Shown here: one piece after another, positions 1-64,000 of the stretch
Numbering within the stretch: the stretch's first letter is position 1
Layout of the letters: each line of letters opens with the position of its first letter
Assembly (NCBI GenBank): GCA_934167835.1
Contig: CAKPLZ010000001.1
Coordinates: 138,005-202,004, forward strand
Source: an uncultured Clostridia bacterium
GTDB lineage: Bacteria > Bacillota > Clostridia > TANB77 > CAG-508
Reading direction: 5' to 3'
DNA: 64,000 nt
Notes under the pieces: generated by a model
Databases searched by the model: none
Told to the model about the DNA's origin: nothing
What the model saw: only the letters and a program-made list of their open reading frames with translations
Position numbers and translations under genes: made by a program

Positions 1-2880
1 AAATGAGCCAACTTGTGAATTTATTTGTTCTGGAGTTACTCCAAGTGCCTTTGTTGAGCTAAATAAAGACATTGTTTCTTTATCATCTAGTGGTATTGTT
101 TTTGGGTCTACTCCTGTTAAATCTTGTAACATTCTTATTACTGTTGGATCATCATGGCCCAGCATATCTAGTTTTAGTAAGTTTTTATCTATTGAGTGAT
201 AATCAAAGTGTGTTGTAATTATATCTGAATTTGGATCATCTGCTGGATGCTGTACTGGGCAGAATTCATATATTTCTCTGCCATGTGGAACAACTATTAT
301 TCCTCCTGGGTGCTGGCCTGTTGTTCTTTTTACTCCAACACAGCCATCTACAAGCCTTGATATTTCTGCATTTGTTATTGGTATGTTTCTTTCTTCATAA
401 TATTTTTTTACATATCCATAAGCTGTTTTTTCTGCCATTGTACCTACTGTTCCGGCTTTAAATGTTTTTCCTTTTCCAAATATAACTTCTGCATATCTAT
501 GTATTTTCCCTTGATATTCTCCAGAGAAATTTAAGTCTATATCAGGCTCTTTATCTCCATTGAAACCTAAGAATGTTTCAAATGGTATATCCATTCCATC
601 TTTGCAAAGTTTTTCTCCACATTTTGGGCAAAGCTTATCTGGTAAGTCAACTCCATTTTTTATTCCATAATCAGTAAAATCTGAATATTTGCATTTTGGG
701 CATCTATAGTGTGGTGGAAGTGAGTTTACTTCAGTTATTCCAAGCATATTGGCTACAAATGATGAACCAACTGAACCTCTTGAGCCAACTAAGTATCCAT
801 CTTCATTTGATTTCAAAACTAGTCTTTGTGCAATTATGTATAGTGTTGAGAAACCATTTTTAATAATTGAGTCTAGCTCTCTTTTTAACCTTGCTTGCAC
901 TATTTCTGGAAGTGGGTCTCCATATAGTTCTTTTGCCTTATTTTCGCAAGTTTCTTTTATTTCTTCTTCTGCCCCTGGTATTACTGGTGGGCATTTTTCT
1001 TTTGAAATTGGGCATACATTTTCACAAAGGTCTGCTATTTTATTTGTGTTTGTAACAACTACTTCGTAAGCCTTTTCTGGTCCTAGGTATTCGAATTCTT
1101 TTAGCATTTCTTCTGTTGTTCTAAAGTATAATGGGGCTTGGTTATCGCAGTCTGAGAAGCCTTGGCCTGCCATTAGTATTCTTCTATATACCTCATCTTG
1201 TGGGTCCATAAAGTGAACATCACATGTTGCTACTACTAGTTTTCCGAATTTTTCTCCTAGTTCTACAATTTTTCTATTTATATTTTTAAGTGCTTCTTCA
1301 TCTGGAACTGTGCCATCTCTTATAAGGAAGTTATCGTTTCCAAGTGGTTGAATTTCTAAGTAGTCGTAATACTGAGCGATTTTTTCTATTTTTTCTTCTG
1401 GTTTGTTATGTAGAATTGCTCTATATAACTCACCTTGTTCACACGCACTTCCTAGGATTAGCCCTTCTCTATATTTTTCAAATACGCTTTGAAGTACTCT
1501 TGGTCTTTTGTGGAAGTATTGTATATGTGATACTGATATTAATTCATATAAGTTTCTTAGTCCTTTTTGTGTTTGTGTAAGTATTATTGCATGATATGGT
1601 TTAACCTTTTTCCAGCCGTCTTCTCCTTCTGGTATTTCATCATCTGGAACAAAGTATGCTTCAACACCATATATAACTTTTATGTCTAATCCCAAATCAT
1701 CAACTGCATGCTTTGCTTCTGGGAAGGCTTGTACAACACCATGGTCTGTAATTGCAACTGATTTCATTCCCCATGATGCAGCTCGTTTTATTAGTTCTTT
1801 TGCTGGTGTAATAGCATCCATTTGGCTCATTTGAGTGTGCATGTGTAGTTCTACACGCTTTGTCATGCTATTATCTTGTCTTGTAATCTCTGCTTGTGGT
1901 GGCAATTCTATTACTACATTTGCAATAACTCCTAGCTCTTTTGCAAAGTTATCATAAGCTGCATTTCCTTGTAGTTTTACTCTTATTTTTGGTTTGATTC
2001 TTGCCATAACTTTTTGAACTTTTTCTGGTTCAACGAATGATTTACAAGTAATTGTGCTTGTTCCATCATATACATCAAACATTACTAAAGTTTTACCGTT
2101 TTTTAATTCTCTTGAATCAGTTCTTATTACTTTTCCTTGCAAAGCAACTTTTCCGTAATCTACTGTTAAGTCTTTTATTTTTACAATCTGTTCTTTGATA
2201 TTTGCGCTTCTTCCAAGTATTAACGGTGTTTCTTCCTCTGGCTCTTCTGGAGCATTCTCAGCACTTTCTTCCGCTGTTTGCTCTTGTTTCAACTCTTGAG
2301 CTGCTTTCTTATTTTCCTCTACAATAAAGTTTAGATTGTTTACCATGTTCTTACAAACATTTTCCTGTAATTCTTCTAAAAGATGGCGTTGTTCTTTTAT
2401 TTCTTCTTCTGAAATATTTTCATTATATGTAACTCTATATTTTTTGCCATACACATTCATAAATAATTTTTCTAAAACACTATCTACAGAATACGCATGT
2501 AAAAATTCAGAACTCTTATTCTTTAAATTAATTTCTGCACTATTCCCATCTAATGTAATTGTACTTCCTTTTAAAATTGCTTTAGTAATTGGAAATTTTG
2601 AAGCTACATATTTTATAATGTCGTTCCAGTCATCTTTAAGTGTGTGAATTAGTTCGATTTCTGGATATTTTACATCTATTATAATTGTCTGAATGTTAAA
2701 TCTTGTTGATAAATAAGTTTCAAAATCAGCTAAATCTTGAACTTTTAGCTGATTTTGACTAAATATTTCCACCTCTAACTTGTTGCTTTTTTTGTATAAA
2801 TTCATTTTTTGAATTTGTGCTTCTTGAATATTGCTTTCTTTTTTAAAATCTTGAAATACATCTTTTACAACCTTTTGCAT
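1..2880 (-). CDS. polC: DNA polymerase III, PolC type (N-terminal ~960 aa; the 3' end lies upstream of position 1)
   Basis: Minus-strand translation from the ATG at 2878-2880 reads MQKVVKDVFQDF..., then an OB-fold and PHP region (ELHMHTQMSQMDAI), exonuclease and polymerase segments (GKGKTFKAGTVGTMAEKTAYGYV...) with no stop down to position 1. Not in the ORF track because its stop is outside the window. Confidence 0.85.
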   Translation of the reverse strand, partial: MQKVVKDVFQDFKKESNIQEAQIQKMNLYKKSNKLEVEIFSQNQLKVQDLADFETYLSTRFNIQTIIIDVKYPEIELIHTLKDDWNDIIKYVASKFPITKAILKGSTITLDGNSAEINLKNKSSEFLHAYSVDSVLEKLFMNVYGKKYRVTYNENISEEEIKEQRHLLEELQENVCKNMVNNLNFIVEENKKAAQELKQEQTAEESAENAPEEPEEETPLILGRSANIKEQIVKIKDLTVDYGKVALQGKVIRTDSRELKNGKTLVMFDVYDGTSTITCKSFVEPEKVQKVMARIKPKIRVKLQGNAAYDNFAKELGVIANVVIELPPQAEITRQDNSMTKRVELHMHTQMSQMDAITPAKELIKRAASWGMKSVAITDHGVVQAFPEAKHAVDDLGLDIKVIYGVEAYFVPDDEIPEGEDGWKKVKPYHAIILTQTQKGLRNLYELISVSHIQYFHKRPRVLQSVFEKYREGLILGSACEQGELYRAILHNKPEEKIEKIAQYYDYLEIQPLGNDNFLIRDGTVPDEEALKNINRKIVELGEKFGKLVVATCDVHFMDPQDEVYRRILMAGQGFSDCDNQAPLYFRTTEEMLKEFEYLGPEKAYEVVVTNTNKIADLCENVCPISKEKCPPVIPGAEEEIKETCENKAKELYGDPLPEIVQARLKRELDSIIKNGFSTLYIIAQRLVLKSNEDGYLVGSRGSVGSSFVANMLGITEVNSLPPHYRCPKCKYSDFTDYGIKNGVDLPDKLCPKCGEKLCKDGMDIPFETFLGFNGDKEPDIDLNFSGEYQGKIHRYAEVIFGKGKTFKAGTVGTMAEKTAYGYVKKYYEERNIPITNAEISRLVDGCVGVKRTTGQHPGGIIVVPHGREIYEFCPVQHPADDPNSDIITTHFDYHSIDKNLLKLDMLGHDDPTVIRMLQDLTGVDPKTIPLDDKETMSLFSSTKALGVTPEQINSQVGSF

Positions 2881-2920
2881 CGTTTTTATGTTCCCTCTTT
2901 TCTCTCGTTTGCTTGGGAGT

Positions 2921-2949
2921 ATTATATCATATTTTTGTGAAAATGGAAC
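2921..2949 (-). promoter_or_regulatory. Putative extended -10 promoter (TGaTATAAT) proximal to polC
   Basis: The reverse complement of 2921-2929 is tgatataat. A weak -35 (ttccat) lies 17 nt upstream. RBS agagggaac precedes the polC ATG. Confidence 0.35.
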
Positions 2950-3103
2950 AGGGAAAATTAAAATTTTTGCTAAATTTTTTATCTTTATTTTATTGACATT
3001 CTGTAAAAAATATGCTATTATATTTTTAGCAAAAGCAAATGTCTTTTTCTGCATAAGACATCGTTGTTCCTCCTTTCAACCTCTTAAGCGAAAGGCTTGC
3101 AGT

Positions 3104-3132
3104 ATTATATATTATTATTTACAAAAAGTCAA
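3104..3132 (-). promoter_or_regulatory. Sigma-A-like promoter TTGACT-17-TATAAT (copy 1 of a 26-bp repeated promoter element)
   Basis: The reverse complement gives TTGACT (3127-3132), a 17-nt spacer and TATAAT (3104-3109). It is followed by RBS aaaggagg and an 11-codon ORF (MSYAEKDICFC) upstream of polC. Confidence 0.5.
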
Positions 3133-3195
3133 TACAGTTTAGAGTGTTTTACTTTAAAATTTCATTCTCAAAATTCGACAAAATTCATCATCTTT

Positions 3196-3497
3196 GAACT
3201 ATTACTTTTCAGCATTTTAACCAAAATTTCCGCACTATTTGTTTTATTATATTGTTGTCTTCAAATTTATTTATCCCAAAACATTTTTTACCTAAGTCTT
3301 CTATTGATGCTCCACAGTGATATAAAACTTTGTTATCTATTACTATAAATCTATCATGAAATTTATTGCTTTTTATTACTTGGAGATGTGGATACTCGCT
3401 ATTGAATTTTTTTATGTCTAATTCGGTTATTTTACATCTATCTCCTGTTATAATTATTACTTCAACATTCTTTTTCTTTTTAGATAACATTGAAAGT
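3196..3497. repeat. Direct repeat copy A (~300 bp, ~97 % identical to 5643-5945), covering the 3' end of the ORF6N gene
   Basis: Base-by-base comparison of 3196-3497 with 5643-5945 shows only scattered mismatches. Similarity extends more weakly back to ~3127 / 5586. Confidence 0.85.
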
Positions 3498-4123
3498 AAA
3501 CTTTCATCTATGTAGTTATCAATTATCACTATCTTTTCTTTGGCTATTTTAATTATATCTATTATTAAACTATAAGCATCATATATTTGTCCTTCAAAAA
3601 ACACTTTTTGTTTGAATTCTTCTTGTGTTTGTAACGCATTGAAAATTTTATCAAATTGTTTATCATATATTTCAAATTTGTTTTCCATTTTATTTTCAAT
3701 ACTTATAACCCTATGTAATAATTCTCCATTATTGTTAATAAATTGCTTCATCCTTACAAATGTTTCAACAATAATAACACTCATTTTGATTGCAATTTCA
3801 GTTTTTAGCAATCCCGCAAGCATTATAATTCCTTGCTCCGTAAAAACATACGGAGTATATTTACGTACAACTTTTCCGTTATTTATTTTTAAATTTAAGG
3901 TCGCAATTTGCGACCTTAAATTTAAAGTCTCTTCATTGGTTAGCTTAAAGCAAAAATCTCTAGGAAATCTCTCTACATTTCTTTTTACTACTTCATTTAT
4001 TCTTTTAGTTTCACAATCATACAACTTAGCAACATCACTATCTAACATTACTTGTTTATTTCTTATTGTATATATAAGATTCTTTATTTCATTATTATTT
4101 ATGCTAATTAATTCATTATCCAT
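3209..4123 (-). CDS. ORF6N (KilA-N-like) domain protein, phage antirepressor-like
   Basis: The N-terminal region IRNKQVMLDSDVAKLYDCETKRINEVVKRNVERFPRDFCFKLT...[21 protein letters not shown] is a typical ORF6N domain. The C-terminal part is of uncharacterised fold. Confidence 0.7.
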   Translation of the reverse strand: MDNELISINNNEIKNLIYTIRNKQVMLDSDVAKLYDCETKRINEVVKRNVERFPRDFCFKLTNEETLNLRSQIATLNLKINNGKVVRKYTPYVFTEQGIIMLAGLLKTEIAIKMSVIIVETFVRMKQFINNNGELLHRVISIENKMENKFEIYDKQFDKIFNALQTQEEFKQKVFFEGQIYDAYSLIIDIIKIAKEKIVIIDNYIDESLLSMLSKKKKNVEVIIITGDRCKITELDIKKFNSEYPHLQVIKSNKFHDRFIVIDNKVLYHCGASIEDLGKKCFGINKFEDNNIIKQIVRKFWLKC

Positions 4124-4217
4124 TCAAATATCATTCCTTTACAAAAACATTATCTTGCAATGTTCAATTTCATTTTTCCCCATTAATTTATATAAATATC
4201 ACCTAAAGCTAACCATT

Positions 4218-4246
4218 ATTTTATATTATTATTTACAAAAAGTCAA
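4218..4246 (-). promoter_or_regulatory. Promoter-like element, copy 2 (TTGACT-17-TAAAAT), upstream of the ORF6N gene
   Basis: A 26-nt stretch identical to the 3104-3132 element (ttgactttttgtaaataataatata). -35 is at 4241-4246. Confidence 0.45.
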
Positions 4247-4264
4247 TATATCTCAATGTTTTTT

Positions 4265-5507
<1,243 letters not shown>

Positions 5508-5563
5508 GTTTTTTTCCTCCTATTTAGGCAAGTTTTGTTTAACTTGCCTGTTTGTTTGGTTTT

Positions 5564-5592
5564 ATTTTATGATATATTTTGGAGTTTGTCAA
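5564..5592 (-). promoter_or_regulatory. Sigma-A promoter TTGACA-17-TAAAAT for the repeat-containing gene; 5'UTR hairpin at 5526-5549
   Basis: The reverse complement gives TTGACA (5587-5592), a 17-nt spacer and TAAAAT (5564-5569). The inverted repeat aggcaagtt/aacttgcct lies immediately upstream of the RBS. Confidence 0.55.
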
Positions 5593-5642
5593 TAGGTTTT
5601 TACTTTAAATTTTTATTCTCAGAATGTATAAATTCACCATCC

Positions 5643-5945
5643 TTGAACTATTACTTTTCAGCATTTTAACCAAAATTTCCGCACTATTTGTTTTATTATA
5701 TTGTTGTCTTCAAATTTATTTATCCCAAAACATTTTTTACCTAAGTCTTTTATTGATGCTCCACAGTGATATAAAACTTTGTTATCTATTACTATAAATC
5801 TATCATGAAATCTATTGCTTTTTATTACTTGGAGATGTGGATACTCGCTATTGAATTTCTTTATATCTAATTCGTTTATTTTACATCTAGCTCCTGTTAT
5901 AATTATTACTTCAACATCTTTTTTCTTTTTAGATAGCTATTTTAT
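5643..5945. repeat. Direct repeat copy B
   Basis: See 3196-3497. Confidence 0.85.
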
Positions 5946-6126
5946 TTTTTAATAAACCTGATAGCATCGCAACACCTTGTTCTGTAAATACATACGGCAT
6001 ATATCTTCTGCCGCCATATTTGTTTTCTAAACTTGAGGTCACAAATTGCGACCTCAAGTTTAGAAATTCGCTATCACTCAGTTGAAAACAAAACTCTGTT
6101 GGAAATCGCTCTATATTTCTCCTCAC
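5643..6126 (-). pseudogene. ORF6N-domain gene remnant, internally deleted second copy
   Basis: The 3' ~300 bp are near-identical to 3196-3497. Upstream, only a diverged ORF6N fragment remains ([27 protein letters not shown]...[24 protein letters not shown], ending at a stop at 5929). About 320 bp equivalent to 3498-3815 of copy 1 are missing. Confidence 0.65.
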
Positions 6127-6169
6127 ATATTCTAATCTTTTTTATTTTCTTGTTTTGATTTCATAATTT

Positions 6170-6817
6170 CTATTTTAATAAAACCTTCCTTATTTCTTCT
6201 ACATTCTCTACAATATAGTCTGCTCCTGCTGTTTCTAGTTCTTGTTTTGTTCCAAATCCATAAGTTACACCTATTGATTTTAGTTTATTAGACTTAGCTC
6301 CGAGAATGTCGTAGTTTCTATCTCCTACCATAATACATTCTTCTAATTTAAAATTATTTATATTGTCTAATGCAAATTTTATTACATCTTTTTTTGCATT
6401 TCTTGTTCCATCTAAAGTAGCTCCTGATACAAAGTAAAAGTATTGCTTTAGATTGTATTTTTCAAGTATTTTATTCGCATAAGGTTCTGGTTTTGATGTG
6501 GCTAGAAGAACATTTTTTCCGTTTTGTTTTAAGTTTCTAATTAATTCATCAATTCCTTTATATAGCTTAGTTTCCCAGACTCCCGTTTTTTCATAAAATT
6601 CTCTGTACTTTTCTATTGCATACTTGGCTTGCTCTTTTGTGAGATTATAGTAGTTTACAAATGTATCTTCTAATGGTGGTCCTATAAATTTTTCTAGGCT
6701 TGTTCTGTCTTGAACTTCTATACAAAAGTGTTTTAATGTATATACAAACCCATTAATTATTCCCTCTCTTGAATCAATTATTGTTCCATCTAAATCAAAT
6801 AGTATATTTTTAAACAT
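6170..6817 (-). CDS. HAD-family hydrolase (phosphoglycolate phosphatase-like)
   Basis: DLDGT motif at the N-terminus (MFKNILFDLDGTIIDS), VGD near the C-terminus; 215 aa. Confidence 0.8.
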   Translation of the reverse strand: MFKNILFDLDGTIIDSREGIINGFVYTLKHFCIEVQDRTSLEKFIGPPLEDTFVNYYNLTKEQAKYAIEKYREFYEKTGVWETKLYKGIDELIRNLKQNGKNVLLATSKPEPYANKILEKYNLKQYFYFVSGATLDGTRNAKKDVIKFALDNINNFKLEECIMVGDRNYDILGAKSNKLKSIGVTYGFGTKQELETAGADYIVENVEEIRKVLLK

Positions 6818-6915
6818 GTTTACCTCTTTTCTTCTAGATTATTATAGCATAAAATTCTAGTTGAGTGTATCTTTTGTAAAAATTATTTTCGTTTTCGAAT
6901 TCAGAAAAAATTATA

Positions 6916-6944
6916 TTGACTTTTCACATTTTATGTACTATTAT
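6916..6944 (+). promoter_or_regulatory. Sigma-A promoter TTGACT-17-TATTAT upstream of xpt
   Basis: TTGACT at 6916-6921, a 17-nt spacer, TATTAT at 6939-6944. RBS aggagtg at 6951-6957, ATG at 6965. Confidence 0.55.
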
Positions 6945-6964
6945 TTTTCTAGGAGTGATTTTTT

Positions 6965-7537
6965 ATGGATTTGTTGAAAGAGAGAATTTTGGCTGATGGT
7001 AGGATTTTGAATGATGATATTTTGAAGGTAGATGGTTTTATTAATCATCAGGTTGATTGTGAGTTAATGCGAAAAATGGGGGAGGATTTTGCAGAGCATT
7101 TTAAGGATTTTGGAATTACTAAGGTTGTTACTATTGAAAGTTCTGGTATTGCTCCTGCTTTTTCTGTTGCAAGTATTTTGAAGGTTCCTTTGGTTATTTT
7201 CAAAAAGCAGACTTCTGAAATTTTGGATGAAGATTTACTTCAAACTGAAGTGTTTTCTTTTACTAAGGGAAAGCCTTATCAGCTTACCGCTTCTCGTAAA
7301 TTTCTTGGTAATAGTGATAATATTTTATTTATTGATGATTTTTTGGCTAATGGAGAGGCTGGGCTTGGTGCTAGTAGAATAATAAGAATGGCTGGTGCTA
7401 ATTTGTGTGGTATTGGTATTGTTATTGAGAAGTCTTTCCAGCCTGGTAGAACTAAGCTTGAAGGTTTAGGTGTTCCTGTTTATTCACTTGCTAGAATTAA
7501 GGCTTTTAATAATGGTAAACTTGAATTTTTAGATTAA
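6965..7537 (+). CDS. xpt: Xanthine phosphoribosyltransferase
   Basis: MDLLKERILADGRILNDDILKVDGFINHQVD... is the characteristic Xpt N-terminus; PRTase fold, 190 aa. Confidence 0.85.
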   Translation: MDLLKERILADGRILNDDILKVDGFINHQVDCELMRKMGEDFAEHFKDFGITKVVTIESSGIAPAFSVASILKVPLVIFKKQTSEILDEDLLQTEVFSFTKGKPYQLTASRKFLGNSDNILFIDDFLANGEAGLGASRIIRMAGANLCGIGIVIEKSFQPGRTKLEGLGVPVYSLARIKAFNNGKLEFLD

Positions 7538-7546
7538 ATTAAAATA

Positions 7547-7580
7547 TAGAGGCAATTTTGTTTGCCTCTATGTTTATTTT
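7547..7580. terminator. Bidirectional rho-independent terminator
   Basis: tagaggcaa / ttgcctcta stem with T-rich flanks, between convergent xpt and the SBP gene. Confidence 0.6.
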
Positions 7581-8590
7581 ATTGCTTCTTCTGCATACTT
7601 GTTGTTTACAACTTTTTCGTAGTCTGCTCTTTTTTCTAGTTCTCCTGCTTCTTCTATTACATCTTGTAATTTATTGAAAGCTTCTTCTGTCATAACTGGT
7701 GTTTTGTTCCAAGCATCTATGTCTTTGTATCTTTGAATTGAGCTTTCTAGCATTTGTACATCTGTACTTGGGAAAAAGTCTTTTATAAGTTCTGCAATTT
7801 CTTTTGCAGAGTGTTCTTCTGTCCATTTTTGTCCTTTATATATTGCATCTGTAAAATTCTGTATTAACTTTTCATTTTTGGCTATATAGCTTTTCTTTGC
7901 AAAATATGCAGTATATGGAATTTCTCCCGCTTCTGCTCCAACTGATGCTACAATATATCCAGCTCCTTGTGCTTCTGTCATTGAAGCTGTAGGCTCAAAT
8001 AGTGTTACATATTCTGCATTTCCTCCCGCAAATGCTCCGGCCATTAGGTCAAAGCTTATGCTATCATCTAAAATCAAATCATTTTTTGTGTCTATGCCTT
8101 TTTGTTTTAATACATACTCAAATGTCATGTATGGAACTCCGCCTTTTCTTCCTGGAATTACTGTTGTTCCTTTTAAGTCACTCCAATTAAATTTTTCTGG
8201 TTTGTTTCGTGCCACTAAAAATGAGCCATCTCTTTTTGTAAGTTGTGCAAATACTTGTGGATAGTCTTCTTTTCCTTCATTATATACATAAATTGAAGCT
8301 TCAGGTCCTGCAAATCCTATATCACTTTGACCTGCTAAAACCGCTGTCATTACCTTATCTGCTCCTTGCCCTGTTGTAAGCTCAACTTTGATGCCTTTTT
8401 CTTCAAAATATCCAAGTGCTATCGCCACATATTGTGGTGAATAGAATACTGACCTTGTAACTTCATTCACTCTTACTGTTGTTAATCCTTTTGCCTCTTG
8501 ATTATTGTTTCTTTTAGCAGATATAATAACTGATGTTATTACTCCTACTATTGCAGCTACAATAATTGCTGCTATTATCCATTTTCTCAA
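7574..8590 (-). CDS. ABC transporter substrate-binding protein, NMT1/THI5-like (NitT/TauT family; ThiY-like)
   Basis: 338 aa, N-terminal TM/lipo-anchor region, SsuA/THI5-like fold. First gene after the permease and ATPase genes of the same operon. Confidence 0.75.
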   Translation of the reverse strand: MRKWIIAAIIVAAIVGVITSVIISAKRNNNQEAKGLTTVRVNEVTRSVFYSPQYVAIALGYFEEKGIKVELTTGQGADKVMTAVLAGQSDIGFAGPEASIYVYNEGKEDYPQVFAQLTKRDGSFLVARNKPEKFNWSDLKGTTVIPGRKGGVPYMTFEYVLKQKGIDTKNDLILDDSISFDLMAGAFAGGNAEYVTLFEPTASMTEAQGAGYIVASVGAEAGEIPYTAYFAKKSYIAKNEKLIQNFTDAIYKGQKWTEEHSAKEIAELIKDFFPSTDVQMLESSIQRYKDIDAWNKTPVMTEEAFNKLQDVIEEAGELEKRADYEKVVNNKYAEEAIK

Positions 8591-8605
8591 TGTTCTTCCT
8601 CCTAG

Positions 8606-9417
8606 TTATATAAATTTGTGTGATTTTGATAGTAGTTTTTCAAATAAAACTACTGAACCATAAAGTATGGTTGCAACAAAAGCCAAGATTATTACACCTG
8701 TCATTACTAAATCTAGCTTAAACACTTGACCTCCATAAACTATTAAGTATCCGAAGACCTGCCTTTGATACTAGAAATTCCCCAGTTATTACTCCTACTA
8801 AAGATAAACCAATATTTATTTTAAGAGAATTTATAAATGTTCCAATATTGGCTGGTATAATTATTTTGGTTAATAGTTGAAATTTACTACAGTTAAAGGT
8901 TTGTGCCATTTTGATTTTTTCTTTGTCTGTATCTAAGAAGCCATTTAGTATTTCCATAATTGTAACAATTAAGGAAATTGCAAGCCCCATTGTTATAATA
9001 GCACCTTTTCCTGCTCCAACCCAAATTATTATAATTGGTCCTAAAGCGACTTTTGGTAAACTATTTAGTACAACTAAAAATGGTTCTGCGACTTTACTAA
9101 AAAAGTCGGACCACCATAAAAGTATTGCCATAATAGTTCCAATTAGTACTCCTAATGAAAAGCCGTATCAAAGTTTCTTCACATGTTACCCATAGATGTG
9201 TTAATAGTTTGTTTTCAGATAAGTTCATGAGTGTTTTTAAAATTTTGCTTGGTTGACTTGTTATAAAGCTATCAATTAATCCTCTGTTTGCGCATATCTC
9301 CCATATTGCAATAAAAGCAATTACAATTCCTATTTGTGTTGCAAGTATTGATATTTTTTTTAGTTTAATTTGTTTTAGATATTTTTTTCTGTCCTTAGAG
9401 ATATTTTTTTCATGCAT
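8606..9417 (-). CDS. ABC transporter permease (NitT/TauT family) with two apparent +1 frameshifts, probably artifacts
   Basis: Three consecutive frames encode permease segments: ...EETLI / GFSLGVLIGTIMAILLWWSD...GEFLVSKAGL / GYLIVYGGQVFKLDLVMTGVIILAFVATILYG.... There are extra bases at ~9165 and ~8753 (C before GG on the coding strand). Length minus 2 is 810 nt, i.e. 270 codons. Confidence 0.7.
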
Positions 9418-10177
9418 TTACATCTAACTCCTTCCATAAGCTGTCAAAGTATTTACTGAATTTAGGACTTTCTCTTACGTTTAATGGATTTCTATTTTCC
9501 ATTTCAAAATCAATAGTATGAATTTTGTTTACTGTTGCTGGTCTTCCTGTTAATACTACTATTCTGTCTGACATACTTATTGCTTCTGAAATATCATGTG
9601 TTACCATTAGTGTTGTAACATTTTCATTTTTAATTATTCCATATATATCTTTTGTAACCATTAATCTTGTTTGATAATCAATTGCGGAAAATGCTTCATC
9701 TAAAAGCAGAATTTTCGGTTTAATTGCCAAAGTTCTAATTAAAGCAACCCTTTGACGCATTCCTCCTGATAATTGTGATGGATATTTGTCTTTAAATTCA
9801 TATAGATGGTATTTTTTTAAAAGTTCCTCTACATATTTTTTGTTTTCTGGTGTGCACATTTTTCTTATTTCTAATCCAAATAGCACATTTTTATATATGC
9901 TTCTCCATTCTAGTAAACTATCCTTTTGTAGCATATATCCAATGCTTGATGATAACCCAGAACTTTCTACTCCATCTATGTAGATTCTTCCTGAAGTTTT
10001 TTCTTCTAATCCTGCAATTATTGATAAAAGTGTTGATTTTCCACATCCACTAGGTCCTATAATGCTTACAAATTCGCCATTATTCACAGTAAAATTTATG
10101 TTTTTTATAGCCTCTATTTCACCATTTTTGGCTTGATATATTTTTGAAATATTTTCAATCTTTAGTAACTCTCTCAC
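9410..10177 (-). CDS. ABC transporter ATP-binding protein (NitT/TauT family)
   Basis: Walker A GPSGCGKST, signature LSGGMRQR, Walker B LLLDEAFSA. Confidence 0.85.
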   Translation of the reverse strand: MRELLKIENISKIYQAKNGEIEAIKNINFTVNNGEFVSIIGPSGCGKSTLLSIIAGLEEKTSGRIYIDGVESSGLSSSIGYMLQKDSLLEWRSIYKNVLFGLEIRKMCTPENKKYVEELLKKYHLYEFKDKYPSQLSGGMRQRVALIRTLAIKPKILLLDEAFSAIDYQTRLMVTKDIYGIIKNENVTTLMVTHDISEAISMSDRIVVLTGRPATVNKIHTIDFEMENRNPLNVRESPKFSKYFDSLWKELDVNA

Positions 10178-10240
10178 TTTAAAAATTCCCCCTACAAACT
10201 TATCTAGTTATATTATATTCTTGATAGGAAATAAGGGTGA

Positions 10241-10274
10241 AAAAAAACGATACTTCGAAAAGTATCGTTTTATA
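10241..10274. terminator. Rho-independent terminator downstream of rpsR
   Basis: aaaacgatact tcgaaa agtatcgtttt hairpin, preceded on the plus strand by A7 (a T-run on the minus strand). Confidence 0.7.
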
Positions 10275-10275
10275 A

Positions 10276-10572
10276 TTAACCTTGTGTGTAAGGTAATATA
10301 GCAATATGTCTTGCTCTTTTTACTGCTGTTGTGATTTCTCTTTGATGTTTTGCACAAGCTCCTGTTGCTCTTCTTGGTAATATTTTACCTTTTTCGTTTA
10401 CGAATTTTTTCATTTGGTCATAGTTTTTGTAATCTAAAACTAAATCTTCATTAGCACACATTGCGCAAACTTTTTTTCTTGTTTTTCTAAATTTTGGATT
10501 GAAATCTTCTTCATCTTTTCCATTAAATCTTTTTTTCTTATTATTTTTGTTGTTTCCTCTTTTATCTGCCAT
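10276..10572 (-). CDS. rpsR: 30S ribosomal protein S18
   Basis: ...[33 protein letters not shown]; 98 aa. Confidence 0.9.
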
Positions 10573-10596
10573 TGATTATTTCCCCCTTTCTATTGT

Positions 10597-11019
10597 TTAG
10601 AATGGTAAATCGTCTTCTTGTTGTGGTGCAAATTCTGAGCTTTCAGAAACTGCATTTCCAAAAGTACTTTCAAATCCTTCTGCACCGCCAGCATTCTCTC
10701 TCTTGCTATCTGCAAAATATGCTTCTTCTGCGATTACCTCTGTAACATAATGTTTTACCTTATTTTCATCTTCCCAATTTCTTGTCTGAAGTCTTCCAAC
10801 TACTCCAACTTGTTGACCTTTTTTAAACCACTTGCTACAAAACTCGCCTGTTTTGTTCCAAGCTACAACGTTTATAAAGTCAGCTTGTCTTTCTTCACCT
10901 GGTTTGCTAAATCTTCTATTTACTGCTAATGAAAAACTTGCAACCAATGTGTTTGTATTACTTGTATATCTAACTTCAGGATCTCTTGTTAAACGACCCA
11001 TTAGAATAACTTTATTCAT
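10597..11019 (-). CDS. ssb: Single-stranded DNA-binding protein
   Basis: MNKVILMGRLTRDPEVRYT... OB fold, acidic tail ending DDLPF. Confidence 0.9.
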   Translation of the reverse strand: MNKVILMGRLTRDPEVRYTSNTNTLVASFSLAVNRRFSKPGEERQADFINVVAWNKTGEFCSKWFKKGQQVGVVGRLQTRNWEDENKVKHYVTEVIAEEAYFADSKRENAGGAEGFESTFGNAVSESSEFAPQQEDDLPF

Positions 11020-11022
11020 TTA

Positions 11023-11310
11023 TTATTCCTCCTCTTTAACTACCATGAACTTCATAACTTCGTCTGTTATTCTATAATTTCTTTCAAGCTCAGCTATTAA
11101 TTCTGGTTTTGCTTCGAATTTGAATACTAGGTAAAATCCTTCTTTTTGCTTATTTATTTCATAAGCTAATTTTCTTTTTCCCATTTCTTCAACAGAAGCT
11201 ACTGTTCCGTCAGCATTAATTAAATCAGAGAATTTTTTTATTAAATTTTTAACACTTTCTTCCTCTAAATTTGGATTAACAATGACAACACTCTCGTATT
11301 TATTCATCAT
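11023..11310 (-). CDS. rpsF: 30S ribosomal protein S6
   Basis: MMNKYESVVIVNPNLEEE... Start chosen at the ATG 5 nt after RBS agggagg (reverse complement of 11316-11322). The track ORF runs on to 11376. Confidence 0.85.
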   Translation of the reverse strand: MMNKYESVVIVNPNLEEESVKNLIKKFSDLINADGTVASVEEMGKRKLAYEINKQKEGFYLVFKFEAKPELIAELERNYRITDEVMKFMVVKEEE

Positions 11311-11441
11311 TTCCACCTCCCTCTTGGATATAACCCATATTGTCCTAACTAATATGAGTAAGGATAAAACGGCCACAATAAAAAGACCGCTCTTTGCAGC
11401 CTTTTTATTTTACCATATTTTGCAAGAAAAATCAAGCGTTT

Positions 11442-12165
11442 TTATAGAATTCGTACTATATCATTATATGTCACAAATATTGAAAGCCCAATTAAAAGCA
11501 AGAATCCTGCCATTTGAATTTTTAGTTCTGTAGTTTGTTTTAGTGGTTTTTTGCGGATTGCTTCTATTATGAGTAGAAATATTTTTCCTCCGGTCTAGTG
11601 GTGGGAATGGTAGGAGGTTTGTTATACCTAGTGATACTGAAATTACTGACATCATGTAGATGAATTCTTTTAGTCCATTTGTTTCTACTACCATGTCTGA
11701 TATTCCTACTACTCCAACTAGTTGGTCTGCTTTTACTTTTCCTGTGAATAGTTCTATTATTCCTTGAATTGAGGCTCCTAGGAAGTTTCCTGTAAATTTT
11801 AATCCTTTTTGTAATCCTAATATGCTTGATGCTATTATTGCACATAAAATTAATCCAAAGATTATATTTACAGTTCCACCTGCTAGCAATATTGCTATTT
11901 TCTGTGGTATTGTTTTTTGATTATATGCTCTTTGGTCTTCTACTGGTTCATCCTCTCCAAGCATATTTACGAAGCCTCCCATAGGAATTGCCTTTAGTTC
12001 ATACGAGGTTTCTTTTCCTTGTTTTTTCCAAATTGTTGGGCCAAAACCTATTGCAAATTGTTTTATTTTTACATTAAATAGTTTTGCAACTAAAAAATGG
12101 CCGAGTTCATGTATAAATATTAGGAATCCCAATAAAAATGCTATTTTCAAAAAACCGATAATCAT
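11442..12165 (-). CDS. Site-2 protease family (M50) membrane metalloprotease, no PDZ domain; one apparent +1 frameshift, probably an artifact
   Basis: HELGH zinc motif. LPFPPLD then a frame change to GGKIFLLIIEAIRKKPLKQTTELKIQMAGFLLLIGLSIFVTYNDI. The extra base is at ~11592. Confidence 0.75.
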
Positions 12166-12181
12166 TAATTGTGTTCTCCTT

Positions 12182-12973
12182 TTAGATTAAATTTAATAAA
12201 AAATATGCAAATGGTGCTATTAGTAAAATACTGTCTATTCTATCTAACATTCCACCATGCCCTGGAATAATTTTTCCAAAGTCTTTAATTCCTGTAAATC
12301 TTTTTATACATGATGCTGCTAAATCTCCTATTTGACCTAATATACTTAAAACTATTGCTATCCCTGTTATTGACAAATATGATATTTCAAAATTCATTAC
12401 TGTGTTTAGAAAATAGGTATATAAAACAAATAGTATTACAGCGCCTATTATTCCAGCTATACTTCCTTCTATTGATTTTTTCGGACTTACTGGAGTGAGT
12501 TTATGTTTTCCAAATCTCATTCCTATAAAATATGCAAAGGTATCTGTTCCCCAAGCAGCAAACGCTACATACCAAATTAAGAACTTTCCATTTTCCATTG
12601 CATATATTAATGGAATAAATATTATAAAACCGATAATATAAATAATTCCAAATCCAGTAAGTGCAATATCCTCATAGTTTATTTTCATTTCTGTTATTAT
12701 TACTTTTAAAAACAATAATACTATTGATACTAGAAAACTAATTATAATTACCTTTGGTGTTAAAAAATTTAAAAAAGCTATTAATATTGCTAAAATATTT
12801 CCTATCCATCTATCAACATTTTTCTTTCCTTTAAAGCTGTTAAAGTACTCATTTACAGCAATTATTGCCACTGTTGATATTGTTAAATTCACAATTGTTG
12901 TATTCCCACAAATCAATATAAGTGTCAAAAGAGCAAATAAAATTACTCCTGATATTATTCTTTTGACTTTCAT
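12182..12973 (-). CDS. cdsA: Phosphatidate cytidylyltransferase
   Basis: Polytopic membrane protein; CdsA signature region ...GKIIPGHGGMLDRIDSILL. Confidence 0.85.
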   Translation of the reverse strand: MKVKRIISGVILFALLTLILICGNTTIVNLTISTVAIIAVNEYFNSFKGKKNVDRWIGNILAILIAFLNFLTPKVIIISFLVSIVLLFLKVIITEMKINYEDIALTGFGIIYIIGFIIFIPLIYAMENGKFLIWYVAFAAWGTDTFAYFIGMRFGKHKLTPVSPKKSIEGSIAGIIGAVILFVLYTYFLNTVMNFEISYLSITGIAIVLSILGQIGDLAASCIKRFTGIKDFGKIIPGHGGMLDRIDSILLIAPFAYFLLNLI

Positions 12974-13707
12974 TATTTCTTCACCTCATCTGGACGTCCG
13001 CCAAATCTTCTGTTTCTTTTTTGGTACTCTTTTATTGCTTCTATTAAATCATCTCTACTAAATTCTGGCCAGTGTTTTGCTGGGAAATAAAATTCTGAAT
13101 ATGTAAGCTGCCATGGTAAGAAGTTGCTTGTTCTTAGTTCATGACTTGTTCTTATCATTAAATCTGGATCTGGCTGACCTGCTGTATATAAACTATCTGA
13201 TATTGTTTGTTCATTTATATCTTCTATTTTAAGCTCATTATTTTTTACTTTTTCAGCTATTACCTTTGCACTATGAACAAGTTCTGCTCTACCACCATAG
13301 TTAAATGCAATGTTTAAAACTAATCCTGTATTATTTTTAGTTTTTTCAACTAATTTATCAATTCTTTTTTGAATATCAGCTGGAATATTTTCTTTTTCCC
13401 CTATAACTCTTATTTTTATATTTTTTAGATCAAGCTTTCTTAACATTGAATCTAAATTAGCCTTTAAAATAAACATTAGAGCAGAAACTTCTTCTTTTGT
13501 ACGTTTCCAATTTTCTGTTGAAAACGCATAAACAGTTAAATATTTTATTCCAATTTCATTGCAGAATGTTGCTATATTATCTAGGTTCTTTGAGCCTGCT
13601 TTATGTCCCTCTTTTGTTGATAAGCCATTATTTTTTGCCCATCTTCTATTTCCATCCATAATTATTGCTATGTGTTTTGGTAAATTTTCTAAATCTATAT
13701 CTTCCAT
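12973..13707 (-). CDS. uppS: Isoprenyl transferase / undecaprenyl pyrophosphate synthase
   Basis: HIAIIMDGNRRWAK..., YAFSTENWKR. Overlaps the cdsA start (ATGA). Confidence 0.9.
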   Translation of the reverse strand: MEDIDLENLPKHIAIIMDGNRRWAKNNGLSTKEGHKAGSKNLDNIATFCNEIGIKYLTVYAFSTENWKRTKEEVSALMFILKANLDSMLRKLDLKNIKIRVIGEKENIPADIQKRIDKLVEKTKNNTGLVLNIAFNYGGRAELVHSAKVIAEKVKNNELKIEDINEQTISDSLYTAGQPDPDLMIRTSHELRTSNFLPWQLTYSEFYFPAKHWPEFSRDDLIEAIKEYQKRNRRFGGRPDEVKK

Positions 13708-13780
13708 AAATTACCCCTTTTTTCCTTTTGTACTATTTTATCATATATTTGCAAAAAAATGAAATGTTTTTGCGATTTTT

Positions 13781-14174
13781 TTAAAATATATTTTTTAAAC
13801 ATAGTCTTTCCCTATCTTTTATATGTTCCGCAAAGTACATTGTAGTTTCAATTTCCTGCAAAGCTGCTTCTAATGTTCCATTTTCGAGATTGGCTTTTGT
13901 TTTTGTAAATGCCTGTTCTATATTATCCAATTCTTGATGAACAATAATAATTGACCATGTTTTATCATTTTTACTAATTATCTCATCAATTTCTTTTGCT
14001 TTGCTTAATAATTCTTCTCTATTTTCATTGGTTTTTGCTTGTATTGTTTTTTCTTTTAACTCTTGAAGTTTTGTTGATATTTCGTCTGAGGTTTTATTTA
14101 AATACTGCTGACTTGTTATATCTCCGCACTACAATTAGTACAATTATTATAATTATAATACTCCATTCCTTCAT
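13781..14174 (-). CDS. DUF4363-like small membrane-anchored protein (partner of the DUF421/YetF-like gene); one apparent +1 frameshift
   Basis: MKEWSIIIIIIVLIVV then a frame change to GDITSQQYLNKTSDEISTKLQELKEK...AALQEIETTMYFAEHIKDRE. Extra base at ~14126. Its start ATG overlaps the upstream stop as ATGA (14171-14174). Confidence 0.55.
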
Positions 14175-14851
14175 GATTTTTTCCTTTCTTTTTCTTGGCA
14201 GAAAATTTGTCCCTTACCATCAAATGTTACAATTAAAGCATTTTCAGGCTTTATATTAAATTTTTCCACTTGTTTTTTTAGCCAATTTACATCTCTTCCG
14301 ATTGTTTTTAAATTTTCATGCATTATTTTCCCATCTATTATTAAATCATAAGGTATGCCTTCATATTCTGGTACTATGTTAAAATCTGCTGGAATGGTAT
14401 TTCTTTTCTCTGGTTTTTGTATTACACTTATTTGCCCACTAGTTTCAAGTATTGCGTATTCAACATCACCTATGTTAAATATGTTGTTTTGTCTTAGTCT
14501 TTCCTGAAGTTCATTCATTGTTATTTTTTCTTTTTTTAGTGCTTTTTCATCAATTTTTCCTCTGAATATCAATATCTGCGGTTTGCCACATATTAAAGCT
14601 CTTAAATTTATGCTTTTCATATTTAATATTGATAAAATAAGTTGAAAAGCTAAAAGTGTTAATATTGGTATTATGCCATTAGATATTGGAATTCCAGTAT
14701 CTGCCATTGGTACTGATGCAAGGTCTGCTATCATTATAGCAATTACCAATTCAAATGGTTGCATTTGGCTTATTTCACGTTTTCCCATTAATCTCATTAC
14801 AATTAAAACTAATAAGTAAATTATACTTACTCTTATAAATGTATTTAACAT
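14171..14851 (-). CDS. DUF421 (YetF-like) membrane protein
   Basis: MLNTFIRVSIIYLLVLIVMRLMGKREISQMQPFELVIAIMIADLA... is a typical YetF N-terminus. Start taken at the Met with RBS gaaggag (the track ORF extends to 14956). Confidence 0.7.
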   Translation of the reverse strand: MLNTFIRVSIIYLLVLIVMRLMGKREISQMQPFELVIAIMIADLASVPMADTGIPISNGIIPILTLLAFQLILSILNMKSINLRALICGKPQILIFRGKIDEKALKKEKITMNELQERLRQNNIFNIGDVEYAILETSGQISVIQKPEKRNTIPADFNIVPEYEGIPYDLIIDGKIMHENLKTIGRDVNWLKKQVEKFNIKPENALIVTFDGKGQIFCQEKERKKS

Positions 14852-15008
14852 ATTTTCTCCTTCATATATATAAATTTTTAGCATTTTTTTTGAAAATATA
14901 CTCAGTTTTTTTTGAATAAATATTTGAAAATTGATAATAATATTATCGAAACCCAAAAATCAAAGCAAAATTAGATATATATATTTAAAGTTAGGAGGTT
15001 TTAGCGAA

Positions 15009-15386
15009 ATGTCAAATAACAATCAGAATGTTCAGACTTCAAATGGTACTAGTACTGTTTGGCAAATAGTTGGTAGACTTATAACTGCAGCTGTTGTTCT
15101 TGCTATTACTGCTTTTTTTACACCTGGTTTTCAAATTTCAAACTTTTGGTCTCTAGCAATTGCTGCTATCGTTCTTACTATTATGGATTACTTAATTGCT
15201 AAATTTACTGGTATACAAGCTAGTCCATTTGGAAAAGGATTTGTTGGTTTTGTTGTATCTGTAATTATACTATATGCAACTCAATATTTTGTTGCTGGAT
15301 ACTCAATTTCTTGGATGGCTGCAATTATTGGTGCTCTTATCTACGGTGTTGTTGATTACTTCTTACCTGGCGAACAAAAAATGTAG
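15009..15386 (+). CDS. Phage-holin-4_2 / YvlD (Mgs) family membrane protein
   Basis: FTPGFQISNFWSLAIAAIVLTIMDYLIAKF...ISWMAAIIGALIYGVVDYFLPG resembles the PF04020 family. RBS aggagg at 14993-14998. Confidence 0.55.
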   Translation: MSNNNQNVQTSNGTSTVWQIVGRLITAAVVLAITAFFTPGFQISNFWSLAIAAIVLTIMDYLIAKFTGIQASPFGKGFVGFVVSVIILYATQYFVAGYSISWMAAIIGALIYGVVDYFLPGEQKM

Positions 15387-15392
15387 TAAAAA

Positions 15393-15435
15393 GCAAAGTA
15401 TCTTGACTTTAATGTCAAGATACTTTGTTTTTTTA
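15393..15435. terminator. Bidirectional rho-independent terminator
   Basis: caaagtatcttgac / gtcaagatactttg 14-bp stem followed by T7. Confidence 0.75.
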
Positions 15436-16617
15436 TATATTTCTAAGTTTTAAATAATCTACAAGGTCCATGGTTCTTTCTTCTGCTTCTATTTTATATT
15501 GTACCTCACCTAATTCATTTATTGCATATAGTTTAACTAAATGGTCACATGGTAGATATGTTTTACCATCGTTTAAATTAATCAAGCCATATTTTTCATC
15601 TTTTTTTACTACTATTTTTTCATCTGTAATTCCATTTTGTTTTGGTATTATTAAGGTATAAAGTGTTTTATTATTTTCTGTTGGTTTATATCCTATTTCA
15701 TCATATATAATATCAGTAAGCATTGTTCCATCTTGTTTCATTATTCCATATTTTGAATTGTTTTTTACCTTATAAAGTTTGTTTTCATAATTTAAAATTT
15801 CTAATCCATCATATTTAAGGGTTTGCTCTATAGTACCATTTTTGCTTAAGATTCCATATTGTTTATTTGCATTAGAAACAATATAATTCATATAATACTC
15901 ATCAAATACAATACTTAAATATTTAGTATTGATTATCTCTTCTAAGTTTTCATTCAAGACTCCATACATTCCATTTCTGCTGGCAATAACATATCCATAA
16001 GATAATGCTTTCAATTCATTTTGGTTTGTTGCTAAAGTGTAGCCTGTATCTTTTAGTTTTTCGGTATACATACTTACTAAATATTCATTAGAAAATATAT
16101 AAAAATCCTGTTTTTGATTTGCTGTGCAGACTGCATTTAATGCGATTTGTATATCATTTACATTTATATATAACATATTTTCAAAACTAATTATATTGCT
16201 ATCTAGTATATAATATTGGTAATCTATATTTGTTCCTTCTTCATATTTATATATTCTATTTGAATCTGATTCAAACCCAGTTATTAATTTTTTATTCTTT
16301 ATATAGCATTTTGCAGTATCTACTCCATATTTGCCATATTCATTATTAACATACTCATAGTTTAATAGTTCTGAAAGATTTTTTAGTGAGATATATTTAT
16401 TCCCCTCTTCATCACTCTTTACTATTGAATCGCTATTTTCTATTAATTGATTGTCAACATATAGTTTGGGAGTATCTGTTTTGTTTGTTACAATATATAC
16501 CATTACAATTACTATCATAATTGCCATTAATATTGATAAAATTAGTAAAAGTAAAACTATCTTTTTTCCTTTAACTTCTTGTGGAGCTTGGTTGACATTT
16601 TTATTTAATAAATCCAT
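15433..16617 (-). CDS. Membrane-anchored protein with WG/YG-type beta-repeats
   Basis: N-terminal TM helix. Repeated KYG(I/L/V)..(N/D)G units (KYGLINLNDGK, KYGIMKQDGT, QYGILSKNGT, MYGVLNEN). Confidence 0.5.
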   Translation of the reverse strand: MDLLNKNVNQAPQEVKGKKIVLLLLILSILMAIMIVIVMVYIVTNKTDTPKLYVDNQLIENSDSIVKSDEEGNKYISLKNLSELLNYEYVNNEYGKYGVDTAKCYIKNKKLITGFESDSNRIYKYEEGTNIDYQYYILDSNIISFENMLYINVNDIQIALNAVCTANQKQDFYIFSNEYLVSMYTEKLKDTGYTLATNQNELKALSYGYVIASRNGMYGVLNENLEEIINTKYLSIVFDEYYMNYIVSNANKQYGILSKNGTIEQTLKYDGLEILNYENKLYKVKNNSKYGIMKQDGTMLTDIIYDEIGYKPTENNKTLYTLIIPKQNGITDEKIVVKKDEKYGLINLNDGKTYLPCDHLVKLYAINELGEVQYKIEAEERTMDLVDYLKLRNI

Positions 16618-16644
16618 TCTTACACATTCCTTTCAATCGGAGTA

Positions 16645-19775
<3,131 letters not shown>

Positions 19776-19868
19776 TATACCTCTTTTTGTTTAATCTTAT
19801 CATAAAATGTCGATTTTTACAATACAAAATCAATAATTTTAACAAGTATTTTTTGTAATATTATTATA

Positions 19869-20069
19869 TTATTTTTCATTAAAAAATATTTCAAAAATGC
19901 TTTTATTTAAGGCTTTTGCAATTTTTTCCATTACATCTAATGATGGATGCTTTCTTGAGCCATTTTCCAAATGGCATAAGTATCCAGATGATATACCACT
20001 TTTTTCTGATAACTCATCCAAAGTCATTCCTTTTGATTTTCTTATTAATTTTAATTTATTATAATACAT
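19869..20069 (-). CDS. XRE-family HTH regulator (Cro-like, 66 aa)
   Basis: KLIRKSKGMTLDELSEKSGISSGYLCHLENGSRKHPSLDVMEKIAKAL. Confidence 0.8.
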   Translation of the reverse strand: MYYNKLKLIRKSKGMTLDELSEKSGISSGYLCHLENGSRKHPSLDVMEKIAKALNKSIFEIFFNEK

Positions 20070-20248
20070 TACGTTTCCTCCTTTTTTTGACTAATTAACA
20101 ATTATATTATCATATTACAATTTGACAAGTCAATACTTTTGTGATATTTTTTATAAAATTTGATATTTTTTTCTTCTTTACTACTAGACAAAATTGGAAA
20201 ATTTTAGTATAATGTAAAAAGATTATTTAAGAAATGAGGTATTTTATT

Positions 20249-20815
20249 ATGATAGGTGATATGATCGCAAAAATTAGAAAAGAAAAAGGTATGACCAAAA
20301 CAGAACTTGCCGAAATGACTGGAATTAATATTGGTCATTTAACACACATTGAAAAAGGAGAAAGAAACCCTAGTCATAAAGCTCTACGTAATATTTGTAA
20401 AGCATTAGACGTTCCTTACCAACAATTAATGTATACTTATGATAAAGTATTAAATGAAGACCAAGAAAAATATGGATTAGTTGAACACATTTCATACAAC
20501 AAAGTTTTAGCTGTGGACAATGTAAATTCATTTATAGATTGCCCTTCTAGTGTTCCTTCTGCTTCAATTGCAGTTAAGGTTTTAGATGATTCTATGGAGC
20601 CAGTTTGTAAAAAAGATGAATATGTATTTATTGAATTAAACAGTCCTTTAACTACTAAAGATATTGGTTTATTTAGTGTAAATGGTGAAGTAATTATCAG
20701 AAAATTCTATTTTAAAAAAGGGAAATATACTTTAAAGGCAGAAAACAAATCTGTTAAAGACATTGCAATTACTGATTCAGACGATTTTTACATTATTGGA
20801 AAAGTTTTAGTTTAA
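20249..20815 (+). CDS. LexA/cI-like repressor: XRE HTH plus S24 peptidase domain
   Basis: HTH (IRKEKGMTKTELAEMTGINIGHLTHIEKGERNPS), then an S24 fold with Ser (VKVLDDSMEP) and Lys (VIIRKF). Transcribed divergently from the XRE gene. Confidence 0.75.
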   Translation: MIGDMIAKIRKEKGMTKTELAEMTGINIGHLTHIEKGERNPSHKALRNICKALDVPYQQLMYTYDKVLNEDQEKYGLVEHISYNKVLAVDNVNSFIDCPSSVPSASIAVKVLDDSMEPVCKKDEYVFIELNSPLTTKDIGLFSVNGEVIIRKFYFKKGKYTLKAENKSVKDIAITDSDDFYIIGKVLV

Positions 20816-20915
20816 AATTTTTTTAAAAAATTTGTAAAAAATACTTGCATTATATATTTTTTAATAATATAATGTTGTGTAGCAAAAGATAAATTATTAA
20901 AAAGAGGTATGAAAA

Positions 20916-21380
20916 ATGGAATTATTAAAAAACATATTTTTTAATACAGATAAGTTAGTACGCAATTCAACAGTAAAAATCTCATATACAGGAAAATTCT
21001 TTGAGGATAATTCTGAAGAAGTTTTTATTCACTATGGTTTTGGTGAAAATTGGGATAATTTGTCTGAAATTAAAATGGAAAAAACTGATTTAGGATTTCA
21101 AACAGAAATAACTCTTTTAGATAGCGATACATTTAATTTCTGTTTTAGAAATGGTTTAAATGAATGGGATAACAATGATTCTAAAAACTATTGTTTTAAT
21201 CTAGAATCTCCATGTTTGGATTTAGCTGTAACAGATAATGTTTACGGAATAGCTAAACCTAATAGACTTAGAAAAACATATTTATGGAGTAAAAAGATTA
21301 AAATTGCTGTATATAAATTTATGCGTTATATTCCAAAACTTATTACTGGAAATTATAAAAGAAAAGTTGAAGAAAAATAA
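20916..21380 (+). CDS. Hypothetical protein with a starch-binding-like (CBM25/26-type) beta-sandwich signature
   Basis: ...HYGFGENWDNLSEIKMEK...FNFCFRNGLNEWDNNDSKNYCF; called from the pattern only. Confidence 0.35.
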   Translation: MELLKNIFFNTDKLVRNSTVKISYTGKFFEDNSEEVFIHYGFGENWDNLSEIKMEKTDLGFQTEITLLDSDTFNFCFRNGLNEWDNNDSKNYCFNLESPCLDLAVTDNVYGIAKPNRLRKTYLWSKKIKIAVYKFMRYIPKLITGNYKRKVEEK

Positions 21381-21390
21381 TCATTTGGTA

Positions 21391-21417
21391 AAGGGCTGAT
21401 TAACAGCCCTTTTTTAT
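21391..21417. terminator. Bidirectional terminator
   Basis: aagggctg attaa cagccctt followed by T5. Confidence 0.65.
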
Positions 21418-22136
21418 ATTACGTATCCTCCATTTACAGAAATTATCTGTCCTGTTGTAAAATCATCTTCAATTAGCCATTTTATACATCTATAGATATC
21501 AATTGGTCTACCTATTTTTCCAAGCGGTGTTTCATTTCTTATCTCAGTTTTAATGTGTTCATCTAGCATGCTATTCATTTCCGTATCAATTACACCTGGT
21601 GCAATTGAATTTACTCTGATATTTGAAGGTCCAAGTTCTTTGGCAAGAGATTTTGTCATCGCGTCAAGACCTGCTTTTGAGATTGAATAAACTGTTTCGC
21701 ATGATGCTCCTACTTGTCCCCAAATTGATGATATATTAATTATTAAACCACTTTTTTTATGTATCATGGTTGGCAAAACTGCTTGTGACATATAAAATGC
21801 TGATTTTAAATTTGTATTTATTATTTCTTCCCAGTCATCATCTGTAACATCTTGGAACATTTGTAGTTTTGCTATTCCTGCATTGTTTATTAATACATCA
21901 ATATTTCCAAATTTTTCAATTGCAAAATCTACCATTGATTTTACATCTTTTCTTTTTGAAACATCAGCTTTAAAAACTTCTACTAAATATCCTTCTTCTT
22001 GTAAATCTCTTTGAATTTTTAATGCCTGTTTTTCTGATTTATTATAATTTAGTAGAACATTATGTCCATCTCTTGCCAAATTTTCTACTAAACATTTTCC
22101 TATTCCTCTTGAGCCTCCTGTAACTATGATATTCAT
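21414..22136 (-). CDS. SDR-family oxidoreductase (FabG-like)
   Basis: TGGSRGIGK Rossmann motif, SxnY...K catalytic residues (SSIWG...YSISKAG). Confidence 0.85.
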   Translation of the reverse strand: MNIIVTGGSRGIGKCLVENLARDGHNVLLNYNKSEKQALKIQRDLQEEGYLVEVFKADVSKRKDVKSMVDFAIEKFGNIDVLINNAGIAKLQMFQDVTDDDWEEIINTNLKSAFYMSQAVLPTMIHKKSGLIINISSIWGQVGASCETVYSISKAGLDAMTKSLAKELGPSNIRVNSIAPGVIDTEMNSMLDEHIKTEIRNETPLGKIGRPIDIYRCIKWLIEDDFTTGQIISVNGGYVI

Positions 22137-22190
22137 AACCTATCCCCTCTTTCTTAGAACATATTAGCATTATTATAAACAAATGTCAAA

Positions 22191-22544
22191 TCATACAATT
22201 TGTTTTAAATGGTTGATGTAGTACTTATTATTTGCTACATAGACCTCTATTGCATCAATTCTAACATTTGTATCCTCTAAATTTCTGACATGCAAATAAT
22301 ATTTAGCAGCCTTTATTAAATGCTCTAATTTTCTTTTTGTAACTGATTCTGATGGTAAGCCATATTCAGTGCTTGTTCGTGCTTTTATTTCAACAAATAC
22401 TACATAATTTTTATCAAGAGCAATTACATCTATTTCTCCTTGTCTGCATAAAAAATTTCTATCTAATATGTTGTAGCCTTTGGTTTTCAAATACTCTACT
22501 GCAACATCTTCTCCTTTTTTTCCTAAAATGTGCCTTTCATACAT
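22191..22544 (-). CDS. YraN-family (UPF0102) endonuclease-like protein
   Basis: KGEDVAVEYLKTKGYNILDRNFLCRQGEIDVIALD. Confidence 0.8.
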   Translation of the reverse strand: MYERHILGKKGEDVAVEYLKTKGYNILDRNFLCRQGEIDVIALDKNYVVFVEIKARTSTEYGLPSESVTKRKLEHLIKAAKYYLHVRNLEDTNVRIDAIEVYVANNKYYINHLKQIV

Positions 22545-22550
22545 TTTTTA

Positions 22551-23408
22551 TCACTCCTTTGCCTTAAAATTGTTTCCTGGTAAAGCTTTTATATAGCCTT
22601 CAAGCTCTAGCATTGTAAGTATTGTGTTTACATTTGCAATGCTTTCTCCTGTTTTTTTACTTATTTCATCTGCATTTAACGCCTCTTGTATAATTGAATT
22701 ATATACTTTTCTATACTCAAGTGGTATTTCCAAATCATATTGTGCCTCACTTTGTATAATGGTTTGTTTTTTTAAACAATCTAATATATCTTTAGGTTCT
22801 GTTACAAGTATTGCGCCTTTTTTGATTAGCCTATTTGTTCCTATTCCTGCTTTATCTTCAATTGAGTGTGGTATGCAGAAAAGTTTTCTTTTAAATTTTT
22901 TCACATATTCTGCTGTAATACCTGTACCACTTTTTGTTTTTGCTTCTACAACAAGAGTTCCTAAACTCATTCCTGCAATAATTCGATTTCTGTCTCGAAA
23001 TCCTTGAGGAAATACCTCAACTTCTGGGCTATACTCTGAAATTATTGTTCCATTGTTTTCCAAGATTTTTTCAAAAATAATTTTGCTTGGAAAGATATGT
23101 TCAAACCCAGACCCTAGTACTGCAATTGTTTTTCCTTTAGTTTCCATAGCTCCTAGATGTGCATGGCTGTCTATACCTTTTGCCATTCCACTTACTATTG
23201 TAATTTCATTTTGCCCAAGATAATTTGCAAATCTTTTTGCAACATCAGCTCCATAGCTAGTACAACAACGCGAACCAACGATTGAAATACACTCATTATT
23301 TAGTATTTTCTCATCTCCTAAGACATATAGTTTCTGAGGTGGATTTTGAATATTTTTTAATTGTCTTGGATAACATTCACTTTCAAATTCTATTTCCTTT
23401 ATTTCCAT
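22551..23408 (-). CDS. dprA: DNA-processing protein DprA
   Basis: Rossmann-like core ...IVSGMAKGIDSHAHLGAM...TIAVLGSGFEHIFP. Confidence 0.85.
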   Translation of the reverse strand: MEIKEIEFESECYPRQLKNIQNPPQKLYVLGDEKILNNECISIVGSRCCTSYGADVAKRFANYLGQNEITIVSGMAKGIDSHAHLGAMETKGKTIAVLGSGFEHIFPSKIIFEKILENNGTIISEYSPEVEVFPQGFRDRNRIIAGMSLGTLVVEAKTKSGTGITAEYVKKFKRKLFCIPHSIEDKAGIGTNRLIKKGAILVTEPKDILDCLKKQTIIQSEAQYDLEIPLEYRKVYNSIIQEALNADEISKKTGESIANVNTILTMLELEGYIKALPGNNFKAKE

Positions 23409-23409
23409 T

Positions 23410-24946
23410 TTAATTACTCCAATACTTTCTATCTATTGACCTATATTGTATTGCTTCTGCTATGTGTTTTACTTCTATGTTTTCACTTTCATCTAAGTCA
23501 GCTATTGTTCTGGCAACTTTTAGTATTCTTCCATAAGCACGAGCACTTAATTTTAATTTGTTAAACGCATTTTCTAAAATAAGTTTTCCTTTTGAATCTA
23601 ATGTACAATATTTTTCTATTAATTTTGGGGTTAATTCCGAATTGGATAGGATTTTATTTGATTTATATCTTTCTAGTTGAATTTTTCTTGCTTTATTTAC
23701 TCTTTTTTTAATTTCTTCTGATGTTTCGATTTTTTCACTAGAATCTAATTTTTGATATTTGACTGGGCTTACTTCTATACAGATGTCTATTCTATCTAAA
23801 AGTGGTCCACTAATTTTTCCCATGTACTTTGAAATTGAATTTGGTGTGCATGTACATTCTTTGTCTTTCGAACCAAAATATCCGCACGGACATGGATTCA
23901 TGCTTGCTGCAAACATAAAATTAGCTGGATATGTAAAACTTCCATTTACTCTTGAAACCGTAACTTGTCTATCTTCTAATGGCCCTCTTAGAACCTCTAA
24001 TGTGCTTTTATGAAATTCTGTTAATTCATCTAAAAATAAAACTCCATAGTGTGCTAGGCTTATTTCTCCGCGGTTTTGGAATTCGTCCTCCTCCAACTAG
24101 TGATACTCCTGATATAGTGTGATGTGGAGCTCTAAATGGCCTTGTTGTAATTAATGGAACATCTTGTGTTAGAGTACCTGCTATACTGTGTATTTTTGTT
24201 ATTTCCAATGCTTCTTCAAAGCTTAGATCTGGTAAAATTGTTGGGAGTCTTCTAGCAAGCATTGTTTTTCCTGAACCTGGGCTTCCAATTAATAGGCAAT
24301 TGTGTGCTCCTGCTGCAGCAACTTCAAGGGCTCTTTTAATGTTCTCTTGACCTTTTACTTCTGAGAAATCAAAATTATATTTTTGATTTGTTTTAAAGTA
24401 TTCTTCAATATTTACTTTTTTTGGTTCTATAACCTCGTTTTTATTTAGAAAATTTATAACTTGCATTAGGTTTCCTGCTGGTAATACATCAATTCCTGAT
24501 ACAATTCCAGCTTCTTCTGCATTATCTTCAGGAACTATAATTTTCTTCATTCCAAGCCTTCTAGCTTCTATACACATTGGTAAAATTCCATTTACTCTAC
24601 TAATTTTTCCATCTAAAGATAACTCACCTATAAAAGCTATATTATCTGTCTCTTTTGTATTTATCACTTCCATTGACATTAAAATTCCTATTGCTATTGG
24701 CAAATCAAAACTTGAGCCCTCTTTTTTAATATCTGCTGGTGCTAAATTAACAACAATTTTTTTACTTTGAAAATCTACATCTGAATTTTTTATTGCTGTT
24801 TTTACCCTTTCTTTTGCTTCCTTAACGCTTGCATCAGGTAACCCCACCACTTCCCATGCTGGAAGCCCACTTGATACATCTACCTGTACATCGACTAAAT
24901 ATCCATCAAGCCCATGTAAAGCCATACTTTTTACTATTGATAACAT
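23410..24946 (-). CDS. comM: YifB/ComM-family Mg-chelatase-like AAA+ ATPase; one apparent +1 frameshift
   Basis: Two overlapping track ORFs join as ...VSLVGGGRIPKP/GEISLAHYGVLFLDELTEF once the extra base at ~24070 is removed. Length minus 1 gives 512 codons. Confidence 0.8.
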
Positions 24947-25047
24947 ATTTCCTCCTTGAATTTAAACGGCGAAATGCCTTGAAATAATTTTGATAGAATT
25001 AATTTCCATTATAATATCATAGATTTTTTAAAAATGCAATGATTTGT

Positions 25048-25082
25048 GTAAAAAAAATAATGGACTAGAGATTCTAGTCCAT
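25048..25082 (-). terminator. Rho-independent terminator of the 3D/G5 gene
   Basis: tggactaga gatt ctagtcca, with a T-run on the minus strand. Confidence 0.7.
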
Positions 25083-25092
25083 TTAATGTTTA

Positions 25093-26016
25093 TTAGTCTA
25101 ATACTTCAACCTCAACATATCTTACGCCCCATCTTAATGCTTCTGCGTGTGAGTTCATGTATATGTCTATTCGGTTTCCTTGTATTGCTCCGCCTCTATC
25201 TTCAACAACATAAGTTGTTCCATTTATTACTACTTTTGTTCCAAATGCAAATGTTCTAGGTGCTGCTATTGTGTGGTTTGCTGTTGCTTTTGCTCCTGAT
25301 GCTGTTATTCCATTTGTTTTACCACAACATTGCATACATGCACAATATGCTGTTACTTTATATACTCCACTTTTGCCTGATGTTCCTGATACTCTACTGT
25401 ATGAGCTTCTTGATGTTATTGATGATTTTGTTTGAACCTGAACAATTTTATCAACTGGTTCTTTAATTACTTCTGAAGATAATTCTTCTCTTAATATTTC
25501 AACATCGTCTTGATATGTTACCTTATATGTTACCTTTTTTTCACCATTTTTACCATATTGAATAATTGCATTTCTTGTTGTTGCTGCTCCGTTAGATACA
25601 TCTTTAGTAATAGTTGCAAAAGGTATTTCCTCTATTACTGTTTCAATTTTTTCTGTTATATTTGTATAATTTTCAAGCATTTTTTCTTTATCAATTTCTG
25701 TTGATACATTTTCTGCTATTTTAACAGGTTCGTTTGTATCTGTTGAAATAATAATTTCATTTTTATTTGTTATTTCACTTTCTAAGCTTGGATATACTTT
25801 TTCATTTTCCTCTAATACAATGTGATTTTCATTTAATATATCTTGAACTTTAGTTTTTGATGTTATAACTGTGATTTCTTGATTGTTTGAAAATTTTATA
25901 TTAACACTGTTTAGTTTTACATTTCCTGCAAATACTGATATTCCTAATACGATTAAAAATATTGTGCTTATTATTAAAATCTTTTTTATATTTGAATTTT
26001 TTAAACAATTCTTCAT
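25093..26016 (-). CDS. G5- and 3D-domain cell-wall protein (YabE/YocH-like)
   Basis: Signal anchor, G5-like middle region, C-terminal 3D domain (...TASGAKATANHTIAAPRTFAFGTKVVINGTTYVVEDRGGAIQGNRIDIYM). Confidence 0.8.
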   Translation of the reverse strand: MKNCLKNSNIKKILIISTIFLIVLGISVFAGNVKLNSVNIKFSNNQEITVITSKTKVQDILNENHIVLEENEKVYPSLESEITNKNEIIISTDTNEPVKIAENVSTEIDKEKMLENYTNITEKIETVIEEIPFATITKDVSNGAATTRNAIIQYGKNGEKKVTYKVTYQDDVEILREELSSEVIKEPVDKIVQVQTKSSITSRSSYSRVSGTSGKSGVYKVTAYCACMQCCGKTNGITASGAKATANHTIAAPRTFAFGTKVVINGTTYVVEDRGGAIQGNRIDIYMNSHAEALRWGVRYVEVEVLD

Positions 26017-26052
26017 ATATTTATTAAATCCCTCCTCGGACTCACAAGTTCT

Positions 26053-26103
26053 ATTATACTATTATTTTACAGTTTTGTCAAATTTCTGTAATATTTTTGT
26101 AAT
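26053..26103 (-). promoter_or_regulatory. Promoter (TTGACA-17-TATAAT) with an abutting WalR-type box TGTAAT-ATTTT-TGTAAT
   Basis: -35 at 26076-26081 and -10 at 26053-26058 (reverse complement). Direct-repeat hexamers at 26087-26092 and 26098-26103 match TGTWAH-N5-TGTWAH exactly. Confidence 0.55.
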
Positions 26104-26303
26104 ATTTCTAAGTTTTTCCTTATTTATTATATGCATACTTGTACCATTTTATTCTTACGGAAACTGACTTTTTTTAATTTTTTTCATTTGCGAATACTTC
26201 ACTAATGTTTATTCATATATATTATATCTGGCCTTGCTTTTGCTATGGTCTTTGTGTTATAATTCTTTTGTAAAATATAAAAATTGATAGGAGGTTTTTG
26301 AAT

Positions 26304-26864
26304 ATGTCAGGATTTTGGATTGCTTTAATTATTATCGTTGTCTTAATTTTAATTGTTATAAAACTTTATAATGATTTAGTAGGTTTAAGACAAAGAGCAA
26401 GAAATGGTTGGAGCCAAATTGATGTTCAATTACAAAGAAGATTTGATTTAATTCCAAACTTAGTTGAAACTGTTAAAGGTTATATGGGACATGAATCAGA
26501 TGTTTTAACTAAAGTTACTGAACTTAGAACATCTTGGGCAAATGCAAGCACTGTAAAAGAAAAATCTGAATTAGATACAGAATTATCAGGTGCTTTAAAA
26601 ACTATTATGGCTGTTTCTGAGAATTACCCAGACTTAAAAGCAAGTGCAAACTTTGCTGAATTACAAGAAGAGCTACAAAATACAGAAAACAAAATAGCTT
26701 TCTCAAGACAATTTTATAATGATGTTGCAACAAGATATAATACAAAATTAGAAGTAATTCCTTCAAATATTATTGCTTCATTATTCCATTTTGAACCAGT
26801 TCAATTATTTGAAGCTGAAAGTCAAGAAGCTAGAAAAAATGTTAAAGTTGATTTTGGAAAATAA
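26304..26864 (+). CDS. lemA: LemA-family protein
   Basis: [61 protein letters not shown] taggagg. Confidence 0.85.
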
Positions 26865-26868
26865 ATCT

Positions 26869-26900
26869 AAAAGTGGTCATTTATTTGACCACTTTTTTTA
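26869..26900 (+). terminator. Rho-independent terminator of lemA
   Basis: aaaagtggtca / tgaccactttt followed by T8. Confidence 0.75.
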
Positions 26901-27944
26901 TTTCTTTTTTCCTATATTACTAACTTTAAGTTTTAAATCTCTTAATTTATATCCACATTTCTCAAATAGAAAATATATTACGGGGTTATAAATCTTATGC
27001 ATATCCATAAATTCAACAAAATCTGCATTAAACCCTTTTTTGAATCTGTAAAGTCCCTCATTATAATGAGTTTCATCTGTTGCACATACTCCTCTAAAGT
27101 CATAACAATCCATATTTCGTTCTATTGCCTGTTTTATCATTTCCCATTGAAGTAAGTATGTTGACATTAGATTTCTGTGTTCATTTAAGCTGCCTCCATA
27201 CAAATACCATTCTTTATTTCCATAGAATATATTTAATACACATGAAATTGGTTTATTTTCATATTCTGCAAAAACAAGTTTTAGATGTTTTTCATCAAAG
27301 CTATCAAAAAACTTTTCAAAGTATTCTTTTTTTCTGATGTAAAATCCATCTCTTGAGCCTGTTGTTTCTAAAATTTTTTGAAATTCATCTAAATCACATT
27401 TTGTTCCTTCTCTTAATTTTACCCCTTTTCTTGTTGCAAGTCTTATATTATATCTTGTTTTTGAATGGAAAGAATTAAATACTTCCTCTTCTGTTTTTCC
27501 TTTTAAATCGAGCCTAAACACATATCTTGGTTGCAAAAGTGTATTTACATCTTTAATTTTTTCTTCAACTTTAAATCCGTATTTTTTAGCCATATTTTTA
27601 AAAGTTTGATTACTTGCTAAAATATCTGGATCCATTTTTAGCATAAATGCTTTATATTTCTTTGCGAGAATATCTGCTTCTTCAATTAACTTTTTAAATG
27701 TTTCTTCATCATCTATATCGCACACTGGACCTCTTGGTGAGTACATTAAACTTTGATTTATATATGGTAATTTACGTATTAAAATGCTCATACTGCCCTT
27801 AATATTTCCTTGATTATCTCGTATAATAATAACTTCATTTTGCCATTCATTTTTAATTTTAGCCCATTCTAAGCTTTGTGCATAATGACCTTTTTCATGT
27901 TTTTCTAAAAATTCTTGGTATTCTTTCTGGTTAAAGTCTTTCAT
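26898..27944 (-). CDS. FemAB-family peptidoglycan aminoacyltransferase
   Basis: 348 aa with a Fem-like bilobal acyltransferase pattern. Confidence 0.7.
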   Translation of the reverse strand: MKDFNQKEYQEFLEKHEKGHYAQSLEWAKIKNEWQNEVIIIRDNQGNIKGSMSILIRKLPYINQSLMYSPRGPVCDIDDEETFKKLIEEADILAKKYKAFMLKMDPDILASNQTFKNMAKKYGFKVEEKIKDVNTLLQPRYVFRLDLKGKTEEEVFNSFHSKTRYNIRLATRKGVKLREGTKCDLDEFQKILETTGSRDGFYIRKKEYFEKFFDSFDEKHLKLVFAEYENKPISCVLNIFYGNKEWYLYGGSLNEHRNLMSTYLLQWEMIKQAIERNMDCYDFRGVCATDETHYNEGLYRFKKGFNADFVEFMDMHKIYNPVIYFLFEKCGYKLRDLKLKVSNIGKKK

Positions 27945-27960
27945 TTTTACAGTTTCCTTT

Positions 27961-28728
27961 CTAAATATTAAATATCTTTTTGGCGTTTTGATATGTTACT
28001 TCTGCAATTTTTTGTACAGGTATTTGCTTAAAATCTGCAATTTTTTCGGCTGTATATTTTACATTTCTAGAATCATTTCTAGTTCCTCGAACAGGTTCTG
28101 GACTTAAATATGGTGAATCTGTTTCAATTAACATTTTTTCTATTGGAATGCTTTTTAAAAATTCCTCAGCATTTTTGGAATTTTTAAAAGTTACAGGTCC
28201 TGCAATTGATATATAAAAATCTAGCTTTAAAGCTTCTTTTGCAAGTTCAATATTTAGTGGGCAACAATGAAAAACGCCTTTATTTATGCATTTAATCTTG
28301 TTTTTTAGTATATCTAATGTATCCATTATAGCATCTCTTGTGTGTATTACTATTGGTAAATTCATTTGGTTTGCAATTTCTATTTGCTCCATGAAAATTT
28401 GTTTTTGCTTTTCTTTGTTCTCTTTATTCCAATAATAATCAAGCCCAATTTCTCCTATTGCAACCACTTTTTTTTCATTTGCCATTTTTATTATTTGTTC
28501 CTTATAATCAATTGGCAAGTTTTCTATATCATTTGGTGATATTCCCACTGTTGCATAAATAAAGTCATGTTTTTTTGCAATCTCTATTGCTTTTCTTGAA
28601 CTTTCTAAACTATACCCTGCATTTACAACTGATGTTATACCTTCATTATATATTTTTTGAATTATTTCTTCTCTATCAATATCAAACTTTTCATCATTAT
28701 AGTGTGCATGTGAATCAAATAGTTCCAT
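27961..28728 (-). CDS. tatD: TatD-family metal-dependent hydrolase
   Basis: MELFDSHAHYNDEKF..., 255 aa. Confidence 0.85.
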   Translation of the reverse strand: MELFDSHAHYNDEKFDIDREEIIQKIYNEGITSVVNAGYSLESSRKAIEIAKKHDFIYATVGISPNDIENLPIDYKEQIIKMANEKKVVAIGEIGLDYYWNKENKEKQKQIFMEQIEIANQMNLPIVIHTRDAIMDTLDILKNKIKCINKGVFHCCPLNIELAKEALKLDFYISIAGPVTFKNSKNAEEFLKSIPIEKMLIETDSPYLSPEPVRGTRNDSRNVKYTAEKIADFKQIPVQKIAEVTYQNAKKIFNI

Positions 28729-28794
28729 AATATCTCCTCTTAAAATATTAGAGACGGTTGTTTTCCGTCTCTATTATGTTTTACTTAATAAATT

Positions 28795-30072
28795 TTAAAC
28801 AACATAATCATCATATACATCTTCTTCTATGTCACTATAATCCATGTCTTCATTGTAATCTGTTTCATCATATTCATCGAAATTATTATTAAATTGTTCA
28901 ATTATTGAATACAATATTTTGTTTTGTTTAATATTTTCATACATTTCGTTATAATCTGCTTCTGTTAATTCATCTGATTTTATTGAAGATGATGTTTCTC
29001 TCTTATTTATTACTACATTTTGTTCACTTTCATATTTTATTTTTAGTGTTACAAAAGAATTATCCTCAACATTTACTCTTATTTTTATTGTTCCACTATT
29101 TTTGTCTTTTTTCTCAATTGTTATAGAAAGTATTTTTTGTGCATCTTTAGTTGTTGCTGCTCTTGTATTTTTTAAAACGTTAATGTTTTTTTCTTTTCTT
29201 CCAATGTTATATTCTAAAGCATAAGCTGTATCGTTTGTAACATCTAGTGCTGCAATTTCAACCTTTACAACGCTATTTAAGAAACTTCTTGTGTATATTG
29301 ATACATCAACATAAACTTCGTCTGTTTCATTAAGCTGCATACTTTCTTGCAAGTCAAGTAATGTTTTAGCTAATTCTTCATTTTGTAAATATTCATTACA
29401 TTGTTTTAGAATTTTCGTTTCTATTGCTATTGCTTCTTTTAGAGTCAATCTTATTGTTGATTTTCTTGTAGTTTTTCCATCAAGTTTAACAGTTTCTTGA
29501 GTGAATTCTTTTTTATCAATTTCATCTAAAAGAATATGTTTTATTTCCCTTTTTATATCTTCTACTTGTTCTACTGAAGAGTTATCGAAAATTTCTTGAA
29601 CATTAATGTCTTCTAAGTTTTCACTTGGTACTTCAATATATTTTCTATATATATCTTTTAAATAGAAATATATTCTATCATCTTGAATTAGTCCATCTAC
29701 ATTTAATAATTGGCTACCAAGAACTGAAGCCTTTAGATTTTCATTAATAATTCTTTTTTCTAAGTCTACTTCAGAATTCAAATTTAATTTTATTAAACTT
29801 AAGTATGAGTTCATTGCTTCAATACTTTCATCTGTTCCTTCACATGAAGCTGTAACTTCTAAACTAACTTTTTCACTTTTTACATCATTTGAATTATCTT
29901 TCTTAAATGCATTAAGTACTGCCTCTCTAAATATTTTTATTGGACGCCTTGTCATTATATCTGTAAGTATAATTGTGGCAACTCCTGCAATAACTATTAT
30001 GGCTAAGGCTGTTAATATTCCATTGATGATTTTTTTTCTTCTAATTCTTTTTTTTAGGCTACCTTCTTCCAT
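28795..30072 (-). CDS. Hypothetical membrane-anchored protein (425 aa, acidic C-terminus)
   Basis: Signal anchor ILTALAIIVIAGVATIIL. No recognisable domain. Two A8 tracts within the first 15 codons. Confidence 0.5.
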   Translation of the reverse strand: MEEGSLKKRIRRKKIINGILTALAIIVIAGVATIILTDIMTRRPIKIFREAVLNAFKKDNSNDVKSEKVSLEVTASCEGTDESIEAMNSYLSLIKLNLNSEVDLEKRIINENLKASVLGSQLLNVDGLIQDDRIYFYLKDIYRKYIEVPSENLEDINVQEIFDNSSVEQVEDIKREIKHILLDEIDKKEFTQETVKLDGKTTRKSTIRLTLKEAIAIETKILKQCNEYLQNEELAKTLLDLQESMQLNETDEVYVDVSIYTRSFLNSVVKVEIAALDVTNDTAYALEYNIGRKEKNINVLKNTRAATTKDAQKILSITIEKKDKNSGTIKIRVNVEDNSFVTLKIKYESEQNVVINKRETSSSIKSDELTEADYNEMYENIKQNKILYSIIEQFNNNFDEYDETDYNEDMDYSDIEEDVYDDYVV

Positions 30073-30136
30073 ATTATCTCCCCCCTTTAACTATTCATAA
30101 AATAATATCACACTCTTCATATAAAAGTCAATGTAT

Positions 30137-30574
30137 TTACTTGATTTTTCTGTAATAAATTGTGTTTTCAAACTCTGTTCCCTTTAAATAATATATGTTA
30201 TGACTTTGTTCATTTATAACATATATATTTTTATCTTCAATAGTTCCTCCACCATAATTTAAAGACACATTATACAATTTACTTAAGTCTATTTTATAAT
30301 AGTTTGCATTATCTTTTGAACTTGCTTGTCCTCCTAAATCGATATTTGCAATAGGTGTGGTTCCAACTATTGGTATTGTTCCATTTTTACTATAATAAAC
30401 TTGCACTTTTCCTTCTAGTAATTCAATATCTGCACACATATAATTATAATCTCGTATATCTTTACCTGTATCAACATGGCTAATTGCTATACCTGTTAGT
30501 ATTGCTATAATAATTATTGTTAAAAGCAAAATTACTAATGTTACTCCTTTTGAATTTTTTAGGGTGTTCTTCAT
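30137..30574 (-). CDS. Small secreted or membrane protein with a prepilin-like N-terminus lacking Glu5
   Basis: MKNTLKNSKG|VTLVILLLTIIIIAILTGIAIS. Confidence 0.35.
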   Translation of the reverse strand: MKNTLKNSKGVTLVILLLTIIIIAILTGIAISHVDTGKDIRDYNYMCADIELLEGKVQVYYSKNGTIPIVGTTPIANIDLGGQASSKDNANYYKIDLSKLYNVSLNYGGGTIEDKNIYVINEQSHNIYYLKGTEFENTIYYRKIK

Positions 30575-30627
30575 TTGTATCCTCCTTAAACTTTATATAA
30601 TAATTTTTACACTTAATTTATAAAAAG

Positions 30628-31245
30628 TCAAGTATTTTTCTGCTTTTCAATTAAGTTTCTTATTCTTTTTTTCATTTTTGTTCTTTTATTCTCTTGTCTT
30701 ACTATTATGTATAAATACAGCAATATTAACAATACACCAATATTGTGAAAAACAATTGTTATTATTATACTAATTATTGCTAGTATTATGAGCAGTATAT
30801 TCGCAATTTTATTTGTTATATTATCAGCCACAGCACTTCCCAATCTTATTGATATGTAAGATTTTAATATTCGTCCTCCATCTAGTGGATATATTGGTAA
30901 TAGATTACATATTGCTAATACCAAGTTTGTGTTTACTATAATCTGACTTTTATCAATATTAATAGTCATAAAAGCCAATGCAATTATAATATTTATTACA
31001 GGACCTGCTAGTGCTATTAGTATTTTATTTTTTTCTGTATTTTCAAAACTTTCAAAAGCAATACCTATCCCAAACGGCTGTATTTCAAGTACTTTAGGCT
31101 TTAATTTTAATATGATTCCCATTATTGCATGTGCACATTCATGTATTAAAGCAAATCCCATAAGCCACGCATATATTTCTATTTGTTTTGTGAGTATAAA
31201 CAATATAATTACTACAAAGATTTGTATATTTATCCTTATTAGCAA
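30628..31245 (-). CDS. Site-2 protease family (M50) protein, SpoIVFB-like, no CBS domain
   Basis: HECAHAIMG zinc motif, PLDGG motif, 205 aa. Confidence 0.55.
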   Translation of the reverse strand: MLIRINIQIFVVIILFILTKQIEIYAWLMGFALIHECAHAIMGIILKLKPKVLEIQPFGIGIAFESFENTEKNKILIALAGPVINIIIALAFMTINIDKSQIIVNTNLVLAICNLLPIYPLDGGRILKSYISIRLGSAVADNITNKIANILLIILAIISIIITIVFHNIGVLLILLYLYIIVRQENKRTKMKKRIRNLIEKQKNT

Positions 31246-31257
31246 TTTCTCATCTCC

Positions 31258-32148
31258 TTAAAATTGCAAAACTAAATCTGGGTCTATAAGTTCTCCGTTT
31301 CTTAATATTTCAAAATGCAAATGGGGGCCTGTGGCATTTCCTGTGGCACCCACCTCAGCTATTGTCTGGCCTTGAACTACGTTTTCTCCCTCGGTAACGC
31401 ATAATTTACTGCAATGTGCATATAATGTTTCTATTTCACCATTTTTTATTATTATATGATTTCCATATCCACCATTTCCTGATGATTCAATTACTATGCC
31501 ATCCATTGCCGCTTTTACTTCTGTTCCAGTTATTCTCGCAATATCTATGCCTGTGTGAAATTTTGAAACAATTGGATTATCTGATTCTCTTGTTCCAAAT
31601 CTTGAAGTAATTTCACCTGTTAGTGGTTTTATAATTGATATATTAGTTCTAACAAATAATGCATTTTTTTCCATTTCAGACATATTATTAAATTTTTCTT
31701 GCTCTTCTATTTCCTCTTGAGTATCTTCTGTTGCAGGTTTTGTGCTATTATTTTTTTCTGTTTCCTCATTAGCAATATATGCTGCAGATAGTGTTTCTTC
31801 TTTAAACTCACTTTCTGATTTATTCTCTTCATTTTGTTCCTTTTGGCTAAAATAGTTTATGCCTTTATTATATAATTCCTGTACATTTAAATCATATTCT
31901 AATATATCAGAGATTTTATTTAATACATCTTGCGGTACTAAATTGGGAACATTTTTGGCACATATAAAAGCAACATACAAAATTGCACAAATGATAAATT
32001 GAGCGATAAGTTTTTTTCTAAAACTACCTGAATTATTGCTCTCTACATTTACTGTTGCGCTTCTATTAGTTTCTTTTTGCATCTTTCTTCTTGCATACAA
32101 TTCTTCTGCTCTTCTTATTCTTTCATCTTGACTTAATACCCTTTCCAT
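31258..32148 (-). CDS. Membrane-anchored M23 (LytM) peptidase, SpoIVFA-like partner of the M50 protein
   Basis: Cytoplasmic N-terminus, TM helix, intact M23 motifs HTGIDIA...D and HLHFEI. Lies 13 bp upstream of the M50 gene. Confidence 0.55.
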   Translation of the reverse strand: MERVLSQDERIRRAEELYARRKMQKETNRSATVNVESNNSGSFRKKLIAQFIICAILYVAFICAKNVPNLVPQDVLNKISDILEYDLNVQELYNKGINYFSQKEQNEENKSESEFKEETLSAAYIANEETEKNNSTKPATEDTQEEIEEQEKFNNMSEMEKNALFVRTNISIIKPLTGEITSRFGTRESDNPIVSKFHTGIDIARITGTEVKAAMDGIVIESSGNGGYGNHIIIKNGEIETLYAHCSKLCVTEGENVVQGQTIAEVGATGNATGPHLHFEILRNGELIDPDLVLQF

Positions 32149-32222
32149 AAAAAAACACCTCTTATTTTCTAGAATACATTTTGTACAATATATTCTAAAA
32201 ATAAGGGGATTAGAACTTGTAT

Positions 32223-32564
32223 TTATATTATAGCAAATATAACATCTATTACAATAATGCTTGCAAGTATTGCAGTTATCATTTTTAATTTTTTATACTT
32301 TAATTCTATCTGTTTTATTGAATAGCTTTTATGCTCCTTTTCTTTTTCAACTTTTGATAGGAAGTTGCTTACTACCATTTCCGCTTCTTTAATAATATAA
32401 TCTTCATTTTTTACTCCACTGCACTTTACTTCTTCTTTTCCTTGATTTATATGCTCTAAGGATTTGATTTTTTTATTGCTTTTTAAAATCACAAAAGCTT
32501 CATCTACTATATTTGATGGTAAATCCTTAAGAACAATTATATTTTTCATAGATTCTGGTTTCAT
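32223..32564 (-). CDS. Hypothetical protein with a C-terminal TM helix
   Basis: ORF with an RBS; no recognised family. Confidence 0.4.
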   Translation of the reverse strand: MKPESMKNIIVLKDLPSNIVDEAFVILKSNKKIKSLEHINQGKEEVKCSGVKNEDYIIKEAEMVVSNFLSKVEKEKEHKSYSIKQIELKYKKLKMITAILASIIVIDVIFAII

Positions 32565-32612
32565 AAATTACCTCCAGTAAAATCTTTTCCATTTTTTCCG
32601 TTTTTATACATT

Positions 32613-32855
32613 TTATTTAGGTGGAGCAATAATAATTCTAATATCATCTACCATATAGTTTTTTTTAGCAATCAATTCTGAAAAACCTGCAACATCATTT
32701 GTTACTACCATTGTTTTACACTCTTTTTTTATTAATTCTTTTATTACATTATCCGTTTTTTCCAAATCTTCTATTTTGTATGTTTCAGCTCCTAAAAGCT
32801 CAAAAAGTCTAAAGCTTTTTTCATCTTTAGCGGATTTCAAAAAAGATATTTTCAT
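32613..32855 (-). CDS. Hypothetical small protein (weak V-ATPase subunit F-like pattern)
   Basis: 80 aa; pattern only. Confidence 0.3.
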   Translation of the reverse strand: MKISFLKSAKDEKSFRLFELLGAETYKIEDLEKTDNVIKELIKKECKTMVVTNDVAGFSELIAKKNYMVDDIRIIIAPPK

Positions 32856-32900
32856 AAAAAATCACCACTAATATTTTTATCTATTAGTAGTGATTTATAC

Positions 32901-35084
32901 TTAAATTTTCTTGATTTTTGATACTATAATTGTCATATCGTCTTTTGCAATTCCATAACCATTATCTATTGCTTCTTGCATAATTATATCTGCTATTTTT
33001 TGAACATCTTCTGTTTCAATGTTTTCTAATATTTCCTTTAGCCATAATTCCTTATTTTTATATTCTGTATTTGATTCAATTATACCGTCACTGCACATTA
33101 CTATTATATCGTTATCTTGTAAGTCTTTATCATATACTACAAGGTCTAACTTGTCAAACACTCCTGCTGGGAATGATATTGCTTTTACAACCTCAACTCT
33201 TTTCCCTGTTTTTATGAATGTTGGGCATGCACCGTTTTTTACAAATTCTATGTTTCCATTGCTTAAATTAAATATTGATATATCTATTGTAGCATAAGTT
33301 TCGTCATTTGAATTTAAATTCACTGCTGAATTTATTAACCCTATTGATACATCATTATCAAATCCAGTTGTAAGAAGCCTTTTTAGCATTTGAATTACTG
33401 TGCTACTACTTTTTTGTGCTTCTGGTCCAGACCCCATTCCATCACTAATAGCTATCATATATTTCCCATCATGCAATTTTGTTCTTATATTACTGTCTCC
33501 TGATATTTCACTTTTATTCTTTGTTGCAGTTGCAGCTCCAATTGATAACTTAAATTGGGGTTCTTCTTTTTTTACTTTTTCCTCTGTTTTTAAGTCATCT
33601 GCTAATGTAGAAATCACTTTTGAAACTCCACCTAATTGTGTTGCAAGAACCTTTTTATTATTTGCCTCTTTGTGTTTCCATAAAGTGTTTAATTTATTTA
33701 TTCTATATGTACTATTTATTATTTTTATAATTGGCTCAAGCATTTCAAAAATGTTATCTTTTACCATTTTATAATCATTTACATTTTCCAAAATTCGAAT
33801 TAATTCATCTTGGTTGATTTCATTTTTTTCCTCTAATATATCATAGCATCTATTCAATATTTCTTCATCATTTAATAAAATATCCTCATATAAAGGATTA
33901 TCTTGTATGTCGTCTAAATTGTTCATTACTTCATCTTTAAAAGTTTTTTTGCTTTCATCCTCAATTGATTCATCTAATGTATCTTTAGCTGATTCATTAT
34001 AACTTCTTGCCATTTGTAATATTGTTTCTGATACGCTATTTAGCTTGCTTGCCGTTTTTTTCTTTTCCTCAATTACTCCTGCTGTTGTTGGTAAGCATTT
34101 TGTTGTATTTATAATCTCAGTAATATCAATATTTACTTCTTTTGGTATTACAAGTAAGCCTAGTGATGCGATTAGTATTTCTCTTATTGTAATAATAGGA
34201 ACTGTGTTTCCATTGGTAACATACGTAAGAATAGCATTTCCTACACAAAATCCAATAATTACTCCAATTTTTCCAAGTTTATTTAATATACCCGCAATCA
34301 TTCCTGATATTGCATAAGATGCTACTAATATTGGGCTTGTAGAATTTATAATTCCAAGTACCATTCCTATAGTAATTCCGGCCGTACCTCCAACTAACAT
34401 TCCGTTTTTCCATCCTAAGAATAATACTAACATAACGCTAAATATATTTGTAATTGATAATCCAAAGATGTGTAATTTACTAAATGCGCATAAAGCTATT
34501 GAGATTATTAGGCTTGCTCCCATAACTTCTTCTATTGCAAAAGCTTTTTTATTTCCATATTCAGTGATTACTATTATTGAATTTGCAAATATTTTATAAA
34601 AAATGTATGTAATTATTCCCATTGCAATGCTTGATATTAAATCATATACTAAAAAAACTCCAAAGAACATTTTACTTGCTTGAACAGCAAATGCTGATAT
34701 TGCTACATATATTCCAAGTTTTTGTTTTTCATTTTTATCTGGTTCTTGAATTTTAGGTCTAAAAATCAAAATCATTACAATAAATAGCAAAGAACTTAAA
34801 AGAAATGTTAAAACTCCACTAATTCCAAAACCAATTGCTGTTCCTATTAATACTGCTACGCCTAATATTCCTACCGGAATTTTATTGCTACATGCTGCAG
34901 CAAATATTGCTAGTCCAAATGGTGCAATTTCCTTATTAAAGCCTACCATTGATACTAAAAAAGCCACACAATATAAAACAATATCATTAATTTTCAAAAG
35001 ACTTTTTATATCAATTTTTCTCTTTACTTTTTCTTCCTGTTCAAAAGTTTTATTATTTATATTTTGGAACATTTGAGTTTTCAT
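32901..35084 (-). CDS. spoIIE: Stage II sporulation protein E (PP2C phosphatase)
   Basis: About 10 TM helices, then a PP2C domain (...ISDGMGSGPEAQ...VMCSDGI...). Confidence 0.85.
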   Translation of the reverse strand: MKTQMFQNINNKTFEQEEKVKRKIDIKSLLKINDIVLYCVAFLVSMVGFNKEIAPFGLAIFAAACSNKIPVGILGVAVLIGTAIGFGISGVLTFLLSSLLFIVMILIFRPKIQEPDKNEKQKLGIYVAISAFAVQASKMFFGVFLVYDLISSIAMGIITYIFYKIFANSIIVITEYGNKKAFAIEEVMGASLIISIALCAFSKLHIFGLSITNIFSVMLVLFLGWKNGMLVGGTAGITIGMVLGIINSTSPILVASYAISGMIAGILNKLGKIGVIIGFCVGNAILTYVTNGNTVPIITIREILIASLGLLVIPKEVNIDITEIINTTKCLPTTAGVIEEKKKTASKLNSVSETILQMARSYNESAKDTLDESIEDESKKTFKDEVMNNLDDIQDNPLYEDILLNDEEILNRCYDILEEKNEINQDELIRILENVNDYKMVKDNIFEMLEPIIKIINSTYRINKLNTLWKHKEANNKKVLATQLGGVSKVISTLADDLKTEEKVKKEEPQFKLSIGAATATKNKSEISGDSNIRTKLHDGKYMIAISDGMGSGPEAQKSSSTVIQMLKRLLTTGFDNDVSIGLINSAVNLNSNDETYATIDISIFNLSNGNIEFVKNGACPTFIKTGKRVEVVKAISFPAGVFDKLDLVVYDKDLQDNDIIVMCSDGIIESNTEYKNKELWLKEILENIETEDVQKIADIIMQEAIDNGYGIAKDDMTIIVSKIKKI

Positions 35085-35211
35085 CCTTTCTAGTTTTTGT
35101 TTTATTATACTACTTTTATTTTGATTATTTTGTCATAATTAGTAAGCTAGTCCAAAAAGTTTTTTACATTGTTCAACAAAATGGGTGCATTCATACACCC
35201 ATTTTCTTTAG

Positions 35212-37217
35212 TTATACATTATTTTCTGTAAAGTATTCATTTATTCTTATTATCAACTCTGTTTTTGCTTCTTCCATAGTTAGTCCTTCAATTTGAGCTC
35301 CTGCAAGTGTTATATGGCCTCCTCCTCCGTAATTTTTCAAGTATCACTTGCACATTTATATCTCCGATTGAACGGCCACTTATGCATATTTTATCTCCAA
35401 GATGTCCTAAAACAAATGATGCTGTAATATTGCTTATTGTAAGTAATTCGTCTGCTGCTTTTGCACAAATTAAATTTGCGTTTTTATCTTTTTCCTCATA
35501 AACAGATATTGCAATTGTGTCATTTACTATTTCTGCATTTTTTACGATTTCTGCAATTACATTATAGCTTTCCAAATCACTTTGGAACCATTTTTTCACT
35601 TTAATTATGTCTATTCCATATTTTCTTAAATATGCTGCTGCTTCAAATGTTCTAACTCCTGTTTTAAATGTAAAGTTTTTTGTATCCATCATTATTCCTG
35701 CATATAAGCTTTCTGCTTCAATTTGTTCCAAAACTACTGGTTTTGTTGCATATTCTACAACCTCTGTTACAAGTTCTGCTGCTGAAGATGCATAAGCTTC
35801 ATGGAATGTCAAAATTGCATTTTCTATAAAGTCTTCTGATTTTCTATGGTGATCTATTATAACAATTTTCTCTGTTTTTTCAAGTAATTCTGGTACTTCT
35901 ACATAGCTTCTTTTATGTGTATCTACAACAACTAACAATGTGTTTGGTGATATAATATTTAAAGCCTGTGCTTTATCTATCATTACATTTCCATACCCTT
36001 GTTCTTTTAGTGCTTTTATTAGATTTTCTAATGATAGTCCATAAGTATCATTTACAATATATGCATCTTTTTGCAATGTTTTTGCAAGTCTATATATTCC
36101 AAGGCTTGAGCCCATAGAATCTATATCTCCATTTACATGCCCCATCACCATTACATTTTCTGCTTTTGCAATTAATTCTTCTAATGCATGTGATATAACT
36201 CTGGCTTTGACTTTCGTTCTTTTTTCCACTTCTTGAGCTTTTCCTCCGAAGAAAGTATATTTTCCGTTCTTTTCTTATTACGGCTTGGTCTCCACCTCTA
36301 CCTAAAGCTATATCCATTGCAACTGTAGCTGATTCATATTTTTCATAATTTGTATTTCCTTCGTTAGATATCGCAATACTTAAAGTAATTGGCATTCCCT
36401 CTTCTGTTTCAATTTCCTTAATTTCATCCAAAATTGTAAATTTGCTATTTTCAAGTTCTTCAAGATATTGTTGTTCAAAAACTAAAACATAAGTGTCTCT
36501 ATCCTTTTTTATCATTAATCCGCCAGTTAAATTTGCCCATTCATAAAGTTTTTTCTCAATTGTAGCAATTAATTGAGGTTTATTATCTTCTGGAATTCTT
36601 TGAATTATTTCCTCATAATTATCAAGCATAATAATTCCCATACATGTTTTGGCATTATTTAATTTTTTAGCTAAATTAATTTCTCTTGTTATATCAATAA
36701 AATACAAAGTTATCATATATTTTACTTCTTTTTTTCTGTCTCTTTTTCTTGGCTTAGTATATTCCCCAATAACATGATATATTTTATTATTAATGCTTAC
36801 TTGCTTATCTATAGTAAAATTATTTTTATCAATTTCCTGTTTAATCTCTTTTGCTAAATCATCTATATACGCATTTATACCAATATTTGCAAATTCTTTA
36901 TTAAAGCTAGAACTTCTCCATATAACATTTCCACTGGTTTCTAAAATAATAAGTGGAAAAGGTGAATTTATCAATGTATTTTTAGCTGCTGAATCAACAG
37001 AATAAGTAAGTTCATTAATATAACTTGAAAGCTCACTTTTTCTCTTATTATAGACCCAAATTGTATATAGAATTATTCCAACATATAAAATAATTGATGG
37101 AATAATAAATAATACGTTATTTATACAAAGCACTAGTAAGACTAATGCAATAATTATTAAATAAATCTTAGTCTTGGACTCAATCTTTTCTAATGCCTTA
37201 ATATTATAATTCGACAT
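35212..37217 (-). CDS. gdpP: Cyclic-di-AMP phosphodiesterase GdpP (2TM, degenerate GGDEF, DHH, DHHA1); two apparent +1 frameshifts
   Basis: Extra bases at ~36248 (...KIYFL/GGKAQEVEKRTKVKARV...) and ~35339 (...EKL/GGGGHITLAGAQIEGL...). Length minus 2 gives 668 codons. Confidence 0.8.
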
Positions 37218-37289
37218 AAAAAACTCCCCTTCTTATCACCTATCTATTTTACTGCAAAACCGCGATTTTGTCAACTTTTTTAGCTAGTC

Positions 37290-37322
37290 TAGCAAAAAAC
37301 AAAAGCCCTATTTTAGGCTTTT
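37290..37322 (-). terminator. Terminator downstream of traX-like gene
   Basis: aaaagcc ctatttta ggctttt, with a T-run on the minus strand. Confidence 0.55.
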
Positions 37323-37331
37323 GCTCTATTA

Positions 37332-38025
37332 TTATATTACAAAAATTAAATATAATGCTAAAAGATGTACTGGATAAAACCAATATAGTAAATGTTTATC
37401 ATCATGTCCTTTTTTATTGTTATAACAACAAATTGGTACTATAGCCAAAATTGTAAATACCATAAATGGTGTAAAAAATACTATAGCATTTCTAATTACA
37501 CCTATACCGTACCTATAATATTTTAATACTCTACACAAATAATATACAATTGTACTTCCGGTAAAAATAGAAGCTTTTGCAATTTTATTGTTTTCTGTAA
37601 CATGGAAAATAAATGTTATAAGAACTCCAAAGAAGCCATAATCACACCTTAAAATCTCTGCAATAGCACCTATTGCTAGTAATGAAAGGTTTCCAATTAT
37701 ACGTCCTTTTTTCTCATAAATAATAATAGTTACAAGCCCAAAAAGCAAAGTAAAAATAACATTCAACCCCATGGTATTACTATAAATTGAAGAAAAAAGC
37801 AAAAATGGAATCTCAGAAATTATTGCAAAAACAAGTAATCTCAAACAATATTTTTTCAAATTCTTTGTGTACCTATACCCTTGGGATATCTGAAAAGCAA
37901 AAATAGGAAAAGCCAGTCTTCCGAATTAGATTCAAAGCCGATGTTTTCCCATCATAAATTAAATACCCCGCATGGTCCATAAGCATTGACACACATGCTA
38001 TAATCTTTAGCATAAAAGCACTCAA
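37332..38025 (-). CDS. TraX-family membrane protein; one apparent +1 frameshift
   Basis: ...LKIIACVSMLMDHAGYLIYDGKTSALNLI/GRLAFPIFAFQISQGYRYTKNLKKYCLRLLVFAIISEIPF...; extra base at ~37923. Confidence 0.7.
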
Positions 38026-38091
38026 ACTTCATTCTCCTAACTATAAATTTATACTAATATTTATAGCATAGCTTGATGTAAAAGTCAATCT

Positions 38092-38935
38092 TCAAGTTTG
38101 TGGTATTTTTTCTCTATTGTTTACTATTTCTACTCTGTTTTCAAAAATCATTTTCAAAGTATTTATAAAATCATCTTCCTTTTGTTCTGAATGAATAAAT
38201 AGTTTTTCTGGGAGAAGAGTTAATATTGCATTTAGATTTAGGTCATTTGAGGAAAATGTTATGTCTGATAGATATTGTTTTGGAATTGCATTTTTGTTTA
38301 TCTCTATAGGGTTCATGTTTTCATCTAGTAGTACTGATTTTTCATTCTTGTACACTAAATGCAGTTCTTTTGTGTTTGATGGTGTGTTTTGAATGTAGTC
38401 TTTAAGTAGCATTATAAATTCATTATATTCTCGCTCAATAATAAATTTATTTACACACATATCTACAAGGCTATCTAATTCCTTTAAATATTCTTTAAGT
38501 TTAAAATTAACAAATCCATCCAAAATAACATATTTATTTTCTTGAAAAAACTTAAAAAATTCATTTGTAATAATATTTACCATAATTATAGAACTTGAAA
38601 AATCAATGTTTGTTAAACATATATTATATATTTTTCGTTTTTCTTCGGTTGTGAAATAAAAATAATTAGAATTTATAAATTTTTGTATTATTACTGGCTC
38701 ATAAAAATCTGTTACAATATATGCAAGCAAAAGAGAAATTTTTTTTAAGAACGCTTCTTGTTTTTTGCCGAGTATAGTGAATTATAATATTCGTATATAT
38801 TTTAAAATCTCTACAGGATACATAAACATCACCTATTCCAAAATATTCAAGCTCATTTAGTAGATTATTAATTATATTTTTATTATTAGTCTTTATACTG
38901 ATAGTTTTTCTCAAAAAAAATCCCTCCGAATTCAT
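38092..38935 (-). CDS. ytxC: Sporulation protein YtxC-like; one apparent +1 frameshift
   Basis: The two track ORFs join across the extra base at ~38770, giving 281 codons. Confidence 0.55.
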
Positions 38936-38937
38936 AA

Positions 38938-38998
38938 ATATATTATCTACTAAAATCTCTTTAGATATTCATATATTATGAATTCAGAGGGAATCTGT
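38938..38998 (-). terminator. Long imperfect inverted repeat, probable terminator of the GH57 gene
   Basis: ccctccgaattcataaatatatt ... atattatgaattcagaggg, followed by a T-run on the minus strand. Confidence 0.5.
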
Positions 38999-39000
38999 TA

Positions 39001-40593
39001 CTATTTATATATCATGTAATCAATCTCTGGGAAAATACAATCTTTCTTTTGTATCTGTTTTAAATACTCGCTATCAATCTTGTCCTCTTTTATTTGATAG
39101 TAAAGAGTTGTAAACCTTCCTATATGATCTTTTATTCTTTTCTTTGCATAATCAACCATTGTTCCATTAGTTATAATAAATAGCCAATCACTACTTTGTG
39201 CCAATAACAATTCACGTGCACATTGATTTAGTGCTCTTCTTCTTAATGTTTTTTTCTCATTTGGATATAAGTTTGCAAGTTCAACCATTCTATCACCTGC
39301 AACATGTAAATGTCTATGAGCATAATCATTTGTACTATTAAGCCATACTTCACTATATCCATTTGCTCCCCAACTTGAAATACATGGTGATGCTTCCTGC
39401 ATTTCTGGATATTTATCTATATATTCACCTGGAGTAATTAACTTAAAATTACCTTCATCATAGTAAATTTTTTTAAACAATATATATAACCAATATGGTC
39501 CTTCATACCACCAATGTCCATAAAGTTCTGCATCATAAGGGCATACTATAAGAGGTTTTGTAGGTGCCATTACTTCTGATAATTCATTTATTTGTTTAAC
39601 TCTTGAATCGAAAAAATGACCTGCTTGCTTTTCTGCTGAATCTTGTGCCCATTGAACATTGTAGTAATCCTTAAAATCACCTTTTGAAGTTATCCTATAA
39701 TACTTAATACCAGTATTTACTCTAGCACCGTTTTTTGCAATATATGGCTTAATATAATCATAGTCAGCATCATATCCAATATCTCTATAAAATTCACGAT
39801 AATTGAAATCGCCAGGATATCCACATACTGAACTCCATACTTGCCTTGAGCTTTCTATATCCCTACCAAAAGCCACAATTCCGCCAGGTGATACTATAGG
39901 CGCAAACGTACCAAATACTGGTGTTGGATCTGCATATAATATTCCATGAGACTCAGTAATTATGTACTCAATTCCAAACTCTTTTAAATATTTATCTGCC
40001 TCTGGTACATATCCACATTCAGGAAGCCAGATTCCTCTTGGAGGTTTTCCAAAATACTTTTTATATGTTTCAACTCCTACTCCAATTTGAGCTTTTACAG
40101 TTTTTTCATTTACATACAAAATTGGAAAATAGCCATGTGTTGCTCCACAAGTAATTATTTCCAATACTCCAATATCTTGAAAATGCTTAAATGCATTTAT
40201 TAAATTGCACTTAAATACATCTCTAAAAATGTGTAAATCATTTGTATATCTTTCTAAATAATATTTTGAAAGTTCATTTAGCCTTGAATCATACGCTGTT
40301 CTTTTTACCTCTTTTTCACAAAGTTCTATGTGTTTTTTCAAATACTTAATATACCTTCTTTGTAATAGCTTATTATCAAACATATTTAATAAAGGGGGAG
40401 TAAGCGACATAGTAATTCTAAAATCTACTTTTTCCTCCTCTAATTTTTTGAAATTAAGAAGTAATGGTATATATGTTTCAGATGTTGCTTCATATAACCA
40501 TTCTTCCTCTAAATAATCTTCACTTTCAGGGTGATGTATAAAAGGTAAATGTGCATGCAAGATAAAGCTTACATATCCCTTAGTTTTATCCAT
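39001..40593 (-). CDS. Glycoside hydrolase family 57 (1,4-alpha-glucan branching enzyme type)
   Basis: MDKTKGYVSFILHAHLPFIHHPE... is a typical GH57 N-terminus; 530 aa. Confidence 0.8.
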   Translation of the reverse strand: MDKTKGYVSFILHAHLPFIHHPESEDYLEEEWLYEATSETYIPLLLNFKKLEEEKVDFRITMSLTPPLLNMFDNKLLQRRYIKYLKKHIELCEKEVKRTAYDSRLNELSKYYLERYTNDLHIFRDVFKCNLINAFKHFQDIGVLEIITCGATHGYFPILYVNEKTVKAQIGVGVETYKKYFGKPPRGIWLPECGYVPEADKYLKEFGIEYIITESHGILYADPTPVFGTFAPIVSPGGIVAFGRDIESSRQVWSSVCGYPGDFNYREFYRDIGYDADYDYIKPYIAKNGARVNTGIKYYRITSKGDFKDYYNVQWAQDSAEKQAGHFFDSRVKQINELSEVMAPTKPLIVCPYDAELYGHWWYEGPYWLYILFKKIYYDEGNFKLITPGEYIDKYPEMQEASPCISSWGANGYSEVWLNSTNDYAHRHLHVAGDRMVELANLYPNEKKTLRRRALNQCARELLLAQSSDWLFIITNGTMVDYAKKRIKDHIGRFTTLYYQIKEDKIDSEYLKQIQKKDCIFPEIDYMIYK

Positions 40594-40607
40594 AGTTAGT
40601 CTCCTTT

Positions 40608-41456
40608 TTACATTTTTGAACTTGGATTTTTCTTTTCTAAATCCTGCAATTCATCATTTTTATATATTTTTTTATAGATATCATAGATATTATAAATTCT
40701 ACCAATGTATTTCATAAATTGAAATTGTGACACTTCTTTTGAATGTTTTTCATTAGTTTTTACATTTCTGAAAAATAATACCTTTTGATTTTTTTCGAAT
40801 AATATGTGATTATTTGGTGCTTCAATTGTGTTAGAAGAAGCAACATATAAATAATCATTTGGTATTATATTGTTTTTTTGCTTTGCTCTTCTTCCTAATT
40901 CTATTTCATAATCACACTTTGCATCATTTACTTTGAAATACCAACTGTTCGCAAAGTCATTTACCTCTATTTCGAAATAATAATTCATTGTTTTATTATG
41001 AACTATTAAAACAGGAACTGTCTCCTCAAAAAAGTTTTTTCCATATTCCTCTTCATATTTTTTTCTATCTTCATCTGATATATCCCAATAAACAAATAAT
41101 GTATTTGGTGTTTGTGCCAGTATTTTTACAATTGTTTGATTATATCTATATGGTAAATCATAGTATTCCATTATTTCTGGTTTTTTAACTGGTGCTTTTC
41201 TTTTTGTTGTTTTTGTAACTGGTACTTTCTTTTTAGTGTTTTGAGTTGTTCTTTTTTTCGCTACACTTTTTGCTCTTCCAGTGTTTCTTGGTTTTGCTGT
41301 ATTTTTTGCTTTTTCAGTAGTCTTCTTTTTTGTTACACTCTTTGTTTTATCTGCTGTTTTTGCTACTTTTCCAGAACCATTCTTCACTTCTTTTTTTGCA
41401 CCTGTAGCTTTTGAAGGAGCACTTGTCTTCTTCGTCTCCTTAGTACTTTTTCGCAT
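40608..41456 (-). CDS. DUF4912-domain protein (a frequent GH57 partner)
   Basis: Basic K/T-rich N-terminus, then the DUF4912-like core YYDLPYRYNQTIVKILAQTPNTLFVYWDISDE. Confidence 0.6.
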   Translation of the reverse strand: MRKSTKETKKTSAPSKATGAKKEVKNGSGKVAKTADKTKSVTKKKTTEKAKNTAKPRNTGRAKSVAKKRTTQNTKKKVPVTKTTKRKAPVKKPEIMEYYDLPYRYNQTIVKILAQTPNTLFVYWDISDEDRKKYEEEYGKNFFEETVPVLIVHNKTMNYYFEIEVNDFANSWYFKVNDAKCDYEIELGRRAKQKNNIIPNDYLYVASSNTIEAPNNHILFEKNQKVLFFRNVKTNEKHSKEVSQFQFMKYIGRIYNIYDIYKKIYKNDELQDLEKKNPSSKM

Positions 41457-41555
41457 TAAAAATCCTCCTTAGTAAAAATATTATTCATTACTTCATAATA
41501 TATATCAAAACACAAATAAATTCAAGAGGAAATTGGAAAAATTTTAAAATTTATT

Positions 41556-42555
41556 TTAATTTTGTTGTATTGCAAAATTAATACCACGAGCCACTACATC
41601 TTTCATATTTTCTATTAAATCATCAATTTCTTTTGGTGTTACTATTAAGTTATATTCTTTTGGTATTAAAGCTTCTCTTATTAGTTCATATTTGTTAGTA
41701 TTTTTAAGTTCATTTAAATAGTCATTTGATTTTGCTTCTTTTTGTAATTTTTCTATAAATAAATCTATACTATCTGAAGCTATTGTTGCTGCTTCTACAA
41801 CCATCGGTACCCCTATTGCAATTACTGGTATTCCAAGGGTTCTTTGGCTTATTTCATTTCTTACATTTCCAACTCCAGCACCTGGAACAATTCCTGTATC
41901 TGCAATTTGAACTGTACTGCTAATTCTTTCTATACTTTTTGAAGATAAACTATCTATTACTATTAATAATTTGGGATTAATATTTTGGGCTATTCCTTTT
42001 ATTATTTCTGCTGTTTCAATTCCAGTTGTTCCAAGTACTCCTGGTGCTATTGCTGTTACTGGTCTTGTGTTTGGGTCTATATACTGAGCTGCATATTTTA
42101 AAAGATGTCTTGTTATATCTATGTCTTTTACGACTTTTGGCCCGAAGGGAATCTGGGGTCACATAAGCATTTCCTAGCCCGACAACTAAGATATCTCCTT
42201 TTTCATCTATATGTTTTTCTATTAGTGGTCTTAATTCTTTTGTTACTGTTTGTGCTCCTTTTTGAATTTCGTCATTATCTGCAATTTTTAAACTTTTAAT
42301 ATCAACTGTTATATATGTTCCAATGGGCTTGCCAAGTGCTTCAGCTCCTTTATCATTTACTATTTTTACTCTAGATATTTTAATCTTTTCATCAATTGTT
42401 TCTTCTTCTGTTTCAATTCCTTCAATATTATTTTCAATATTGTTGGCTTTTCTGTAGATATCATTTCTTTCTACAGCAAGGTCTGTATTAAAATTAAACA
42501 TACTTTTCATCCTTTCTTTTGTTTTATTTTTTTCTTTTTTTGTTTTTTTATACAA
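41556..42555 (-). CDS. gpr: Germination protease (spore endopeptidase GPR); one apparent +1 frameshift
   Basis: MFNFNTDLAVE...VVGLGNAYVTPDSL/GPKVVKDIDITRHLLKYAAQYIDP...VVEAATIASDS; extra base at ~42144. Confidence 0.8.
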
Positions 42556-42586
42556 AAAAATCCTAGACTATTGTTTAGTCTAGGAC
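42551..42586 (-). terminator. Terminator of the Cys/His-repeat surface protein gene
   Basis: tcctagacta ttgtt tagtctagga, with a T7 run on the minus strand. Confidence 0.7.
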
Positions 42587-42591
42587 AAAAA

Positions 42592-44850
42592 CTAATTATC
42601 TTCTCTGCTTAATTTTATTAATACAGCTGCTCCAAGAATTGCTCCCACAATCATTAATGCGATTTTCATGTTTTCTTCGGTACCTGTTTGTGGAATATTA
42701 TTTCTGCTTGTATTGTTATTTGATTGATTATTGTTAGTATTATTATTTGTATTGTTATTTGAGTTATTGTTTGAGTTGTTATTGTTATTTGGTTTGTCTG
42801 TATTGTTATTATCATTTGGCTTATCTGAATTATTGTTGTCATCTGGTTTGTTTGGTTTATTGTTGTCATCTGGTTTGTTTGGTTTATTGTTGTCATCTGG
42901 CTTAGCTGGTTTATTGTTGTTATCATCCGGTTTTGTGTTATTAGCCTTTTTAAATCCACATTTAGTACAAACATCATTTTCAAAAACATGATTTTCTTCA
43001 GCTGTTTTTGCACCACATGAGCATTCTTGCCAATGCTTATCATTACTATGTTTATACTCTAATTTATGATTTGCCTCATTCTTTTTTGCTCCACATGAAC
43101 ATTCTTCCCAATGCTTATTATTGTTATATTTTGTTTCGAATTTATGTGTTTGTTCATCTTTTTTCATTCCACATAAACATTCTTCCCAATGCTTATCATT
43201 GTTATATTTTGTTTCGAATTTATGTGTTTGTTCGTCTTTTTTCATTCCACATGAACATTCTTGCCAATGTTTGTCATTATTGCTTTTTGTATTAAATGTA
43301 TGTGCTACTTTATCTTTAATAGCTCCACATTTTGTACAACGTTTCCAATGATAATTCTCGTCTTTTCCTTCAATATATGTATGGTTGCAAACTATCTCTG
43401 CATTTTTTTTGCCACATTCACATACACCATTTACATATTTGTGTGCAACTTCTGCAGTTTTTCCGCCACAAATACATTCTTGCCAGTGTTTTGTATCATT
43501 ATATTTATATTCCAATTTATGATTTGACTCATTTTTTTTCATTCCGCATGAGCATTCTTGCCAATGTTTATCGTTGTTGTATTTATACTCAAATTTATGA
43601 TTTTGTTCATCCTTTTTCATTCCACATGAACATTCTTGCCAATGTTTATCATTGTTGTATTTTGTATTGAATGTATGTGCTACTTTATTTATAACATTTC
43701 CACATTTTGTACATTGATTCCAATGATAACCTGCATCATATTTTGCTACATAATTGTGACTACAACTTTGTGATTTAGTGCTTCCACAAACGCATACGCC
43801 ATTTACATAATTATGTGTTTCGTAGTCGTAAGTATCATTACATCTTGTGCATCTTTTCCAATGATAGTTTGAATCGTATCTATATTTACCATTATGTCCC
43901 ATTGCTGGAATCCATACTTCTTTATAAACAACACCACAATCATTACATATTGTTCTTTGATATCCTCCACTAGTACATGTTGCTGTTTCTTCATATCTTC
44001 TGCCATGAATACCATGTTCTTCTTTTTGAGTTTCATATCCACATTTTGAACATTCTTCCCAATGGTATGTTGCATTTGTTCTTTGTACAAATTTATGTGT
44101 ACATGATTCTTTATTTGTCATTCCACAAGCAGTACAAACATTGTTTTTATATGTAGAGTGTTTACATATATATCCACATTCTGTGCATTTACCATTTGAA
44201 TATGTATGTTTTACTTTTCCATCAAATAAAATCTTAGAACATTTATCACAAGTATACCAATGATAGTTTGCATCAGTTTTCAATGTCCATGATGAATGTT
44301 TACAAGTTTTAGAATCATCAATTTCATTCTTAGTCATTCCACAAATTGTACAAATATTATTTTGCATTTTTTTATGTTGACATGTAATTCCACAAACTGA
44401 GCATTTTGCATTTTGGAATGTATGAGCTTCTTTTCCAAAAACTGCCTTATGGCATCCTAAACATTCTTCCCAGTGATCCACATCATCTGTTTTTCTTATC
44501 CAAGAAACATGCTCACAATTTTCAATTAAAGTTTGGCAAAATTTGCATTTTCCATTTTCAAAGCTATGAACGCATTTATGACCACATGTTACACATTCAT
44601 TTTTAGATGTATAAATATGTGGTTGCATTATTGTTTTTTTACAATGTATACATTCTGCCATGTGTCCATTATCTAATCCAACATCTTCCCAGTCAAAAGC
44701 ATAATGTTGACATTCTGTTGCTTTTGTTTGATTGTTAAGAACAATAGAAGTTACTATTGTTGCAAGTAATAAAATTGTAGAAACTACAGAAATAATTACA
44801 AGTTTTTGTTTTCTCATAATATAATATATCCCCCTTTTAGATTTTTTCAA
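42592..44850 (-). CDS. Sortase-anchored (IPQTG) surface protein made of tandem Cys/His-rich ~27-aa modules
   Basis: Signal or TM at the N-terminus. At least 15 units of the form [KY]HW.EC.CG...E..H.[FL]E.KYNND. A KPDDNN / NNNS low-complexity stalk. NIPQTG, then a hydrophobic stretch, then KLSREDN. The DNA carries near-identical 81-bp tandem units. Confidence 0.7.
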   Translation of the reverse strand: MKKSKRGIYYIMRKQKLVIISVVSTILLLATIVTSIVLNNQTKATECQHYAFDWEDVGLDNGHMAECIHCKKTIMQPHIYTSKNECVTCGHKCVHSFENGKCKFCQTLIENCEHVSWIRKTDDVDHWEECLGCHKAVFGKEAHTFQNAKCSVCGITCQHKKMQNNICTICGMTKNEIDDSKTCKHSSWTLKTDANYHWYTCDKCSKILFDGKVKHTYSNGKCTECGYICKHSTYKNNVCTACGMTNKESCTHKFVQRTNATYHWEECSKCGYETQKEEHGIHGRRYEETATCTSGGYQRTICNDCGVVYKEVWIPAMGHNGKYRYDSNYHWKRCTRCNDTYDYETHNYVNGVCVCGSTKSQSCSHNYVAKYDAGYHWNQCTKCGNVINKVAHTFNTKYNNDKHWQECSCGMKKDEQNHKFEYKYNNDKHWQECSCGMKKNESNHKLEYKYNDTKHWQECICGGKTAEVAHKYVNGVCECGKKNAEIVCNHTYIEGKDENYHWKRCTKCGAIKDKVAHTFNTKSNNDKHWQECSCGMKKDEQTHKFETKYNNDKHWEECLCGMKKDEQTHKFETKYNNNKHWEECSCGAKKNEANHKLEYKHSNDKHWQECSCGAKTAEENHVFENDVCTKCGFKKANNTKPDDNNNKPAKPDDNNKPNKPDDNNKPNKPDDNNNSDKPNDNNNTDKPNNNNNSNNNSNNNTNNNTNNNQSNNNTSRNNIPQTGTEENMKIALMIVGAILGAAVLIKLSREDN

Positions 44851-44858
44851 CCTTTTAT

Positions 44859-44932
44859 ATTATATCGCATTTCCCGTAGTATTTCAACTCATTTATGTCA
44901 TTTTTGTAACATTTCTGTAATATTCCTGTAAT
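44859..44932 (-). promoter_or_regulatory. Promoter (TTGAAA-17-TATAAT) with a triple WalR-type box TGTAAC-N5-TGTAAT-N5-TGTAAT
   Basis: -35 at 44882-44887 and -10 at 44859-44864 (reverse complement). Hexamers at 44905-44910, 44916-44921 and 44927-44932. Confidence 0.55.
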
Positions 44933-44948
44933 ATTTATACTTAAAATT

Positions 44949-46992
44949 CTATAAATTCATTCCTGCCCTAAGCATTCCCTCAATTTGCTTTTTTAGAATT
45001 TTATTTTTTTCGATTTCAAGTTTTTTATCTTCATTCATTATTTGGGTGGCAATGTTTTGTACCACTTTTAAGATATCCATATCTTGAAACAAGTTTGCAA
45101 TTTTAAATTCTGGTATTCCATGTTGTTTTGTTCCAAAAAATTCGCCTGAACCTCTAAGTTCTAAATCCTTTTCTGATATTTTAAATCCATCATTTGTTTC
45201 TACCATTATTTTCATTCTTTCTCTGGTGTTTTCTCCTTTGCCACTATATTTTAGTATGCAATATGATTTGTATTGACCTCTTCCTACTCTTCCCCTTAAT
45301 TGGTGTAATGTTGCCAAACCAAATCGCTCAGCATTTTCTATTACCATTATACTTGCATTTGGAACATCAACGCCTACCTCAATTACTGTTGTTGATACTA
45401 AAATATCAATCTTTCCTGATTTGAAATTTTGCATAATTTCATCTTTTTCTTTTTGTTTTAATTTTCCATGTAAAACTTCAAGCCTATAGTCTCTAAATGT
45501 TTCCTCTTTATATTTTTTCGCAATTTCAATTACTGATTTTAGGTCCATCTCATCATTTTCTTCTATGAGTGGGCAAACAATATATGCTTGTCTTCCTTCT
45601 GCTATTTGTTTTTTTACAAAATTATTTACTCTTTCTTCTGCGGATGGAGTTACTGCAAAAGTATCTATTTTCTGCCTGTTTGGTGGCAGTTCATCTATAA
45701 TTGAAATATCAAGGTCTCCATATAAAATTAGTGCTAATGTTCTTGGAATTGGTGTTGCAGATAAGGCTAAAACATCTGGTGCCAAGCCTTTAGCGCTCAA
45801 TTTACCTCTTTGCCTTACACCAAATCTATGTTGCTCATCTGTTACAACTAATCCTAAATTCTTAAATTCTACATTTTCCTCTAGCAAAGCATGTGTTCCA
45901 ATTATTACATCTATGTTTCCGTTTTTTAATTCTTCTAATATTTTTTCTTTTTGTTTTTTAGTAATATTACTTACCAATAGTTCACATCTGATGTTGTATT
46001 TTTTAAATAACTTATTAAAATTATCTAAATGCTGTTTTGCAAGAATTGCTGTTGGTGCCATTATTGCTGCTTGATATCCGTGATTTTACTGCTTTATATG
46101 TTGCACACATTGCAACAGCAGTTTTTCCGCTTCCTACATCACCCTGAAGTAATCGGTTCATTGCAAAATCGCTTTCCATATCTTTATCAATTTCTTCTAA
46201 AACTCTAGTTTGAGCTCCTGTAAGTTTAAACGGAAGGCTATTTATTATATCTACCATTTTTATTTCTTTACTAAATTTTATTCCTTTTTTCTCATTTGAA
46301 TAATTGCTTTTAAATGTAAGAAGTGCAAGTTGCATTATTAGTAGTTCTTCGAAAACAAGTCTTTTTCGTGCTTCATTATATTTCTTAAAATCATCTGGGA
46401 AGTGAATTTGGTGGATTGCCTCATTTCTTTTCATTAAGTGAAATTCACTAATTATATACTCTGGCAATGTTTCTGGTAGATTTTCTATTTGTACAAAAGC
46501 ATTTTCAATTATCTTTCTTAATGTGTTTTGTGGTAATTCATTAATACTTGGATATATTGGTATGATTCTTCCTGTATTTTTATTTGAATCTTCTTCATCA
46601 AATAAAGGTGACATCATTTCAATTTGGTTAATTTTGCGTTTTACTTTACCATAGAATTTATAGGTTTTTCCAACTATAAATTTGTTTTTTAAGTAAAAAC
46701 AATTAAACCATGTAAGTGTACAAGTTGCAGTTTCATCTCTTACAACAAGCTTGTATATTGCCATGTTTTTTCTTATTTTTATTTCTGCCATTTTTGAAAC
46801 ACATTTTGCTTCAATTAAGGCTTCTTCCCCATCTACTAAATCTGCTATTTTTTTGTGTACACCTCTATTTTCGTAGGTTCTTGGGTAATATGTTATGATA
46901 TCTTCTAATGTGAAAATATTTAATTTATTTAAGCTTTTTATTCTATTGGGACCAACGCCTTTTATGTATTTAGCATCATTTGATAAATCCAT
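44949..46992 (-). CDS. recG: ATP-dependent DNA helicase RecG; one apparent +1 frameshift
   Basis: ...AMCATYKAVKS/GYQAAIMAPTAILAKQHLDNF...; extra base at ~46070; 681 codons. Confidence 0.85.
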
Positions 46993-47010
46993 TATTTTAT
47001 CTCCCTTAAT

Positions 47011-49225
47011 TTATGCTCTAAGCCGAGTATTTCTCTTTTTTGTTTCAGTATTTTGTATCATATACTCTAGTACTTTTTTTGTACCTAAAACAATTAATAG
47101 TTTTTTTGCTCTTGTAATTCCTGTGTATAATAAATTTCTTGTAAGTAGCATTGGTGCTGCTTGTGGCAAGCACATAATTACAACATCAAATTCGCTTCCT
47201 TGTGATTTGTGAATTGTAATTGAATAGCTGTGTTCAAGCTGTTCAAGTTCACTATATTCATACCATGCCGTTTTTTCATCATCAAATTTTATTTCAATTT
47301 GTTTTGTAACATCATCAATTTTCTTGATCGTTCCAAGTTCTCCATTAAATATTCCTGTTCCATCTTCTTTGTGATTTTTTTCCCAATATATGTCATAATT
47401 GTTTTTTACTTGCATTACTCTATCACCTTCAAGAAATACACGATCTCCATGTTTTTTTTGTGGTATTTCTTTTTTATTATTTTTCCCATTTAGTGATGGA
47501 TTTAGTGCATTTTGAAGTTCTATATTTAGTTCTTTTGTGCCAAGTTTTCCTTTTTTGGTTGGTGTTAGTACTTGGATATCTCTGAAAAAGTCATAATTTC
47601 CAAACTTTTTTAATCTACCTGTACAAAGTGATATTACATCTTCAAGCATTTTATTTTGTGTTGGTTCATTAAGAAAATAAAAATCCTGCAATTTTTCTTT
47701 TAGTTCTTCCTTTGGTACTTCTAAAAAATTTTCTCCATTATTTACTTTATGTGCATTTGTTATTATCTGACTTTTTGCAGCTTGCCTAAATATTTCGTTT
47801 AGTTCTATTGTTTCAACTGTTTCTGAATTTATAATATCTTTTAAAACATTTCCTGGGCCTACAGATGGTAATTGATTTACATCTCCTACTAGTACTAGTT
47901 TTGTTCCCATATATAAACCTTTTAAAATGTAGTTCATTAAAAATACATCTACCATAGACATTTCATCTATTATCAAAACATCTGTATCTATTGGTTCTAT
48001 TGCATAATCTACTCTCTCCATGCCTAAAGATTCTTCAACCTTTCCTAAGCACAAAAGTCTGTGTATAGTTGTGGCTTCTTCTCCTGTTGTTTCGCTCATT
48101 CTTTTTGCTGCTCTTCCTGTTGGTGCGCAAAGCACAACTTTTTTATTTTCTTTTTTATAAAGCTCAATAATAAATTTAATAATTGTTGTTTTTCCTGTAC
48201 CTGGTCCGCCAGTAATTACACACACATTATTGTCGTTTACAGCTTTTATGGCTTCTTTTTGTTTTTCAGATAAGGTAATATCTATGTGTTTTTCTTCTTC
48301 TTTAAATTTTTTATCAAAATCTTTTATTTTCTTTATATTTTTTGATTTATTAAGTATTGAAATTCTTTGTGCAATGTTTCTTTCGCAAACATAAAATGAG
48401 TTTAAATATACCCATTCTATTTCTTCAACATTTTCTATTTCTATTTTTGCTCTTGCTTTTAAATTTATTAGTGCTGTTTCTATTTCGCTTGTTGTTGTTC
48501 CAAGAAGTGCTTGAACATATTTTATTAGATTTTGTTTTTCTACGCATGTATTTCCATTGTTTGAAGCAATGGCTAAACTGTATGTTATTGCACTTTCAAT
48601 TCTCTTTTCATCATTTGAAGCAATTCCTATTTCTAAAGCCATTTGGTCAATTTTTTTAAAGTCTACTCCGTAAGTAATATCAAGCAGCATATATGGGTTT
48701 GCTTCAATTTCTGCTATTGCATCTTTTCCATAAGCTTCATAAACTTTTTTGCAATTTGATGCTGATATTCCGGAATTTTTCTAAAAATCCTACTATCTCC
48801 CATAATCCCCATTTTTCGCTAAATTCTTCACAAATTGTTATTGCCTTATTGTTATTTATTCCTTTAACTGTGGCAAGTTTTTCTGGTTCATATCTTAAAA
48901 CATGAACTGTTTCTTCTCCAAATTTATTTATAATTTTTTTGGCTGTTGCAGGTCCAATCCCTGTAATTATCCCACCTGCTAAGTATCTTTCTAAAGCATC
49001 TAATGTTTCTGGCATTATTTTCTCAAATGTCTCAACTTTAAATTGCCTACCATAATCTGGGTGAGTAACATATTTTCCAACAACCTTTAGACTGTCGCCA
49101 TTGTTTATAAAAGGCAAATAACCTGTTATAACTGTGGTTTCATCTTCAGTCTTAAACTCTGCTACCATATATCCATTTGTCTCATTTTCATAAATTATAT
49201 CCGTAATTTGTCCTTTTATTTCCAA
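47011..49225 (-). CDS. recD2: RecD2-type SF1B helicase; one apparent +1 frameshift
   Basis: N-terminal domain ORF (48737-49225) and helicase ORF (47011-48690, Walker A GGPGTGKTT) join across the extra base at ~48772; 738 codons. Confidence 0.8.
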
Positions 49226-49241
49226 AATGTACTCCTTTTGC

Positions 49242-50275
49242 TTATATTTCTATATACTCATGTGCACATGCTCTGATTAATCTGTTCATTATTGCAAGTC
49301 CTAAACCTGTTGTTTCTACTCCTTCTATTATAATTAAATCTGCATTATATGTATCGGCTTTTCTTAAGAATGCAAAAATGTTGTGGCTTATTTCTTCTAG
49401 GGTGTTTCCAAAAGCAAGTTTATGTTCTGCATTATATTTTTCTTTGTTTCCGTGTTCTGCATAAGATTACTGTATTTTTATTTTGAGCAAGTTCATTTAT
49501 TTTGTTTACCATTTTTTCATTATTCTTGCTATATACTAAAATACTCTTTGTTTGTGGTGCATAGTGTTTATATTTTATTCCTGGAGACATTACTTTTTCT
49601 CCTTCTTTATATTCTCCAAGAATTTGTTTTTCTATATAGACTGGTATTCCTAAAGCTTGTATATTTTCTGGTGTGATTTTTCCGTGGTCTTAATATGTGT
49701 ACTACACCATCTACAACTCTAATTACTGTTGATTCTACACCTATATCAACCTTTCCACCATCTATTACATATTCCACTTTTCCATCTAGCTCATCTATTA
49801 TATCTTCAACTTGTGTACCACTTGGTTTGCCTGATATATTCGCACTTGGAGCCGCTATTGGACAATTTGAATATTCTATTAGTTTTCGTGCAATTCCATC
49901 GCTTGGCATTCTTATTGCAACAGTATCTAGTCCACCTGTTATGATATCTGGAACTATTGGTTTCTTTTTAAAAACTATAGTTAGTGGGCCTGGCCAGAAA
50001 TTTTTTATAAGTTTTTGCTCAATATCTCCAACTTCTGTTACAAGCTCTTGAAGCATGTCAATATTTGCAATATGAGCAATTAGCGGATTATCGCTTGCTC
50101 TTCCTTTTGCTATGTATATTTTTTTCACAGCTTCAACATCTAAAGCATTTGCTCCTAATCCATAAACTGTTTCTGTTGGAAATAATACAAGTTTTCCTTG
50201 TTTTATTGCCTCTGCAGGTGCCTTTAGTTCTTCATAATCCTTATTATTTTTAAAGTCTATATATTTTGATTTCAT
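49242..50275 (-). CDS. tsaC: L-threonylcarbamoyladenylate synthase (YwlC/Sua5 type); two apparent +1 frameshifts
   Basis: YrdC domain, then a Sua5 C-terminal domain recovered after removing the extra bases at ~49684 and ~49452; 344 codons. Confidence 0.8.
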
Positions 50276-50284
50276 TTTTTCCCT

Positions 50285-51340
50285 CTAATCATCTAAAAAT
50301 TCTTTATATGTTTTTATAATATTAACTTTGAAATCTCCTGGTTTAATATTGAAATTTTGCCTTGGTCTAACTTCTACTTCATATAGTTCTTTTAATTTTT
50401 GTATATTTTCTTTTTTATGACCAATTACATTATTAATGTTTTCAGGATTTACCTCAATTTCTATTTCTGCAACTTTTGTATTAACTTTTTTAATTGCATT
50501 TAATATTTTATCATACCAAATGCTATCCTCTACAAGCTGCCCAAAAGCCTCATGATATGGCCCCGCAACAACTTCGCTACTTACATTTTCTGGGTTTGAT
50601 ATAATATCTGTGTTTTGAAGTCCCATTCTAATTACTGTAATTTTCTTTTTGTCAAAGAAATAATATAATTCTTTGCATCTTTCCACAGCTTGCTCAAGTG
50701 TTATTGGATGATACTCTCCTTTTGCAAACTCTGTTTCAAGTTCTGTTCTTTTAATAACTAAAACTGGATAAATTCTAATAATTTTTGGTTTTAGCTTTGC
50801 AAGTTCTTTTGCTGTGTTCATTTCATCTATCCAAGTACTATCTGGAAGGCCAACCATCATTTGATGACCTAAAGTAAACCCATATCTTCTAATTAGCTTT
50901 GATGCTTTTTTCACATCCTCAAAAGTGTGCCCTCTTTTTGCCTTTTTTAGGATATAATCATTTGCTGACTGAACTCCAAGTTCAATTGTTTTTACTCCAT
51001 ATTTTTTTAATAGTTTTAGCTCATTTTTATCTATATAATCTGGCCTTGTAGACACTCGTATTCCATCAACTTTTTTTTCTTTTACATATTTATATGCAAT
51101 TTTTAATAATTTTTCTTGGAGTTCAATGTCTATTCCTGTAAAACTTCCACCAAAGAATGCTATTTCAGTATATAAGTTTTCATCTTTAAAACTATTTAAA
51201 AACTCCTGAATTGTTTTTTCAACTTCTTCTTCTGTTACTTGTTTCATCTGCCCACTAATGCTTTTTTGATTGCAGAAAATACAATCATTTGGGCATCCTA
51301 AATGTGGAACAAATATTGGAATTATGTATTGTTTTGACAT
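50285..51340 (-). CDS. Radical SAM protein (ELP3/MiaB/NifB-like)
   Basis: CPNDCIFC cysteine motif (Cx3Cx2C) near the N-terminus. Confidence 0.75.
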   Translation of the reverse strand: MSKQYIIPIFVPHLGCPNDCIFCNQKSISGQMKQVTEEEVEKTIQEFLNSFKDENLYTEIAFFGGSFTGIDIELQEKLLKIAYKYVKEKKVDGIRVSTRPDYIDKNELKLLKKYGVKTIELGVQSANDYILKKAKRGHTFEDVKKASKLIRRYGFTLGHQMMVGLPDSTWIDEMNTAKELAKLKPKIIRIYPVLVIKRTELETEFAKGEYHPITLEQAVERCKELYYFFDKKKITVIRMGLQNTDIISNPENVSSEVVAGPYHEAFGQLVEDSIWYDKILNAIKKVNTKVAEIEIEVNPENINNVIGHKKENIQKLKELYEVEVRPRQNFNIKPGDFKVNIIKTYKEFLDD

Positions 51341-51359
51341 TTTATACCTCCATTTAATT

Positions 51360-52028
51360 TTATTTTTCTAAAGCTACTCTTGCTGCCTCCATTTCAGCTT
51401 GTTTTTTAGTATTTCCTTGTCCTACCGCTAGTTGTTTACCATTACATTTTACTTCTGCTACAAAAGTTTTATCATGGTCTGGTCCTTCTTCTTTTATTAT
51501 TGAATACTCAATATGGACAGTACCATGCTTTTGAAGCTTTTCTTGCAATACTGTTTTATAATCTTTTTGCCCAACACTTTTACTTGCTTGTTCTATTGCT
51601 TCTTTTAAATTTTCAAGAATAAACTTTTTAGCTTCTTCCAATCCTGAATCTAAAAATATTGCTGCAATAACCGCTTCTACACTATCTGCTAATATTGCTT
51701 TTTTATGGTTTCCACCACTTATTTTTTCACCTTTTCCAAGATATAATAAATCGTCAAAATGATATTTTAATGCAACTTGGTGCAAACTTTCCTCACAAAC
51801 TACTGTTGCTCTAACTTTAGTCATTTCCCCTTCTTTTAGTTTTTTATAGTTTGCATATAGGTAATCACTTACTACAAATTCTAATATGGCATCTCCTAAG
51901 AATTCTAGTTTTTCATTGCTGATTATTTTTCTTTCATTCGCATAAGATGTATGTGTGAATGCTGTTTTTAATAATTCAATGTTTTTAAAATTATATCCAA
52001 TTTTTAATTCAAAATTTTCCAAAATCAA
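51360..52028 (-). CDS. rnc: Ribonuclease III
   Basis: EKLEFLGDAILE signature, C-terminal dsRBD. Confidence 0.9.
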   Translation of the reverse strand: MILENFELKIGYNFKNIELLKTAFTHTSYANERKIISNEKLEFLGDAILEFVVSDYLYANYKKLKEGEMTKVRATVVCEESLHQVALKYHFDDLLYLGKGEKISGGNHKKAILADSVEAVIAAIFLDSGLEEAKKFILENLKEAIEQASKSVGQKDYKTVLQEKLQKHGTVHIEYSIIKEEGPDHDKTFVAEVKCNGKQLAVGQGNTKKQAEMEAARVALEK

Positions 52029-52036
52029 TTCTCTCC

Positions 52037-52678
52037 TTAATCTTTAGACTTTATAACTACTAAAATACCTGTTTTTATTGATATTTTTGCTTCTTTGTCT
52101 ATCTGTTCATTGCTTACTCCCAAGCTATCTCCAATGCTTAGAGTATAATCATTTATTATATATTTCATTCCCTCTATCGTAATTCCTGTTACATTTGTTG
52201 TAAGTGGTATTATTGATACATATTTATAATTATCATCTTTTTTTATTATAATTTCTTTATTAATTAATTCTATTTCGTTCTTTTCGTTTACTATCTTGGC
52301 TTTTATGTTTTTGTCTAGCGCTTGTTTTAATATGTGAATATTTGCCATTGTATGGTCTAGCCTTGTTCCTATTGCTCCTAGGATTGTTATTTCAGTGCTT
52401 TTAATTTCCAGTGCCAAGTCAATAGCTGAATGTGTATCTGTCAAGTCTTTTTCTGGATTTAGTTTTATTATTTTTATATTTTGTGTCTTATACTTTTCTA
52501 AGATTTTTGTATTTACTGAATCAAAATCGCCTAGAATATATTGTGGCTCTAGCTTTAAATAGTCTATTGTTTCAAGTCCTTTATCGACAGCTATTATTAT
52601 ATCATATTTATTTGATTTTAGATATTTTTTTGCAAAATTTTTGTTAATTTTACCACCTGTTATTATTAATGTGTTCAT
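52037..52678 (-). CDS. thiN: Thiamine diphosphokinase
   Basis: MNTLIITGGKINKNFAKKYL..., 213 aa. Confidence 0.8.
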   Translation of the reverse strand: MNTLIITGGKINKNFAKKYLKSNKYDIIIAVDKGLETIDYLKLEPQYILGDFDSVNTKILEKYKTQNIKIIKLNPEKDLTDTHSAIDLALEIKSTEITILGAIGTRLDHTMANIHILKQALDKNIKAKIVNEKNEIELINKEIIIKKDDNYKYVSIIPLTTNVTGITIEGMKYIINDYTLSIGDSLGVSNEQIDKEAKISIKTGILVVIKSKD

Positions 52679-52695
52679 TTTTCCTCCTAGAAAAT

Positions 52696-52724
52696 AGGAA
52701 CGACCTTTAAATTTAGTCGTTCCT
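52696..52724 (-). terminator. Terminator downstream of ackA
   Basis: aggaacgac ... gtcgttcct hairpin. Confidence 0.45.
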
Positions 52725-52737
52725 TTGGTATATCTTA

Positions 52738-53940
52738 TTATTTTTCAATTGCTTCCATTGTCTCTTTTGCAATTTCAAGTTCTTCGTTTGTAGGAATTAC
52801 ATACATTGGTATTTTAGATTCTGGTTTACTTATAATTCCTTCATATTGTTCATCATCATTGTGTGAACTATCAAATACGATTCCTAGTGGTTCTAGTCCT
52901 GCAACACATCTATCTAATACATCTGGGTTGTGTTCTCCAATTCCACCTTCAAATATGATTGCATCTACTCTTCCTAATGCAGCCATATATGAACCTATAT
53001 ATTTTTTTACTCTATATGCAAACATATCTATTGCAAGTTCAGCTCTCTTATCTCCTTTTGCTGCAAGTACTTTTAAGTCTCTTACATCTCCTGTTTCTCC
53101 TGAGATTCCTAGTAATCCTGATTTTTTGTTTAGTATTGTCATCATTTCTTTTATATCAATATTTTCTTTTCTCATAACGAATTCTAGGATTGCTGGATCT
53201 AAGTCTCCTGACCTTGTTCCCATAATTAAACCTTCAAGTGGTGTTAATCCCATTGATGTATCTATACATACTCCACCTTTAATAGCAGCAATACTTGAGC
53301 CATTTCCTAAGTGACAAGAGATAATATTTATGTCTTCTTTTTTCTTTCCTAATACTTTTGCAGCTTCTTCTGCTATAAATTTATGTGAGCTACCATGTGC
53401 ACCATATCTTTTTATTGCATATTTCTCATAATATTCATAAGGAATAGCATAAAGTGAAGCATATTCTGGTATTGTTGTGTGGAAAGATGTATCAAATACT
53501 AATACTTCTGGTGTATTTGGCATTATCTTTTTGCACGCATTTATTCCTTGCAAGTGTGCTGGGTTATGAAGTGGTGCATATTCAATAGATGTGTTATATT
53601 CTTCTAATACTTTATCTGTTACTACTGTTGTTTTTGTAAAGTTTGGACCACCATGTACTATTCTGTGACCAATTGCATCTATTTCATCAACACTTTTGAT
53701 TACTCCTTTTTCTGGGTCTAATAAATATTTCATAACTAATTCAAAAGCTACTGTATGGTTTGGTAATTCTACTTCATCTCTTGTTTTCTTTCCATCTTTT
53801 TTGTATTCAATAAATGGTTTATCTATTGATTTTACACCGATTCTGTCACATCTTCCTGATGCTAAAACATTATCATTTTTCATATCGATTAATTGATATT
53901 TTAATGATGAACTTCCACAATTTACTACTAATATTTTCAT
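52738..53940 (-). CDS. ackA: Acetate kinase
   Basis: MKILVVNCGSSSLKYQLIDM..., 400 aa. Confidence 0.92.
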   Translation of the reverse strand: MKILVVNCGSSSLKYQLIDMKNDNVLASGRCDRIGVKSIDKPFIEYKKDGKKTRDEVELPNHTVAFELVMKYLLDPEKGVIKSVDEIDAIGHRIVHGGPNFTKTTVVTDKVLEEYNTSIEYAPLHNPAHLQGINACKKIMPNTPEVLVFDTSFHTTIPEYASLYAIPYEYYEKYAIKRYGAHGSSHKFIAEEAAKVLGKKKEDINIISCHLGNGSSIAAIKGGVCIDTSMGLTPLEGLIMGTRSGDLDPAILEFVMRKENIDIKEMMTILNKKSGLLGISGETGDVRDLKVLAAKGDKRAELAIDMFAYRVKKYIGSYMAALGRVDAIIFEGGIGEHNPDVLDRCVAGLEPLGIVFDSSHNDDEQYEGIISKPESKIPMYVIPTNEELEIAKETMEAIEK

Positions 53941-53967
53941 TTCTATCTCCTTTTCAAATCCTTAAAA

Positions 53968-54966
53968 TTAATTTTGTGCTGCTTGAACAGCTGTTATTGC
54001 AACAACTCCAACTATATCATCTGCTTTGCAACCTCTTGATAAATCATTTACTGGTTTTGCCATTCCTTGGCATACTGGTCCATAAGCTTCAGCTTTTGCT
54101 AGTCTTTCAACAAGTTTATATCCAATATTTCCTGCATTTAAGTCTGGGAATATTATTGTGTTTGCTTTTCCAGCTACATTACTTCCTGGTGCTTTGCTTG
54201 CTCCAACTGTTGGAACTAAAGCTGCATCTAATTGCATTTCTCCATCTAAAACTAGTTCTGGTGCTTTTTCTTTTGCAAGCTTTGTTGCTTCTTGAACTTT
54301 GCTTACATCTTCTGATTTTGCACTTCCATAAGTTGAATATGAAAGCATTGCAATTCGTGGTTCTTTTCCTATAATTTGTTTAAAACTTTCTGCTGTTGAA
54401 ATTGCAATTTCTGATAGTTCTTCACTATTTGGTTTTGGATTTAGTGCACAGTCTGAGAACATAAATACACCGTTTTCTCCATATTCGCAATTTGGAACAA
54501 CCATTACATTAAATGTTGAAACTAACTTTGTTCCTGGTTTTGTTTTTAATATTTGAAGTGCAGGTCTTAATGTATCTGCTGTAGAATGTGCAGCTCCTGA
54601 TACTAATCCATCTGCTTCTTCTTTTTTAACCATCATCATTCCAAAAAATACTGGATCTAATAGTTTTTGCTTAGCCTCTTCAATTGTCATTCCTTTAGCT
54701 TTTCTTAACTCGTAAAAACTCTCTACATATTCATCATATTTTTCAGAAGTTTTTGGGTCTACTATATTTGCTTTTGATATATCTAAATTATTTTCTTCTG
54801 CAATTTTTTTAACTTCTTCTTCATTGCCTATTAATACTACTTTTGCAAAACCTTCTTCACATATTTTATGAACTGCTGTTAATGTTCTTAAATCTGTTGC
54901 TTCTGGTAATACTATAGTTTTAATATCTTTTCTTGCTCTGTTTTTAATTTCTTCAATAAAATTCAT
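53968..54966 (-). CDS. pta: Phosphate acetyltransferase
   Basis: MNFIEEIKNRARKDIKTIVLPE... Start placed 6 nt after RBS aaggagg (the track ORF extends to 55020). Confidence 0.9.
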   Translation of the reverse strand: MNFIEEIKNRARKDIKTIVLPEATDLRTLTAVHKICEEGFAKVVLIGNEEEVKKIAEENNLDISKANIVDPKTSEKYDEYVESFYELRKAKGMTIEEAKQKLLDPVFFGMMMVKKEEADGLVSGAAHSTADTLRPALQILKTKPGTKLVSTFNVMVVPNCEYGENGVFMFSDCALNPKPNSEELSEIAISTAESFKQIIGKEPRIAMLSYSTYGSAKSEDVSKVQEATKLAKEKAPELVLDGEMQLDAALVPTVGASKAPGSNVAGKANTIIFPDLNAGNIGYKLVERLAKAEAYGPVCQGMAKPVNDLSRGCKADDIVGVVAITAVQAAQN

Positions 54967-55002
54967 ATTTCTCCTCCTTATCAACTTTATTATTATATAA
55001 CA

Positions 55003-55040
55003 AAAAAGCCTAAAATTCAATATTTTAGGCTTTTTTTATT
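55003..55040. terminator. Terminator after the large surface protein gene
   Basis: aaaaagcctaaaat tcaat attttaggcttttt followed by a T-run. Confidence 0.65.
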
Positions 55041-55048
55041 TTATTTTT

Positions 55049-58000
55049 TTATAAAACGAATTTTTTAATTAAAACTATTCCTGAGCTAATTATAATCAAT
55101 GAAACTAGTCCAAGCCAAATGTAAGATGCTGTTCCACCTGTTTTAATTTCCAATATTACTAATGCTTTATCGTCATCATCTTCTTGTTGTTTATCGTAAT
55201 CTGTAATTTTTACGTTATCTGGAGTTGAATCTATGTCTTTTGAACCTTTATCGTTATAATCTTCACTAATTTCTGCAATGTTAGTTTTTAATCCCATGTT
55301 ATTTGTATTGTTTTTCCATGTAAATATAACTTCTACAGTTGCAGTTTCTCCTGGTTTTAACAATGTTTGTTCTAGTGCTCTTGTTGTTATTTTGTTATCT
55401 CCAGCTTTTGTCCATAATGGGTTATCTTCTTGAACAAATTCTAATCCTTCTGGGATGTAATCTGTTATTTCTGTTGCATATCCTTCAATCTCACCTTGAT
55501 TCATTATGATAATGTTATATGCAAATTTTACAACTGTTTTATCTAATTTTTTCTTATCTATAACAACTTTTGCGATTGGCTCTGGATCATCATAAGGTGT
55601 AAATCCTGTTTCTGTTGTTGTAGTTTTTCCATCTACTGTTACAATTGTTTTTGTTACCCATTTTAATAATGCTAAATCAAAATATTTTACGTATATTTTT
55701 TCAATATCTTGGTCATCTTCGCCTTCATTCCATTGATCTGGTATTGAATCTATATCATCTATATCAATTTCATTACCATTTTCATCTACTGCTTTATCTT
55801 TTGTAATTTGTGCTTTATTTATTATAATTCTATCATCTTGTGTTATCTTTCTTTCTACAACTTTGAATGCAACTTTTACTTCTGCATGACTTGGGTTTGT
55901 GTCGCTAATTTCTTGAGTTGGGTCAAAAGTATTTAATAATGTATTTTCTAGATATTTTGTTCTTATTTCAACAGCTTTACTTGAATCTGTTGTTTCATTT
56001 CCATCTTTGTCTAACATTACCCATTTGTAGTTTTTGTTTGTTTCATGTTCTGGTAAAAATTCTAGTCCGTCAGGAATATCGTCTGATATTTCTGTAGCAT
56101 ATCCTAAAGTTGTTCCTTCGTTGTATACTCTAATTGTATATGTAACTATATCACTGTTTGCAACATATACTGGTGTTTTGTCATGGATGTATTCAAGATT
56201 TCCGTCATCATTTAATTTTGGATTTGGTATTCTTGTTGTTACATCTTCGGCATTTACTTTTGTTATGAATTTACGTAAGCTTAAGTCAAAATATCTTAAT
56301 TTGATTTGTTCGTAGTCATCATCATCTTCTTGATATGTGCTATTTTCTGTTGGTGGATTGTAATTGTCTGTATCAACATTATCTGGTGTTGAATCTCTAT
56401 CGTTTGCTCCTATTTCTTTTCCTGCATCATCTACTGCTTTATCTTCAGCAATTTCAGCTATGTTTCTTAATATTCCTTTATATGTATTTTCAGCAAGTAC
56501 AACACATGTTATTTCTACATCTCTATAATATAGTCCATCTGTTCCTGATATTGATTTTTGCCACATATTGTTTGAGTCTATATCTTGGCTTGTTACATCC
56601 TTGTCATACGCTTTTATAAGTTCATCTTCTAATGCTGTTGATGTAATTTTTGCTTTTCCTGTTACAATTTTTACTTCACTTAAATTTTGCTTTGAATAAA
56701 AGTCGTCAGTTTTTAAGTTTTTTACAATGTTTTCATTTTTATATAGTCCATTTTCTCCTACTAAATCCATTGTTTTTGTATCACTATCTATTACTGGAAC
56801 CCAGAAGTTATCTGTGTTTGTTTTATAATCCATTAGGTATCCTAATCCTTCTGGAATATAATCAGCAATTTTTGTAGCATATCCATCAAGTTCGCCTTCA
56901 TTATAGATTCTGAAAGTGAATGTAACAATATCACCTTTCTTTACTGTTACTGGATCTTTTGGATGAGTATATATTGCAGTTTCATTTTTTTGTCCTGTTG
57001 TTTCATCTATTGAATTTAACTTACTTGTATCAACTGTTGGAATCCTATCTGTTATTGTTGTTCCATTTATTTTTGTTATAAATTTACGTAAGCTTAAATC
57101 AAATGGCACACCTTTTATTACTACTTTTTCAAAATCGTCATCATCTTCTTGGCCTTCGTAGAAATAATCTTTATCTCCTAGATATGGCTTGTTGCTATCT
57201 TTTCCTTTATAGTCTTCTAGGTTGGTTGGAACTTGAAGATTATCGTTTTGTGAGTCTCTGTCTTGCATATTTGCATCTTCTGTATTTGCTGGTTCATATT
57301 TCATTGTTGCTATATTTGTTAGTATTTTATCAGCAGTACCTTTTGTTGCTGTAACTTTGCAAACTATTTCAATAGAATCAAAGTCTAAAACTTCTCCATC
57401 AAAACTATTTAATCTAAATAGGTAGCTTTTTTCTAGTGGGTATATATGTAAAGCTCTTGTTTCAGCATCAAATTGATATTTGTATTCTTTACCTACCAAT
57501 TCTTCGGCGGTATAAATTTCTTTTTGTTCAATAAATTTTGGATTGTTTTCTGCGTTGAATTCTAATCCTTCAGGTAGGTAATCTATAATTTCTGTTACCA
57601 AACCGTCAACTTCACCTTCATTATATGCTGAAATCATGTATGTTACCCTGTCCCCTGTTTTTACTTCTACTGGATCTTTTCTGTGTTTATAATCAGCTGT
57701 TGATTTATTGGCTAATTTAGTTATATCAATATTTGGTTCTCTATTTGCGTTAACATCTGTTCCATTTACTTTTGTAATATATTTTCTAAGTGCTAAGTCG
57801 AATGATTTGATTTTTTTATTAACAACTTTAATTGTTATAACATTATTTATCACTTCAAAAGTTACACCATCTATTACTATTGTATCTCCTGTTGAATTAA
57901 TGAAATTAACTTTATCAATAATATATCTTGTTCCTTCACTATTTAACTTTGTTGTTATTTTTATTTTAATTGCTCCATTTATTCCTATATATCCACTTGG

Positions 58001-59365
58001 TGATGAAATTTCTTCTATTTCATAGATAAATTCTTGGCCTTCATAAGTAATTGGTATAGCTGGGCAATTAAAAGTTCCGTCTCCATTGTTTGTTATAGTA
58101 ATTACTTTTCTATCTTCTGTAATCATTGTAAATTCAGCACCAAATAATAGATTTCCTTTTTCATCTCTTTTTTCTAATACTACATTAAAGTCTCCTTCTA
58201 TTACTGGTTCTTTTTCAATTTTAACAACTGGTTGTTCATCATTTCCAGCGAGCCATAATGTTGCTTTTGTATTATAAATTTCTTCATAAGTACATTCTGC
58301 ATATATGTTTGCATCATTTAAATCATATTCTGATGATAACCTATTTGAAATTTTTATATAAAAGTTTCCTTGCCCTATTGTCTCTTCTAGTGATCCAAAA
58401 TCCTGTGTCATGTTTTCTGGTGCTTTAACCAAATAGATAATTGGAGTGCTATCAACTTTTTCTGGTATAATTTTGCCTTGATTATCTGTTACTGTAAATT
58501 TAACATCATAATCTACATTTCCATCAGTTTTGCTTATATTAAATGGTCCTATAACGGAAAAATTATTATTTGTAGTTTTTGTTTTTGAAATACTTGTTAC
58601 TTTTATTTCTGGTTTTTTATATGTTATATTTCTTCCATCTCCTGTTCCATAATCTAGAACATGTGCTTTTGCGCCATTTATAAAGTATTTATATAAAGTA
58701 TCAATTTGATTTGCTTTAGTTTCACTTAGAGATTCTCCATCAATTTTTGTTGTGTTACTTAATACATAAGTATCTAAAAGTGATAATGATGATTGTCCTC
58801 CATTTTCATCATAGTTTGAAAAATACCATAGTGCCATTTGTTGTACAAATTCTATATCATCATCTGTTAATTCAGAATTAACAATTTGTGCTTTTTTAAT
58901 TAATCTTTCTTTCATTTTGGCATTGTCAGCATGTTCTGGTAAATACATATTGTCTATTATCCATAACATTGCATTATATTCAGTATTTGAAATGTTGTAT
59001 CCAATTGTATTTCTGAAATAATTCATAACATCTGTTGCGTTTGTTTTTAAATTAAAACTTTCTGTGTATGTTATATCAGCAACCTGAGTTATGTCTGATA
59101 TGCTAGCAGAGTTTCCAAATCCCAATCCACTTCTCAAGCAATATAAAGCATTGTTATAGTTGTAAGTTCCATTTAGTTTTTCTCTGATTTTAAATATTGT
59201 ATTAACATTACCATTTGGTGTTGTTACTGTATATGTTTTTTGAGTATATGGTCTTTTGTCAATAATATTTAAATTCATTGTGTTTGCTGCATAAACTTCG
59301 CTTCCTAAAATAATTGAAGCTATAATTAAAAACATAAAAATTAATGATACTTTAAATTTCTTCAT
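55049..59365 (-). CDS. Large cell-surface adhesin: putative thioester (TQXA-like) domain, DUF11/TIGR01451 repeat stalk, C-terminal sorting-signal-like segment
   Basis: Signal peptide. Cys in NALYCLRSG and a Q-x-A-x-W motif in EFVQQMALWYFSNYDENG. At least four repeats starting DL(S/A)LRK(F/Y/W)ITK(I/V)NG and containing ...GD.VT(F/Y)...YNEG...DYIPEGL.... ...LEIKTGG is followed by a hydrophobic stretch and KKFVL. Confidence 0.6.
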   Translation of the reverse strand: MKKFKVSLIFMFLIIASIILGSEVYAANTMNLNIIDKRPYTQKTYTVTTPNGNVNTIFKIREKLNGTYNYNNALYCLRSGLGFGNSASISDITQVADITYTESFNLKTNATDVMNYFRNTIGYNISNTEYNAMLWIIDNMYLPEHADNAKMKERLIKKAQIVNSELTDDDIEFVQQMALWYFSNYDENGGQSSLSLLDTYVLSNTTKIDGESLSETKANQIDTLYKYFINGAKAHVLDYGTGDGRNITYKKPEIKVTSISKTKTTNNNFSVIGPFNISKTDGNVDYDVKFTVTDNQGKIIPEKVDSTPIIYLVKAPENMTQDFGSLEETIGQGNFYIKISNRLSSEYDLNDANIYAECTYEEIYNTKATLWLAGNDEQPVVKIEKEPVIEGDFNVVLEKRDEKGNLLFGAEFTMITEDRKVITITNNGDGTFNCPAIPITYEGQEFIYEIEEISSPSGYIGINGAIKIKITTKLNSEGTRYIIDKVNFINSTGDTIVIDGVTFEVINNVITIKVVNKKIKSFDLALRKYITKVNGTDVNANREPNIDITKLANKSTADYKHRKDPVEVKTGDRVTYMISAYNEGEVDGLVTEIIDYLPEGLEFNAENNPKFIEQKEIYTAEELVGKEYKYQFDAETRALHIYPLEKSYLFRLNSFDGEVLDFDSIEIVCKVTATKGTADKILTNIATMKYEPANTEDANMQDRDSQNDNLQVPTNLEDYKGKDSNKPYLGDKDYFYEGQEDDDDFEKVVIKGVPFDLSLRKFITKINGTTITDRIPTVDTSKLNSIDETTGQKNETAIYTHPKDPVTVKKGDIVTFTFRIYNEGELDGYATKIADYIPEGLGYLMDYKTNTDNFWVPVIDSDTKTMDLVGENGLYKNENIVKNLKTDDFYSKQNLSEVKIVTGKAKITSTALEDELIKAYDKDVTSQDIDSNNMWQKSISGTDGLYYRDVEITCVVLAENTYKGILRNIAEIAEDKAVDDAGKEIGANDRDSTPDNVDTDNYNPPTENSTYQEDDDDYEQIKLRYFDLSLRKFITKVNAEDVTTRIPNPKLNDDGNLEYIHDKTPVYVANSDIVTYTIRVYNEGTTLGYATEISDDIPDGLEFLPEHETNKNYKWVMLDKDGNETTDSSKAVEIRTKYLENTLLNTFDPTQEISDTNPSHAEVKVAFKVVERKITQDDRIIINKAQITKDKAVDENGNEIDIDDIDSIPDQWNEGEDDQDIEKIYVKYFDLALLKWVTKTIVTVDGKTTTTETGFTPYDDPEPIAKVVIDKKKLDKTVVKFAYNIIIMNQGEIEGYATEITDYIPEGLEFVQEDNPLWTKAGDNKITTRALEQTLLKPGETATVEVIFTWKNNTNNMGLKTNIAEISEDYNDKGSKDIDSTPDNVKITDYDKQQEDDDDKALVILEIKTGGTASYIWLGLVSLIIISSGIVLIKKFVL

Positions 59366-59697
59366 AATTCTCTCCTTTTATTTTCTTATTATTATATATT
59401 TTAATAATGAAATGTCAAGCAATTAGATTTTGGTTTTTCCTTTTTCTAATCGTCCTTTTCTTAGGGCTTATGAGTTTTGTAATGATTTTGATTTAAAATA
59501 TTACAATTATTATACATTTTAACAAATTTTAATAGATTTTCTGTTTTTCTTGATTTCCGTAGTAAAATTTGTATATATGTTTTTTTCATCTCTTTTAGTT
59601 CTAAAACACCTCTTGACCCTTTAATTATACTACAAATAGCAGTTTTTTTCAACCAAAACTCGCCAAAAAGGTTTTTCAATTTTTTTTAGTTTTTCTA

Positions 59698-59726
59698 TTG
59701 ACATTTATCATTTATTTTGGTATCAT
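59698..59726 (+). promoter_or_regulatory. Promoter TTGACA-17-TATCAT for the tRNA cluster
   Basis: TTGACA at 59698-59703 and tatcat at 59721-59726, 27 nt before tRNA-Gly. Confidence 0.5.
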
Positions 59727-59753
59727 ATTAATGTTTCAAATATGAAACGTGAT

Positions 59754-59829
59754 GCGGAAGTAGCTCAGTTGATAGAGCGATGCCTTGCCAAGGCATAGGT
59801 CGCGGGTTTGAGCCCCGTCTTCCGCTCCA
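59754..59829 (+). tRNA. tRNA-Gly (GCC)
   Basis: Cloverleaf with anticodon loop cuUGCCAa, encoded CCA, high similarity to Firmicutes tRNA-Gly. Confidence 0.85.
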
Positions 59830-59889
59830 AAATTTTTTTATATGTAATTAATCATCTTTTTACTTTGGTTTGCATATAATAAAGTATAA

Positions 59890-59964
59890 GGCGACATAGC
59901 CAAGTGGTAAGGCACGAGTCTGCAAAACTCTGATTCCCCGGTTCAAATCCGGGTGTCGCCTCCA
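59890..59964 (+). tRNA. tRNA-Cys (GCA)
   Basis: ggcgacatagccaagtggtaaggc...ctGCAaa...ggttcaaatccgggtgtcgcctcca. Confidence 0.85.
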
Positions 59965-59989
59965 ATTTTTTTAAATTTTAAATGGACAT

Positions 59990-60065
59990 GCACCATTAGC
60001 TTAGTTGGTAGAGCAGGGCACTCTTAATGCCAAGGTCCACGGTTCAAATCCGTGATGGTGCACCA
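59990..60065 (+). tRNA. tRNA-Lys (CTT)
   Basis: Acceptor stem gcaccat/atggtgc, anticodon loop ctCTTaa, T-arm ggttcaaatcc, CCA end. Confidence 0.8.
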
Positions 60066-60068
60066 AAT

Positions 60069-60099
60069 AAAAAACGTCACAAATTTGTGACGTTTTTTT
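60069..60099. terminator. Bidirectional terminator after the tRNA cluster
   Basis: aaaacgtcac aaattt gtgacgtttt followed by T-runs on both strands. Confidence 0.75.
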
Positions 60100-60116
60100 G
60101 TAGCTTAGAACCACAT

Positions 60117-60524
60117 TTAGCAAGTATGCTTCCTTCTGTAGTACTGTAGCTTGTCTATACGGTCCTTTGCTTGGTAATATGGGCTACGATCAATTCTTCC
60201 CATTCTTTCGGATTCGATTTCAACTCGAATCTTGTCTCTTATGTCGTGTACTCTCTTGTACTCTTCAAGATACTCCGGGCTTTCTCTTATATCTTTCTCA
60301 AGCTTTAAGAAAAGCTCACTTTCCCTGCATCTTGGCACATATAGTGGTAAACCAAAAAGGTTTACGAACGAGGTGCTTACGATTTTTGTTATCGAAAGTA
60401 GCTCAACGTGCTTTAGACATTCGCCTTTCAAAACCTCATAAGGAATCGTTTGAGTCGCTCCTAAGCTATCAACCAATCCACTTTCCTGGAACCGAATAGA
60501 TCTTCTTGCTTTTTGGGATTGCAT
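60117..60524 (-). CDS. Hypothetical 135-aa charged protein in a ~40 % GC islet
   Basis: Strong RBS (aaaggagg, 8 nt before the ATG). Local GC is ~40-42 % against ~27 % for the flanks. No recognised family. Confidence 0.45.
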   Translation of the reverse strand: MQSQKARRSIRFQESGLVDSLGATQTIPYEVLKGECLKHVELLSITKIVSTSFVNLFGLPLYVPRCRESELFLKLEKDIRESPEYLEEYKRVHDIRDKIRVEIESERMGRIDRSPYYQAKDRIDKLQYYRRKHTC

Positions 60525-60584
60525 AAAAATAACCTCCTTTAAGGTATTATAATAATTATAGCACCTTTTTTACTCAACTTCAAA

Positions 60585-61172
60585 TTATTCAAAATCCTCT
60601 ATTCTCTGGCTCAACTCATTGTTGCCATACACTGTAATTCCCGAATTTAAATTTTCAATATCTATATCTGATAAATATTTAGTTTGTATTCCAGTTTCTT
60701 TTACGGTTTCTCGTATTTTACCATATTTATCCAATTTATATACAATTATTTGTCCTTCAACATTTTTCAAAACATAGTGTTCATCACAAAAATCATTTAC
60801 CTCTTTATATATAACTACTTCATTTTCAGTAAATTTTTGTATTTGCCACCCCATAAATTCAATTTGTAGTTCTGATTCACTTTTATTTATTAATTTATTG
60901 CTTATTTTTTCTTCCTCTTGTACAAGATGTTTGCAATCAGTATAATAAATTTTCTTTATAATTTTAGTTTTTGGTGTTGTTTTACTTTCAAATGAATTTG
61001 CTTGCTTTGTGTTGTTTACTTTCTTAATTTCTTCTTTTGGGTTCTTGGGCTCTTCATAAGCAATTTCCTTTTGAACATTATTTAATTTATACAAATATAA
61101 ACCTAAAACAAAACTTATAATCAGAGCTAAACCTAGAATTATTGCAATATATTTTTTCATTATTATCACCAT
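60585..61172 (-). CDS. Hypothetical membrane-anchored protein (195 aa)
   Basis: N-terminal TM helix (YIAIILGLALIISFVLGLYLY), globular C-terminus. Confidence 0.45.
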   Translation of the reverse strand: MVIIMKKYIAIILGLALIISFVLGLYLYKLNNVQKEIAYEEPKNPKEEIKKVNNTKQANSFESKTTPKTKIIKKIYYTDCKHLVQEEEKISNKLINKSESELQIEFMGWQIQKFTENEVVIYKEVNDFCDEHYVLKNVEGQIIVYKLDKYGKIRETVKETGIQTKYLSDIDIENLNSGITVYGNNELSQRIEDFE

Positions 61173-61209
61173 TTTTATATTAACCTAATATTACAAAATT
61201 ATACATTTT

Positions 61210-63496
61210 TTATTTTATTTTGGTTTTAACTTGAATTTTATTGTCATTTCTAACTTTTAGGGTAATTTCTCCTGATAAATCTGTTCTGTACACAATGCTA
61301 CCATAAGTTTCTAAAACTTTTACTGTTTCATCATTTGGATGACCGAATTTATTGTTTTTGCCAACTCCAATTAGTGAAATTTTGGGTGTAACTTTGCTAA
61401 TAAATTCCTGTGTTGAAGATGTTTTTGAACCATGATGTGCCACCTTTAAAACCGTTGCTTTTAATTCATTATTATTATATTTTGAAACTATTTTGTTTTC
61501 TGCAATTGCCTCAATATCGCCTGTAAACAGCATGGAAAAGTTTTTATATTCTAATTTTGCAAGTATTGAGTTGTTATTTAATGCATTTTCTTTAATAAAT
61601 GTATCTGTTGGCCATAATATTTTTATTTTTGTATGTTTATCAATATAAATCAGATTTCCTGCCTTAACTACTATTATATTTACCTTTTGAGCTTGTGCCA
61701 TTCTTATTGTTTTTTCAAATTCTTGGCTACTCATTGCTTGTTTACTTATTACCAAATTCTTCACCTGTAATTTTTCTATTATTTCACTTGCATTTTTAGA
61801 ATGATCTGAATCAAAATGTGATAACATCAAATAATCTATTTTAGCTATTTTTCTATCTAGTAAATATTTTACAACAACATTTTCTTGTTCTCCTGTATCT
61901 ATCATTATTGTCTTATGTGTAGGAGTTTTAATTAAAGTACAATCTCCGTTGGCCAACGTCAACTAGATGAATCGTAAGTGGAATCGGAATTATTCTTACG
62001 GCTATATTAATTACAACAATTATTACAAAAATTATACAGAGTTTTTTCATCTTTTTATTTTCAAAAAAGCAAAAAACCGCTATATAGTATCCGATTATAA
62101 ATATTACTCCTGGAGTAATTATACTGATACTTGAAAAAGGTAATTTAGATGTAATTTTCGCAATATTAATTAAAATTTTTACTATGAGTTTTAATAGCTT
62201 GCCCAGTATTATACCTGCCGGTTTATATAGAATTGCAATAAAAATATTAATATATCCAATTAGAATTATTGCTCCTGCAAGTGGTACTGCTGCAATATTA
62301 GCCAGCATAAAATATGGAGTTATTGTATTAAATTTCAAAATTGTTATTGGAAGAACCATAATCTGAGCAGATATGGTAATTGAAATTGCTATAGAAACTT
62401 TTTCATTAATGTATTTACTAAATATACTCTTTACCTTTTTATTTAAAAGAACTATGCCTATTGTTCCTAAATATGAAAGTTCAAGCCCTATATCGTTTAT
62501 AGCAAACGGATTGAAAATTAAAATAAGTATGAGTGAAATTGCTATTGAATTTAATGTATCTGATTTTCTATATATTACTTTTGCAAAAAGCATTATTATT
62601 CCCATAATTGATGCTCTTACAACTGAAGGCGTAAACCTTGTAACAAACATAAATAAAACTAAAATGATTATTGTAATTATGTATGATAATCTTTTTGAAG
62701 TTTTACTTTTATTTAAAATATATGTTATTCCTAGAACTATGTACGAAACATGTGTGCCAGATATTGCTAGTATATGTGAAATACTAGCTTTACTAAAGCT
62801 TTCAGTTATTTCCTCTGGTATATCACTTTTTTCTCCAATTAAAATTCCTGTGAGTAAGCTTCCTTCTTCATTTGGAAGGATTTGATGTGCTGTTTTTATT
62901 ATTTTATTTCTTATGCAATTACTAACCTTCAAAAAAACATTTATATTGCTTTTCTTTAAGCTCTGGATATTATCTACTTTAATTGAGCCATATATTCCTT
63001 TAGTTTTCAAATATTCCTTATAGTTAAATCCTTTATAATTTCTTGCTTCTTCTGGCTTACTATATTCTCCACAAACTTGAATATATTCTCCATATTGAAA
63101 TTTGGGATAATCCTTCTTTTTCACATACATAATAAACTTTTTGCCTTTAATTTTAACATTATATCCATAGTAATACTCTGTTTCTTTCGCTTCACTAATT
63201 ATTGTGGCATTTTCTTTTATTTTTTCTGGAATTTTTGTATAAGAATTTTCATATCTTAGATTTATTAAATTGAAATATAGATTTGAAATTATTGCTGATA
63301 TTAATAGTATTTGAATAATTTTTCTTCTTTTCATAAAAAAGAAATAAATTTGTTTTCTATTGTTTAGAAATTTTATTATCAAGATTATTAAAAAAATACT
63401 TGTTATGGCTATACTTACTTTGAAGTATAGCCCATACATTATCCCAGCTACCATTCCAATGGCTATAATAAGTGCTGGTCTTTTTATAATTATCAC
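61210..63496 (-). CDS. comEC: DNA internalization competence protein ComEC/Rec2; one apparent +1 frameshift
   Basis: Polytopic N-terminal competence domain, then ...HLVDVGQ/GDCTLIKTPTHKTIMIDTG... (metallo-beta-lactamase domain, HFDSDH). Extra base at ~61948; 762 codons. Confidence 0.8.
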
Positions 63497-63499
63497 CTT

Positions 63500-64000
63500 C
63501 TATTTTGTTGTTAAATTTTTGTAGATATATCCAACATATACAGTTTCATCAAGTCCTGTGTATGTTATTTTATACCAATCCTCTGTTTCTGCAGTTATTG
63601 TAAATGATGTGTCTCTTGTAAGTGTTGTCACGATTTCAGAACTTGTTGAAGCTTGTTTTCTAACATTTGCGTAATCCACTGCTACAAATCCCTTTTGATT
63701 GTCAACTGCACTTTCTCCATTTCCAGTATTATCTTTTGGTTCTGTTGCTGTTGGAGTTTCTGGTTCAGTAACAGTTGGAGTTGCTGGCTCTGGTGTAGTA
63801 GGTTCTGTGTTTTCAGGAGATTCTGGTTGTTCCGTTTCAGTTGGTTGTTTAGTCTCTCCTTTTATTTTAGATGTTCTAACCCATCCTTGGATATTTCCTG
63901 CTGTAACATAAGACCAATTAGTAATTTCTTTTTCAACTTTGAATTCCATATTAGAATCGATTTTTCCAATTACACTTGAAGACATAACAGGAATTATATG
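63500..64000 (-). CDS. SH3b-domain protein with a Pro/Thr/Glu linker (5' end probably beyond the window)
   Basis: Two SH3_3-like segments (...GWVRTSKIKG, ...WYKITYTGLDETVYVGYIYKNL). The frame stays open upstream of the Met at 63985 to the window end. Confidence 0.6.
   Translation of the reverse strand, partial: HIIPVMSSSVIGKIDSNMEFKVEKEITNWSYVTAGNIQGWVRTSKIKGETKQPTETEQPESPENTEPTTPEPATPTVTEPETPTATEPKDNTGNGESAVDNQKGFVAVDYANVRKQASTSSEIVTTLTRDTSFTITAETEDWYKITYTGLDETVYVGYIYKNLTTK

Follow-up and report, generated by a model that had tools for sequence, protein, structure and literature searches.

The window, which is the whole 64-kb stretch of DNA analyzed in the present study, carries on its minus strand a gene for a Cys- and His-rich putative surface protein (Table 1). 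The adjoining genes are recG and gpr, which encodes a spore protease. SpoIIE, GPR, and Pta-AckA in the surroundings fit an anaerobic spore-former, and the host fits an anaerobic, spore-former-type gut Firmicute. The maximal open reading frame (42592..44850, minus strand) begins at TTG 44850 and comprises 752 codons; the 11 codons added by this start are probably not translated. The ATG at 44817, which gives a protein beginning with MRKQKL, is the likely start because a Shine-Dalgarno sequence is present upstream and all database homologues begin there. The gene appears to be a monocistronic unit with its own promoter-like site and terminator. The promoter-like site is a consensus match only, and such sites are not above the shuffle expectation in this region. 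A search against Rfam returned three tRNAs only, with no RNA family match near the gene. An identical protein is present in the public protein collection (P0118). A scan of genome contigs did not reveal a close orthologue; its matches were a 29% relative in a Eubacteriales MAG and a match to the low-complexity stalk in C. tertium.

Table 1. Features of the surface-protein gene and its flanks (positions in the window)
Feature	Position	Strand	Description
Promoter-like site	44859..44887	-	TTGAAA-17-TATAAT, 11/12 consensus matches, approximately 40 nt upstream of the ATG
Shine-Dalgarno sequence	44829..44836	-	AAGGGGGA, 12 nt 5' of ATG 44817; read from the sequence
CDS	42592-44817	-	741 aa + stop, from ATG
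N-terminal segment	44716..44817	-	Residues 1-34: MRKQK, 22-residue hydrophobic stretch, NNQTKA; identified in the sequence
Long N-terminal modules	43729..44715	-	Residues 35-363: degenerate first module, then HW units U1-U5
Array A	43492..43728	-	Short units U6-U8 (27, 26, and 26 aa)
U9	43354..43491	-	46 aa, C5H3: HW unit + second CxCG knuckle + C-N-H
Array B	43039..43353	-	Short units U10-U13 (27, 26, 26, and 26 aa)
Terminal unit	42943..43038	-	Residues 594-625: KHWQECSCGAKTAEENHVFENDVCTKCGFKKA, ends in a CxxCG knuckle
Low-complexity stalk	42697..42942	-	Residues 626-707: KPDDNN(K/N) nonamers, then NNN(S/T/Q) repeats
Sorting-signal-like tail	42595..42696	-	IPQTG, TEEN, hydrophobic MKIALMIVGAILGAAVLI, KLSREDN
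Intrinsic terminator-like hairpin	42560..42586	-	11 pairs, then a T-run, right after the stop codon

The first 34 residues form a putative signal peptide or N-terminal membrane anchor. The ectodomain (approximately residues 35-625, or 590 aa) contains 101 Cys and His residues, and the whole protein has 58 Cys and 43 His. We identified 13 HW..C..C modules, all of which keep the pattern H-W-x2-C-x(1-2)-C-x(8-10)-H; H2, W3, C6, C9, and H18 are present in 13 out of 13 units. U1-U5 are 46-71 aa in length and carry extra CxxCG knuckles (NGKCxxCG) and C-x-H motifs, and the degenerate first module has HMAECIHC where the others have HWxxCxxC. The KPDDNN(K/N) nonamers of the stalk are encoded by 27-bp repeats. 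A first-pass annotation, made by a model that saw the sequence alone, had described the hydrophobic N-terminus, long N-terminal modules with NGKCxxCG, and a KPDDNN / NNN(S/T) stalk, and all of these are present.

The C-terminus resembles a sorting signal. The IPQTG pentapeptide is located about 30-34 residues from the C-terminus and is followed by a hydrophobic segment and a short K/R-containing tail, KLSREDN, which has no net positive charge. An LPXTG-like anchor had been proposed, and IPQTG, the helix, and KLSREDN are all present. However, the scores are just below the curated cut-offs, at 16.5 bits versus 20 for PF00746 and 15.2 versus 15.9 bits for TIGR01167; homologues exceed the cut-off for sorting-signal models. 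The xPxTG type occurs in clostridial sortase substrates, including SPQTG in the M64 IgA protease of Thomasclavelia ramosa (IgAP; UniProt Q9AES2; sequence carried by PDB chain 9qa6_A), hereafter IgAse (PMC4155245, PMC12237041). The (S/P)PXTG substrates of C. difficile SrtB share xPxTG, a hydrophobic helix, and a short K/R tail with the present protein, and SPQTG is among the motifs best cleaved by this enzyme (PMC4155245). In contrast to the S or P of SrtB substrates, the first motif position is Ile here. No TLxTC-motif sortase ORF was identified within the 64-kb window. We consider the surface protein to be most likely a sortase substrate on the cell wall.

Repeat arrays and length variation between strains

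The tandem DNA repeats of this gene are far above chance, with TRF scores of 360 and 241, and TRF reported 78-bp arrays with 84-86% matches. The first-pass annotation had described almost identical tandem units of approximately 27 aa and 81 bp. The tandem organization was confirmed; however, the period of the short units is 78 bp, or 26 aa, and a length of 27 aa is found only in two CxxC-type units. Near identity applies to U11/U12 (43117-43272) only, the DNA of which is 93% identical, whereas all other unit pairs show 56-85% identity. Arrays A and B are 82% identical over 237 bp.

It had also been suggested that the number of units can change, and a comparison of strains supports this. The variation documented here is one of length, and antigenic variation, which the first-pass annotation had also suggested, would be hypothetical. 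The 12 full-length variants in the same 90% cluster range between 689 and 780 aa; they have 11-14 units, and their stalks measure 73-100 aa. Array A has 1-4 copies across strains and array B 3-5 copies, as drawn from short-read metagenome assemblies, in which repeats can be mis-assembled. The long N-terminal modules are constant in copy number, and variation is confined to arrays A and B and the stalk. Other proteins of the same strains, which served as length controls, are constant at 1438 aa and 723/727 aa. The DNA of the window gene is 98.4% identical to that of L001, with exactly one 78-bp indel (in array B near 43233) and one 27-bp indel (in the stalk near 42900). Copy number is polymorphic between strains via exact in-frame 78-bp and 27-bp indels.

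This behavior is that of a 'Periscope'-type variable-length surface protein. Periscope Proteins include the G5-E repeats of SasG/Aap, Rib, and Sgo_0707 SHIRT (Whelan et al. 2021, PMC8201768). They share with the window protein a C-terminal wall-anchor signal, which is putative in the latter, tandem similar repeats predicted as a rod, and strain variation in repeat number through similar DNA repeats. G5-E also resembles the predicted architecture of the present modules in being single-layer beta without a classical hydrophobic core (comparison from PMC12415215). However, Periscope units are approximately 80-130 aa versus 26 aa in the window protein, and unit DNA identity is more than 90% versus mostly 56-85% here. 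Furthermore, intramolecular Cys/His metal sites are predicted to hold the units of the window protein together, whereas zinc in Aap is intermolecular via His, Asp, and Glu. Periscope Proteins project an N-terminal functional domain, which the window protein does not have. Since there is no N-terminal ligand-binding head, the projection of a head cannot be its function.

The protein may instead be a conventional fibrillar adhesin in which residues 35-363 constitute a tip that binds a specific ligand, such as mucin, IgA, or another bacterium, and the short arrays constitute the stalk. Modules in the N-terminal part show greater length and diversity and a copy number that is constant between strains, and this arrangement matches the head and variable-stalk logic of Periscope Proteins (PMC8201768). 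However, Pfam and NCBIfam scans did not identify a separate functional or adhesive domain in the N-terminal part, which follows the ligand lattice of the other modules and is likewise modelled as small sheets; residues 35-113 already share the Cys/His module grammar of the remaining protein. We regard a dedicated adhesive tip as unlikely, and it would be compatible with, rather than exclusive of, a zinc-stapled rod.

Module family and Cys/His ligands

A profile check that the first-pass annotation had suggested confirmed that the module is absent from Pfam and NCBIfam. No model in either collection covered it when the protein was scanned at E <= 10, and no classical zinc-finger or zinc-ribbon Pfam model matched at this threshold. 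Pfam scans of 15 homologues also yielded no model for the module. Matches to 7kD_DNA_binding (P0007), PknG_rubred, FYVE, and L24 (P0173) were rejected as artefacts of the knuckles or of composition, with no individually significant stretch.

However, the earlier view that the module is not a described domain family did not hold. Sequence comparisons indicate that it is homologous to ZBD1/ZBD2 (= CTD2/CTD4) of IgAse, which were described in 2025 (PMC12237041, PMC12415215). A phmmer search matched residues 913-1110 of 9qa6_A (E = 0.0016), and a search with the unit profile ranked the same chain first (E = 0.016). BLASTP against IgAse (E = 1e-7) aligned 25 aa to the ZBD2 knuckle at 64% identity and also gave a colinear stretch of 65 aa; U4 is colinear with subdomains II-III of ZBD1. 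The 2025 papers presented the ZBD/CTD modules of IgAse as uncharacterized, zinc-associated, and of a putatively new metal-binding, rod-like 'periscope' fold based on AlphaFold and SAXS (PMC12237041, PMC12415215). The SAXS data of CTD2 fit a fully extended rod, for which the authors proposed a periscope domain (PMC12415215). The zinc sites of the IgAse ZBDs are predictions (PMC12237041), and the ZBDs are unresolved in the deposited structures.

The modules of both proteins have the common signature HW-x-EC-x-CG...H and the same all-beta architecture of three short strands (PMC12237041; by AF2 in the present study). C2H2 and C3H1 ligand sets are predicted in either case, and the modules of both proteins directly precede a low-complexity linker and an xPQTG sorting signal. 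On the other hand, IgAse has two short, non-identical ZBDs (129 and 70 aa) as spacers behind a large protease head, whereas the whole ectodomain of the window protein consists of modules, with no enzymatic or adhesive head. Arrays of the minimal 26-aa unit, in which DNA identity reaches 93%, are also particular to the window protein. Repeat-number variation has not been reported for IgAse, whereas the window protein varies between strains.

The family is large. The profile matched 21,125, 6,868, and 1,022 clusters (formed at 50% identity) at E <= 1e-3, 1e-10, and 1e-30, respectively. The matched proteins reach 6,716 aa, and giant surface proteins are among them. In homologues, the module is joined with cohesin, BspA-type LRR, Flg_new, Big_2, transglutaminase, and LPXTG anchors.

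The Cys and His residues form a lattice with the strictly periodic spacing H-10-H-3-C-1-C-8-H. In a comparison with 34 homologues of 27-38% identity, Cys is identical in 26.1 of the 34, His in 21.1, and Trp in 12.8, versus 4.9 for all other residues. Five His (H58, H80, H123, H271, and H590) and one Cys (C281) are outside the lattice, and these are exactly the unconserved His and Cys. By our own bookkeeping, the remaining 57 Cys and 38 His make up 23 tetrads and one triad, or approximately 24 sites. The triad is the junction of H308, C323, and C326, which has three obvious ligands only.

The register of the sites was derived from DSSP strings, ligand order, and published subdomain borders. A register that combines the Cys knuckle of unit n with the His pair of unit n+1 was rejected because it needs five site chemistries (including C4, C1H3, and H3) and conflicts with the subdomain borders of IgAse. 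We adopted the reverse register (His pair of unit n and knuckle of unit n+1) because all of its sites are C2H2 or C3H1 and it agrees with the mini-hairpin FE-ND-VC in the DSSP string of the terminal unit of the AF2 model. The IgAse ZBD2 sequence has four Cys where published site 8 counts three; therefore, the published ligand map of IgAse is itself uncertain.

The Cys2His2-type knuckles most likely bind zinc. The ligand order inside a unit is H-C-C-H, in contrast to the C-C-H-H of the classical zinc finger. Zinc ribbons and rubredoxin-type domains, such as the C-terminal domain of TFIIS, have in common with the predicted fold of the present modules a CxxCG/CxCG knuckle at the tip of a beta-hairpin and a three-stranded antiparallel sheet, and a distant likeness of IgAse subdomain I to TFIIS has been noted (PMC12237041). 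In zinc ribbons, two knuckles of one domain provide the ligands of a site, whereas here a His pair and a knuckle from adjoining modules appear to do so. The extracellular location and the polymerization of modules into a predicted rod also differ from zinc ribbons.

Extracellular Cys-rich repeats are usually disulfide-bonded, and the present repeats may similarly be disulfide-knotted (EGF-like or other Cys-rich), with oxidized Cys, His otherwise used, and no metal. DTT is required for monodisperse IgAse (PMC12237041), which indicates that its Cys can oxidize in air. However, conservation extends to His as well as to Cys, in fixed groups of 2+2 or 3+1, whereas the off-lattice residues are unconserved. 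The C-x(1-2)-C-G motif is a knuckle of the rubredoxin/zinc-ribbon type; the unit profile has weak matches to rubredoxins, and one homologue has weak matches to PknG_rubred and FYVE. A short unit has only two Cys, which are 1-2 residues apart and cannot form the usual stabilizing intra-unit disulfide. Moreover, the host is an anaerobe in a reducing habitat, and the structures and models of IgAse are without disulfides. We consider disulfide knotting to be very unlikely.

Metal handling as the primary function is, in our judgment, also very unlikely. The protein would then be a surface reservoir or scavenger of Zn (or Fe, Ni, or Cu), with approximately 24 ions per chain, or a chain of redox sites. 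C2H2 and C3H1 sites can take several transition metals, and the density of Cys and His is very high (101 in approximately 590 aa). The authors of the IgAse study speculated that function may respond to environmental zinc (PMC12415215). However, tetrahedral Cys/His sites with full coordination are typically structural, with tight binding and slow exchange (PMC12415215, PMC12237041), and multidomain surface proteins that are unrelated to each other use the module as a linker in thousands of cases. No metal transporter or regulator adjoins the gene, the neighbors of which are recG and gpr. The spacing between sites, which we estimate to be approximately 2 nm, would also be too long for efficient electron hopping.

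Predicted rod and its possible roles

Array B is confidently modelled as all-beta. The AF2 model of residues 489-626, which comprise four units and the cap, has a pLDDT of 94.4. In this model, each 26-aa unit has three short strands and no helices, and it contains two His (H2 and H17) and the Cys knuckle C6-x-C8-G. The full-length model is of moderate confidence (pLDDT 74, pTM 0.26), with pLDDT 60-80 across residues 35-363; the low pTM fits an elongated shape. Foldseek of the model of residues 489-626 against the PDB gave no match at E <= 1e-3, with a best TM-score of 0.2. Beta-propellers (BamB and WD40) obtained with the 596-residue model had TM-scores of 0.05-0.15 and rmsd of 24-36 A, and were rejected as 3Di-string artefacts of the repeated hairpins.

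The explanation that we favor, and consider probable, is a sortase-type-anchored, zinc-stapled beta-rod of variable length without a distinct head. The ectodomain would be a chain of small ZBD/CTD2-4-type beta modules, with three-stranded sheets stacked end to end. Each junction would hold one tetrahedral metal, most likely Zn(II), in a C2H2 site formed by two His atop one sheet and the Cys knuckle at the base of the sheet that follows. In the longer modules, the C-x-H motif and the next knuckle would provide a C3H1 site, and the final CxxCG knuckle of the terminal unit KHWQECSCGAKTAEENHVFENDVCTKCGFKKA would close the last site. With approximately 24 sites in total, the single chain may become a stiff rod without a hydrophobic core. 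By extrapolation from IgAse ZBD1 (110 A per 129 aa), this rod would be approximately 50 nm long, with approximately 2 nm per unit.

Recombination or slippage between similar repeats may add or remove one 78-bp unit. Since the ligand lattice is periodic, the gain or loss of exactly one unit would leave all sites intact, which accounts for strains with 11-14 units and differing stalk lengths. The protein probably serves in cell-surface spacing or adhesion, in which either its tip or the rod itself would make the contacts.

We speculate further, as a rather unlikely extension, that the approximately 24 inter-module metal staples hold the rod such that this protein and the module family of gut Firmicutes act as a zinc-gated mechanical element. 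If so, the protein would form a rigid projection of approximately 50 nm in the presence of zinc, and zinc withholding by the host (calprotectin) or oxidation would collapse it to a flexible chain. Metal and redox status would in this way be linked to surface architecture, adhesion, or shedding, and metal-stapled, core-less 26-aa beta modules would represent a new principle for extracellular rods.

The module has no experimental structure, yet more than 20,000 clusters match it, many of which are giant surface proteins of gut anaerobes. Previously, it had been noted solely in a single IgA protease, as two accessory domains, the rod shape and zinc sites of which are AlphaFold predictions. The window protein is its cleanest natural example, being a near-pure module array with a minimal unit of 26 aa, a confident model, and a copy-number polymorphism that has been documented. 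Tandem near-identical repeats and length variation were missing from the 2025 proposal of 'metal-associated periscope domains' and are supplied by this protein, which is also an ideal construct for a first crystal or NMR structure and metal analysis. If confirmed, zinc stapling would explain the construction of long, thin, core-less extracellular stalks by anaerobes in the absence of disulfides. A new domain family would then also be justified, with which thousands of 'hypothetical' surface proteins may be annotated.

Elsewhere in the window, the assignment of a 1438-aa ORF at 55049-59365 as PolC was rejected, and a protein search showed it to be a TED/SpaA/DUF11 surface protein. A second surface protein encoded in the window likewise terminates with xxKTG, followed by a TM segment and KK.

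Gene, repeat units, and strain variation

The surface protein gene at 42592-44817 is a real feature. Its maximal ORF covers 42592..44850; translation probably does not begin at the TTG at position 44850. Because a Shine-Dalgarno sequence (AAGGGGGA) is located 12 nt ahead of the ATG at 44817 and every database relative begins with MRKQKL, we set the start to this ATG, and the predicted CDS (42592-44817) encodes 741 aa. The gene looks monocistronic and is flanked by recG, which is frameshifted, and by gpr, which encodes a spore protease.

Features of the locus and of the encoded protein
Feature	Position	Strand	Remarks
Surface protein gene	42592-44817	minus	Cys/His-module protein
Promoter-like element	44887-44859	minus	TTGAAA-17-TATAAT, consensus match
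Hairpin	42586-42560	minus	11 bp plus T-run, directly 3' of the stop codon
78-bp array	43013-43278		Tandem Repeats Finder
78-bp array	43474-43705		Tandem Repeats Finder
N-terminus			MRKQK, then a hydrophobic segment of 22 residues
Ectodomain			~590 residues, 58 Cys, 43 His
Degenerate first module			ahead of U1, HMAECIHC
Short units			five of 26 aa, two of 27 aa, C2H2 each
46-aa units			two, C5H3
Long units			three, 66-71 aa, additional CxxCG knuckles and C-x-H motifs
Terminal unit			32 aa
Stalk			82 residues, low complexity, KPDDNN / NNN(S/T)
C-terminus			IPQTG, 18-residue hydrophobic segment, KLSREDN
recG (split)	44949-46992
gpr (split)	41556-42555
Sua5 (split)	543-1386 of L001
GH57 / branching-enzyme-C gene	39001-40593	minus
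Lys/Thr-rich DUF4912 protein	40608-41456	minus	directly upstream of the GH57 gene
Second surface protein	55049-59365	minus	1438 aa; signal peptide, thioester domain (TED), SpaA, DUF11
Three consecutive tRNA genes	59754-60062	plus	sole Rfam matches of the window

When cut at each HW, the protein contains 13 units (U1-U13); in their alignment, no column is invariant apart from five (H2, W3, C6, C9, and H18). The first-pass annotation described near-identical 81-bp repeats. Tandem repeats are present; however, their period is 78 bp, and near-identity is limited to U11/U12 (93% DNA identity). The short units share 56-93% DNA identity pairwise, and the U6-U8 and U10-U12 blocks 82%. Tandem Repeats Finder also detected 27-bp repeats in the stalk.

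The core idea of that annotation, a wall protein with Cys/His knuckles predicted to bind metal and a variable unit number, was upheld. The protein is present unchanged in a public collection, and 12 full-length variants (689-780 aa) belong to its 90% cluster; they carry 11-14 HW units, 1-4 in array A (short units U6-U8) and 3-5 in array B (short units U10-U13), as counted in short-read assemblies; the stalk ranges from 73 to 100 aa. The same flanking genes occur in three independent gut metagenome contigs, among them one from a Hadza sample. The gene is 98.4% identical to that in metagenome contig L001; the alignment contains exactly two indels, one of 78 bp and the other of 27 bp, both in frame. 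Two control proteins from the same strains are stable in length: of 14 full-length members of one, 13 have 1438 aa and one has 1440 aa, and the second has 723 or 727 aa. These variants give direct evidence of copy-number polymorphism, which is new and is missing from the work on the IgA protease discussed below.

Kinship with the IgA protease and spread of the module

A PDB sequence search with the protein matched one chain, 9qa6_A ('IgA protease', residues 913-1110), the M64 IgA protease (IgAse) of Thomasclavelia ramosa, which also ranked first with a 28-position unit profile. BLASTP gave 64% identity over 25 aa (KSNADNHWHECNCGDKKDEAAHSFK vs KSNNDKHWQECSCGMKKDEQTHKFE) and placed U4 colinear with ...HWHECTVAGCG...ATATTAGTKHKECTVC...IPSTG of this chain. 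Judged by sequence, the module, previously taken as undescribed, is the recently noted ZBD/CTD2-4 module of IgAse and is very widespread. The ZBD1/ZBD2 (CTD2/CTD4) regions were treated in two 2025 papers (PMC12237041, PMC12415215). Since the experimental IgAse structures were built from the NTD to O-beta only, the module is without solved coordinates. New in the present protein is an ectodomain that is almost purely a module array, with a minimal unit of 26 aa.

According to the published account, ZBD2 sites 7 and 8 comprise 2 Cys + 2 His and 3 Cys + 1 His, and thus five Cys (PMC12237041). However, the ZBD2 sequence recovered from database protein P0364 has four Cys only (HWHECNCG and EECK(I/T)CG), and the ligand assignment for ZBD2 may need checking. 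Two further database proteins of ~300 aa, P0366 and P0368, carry two to three tandem complete IgAse-type ZBD units, each ~64 aa (EHTHSYGSEWKSNADKHWHECSCG...KHKECTVCHRVLETGTIPATG). Behind these units come a T/P-rich linker and then an anchor motif, either SPKTG or SPQTG. Both proteins resemble an IgAse tail from which the protease is missing.

No Pfam or NCBIfam model matched the module in the protein, and no Pfam model did so in 15 homologues; scans of the protein gave only sub-threshold LPXTG-anchor matches. Among 5.8 billion proteins searched, 117 relatives turned up, and many of them pair the module with cohesin, BspA-type LRR, Flg_new, Big_2, transglutaminase, CHAP/M23, or LPXTG domains. 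A profile built from 36 relatives and run on 1.84 billion representatives matched 21,125 (E <= 1e-3), 6,868 (E <= 1e-10), and 1,022 (E <= 1e-30) clusters; the stricter counts are safer because the profile also holds signal-peptide and anchor columns. Named sources include Coprobacillus, Oscillospiraceae, Ruminococcus bromii, Coprococcus, Agathobaculum, and 'Clostridia bacterium'. On this sequence evidence, surface proteins of gut Bacillota commonly use the module, which is unannotated, as a building block. Some of the matched proteins are 4,000-6,700 aa long and match in many stretches; very long fibrillar surface proteins, wholly unannotated, seem to have the module as a main element of their stalks. 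Giants with up to 20 module stretches occur among P0164-P0299 (P0179, 6716 aa; P0167, 6446 aa), and the giant P0168 combines the module with Ig-like domains.

Proposed metal sites and predicted structure

Across 34 homologues (27-38% identity), mean conservation was 26.1/34 for Cys, 21.1/34 for His, 12.8/34 for Trp, and 4.9/34 for other residues. Six ligand-type residues are unconserved (H58, H80, H123, H271, H590, and C281), and the other 57 Cys and 38 His form a strict lattice (...H-10-H-3-C-1-C-8-H...). The periodicity of this lattice would account for the tolerance of whole-unit indels.

The model of the 596-residue ectodomain, with 36 sequences as input, was all-beta (pLDDT 74, pTM 0.26); its only matches in the PDB (Foldseek) were spurious ones to beta-propellers. 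For residues 489-626 (the terminal unit together with U10-U13), the model reached pLDDT 94.4 (pTM 0.62) and shows three strands in every 26 aa; Foldseek found no PDB match at E <= 1e-3 for this model (best TM-score, 0.2). The DSSP order in each unit is strand, knuckle loop, strand, His, strand, and NND turn. In the proposed sheet, beta3 from unit n would be joined by beta1 and beta2 from unit n+1. At the junction, C6 and C8 of unit n+1 would form a C2H2 site with H2 and H17 of unit n; in longer modules, C-x-H and the following knuckle would form a C3H1 site.

We infer this register from the DSSP strings, from the FE-ND-VC mini-hairpin in the final unit, and from the published IgAse subdomain borders, which coincide with the H17-equivalent His. 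It uses each conserved ligand exactly once, giving 14 C2H2, nine C3H1, and one incomplete site (H308, C323, and C326). The conserved ligands would thus be fully partitioned into ~24 inter-module sites, which is new, and the two chemistries are both those reported, as predictions, for IgAse (PMC12237041). The ligands also partition in the opposite register; however, we rejected it because five different chemistries are needed.

Scaling from IgAse ZBD1 (110 A per 129 aa) extrapolates to a rod of ~50 nm, or ~2.2 nm per unit. The rod geometry, like zinc binding, anchoring, and the biological role of the protein, is predicted. The protein may be described as working like a periscope-type stalk. However, an N-terminal head is a criterion for Periscope Proteins, and because the protein is without one, we do not file it as a canonical member.

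Predicted anchoring, host, and neighboring loci

The IPQTG motif agrees with the xPxTG pattern of sortase substrates in clostridia; that of IgAse is SPQTG. The case for sortase anchoring is weakened because curated sorting-signal HMM scores are slightly under threshold, the KLSREDN tail is not net basic, and a search for the TLxTC motif found no sortase gene within the 64-kb window. The TED/SpaA/DUF11 protein, whose cluster is length-invariant among strains, unlike the module protein, has a sorting-like C-terminus (LEIKTGG, a TM segment, and KKFVL), which suggests that the organism has a sortase system. SpoIIE, GPR, YtxC, and Pta-AckA, together with a GC content of 29% and the gut origin of the samples, make the host look like a human-gut member of Clostridia that is anaerobic and of the spore-former type. 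In such a reducing habitat, extracellular thiolate-metal sites are plausible.

The housekeeping genes recG, gpr, and Sua5 are each broken into two ORFs by frameshifts. In recG, the frame shifts at an A-run near 46075 (GTAAAATCAC), and ...YKAVKS continues as NHGYQAAIMAPT in a different frame; in the GPR spore protease, it changes upstream of ~42060. These splits are not one-off sequencing errors because identical ones (323+370 aa, 161+82 aa, and 222+52 aa) occur in the independent metagenome contigs L001-L003. The genes may be pseudogenes, the AT-rich genome may allow transcriptional slippage, or the contigs may share a bias from assembly or polishing. The DUF4912 and GH57 pair is kept in L001 and L002 and appears to be unrelated to the surface protein gene.
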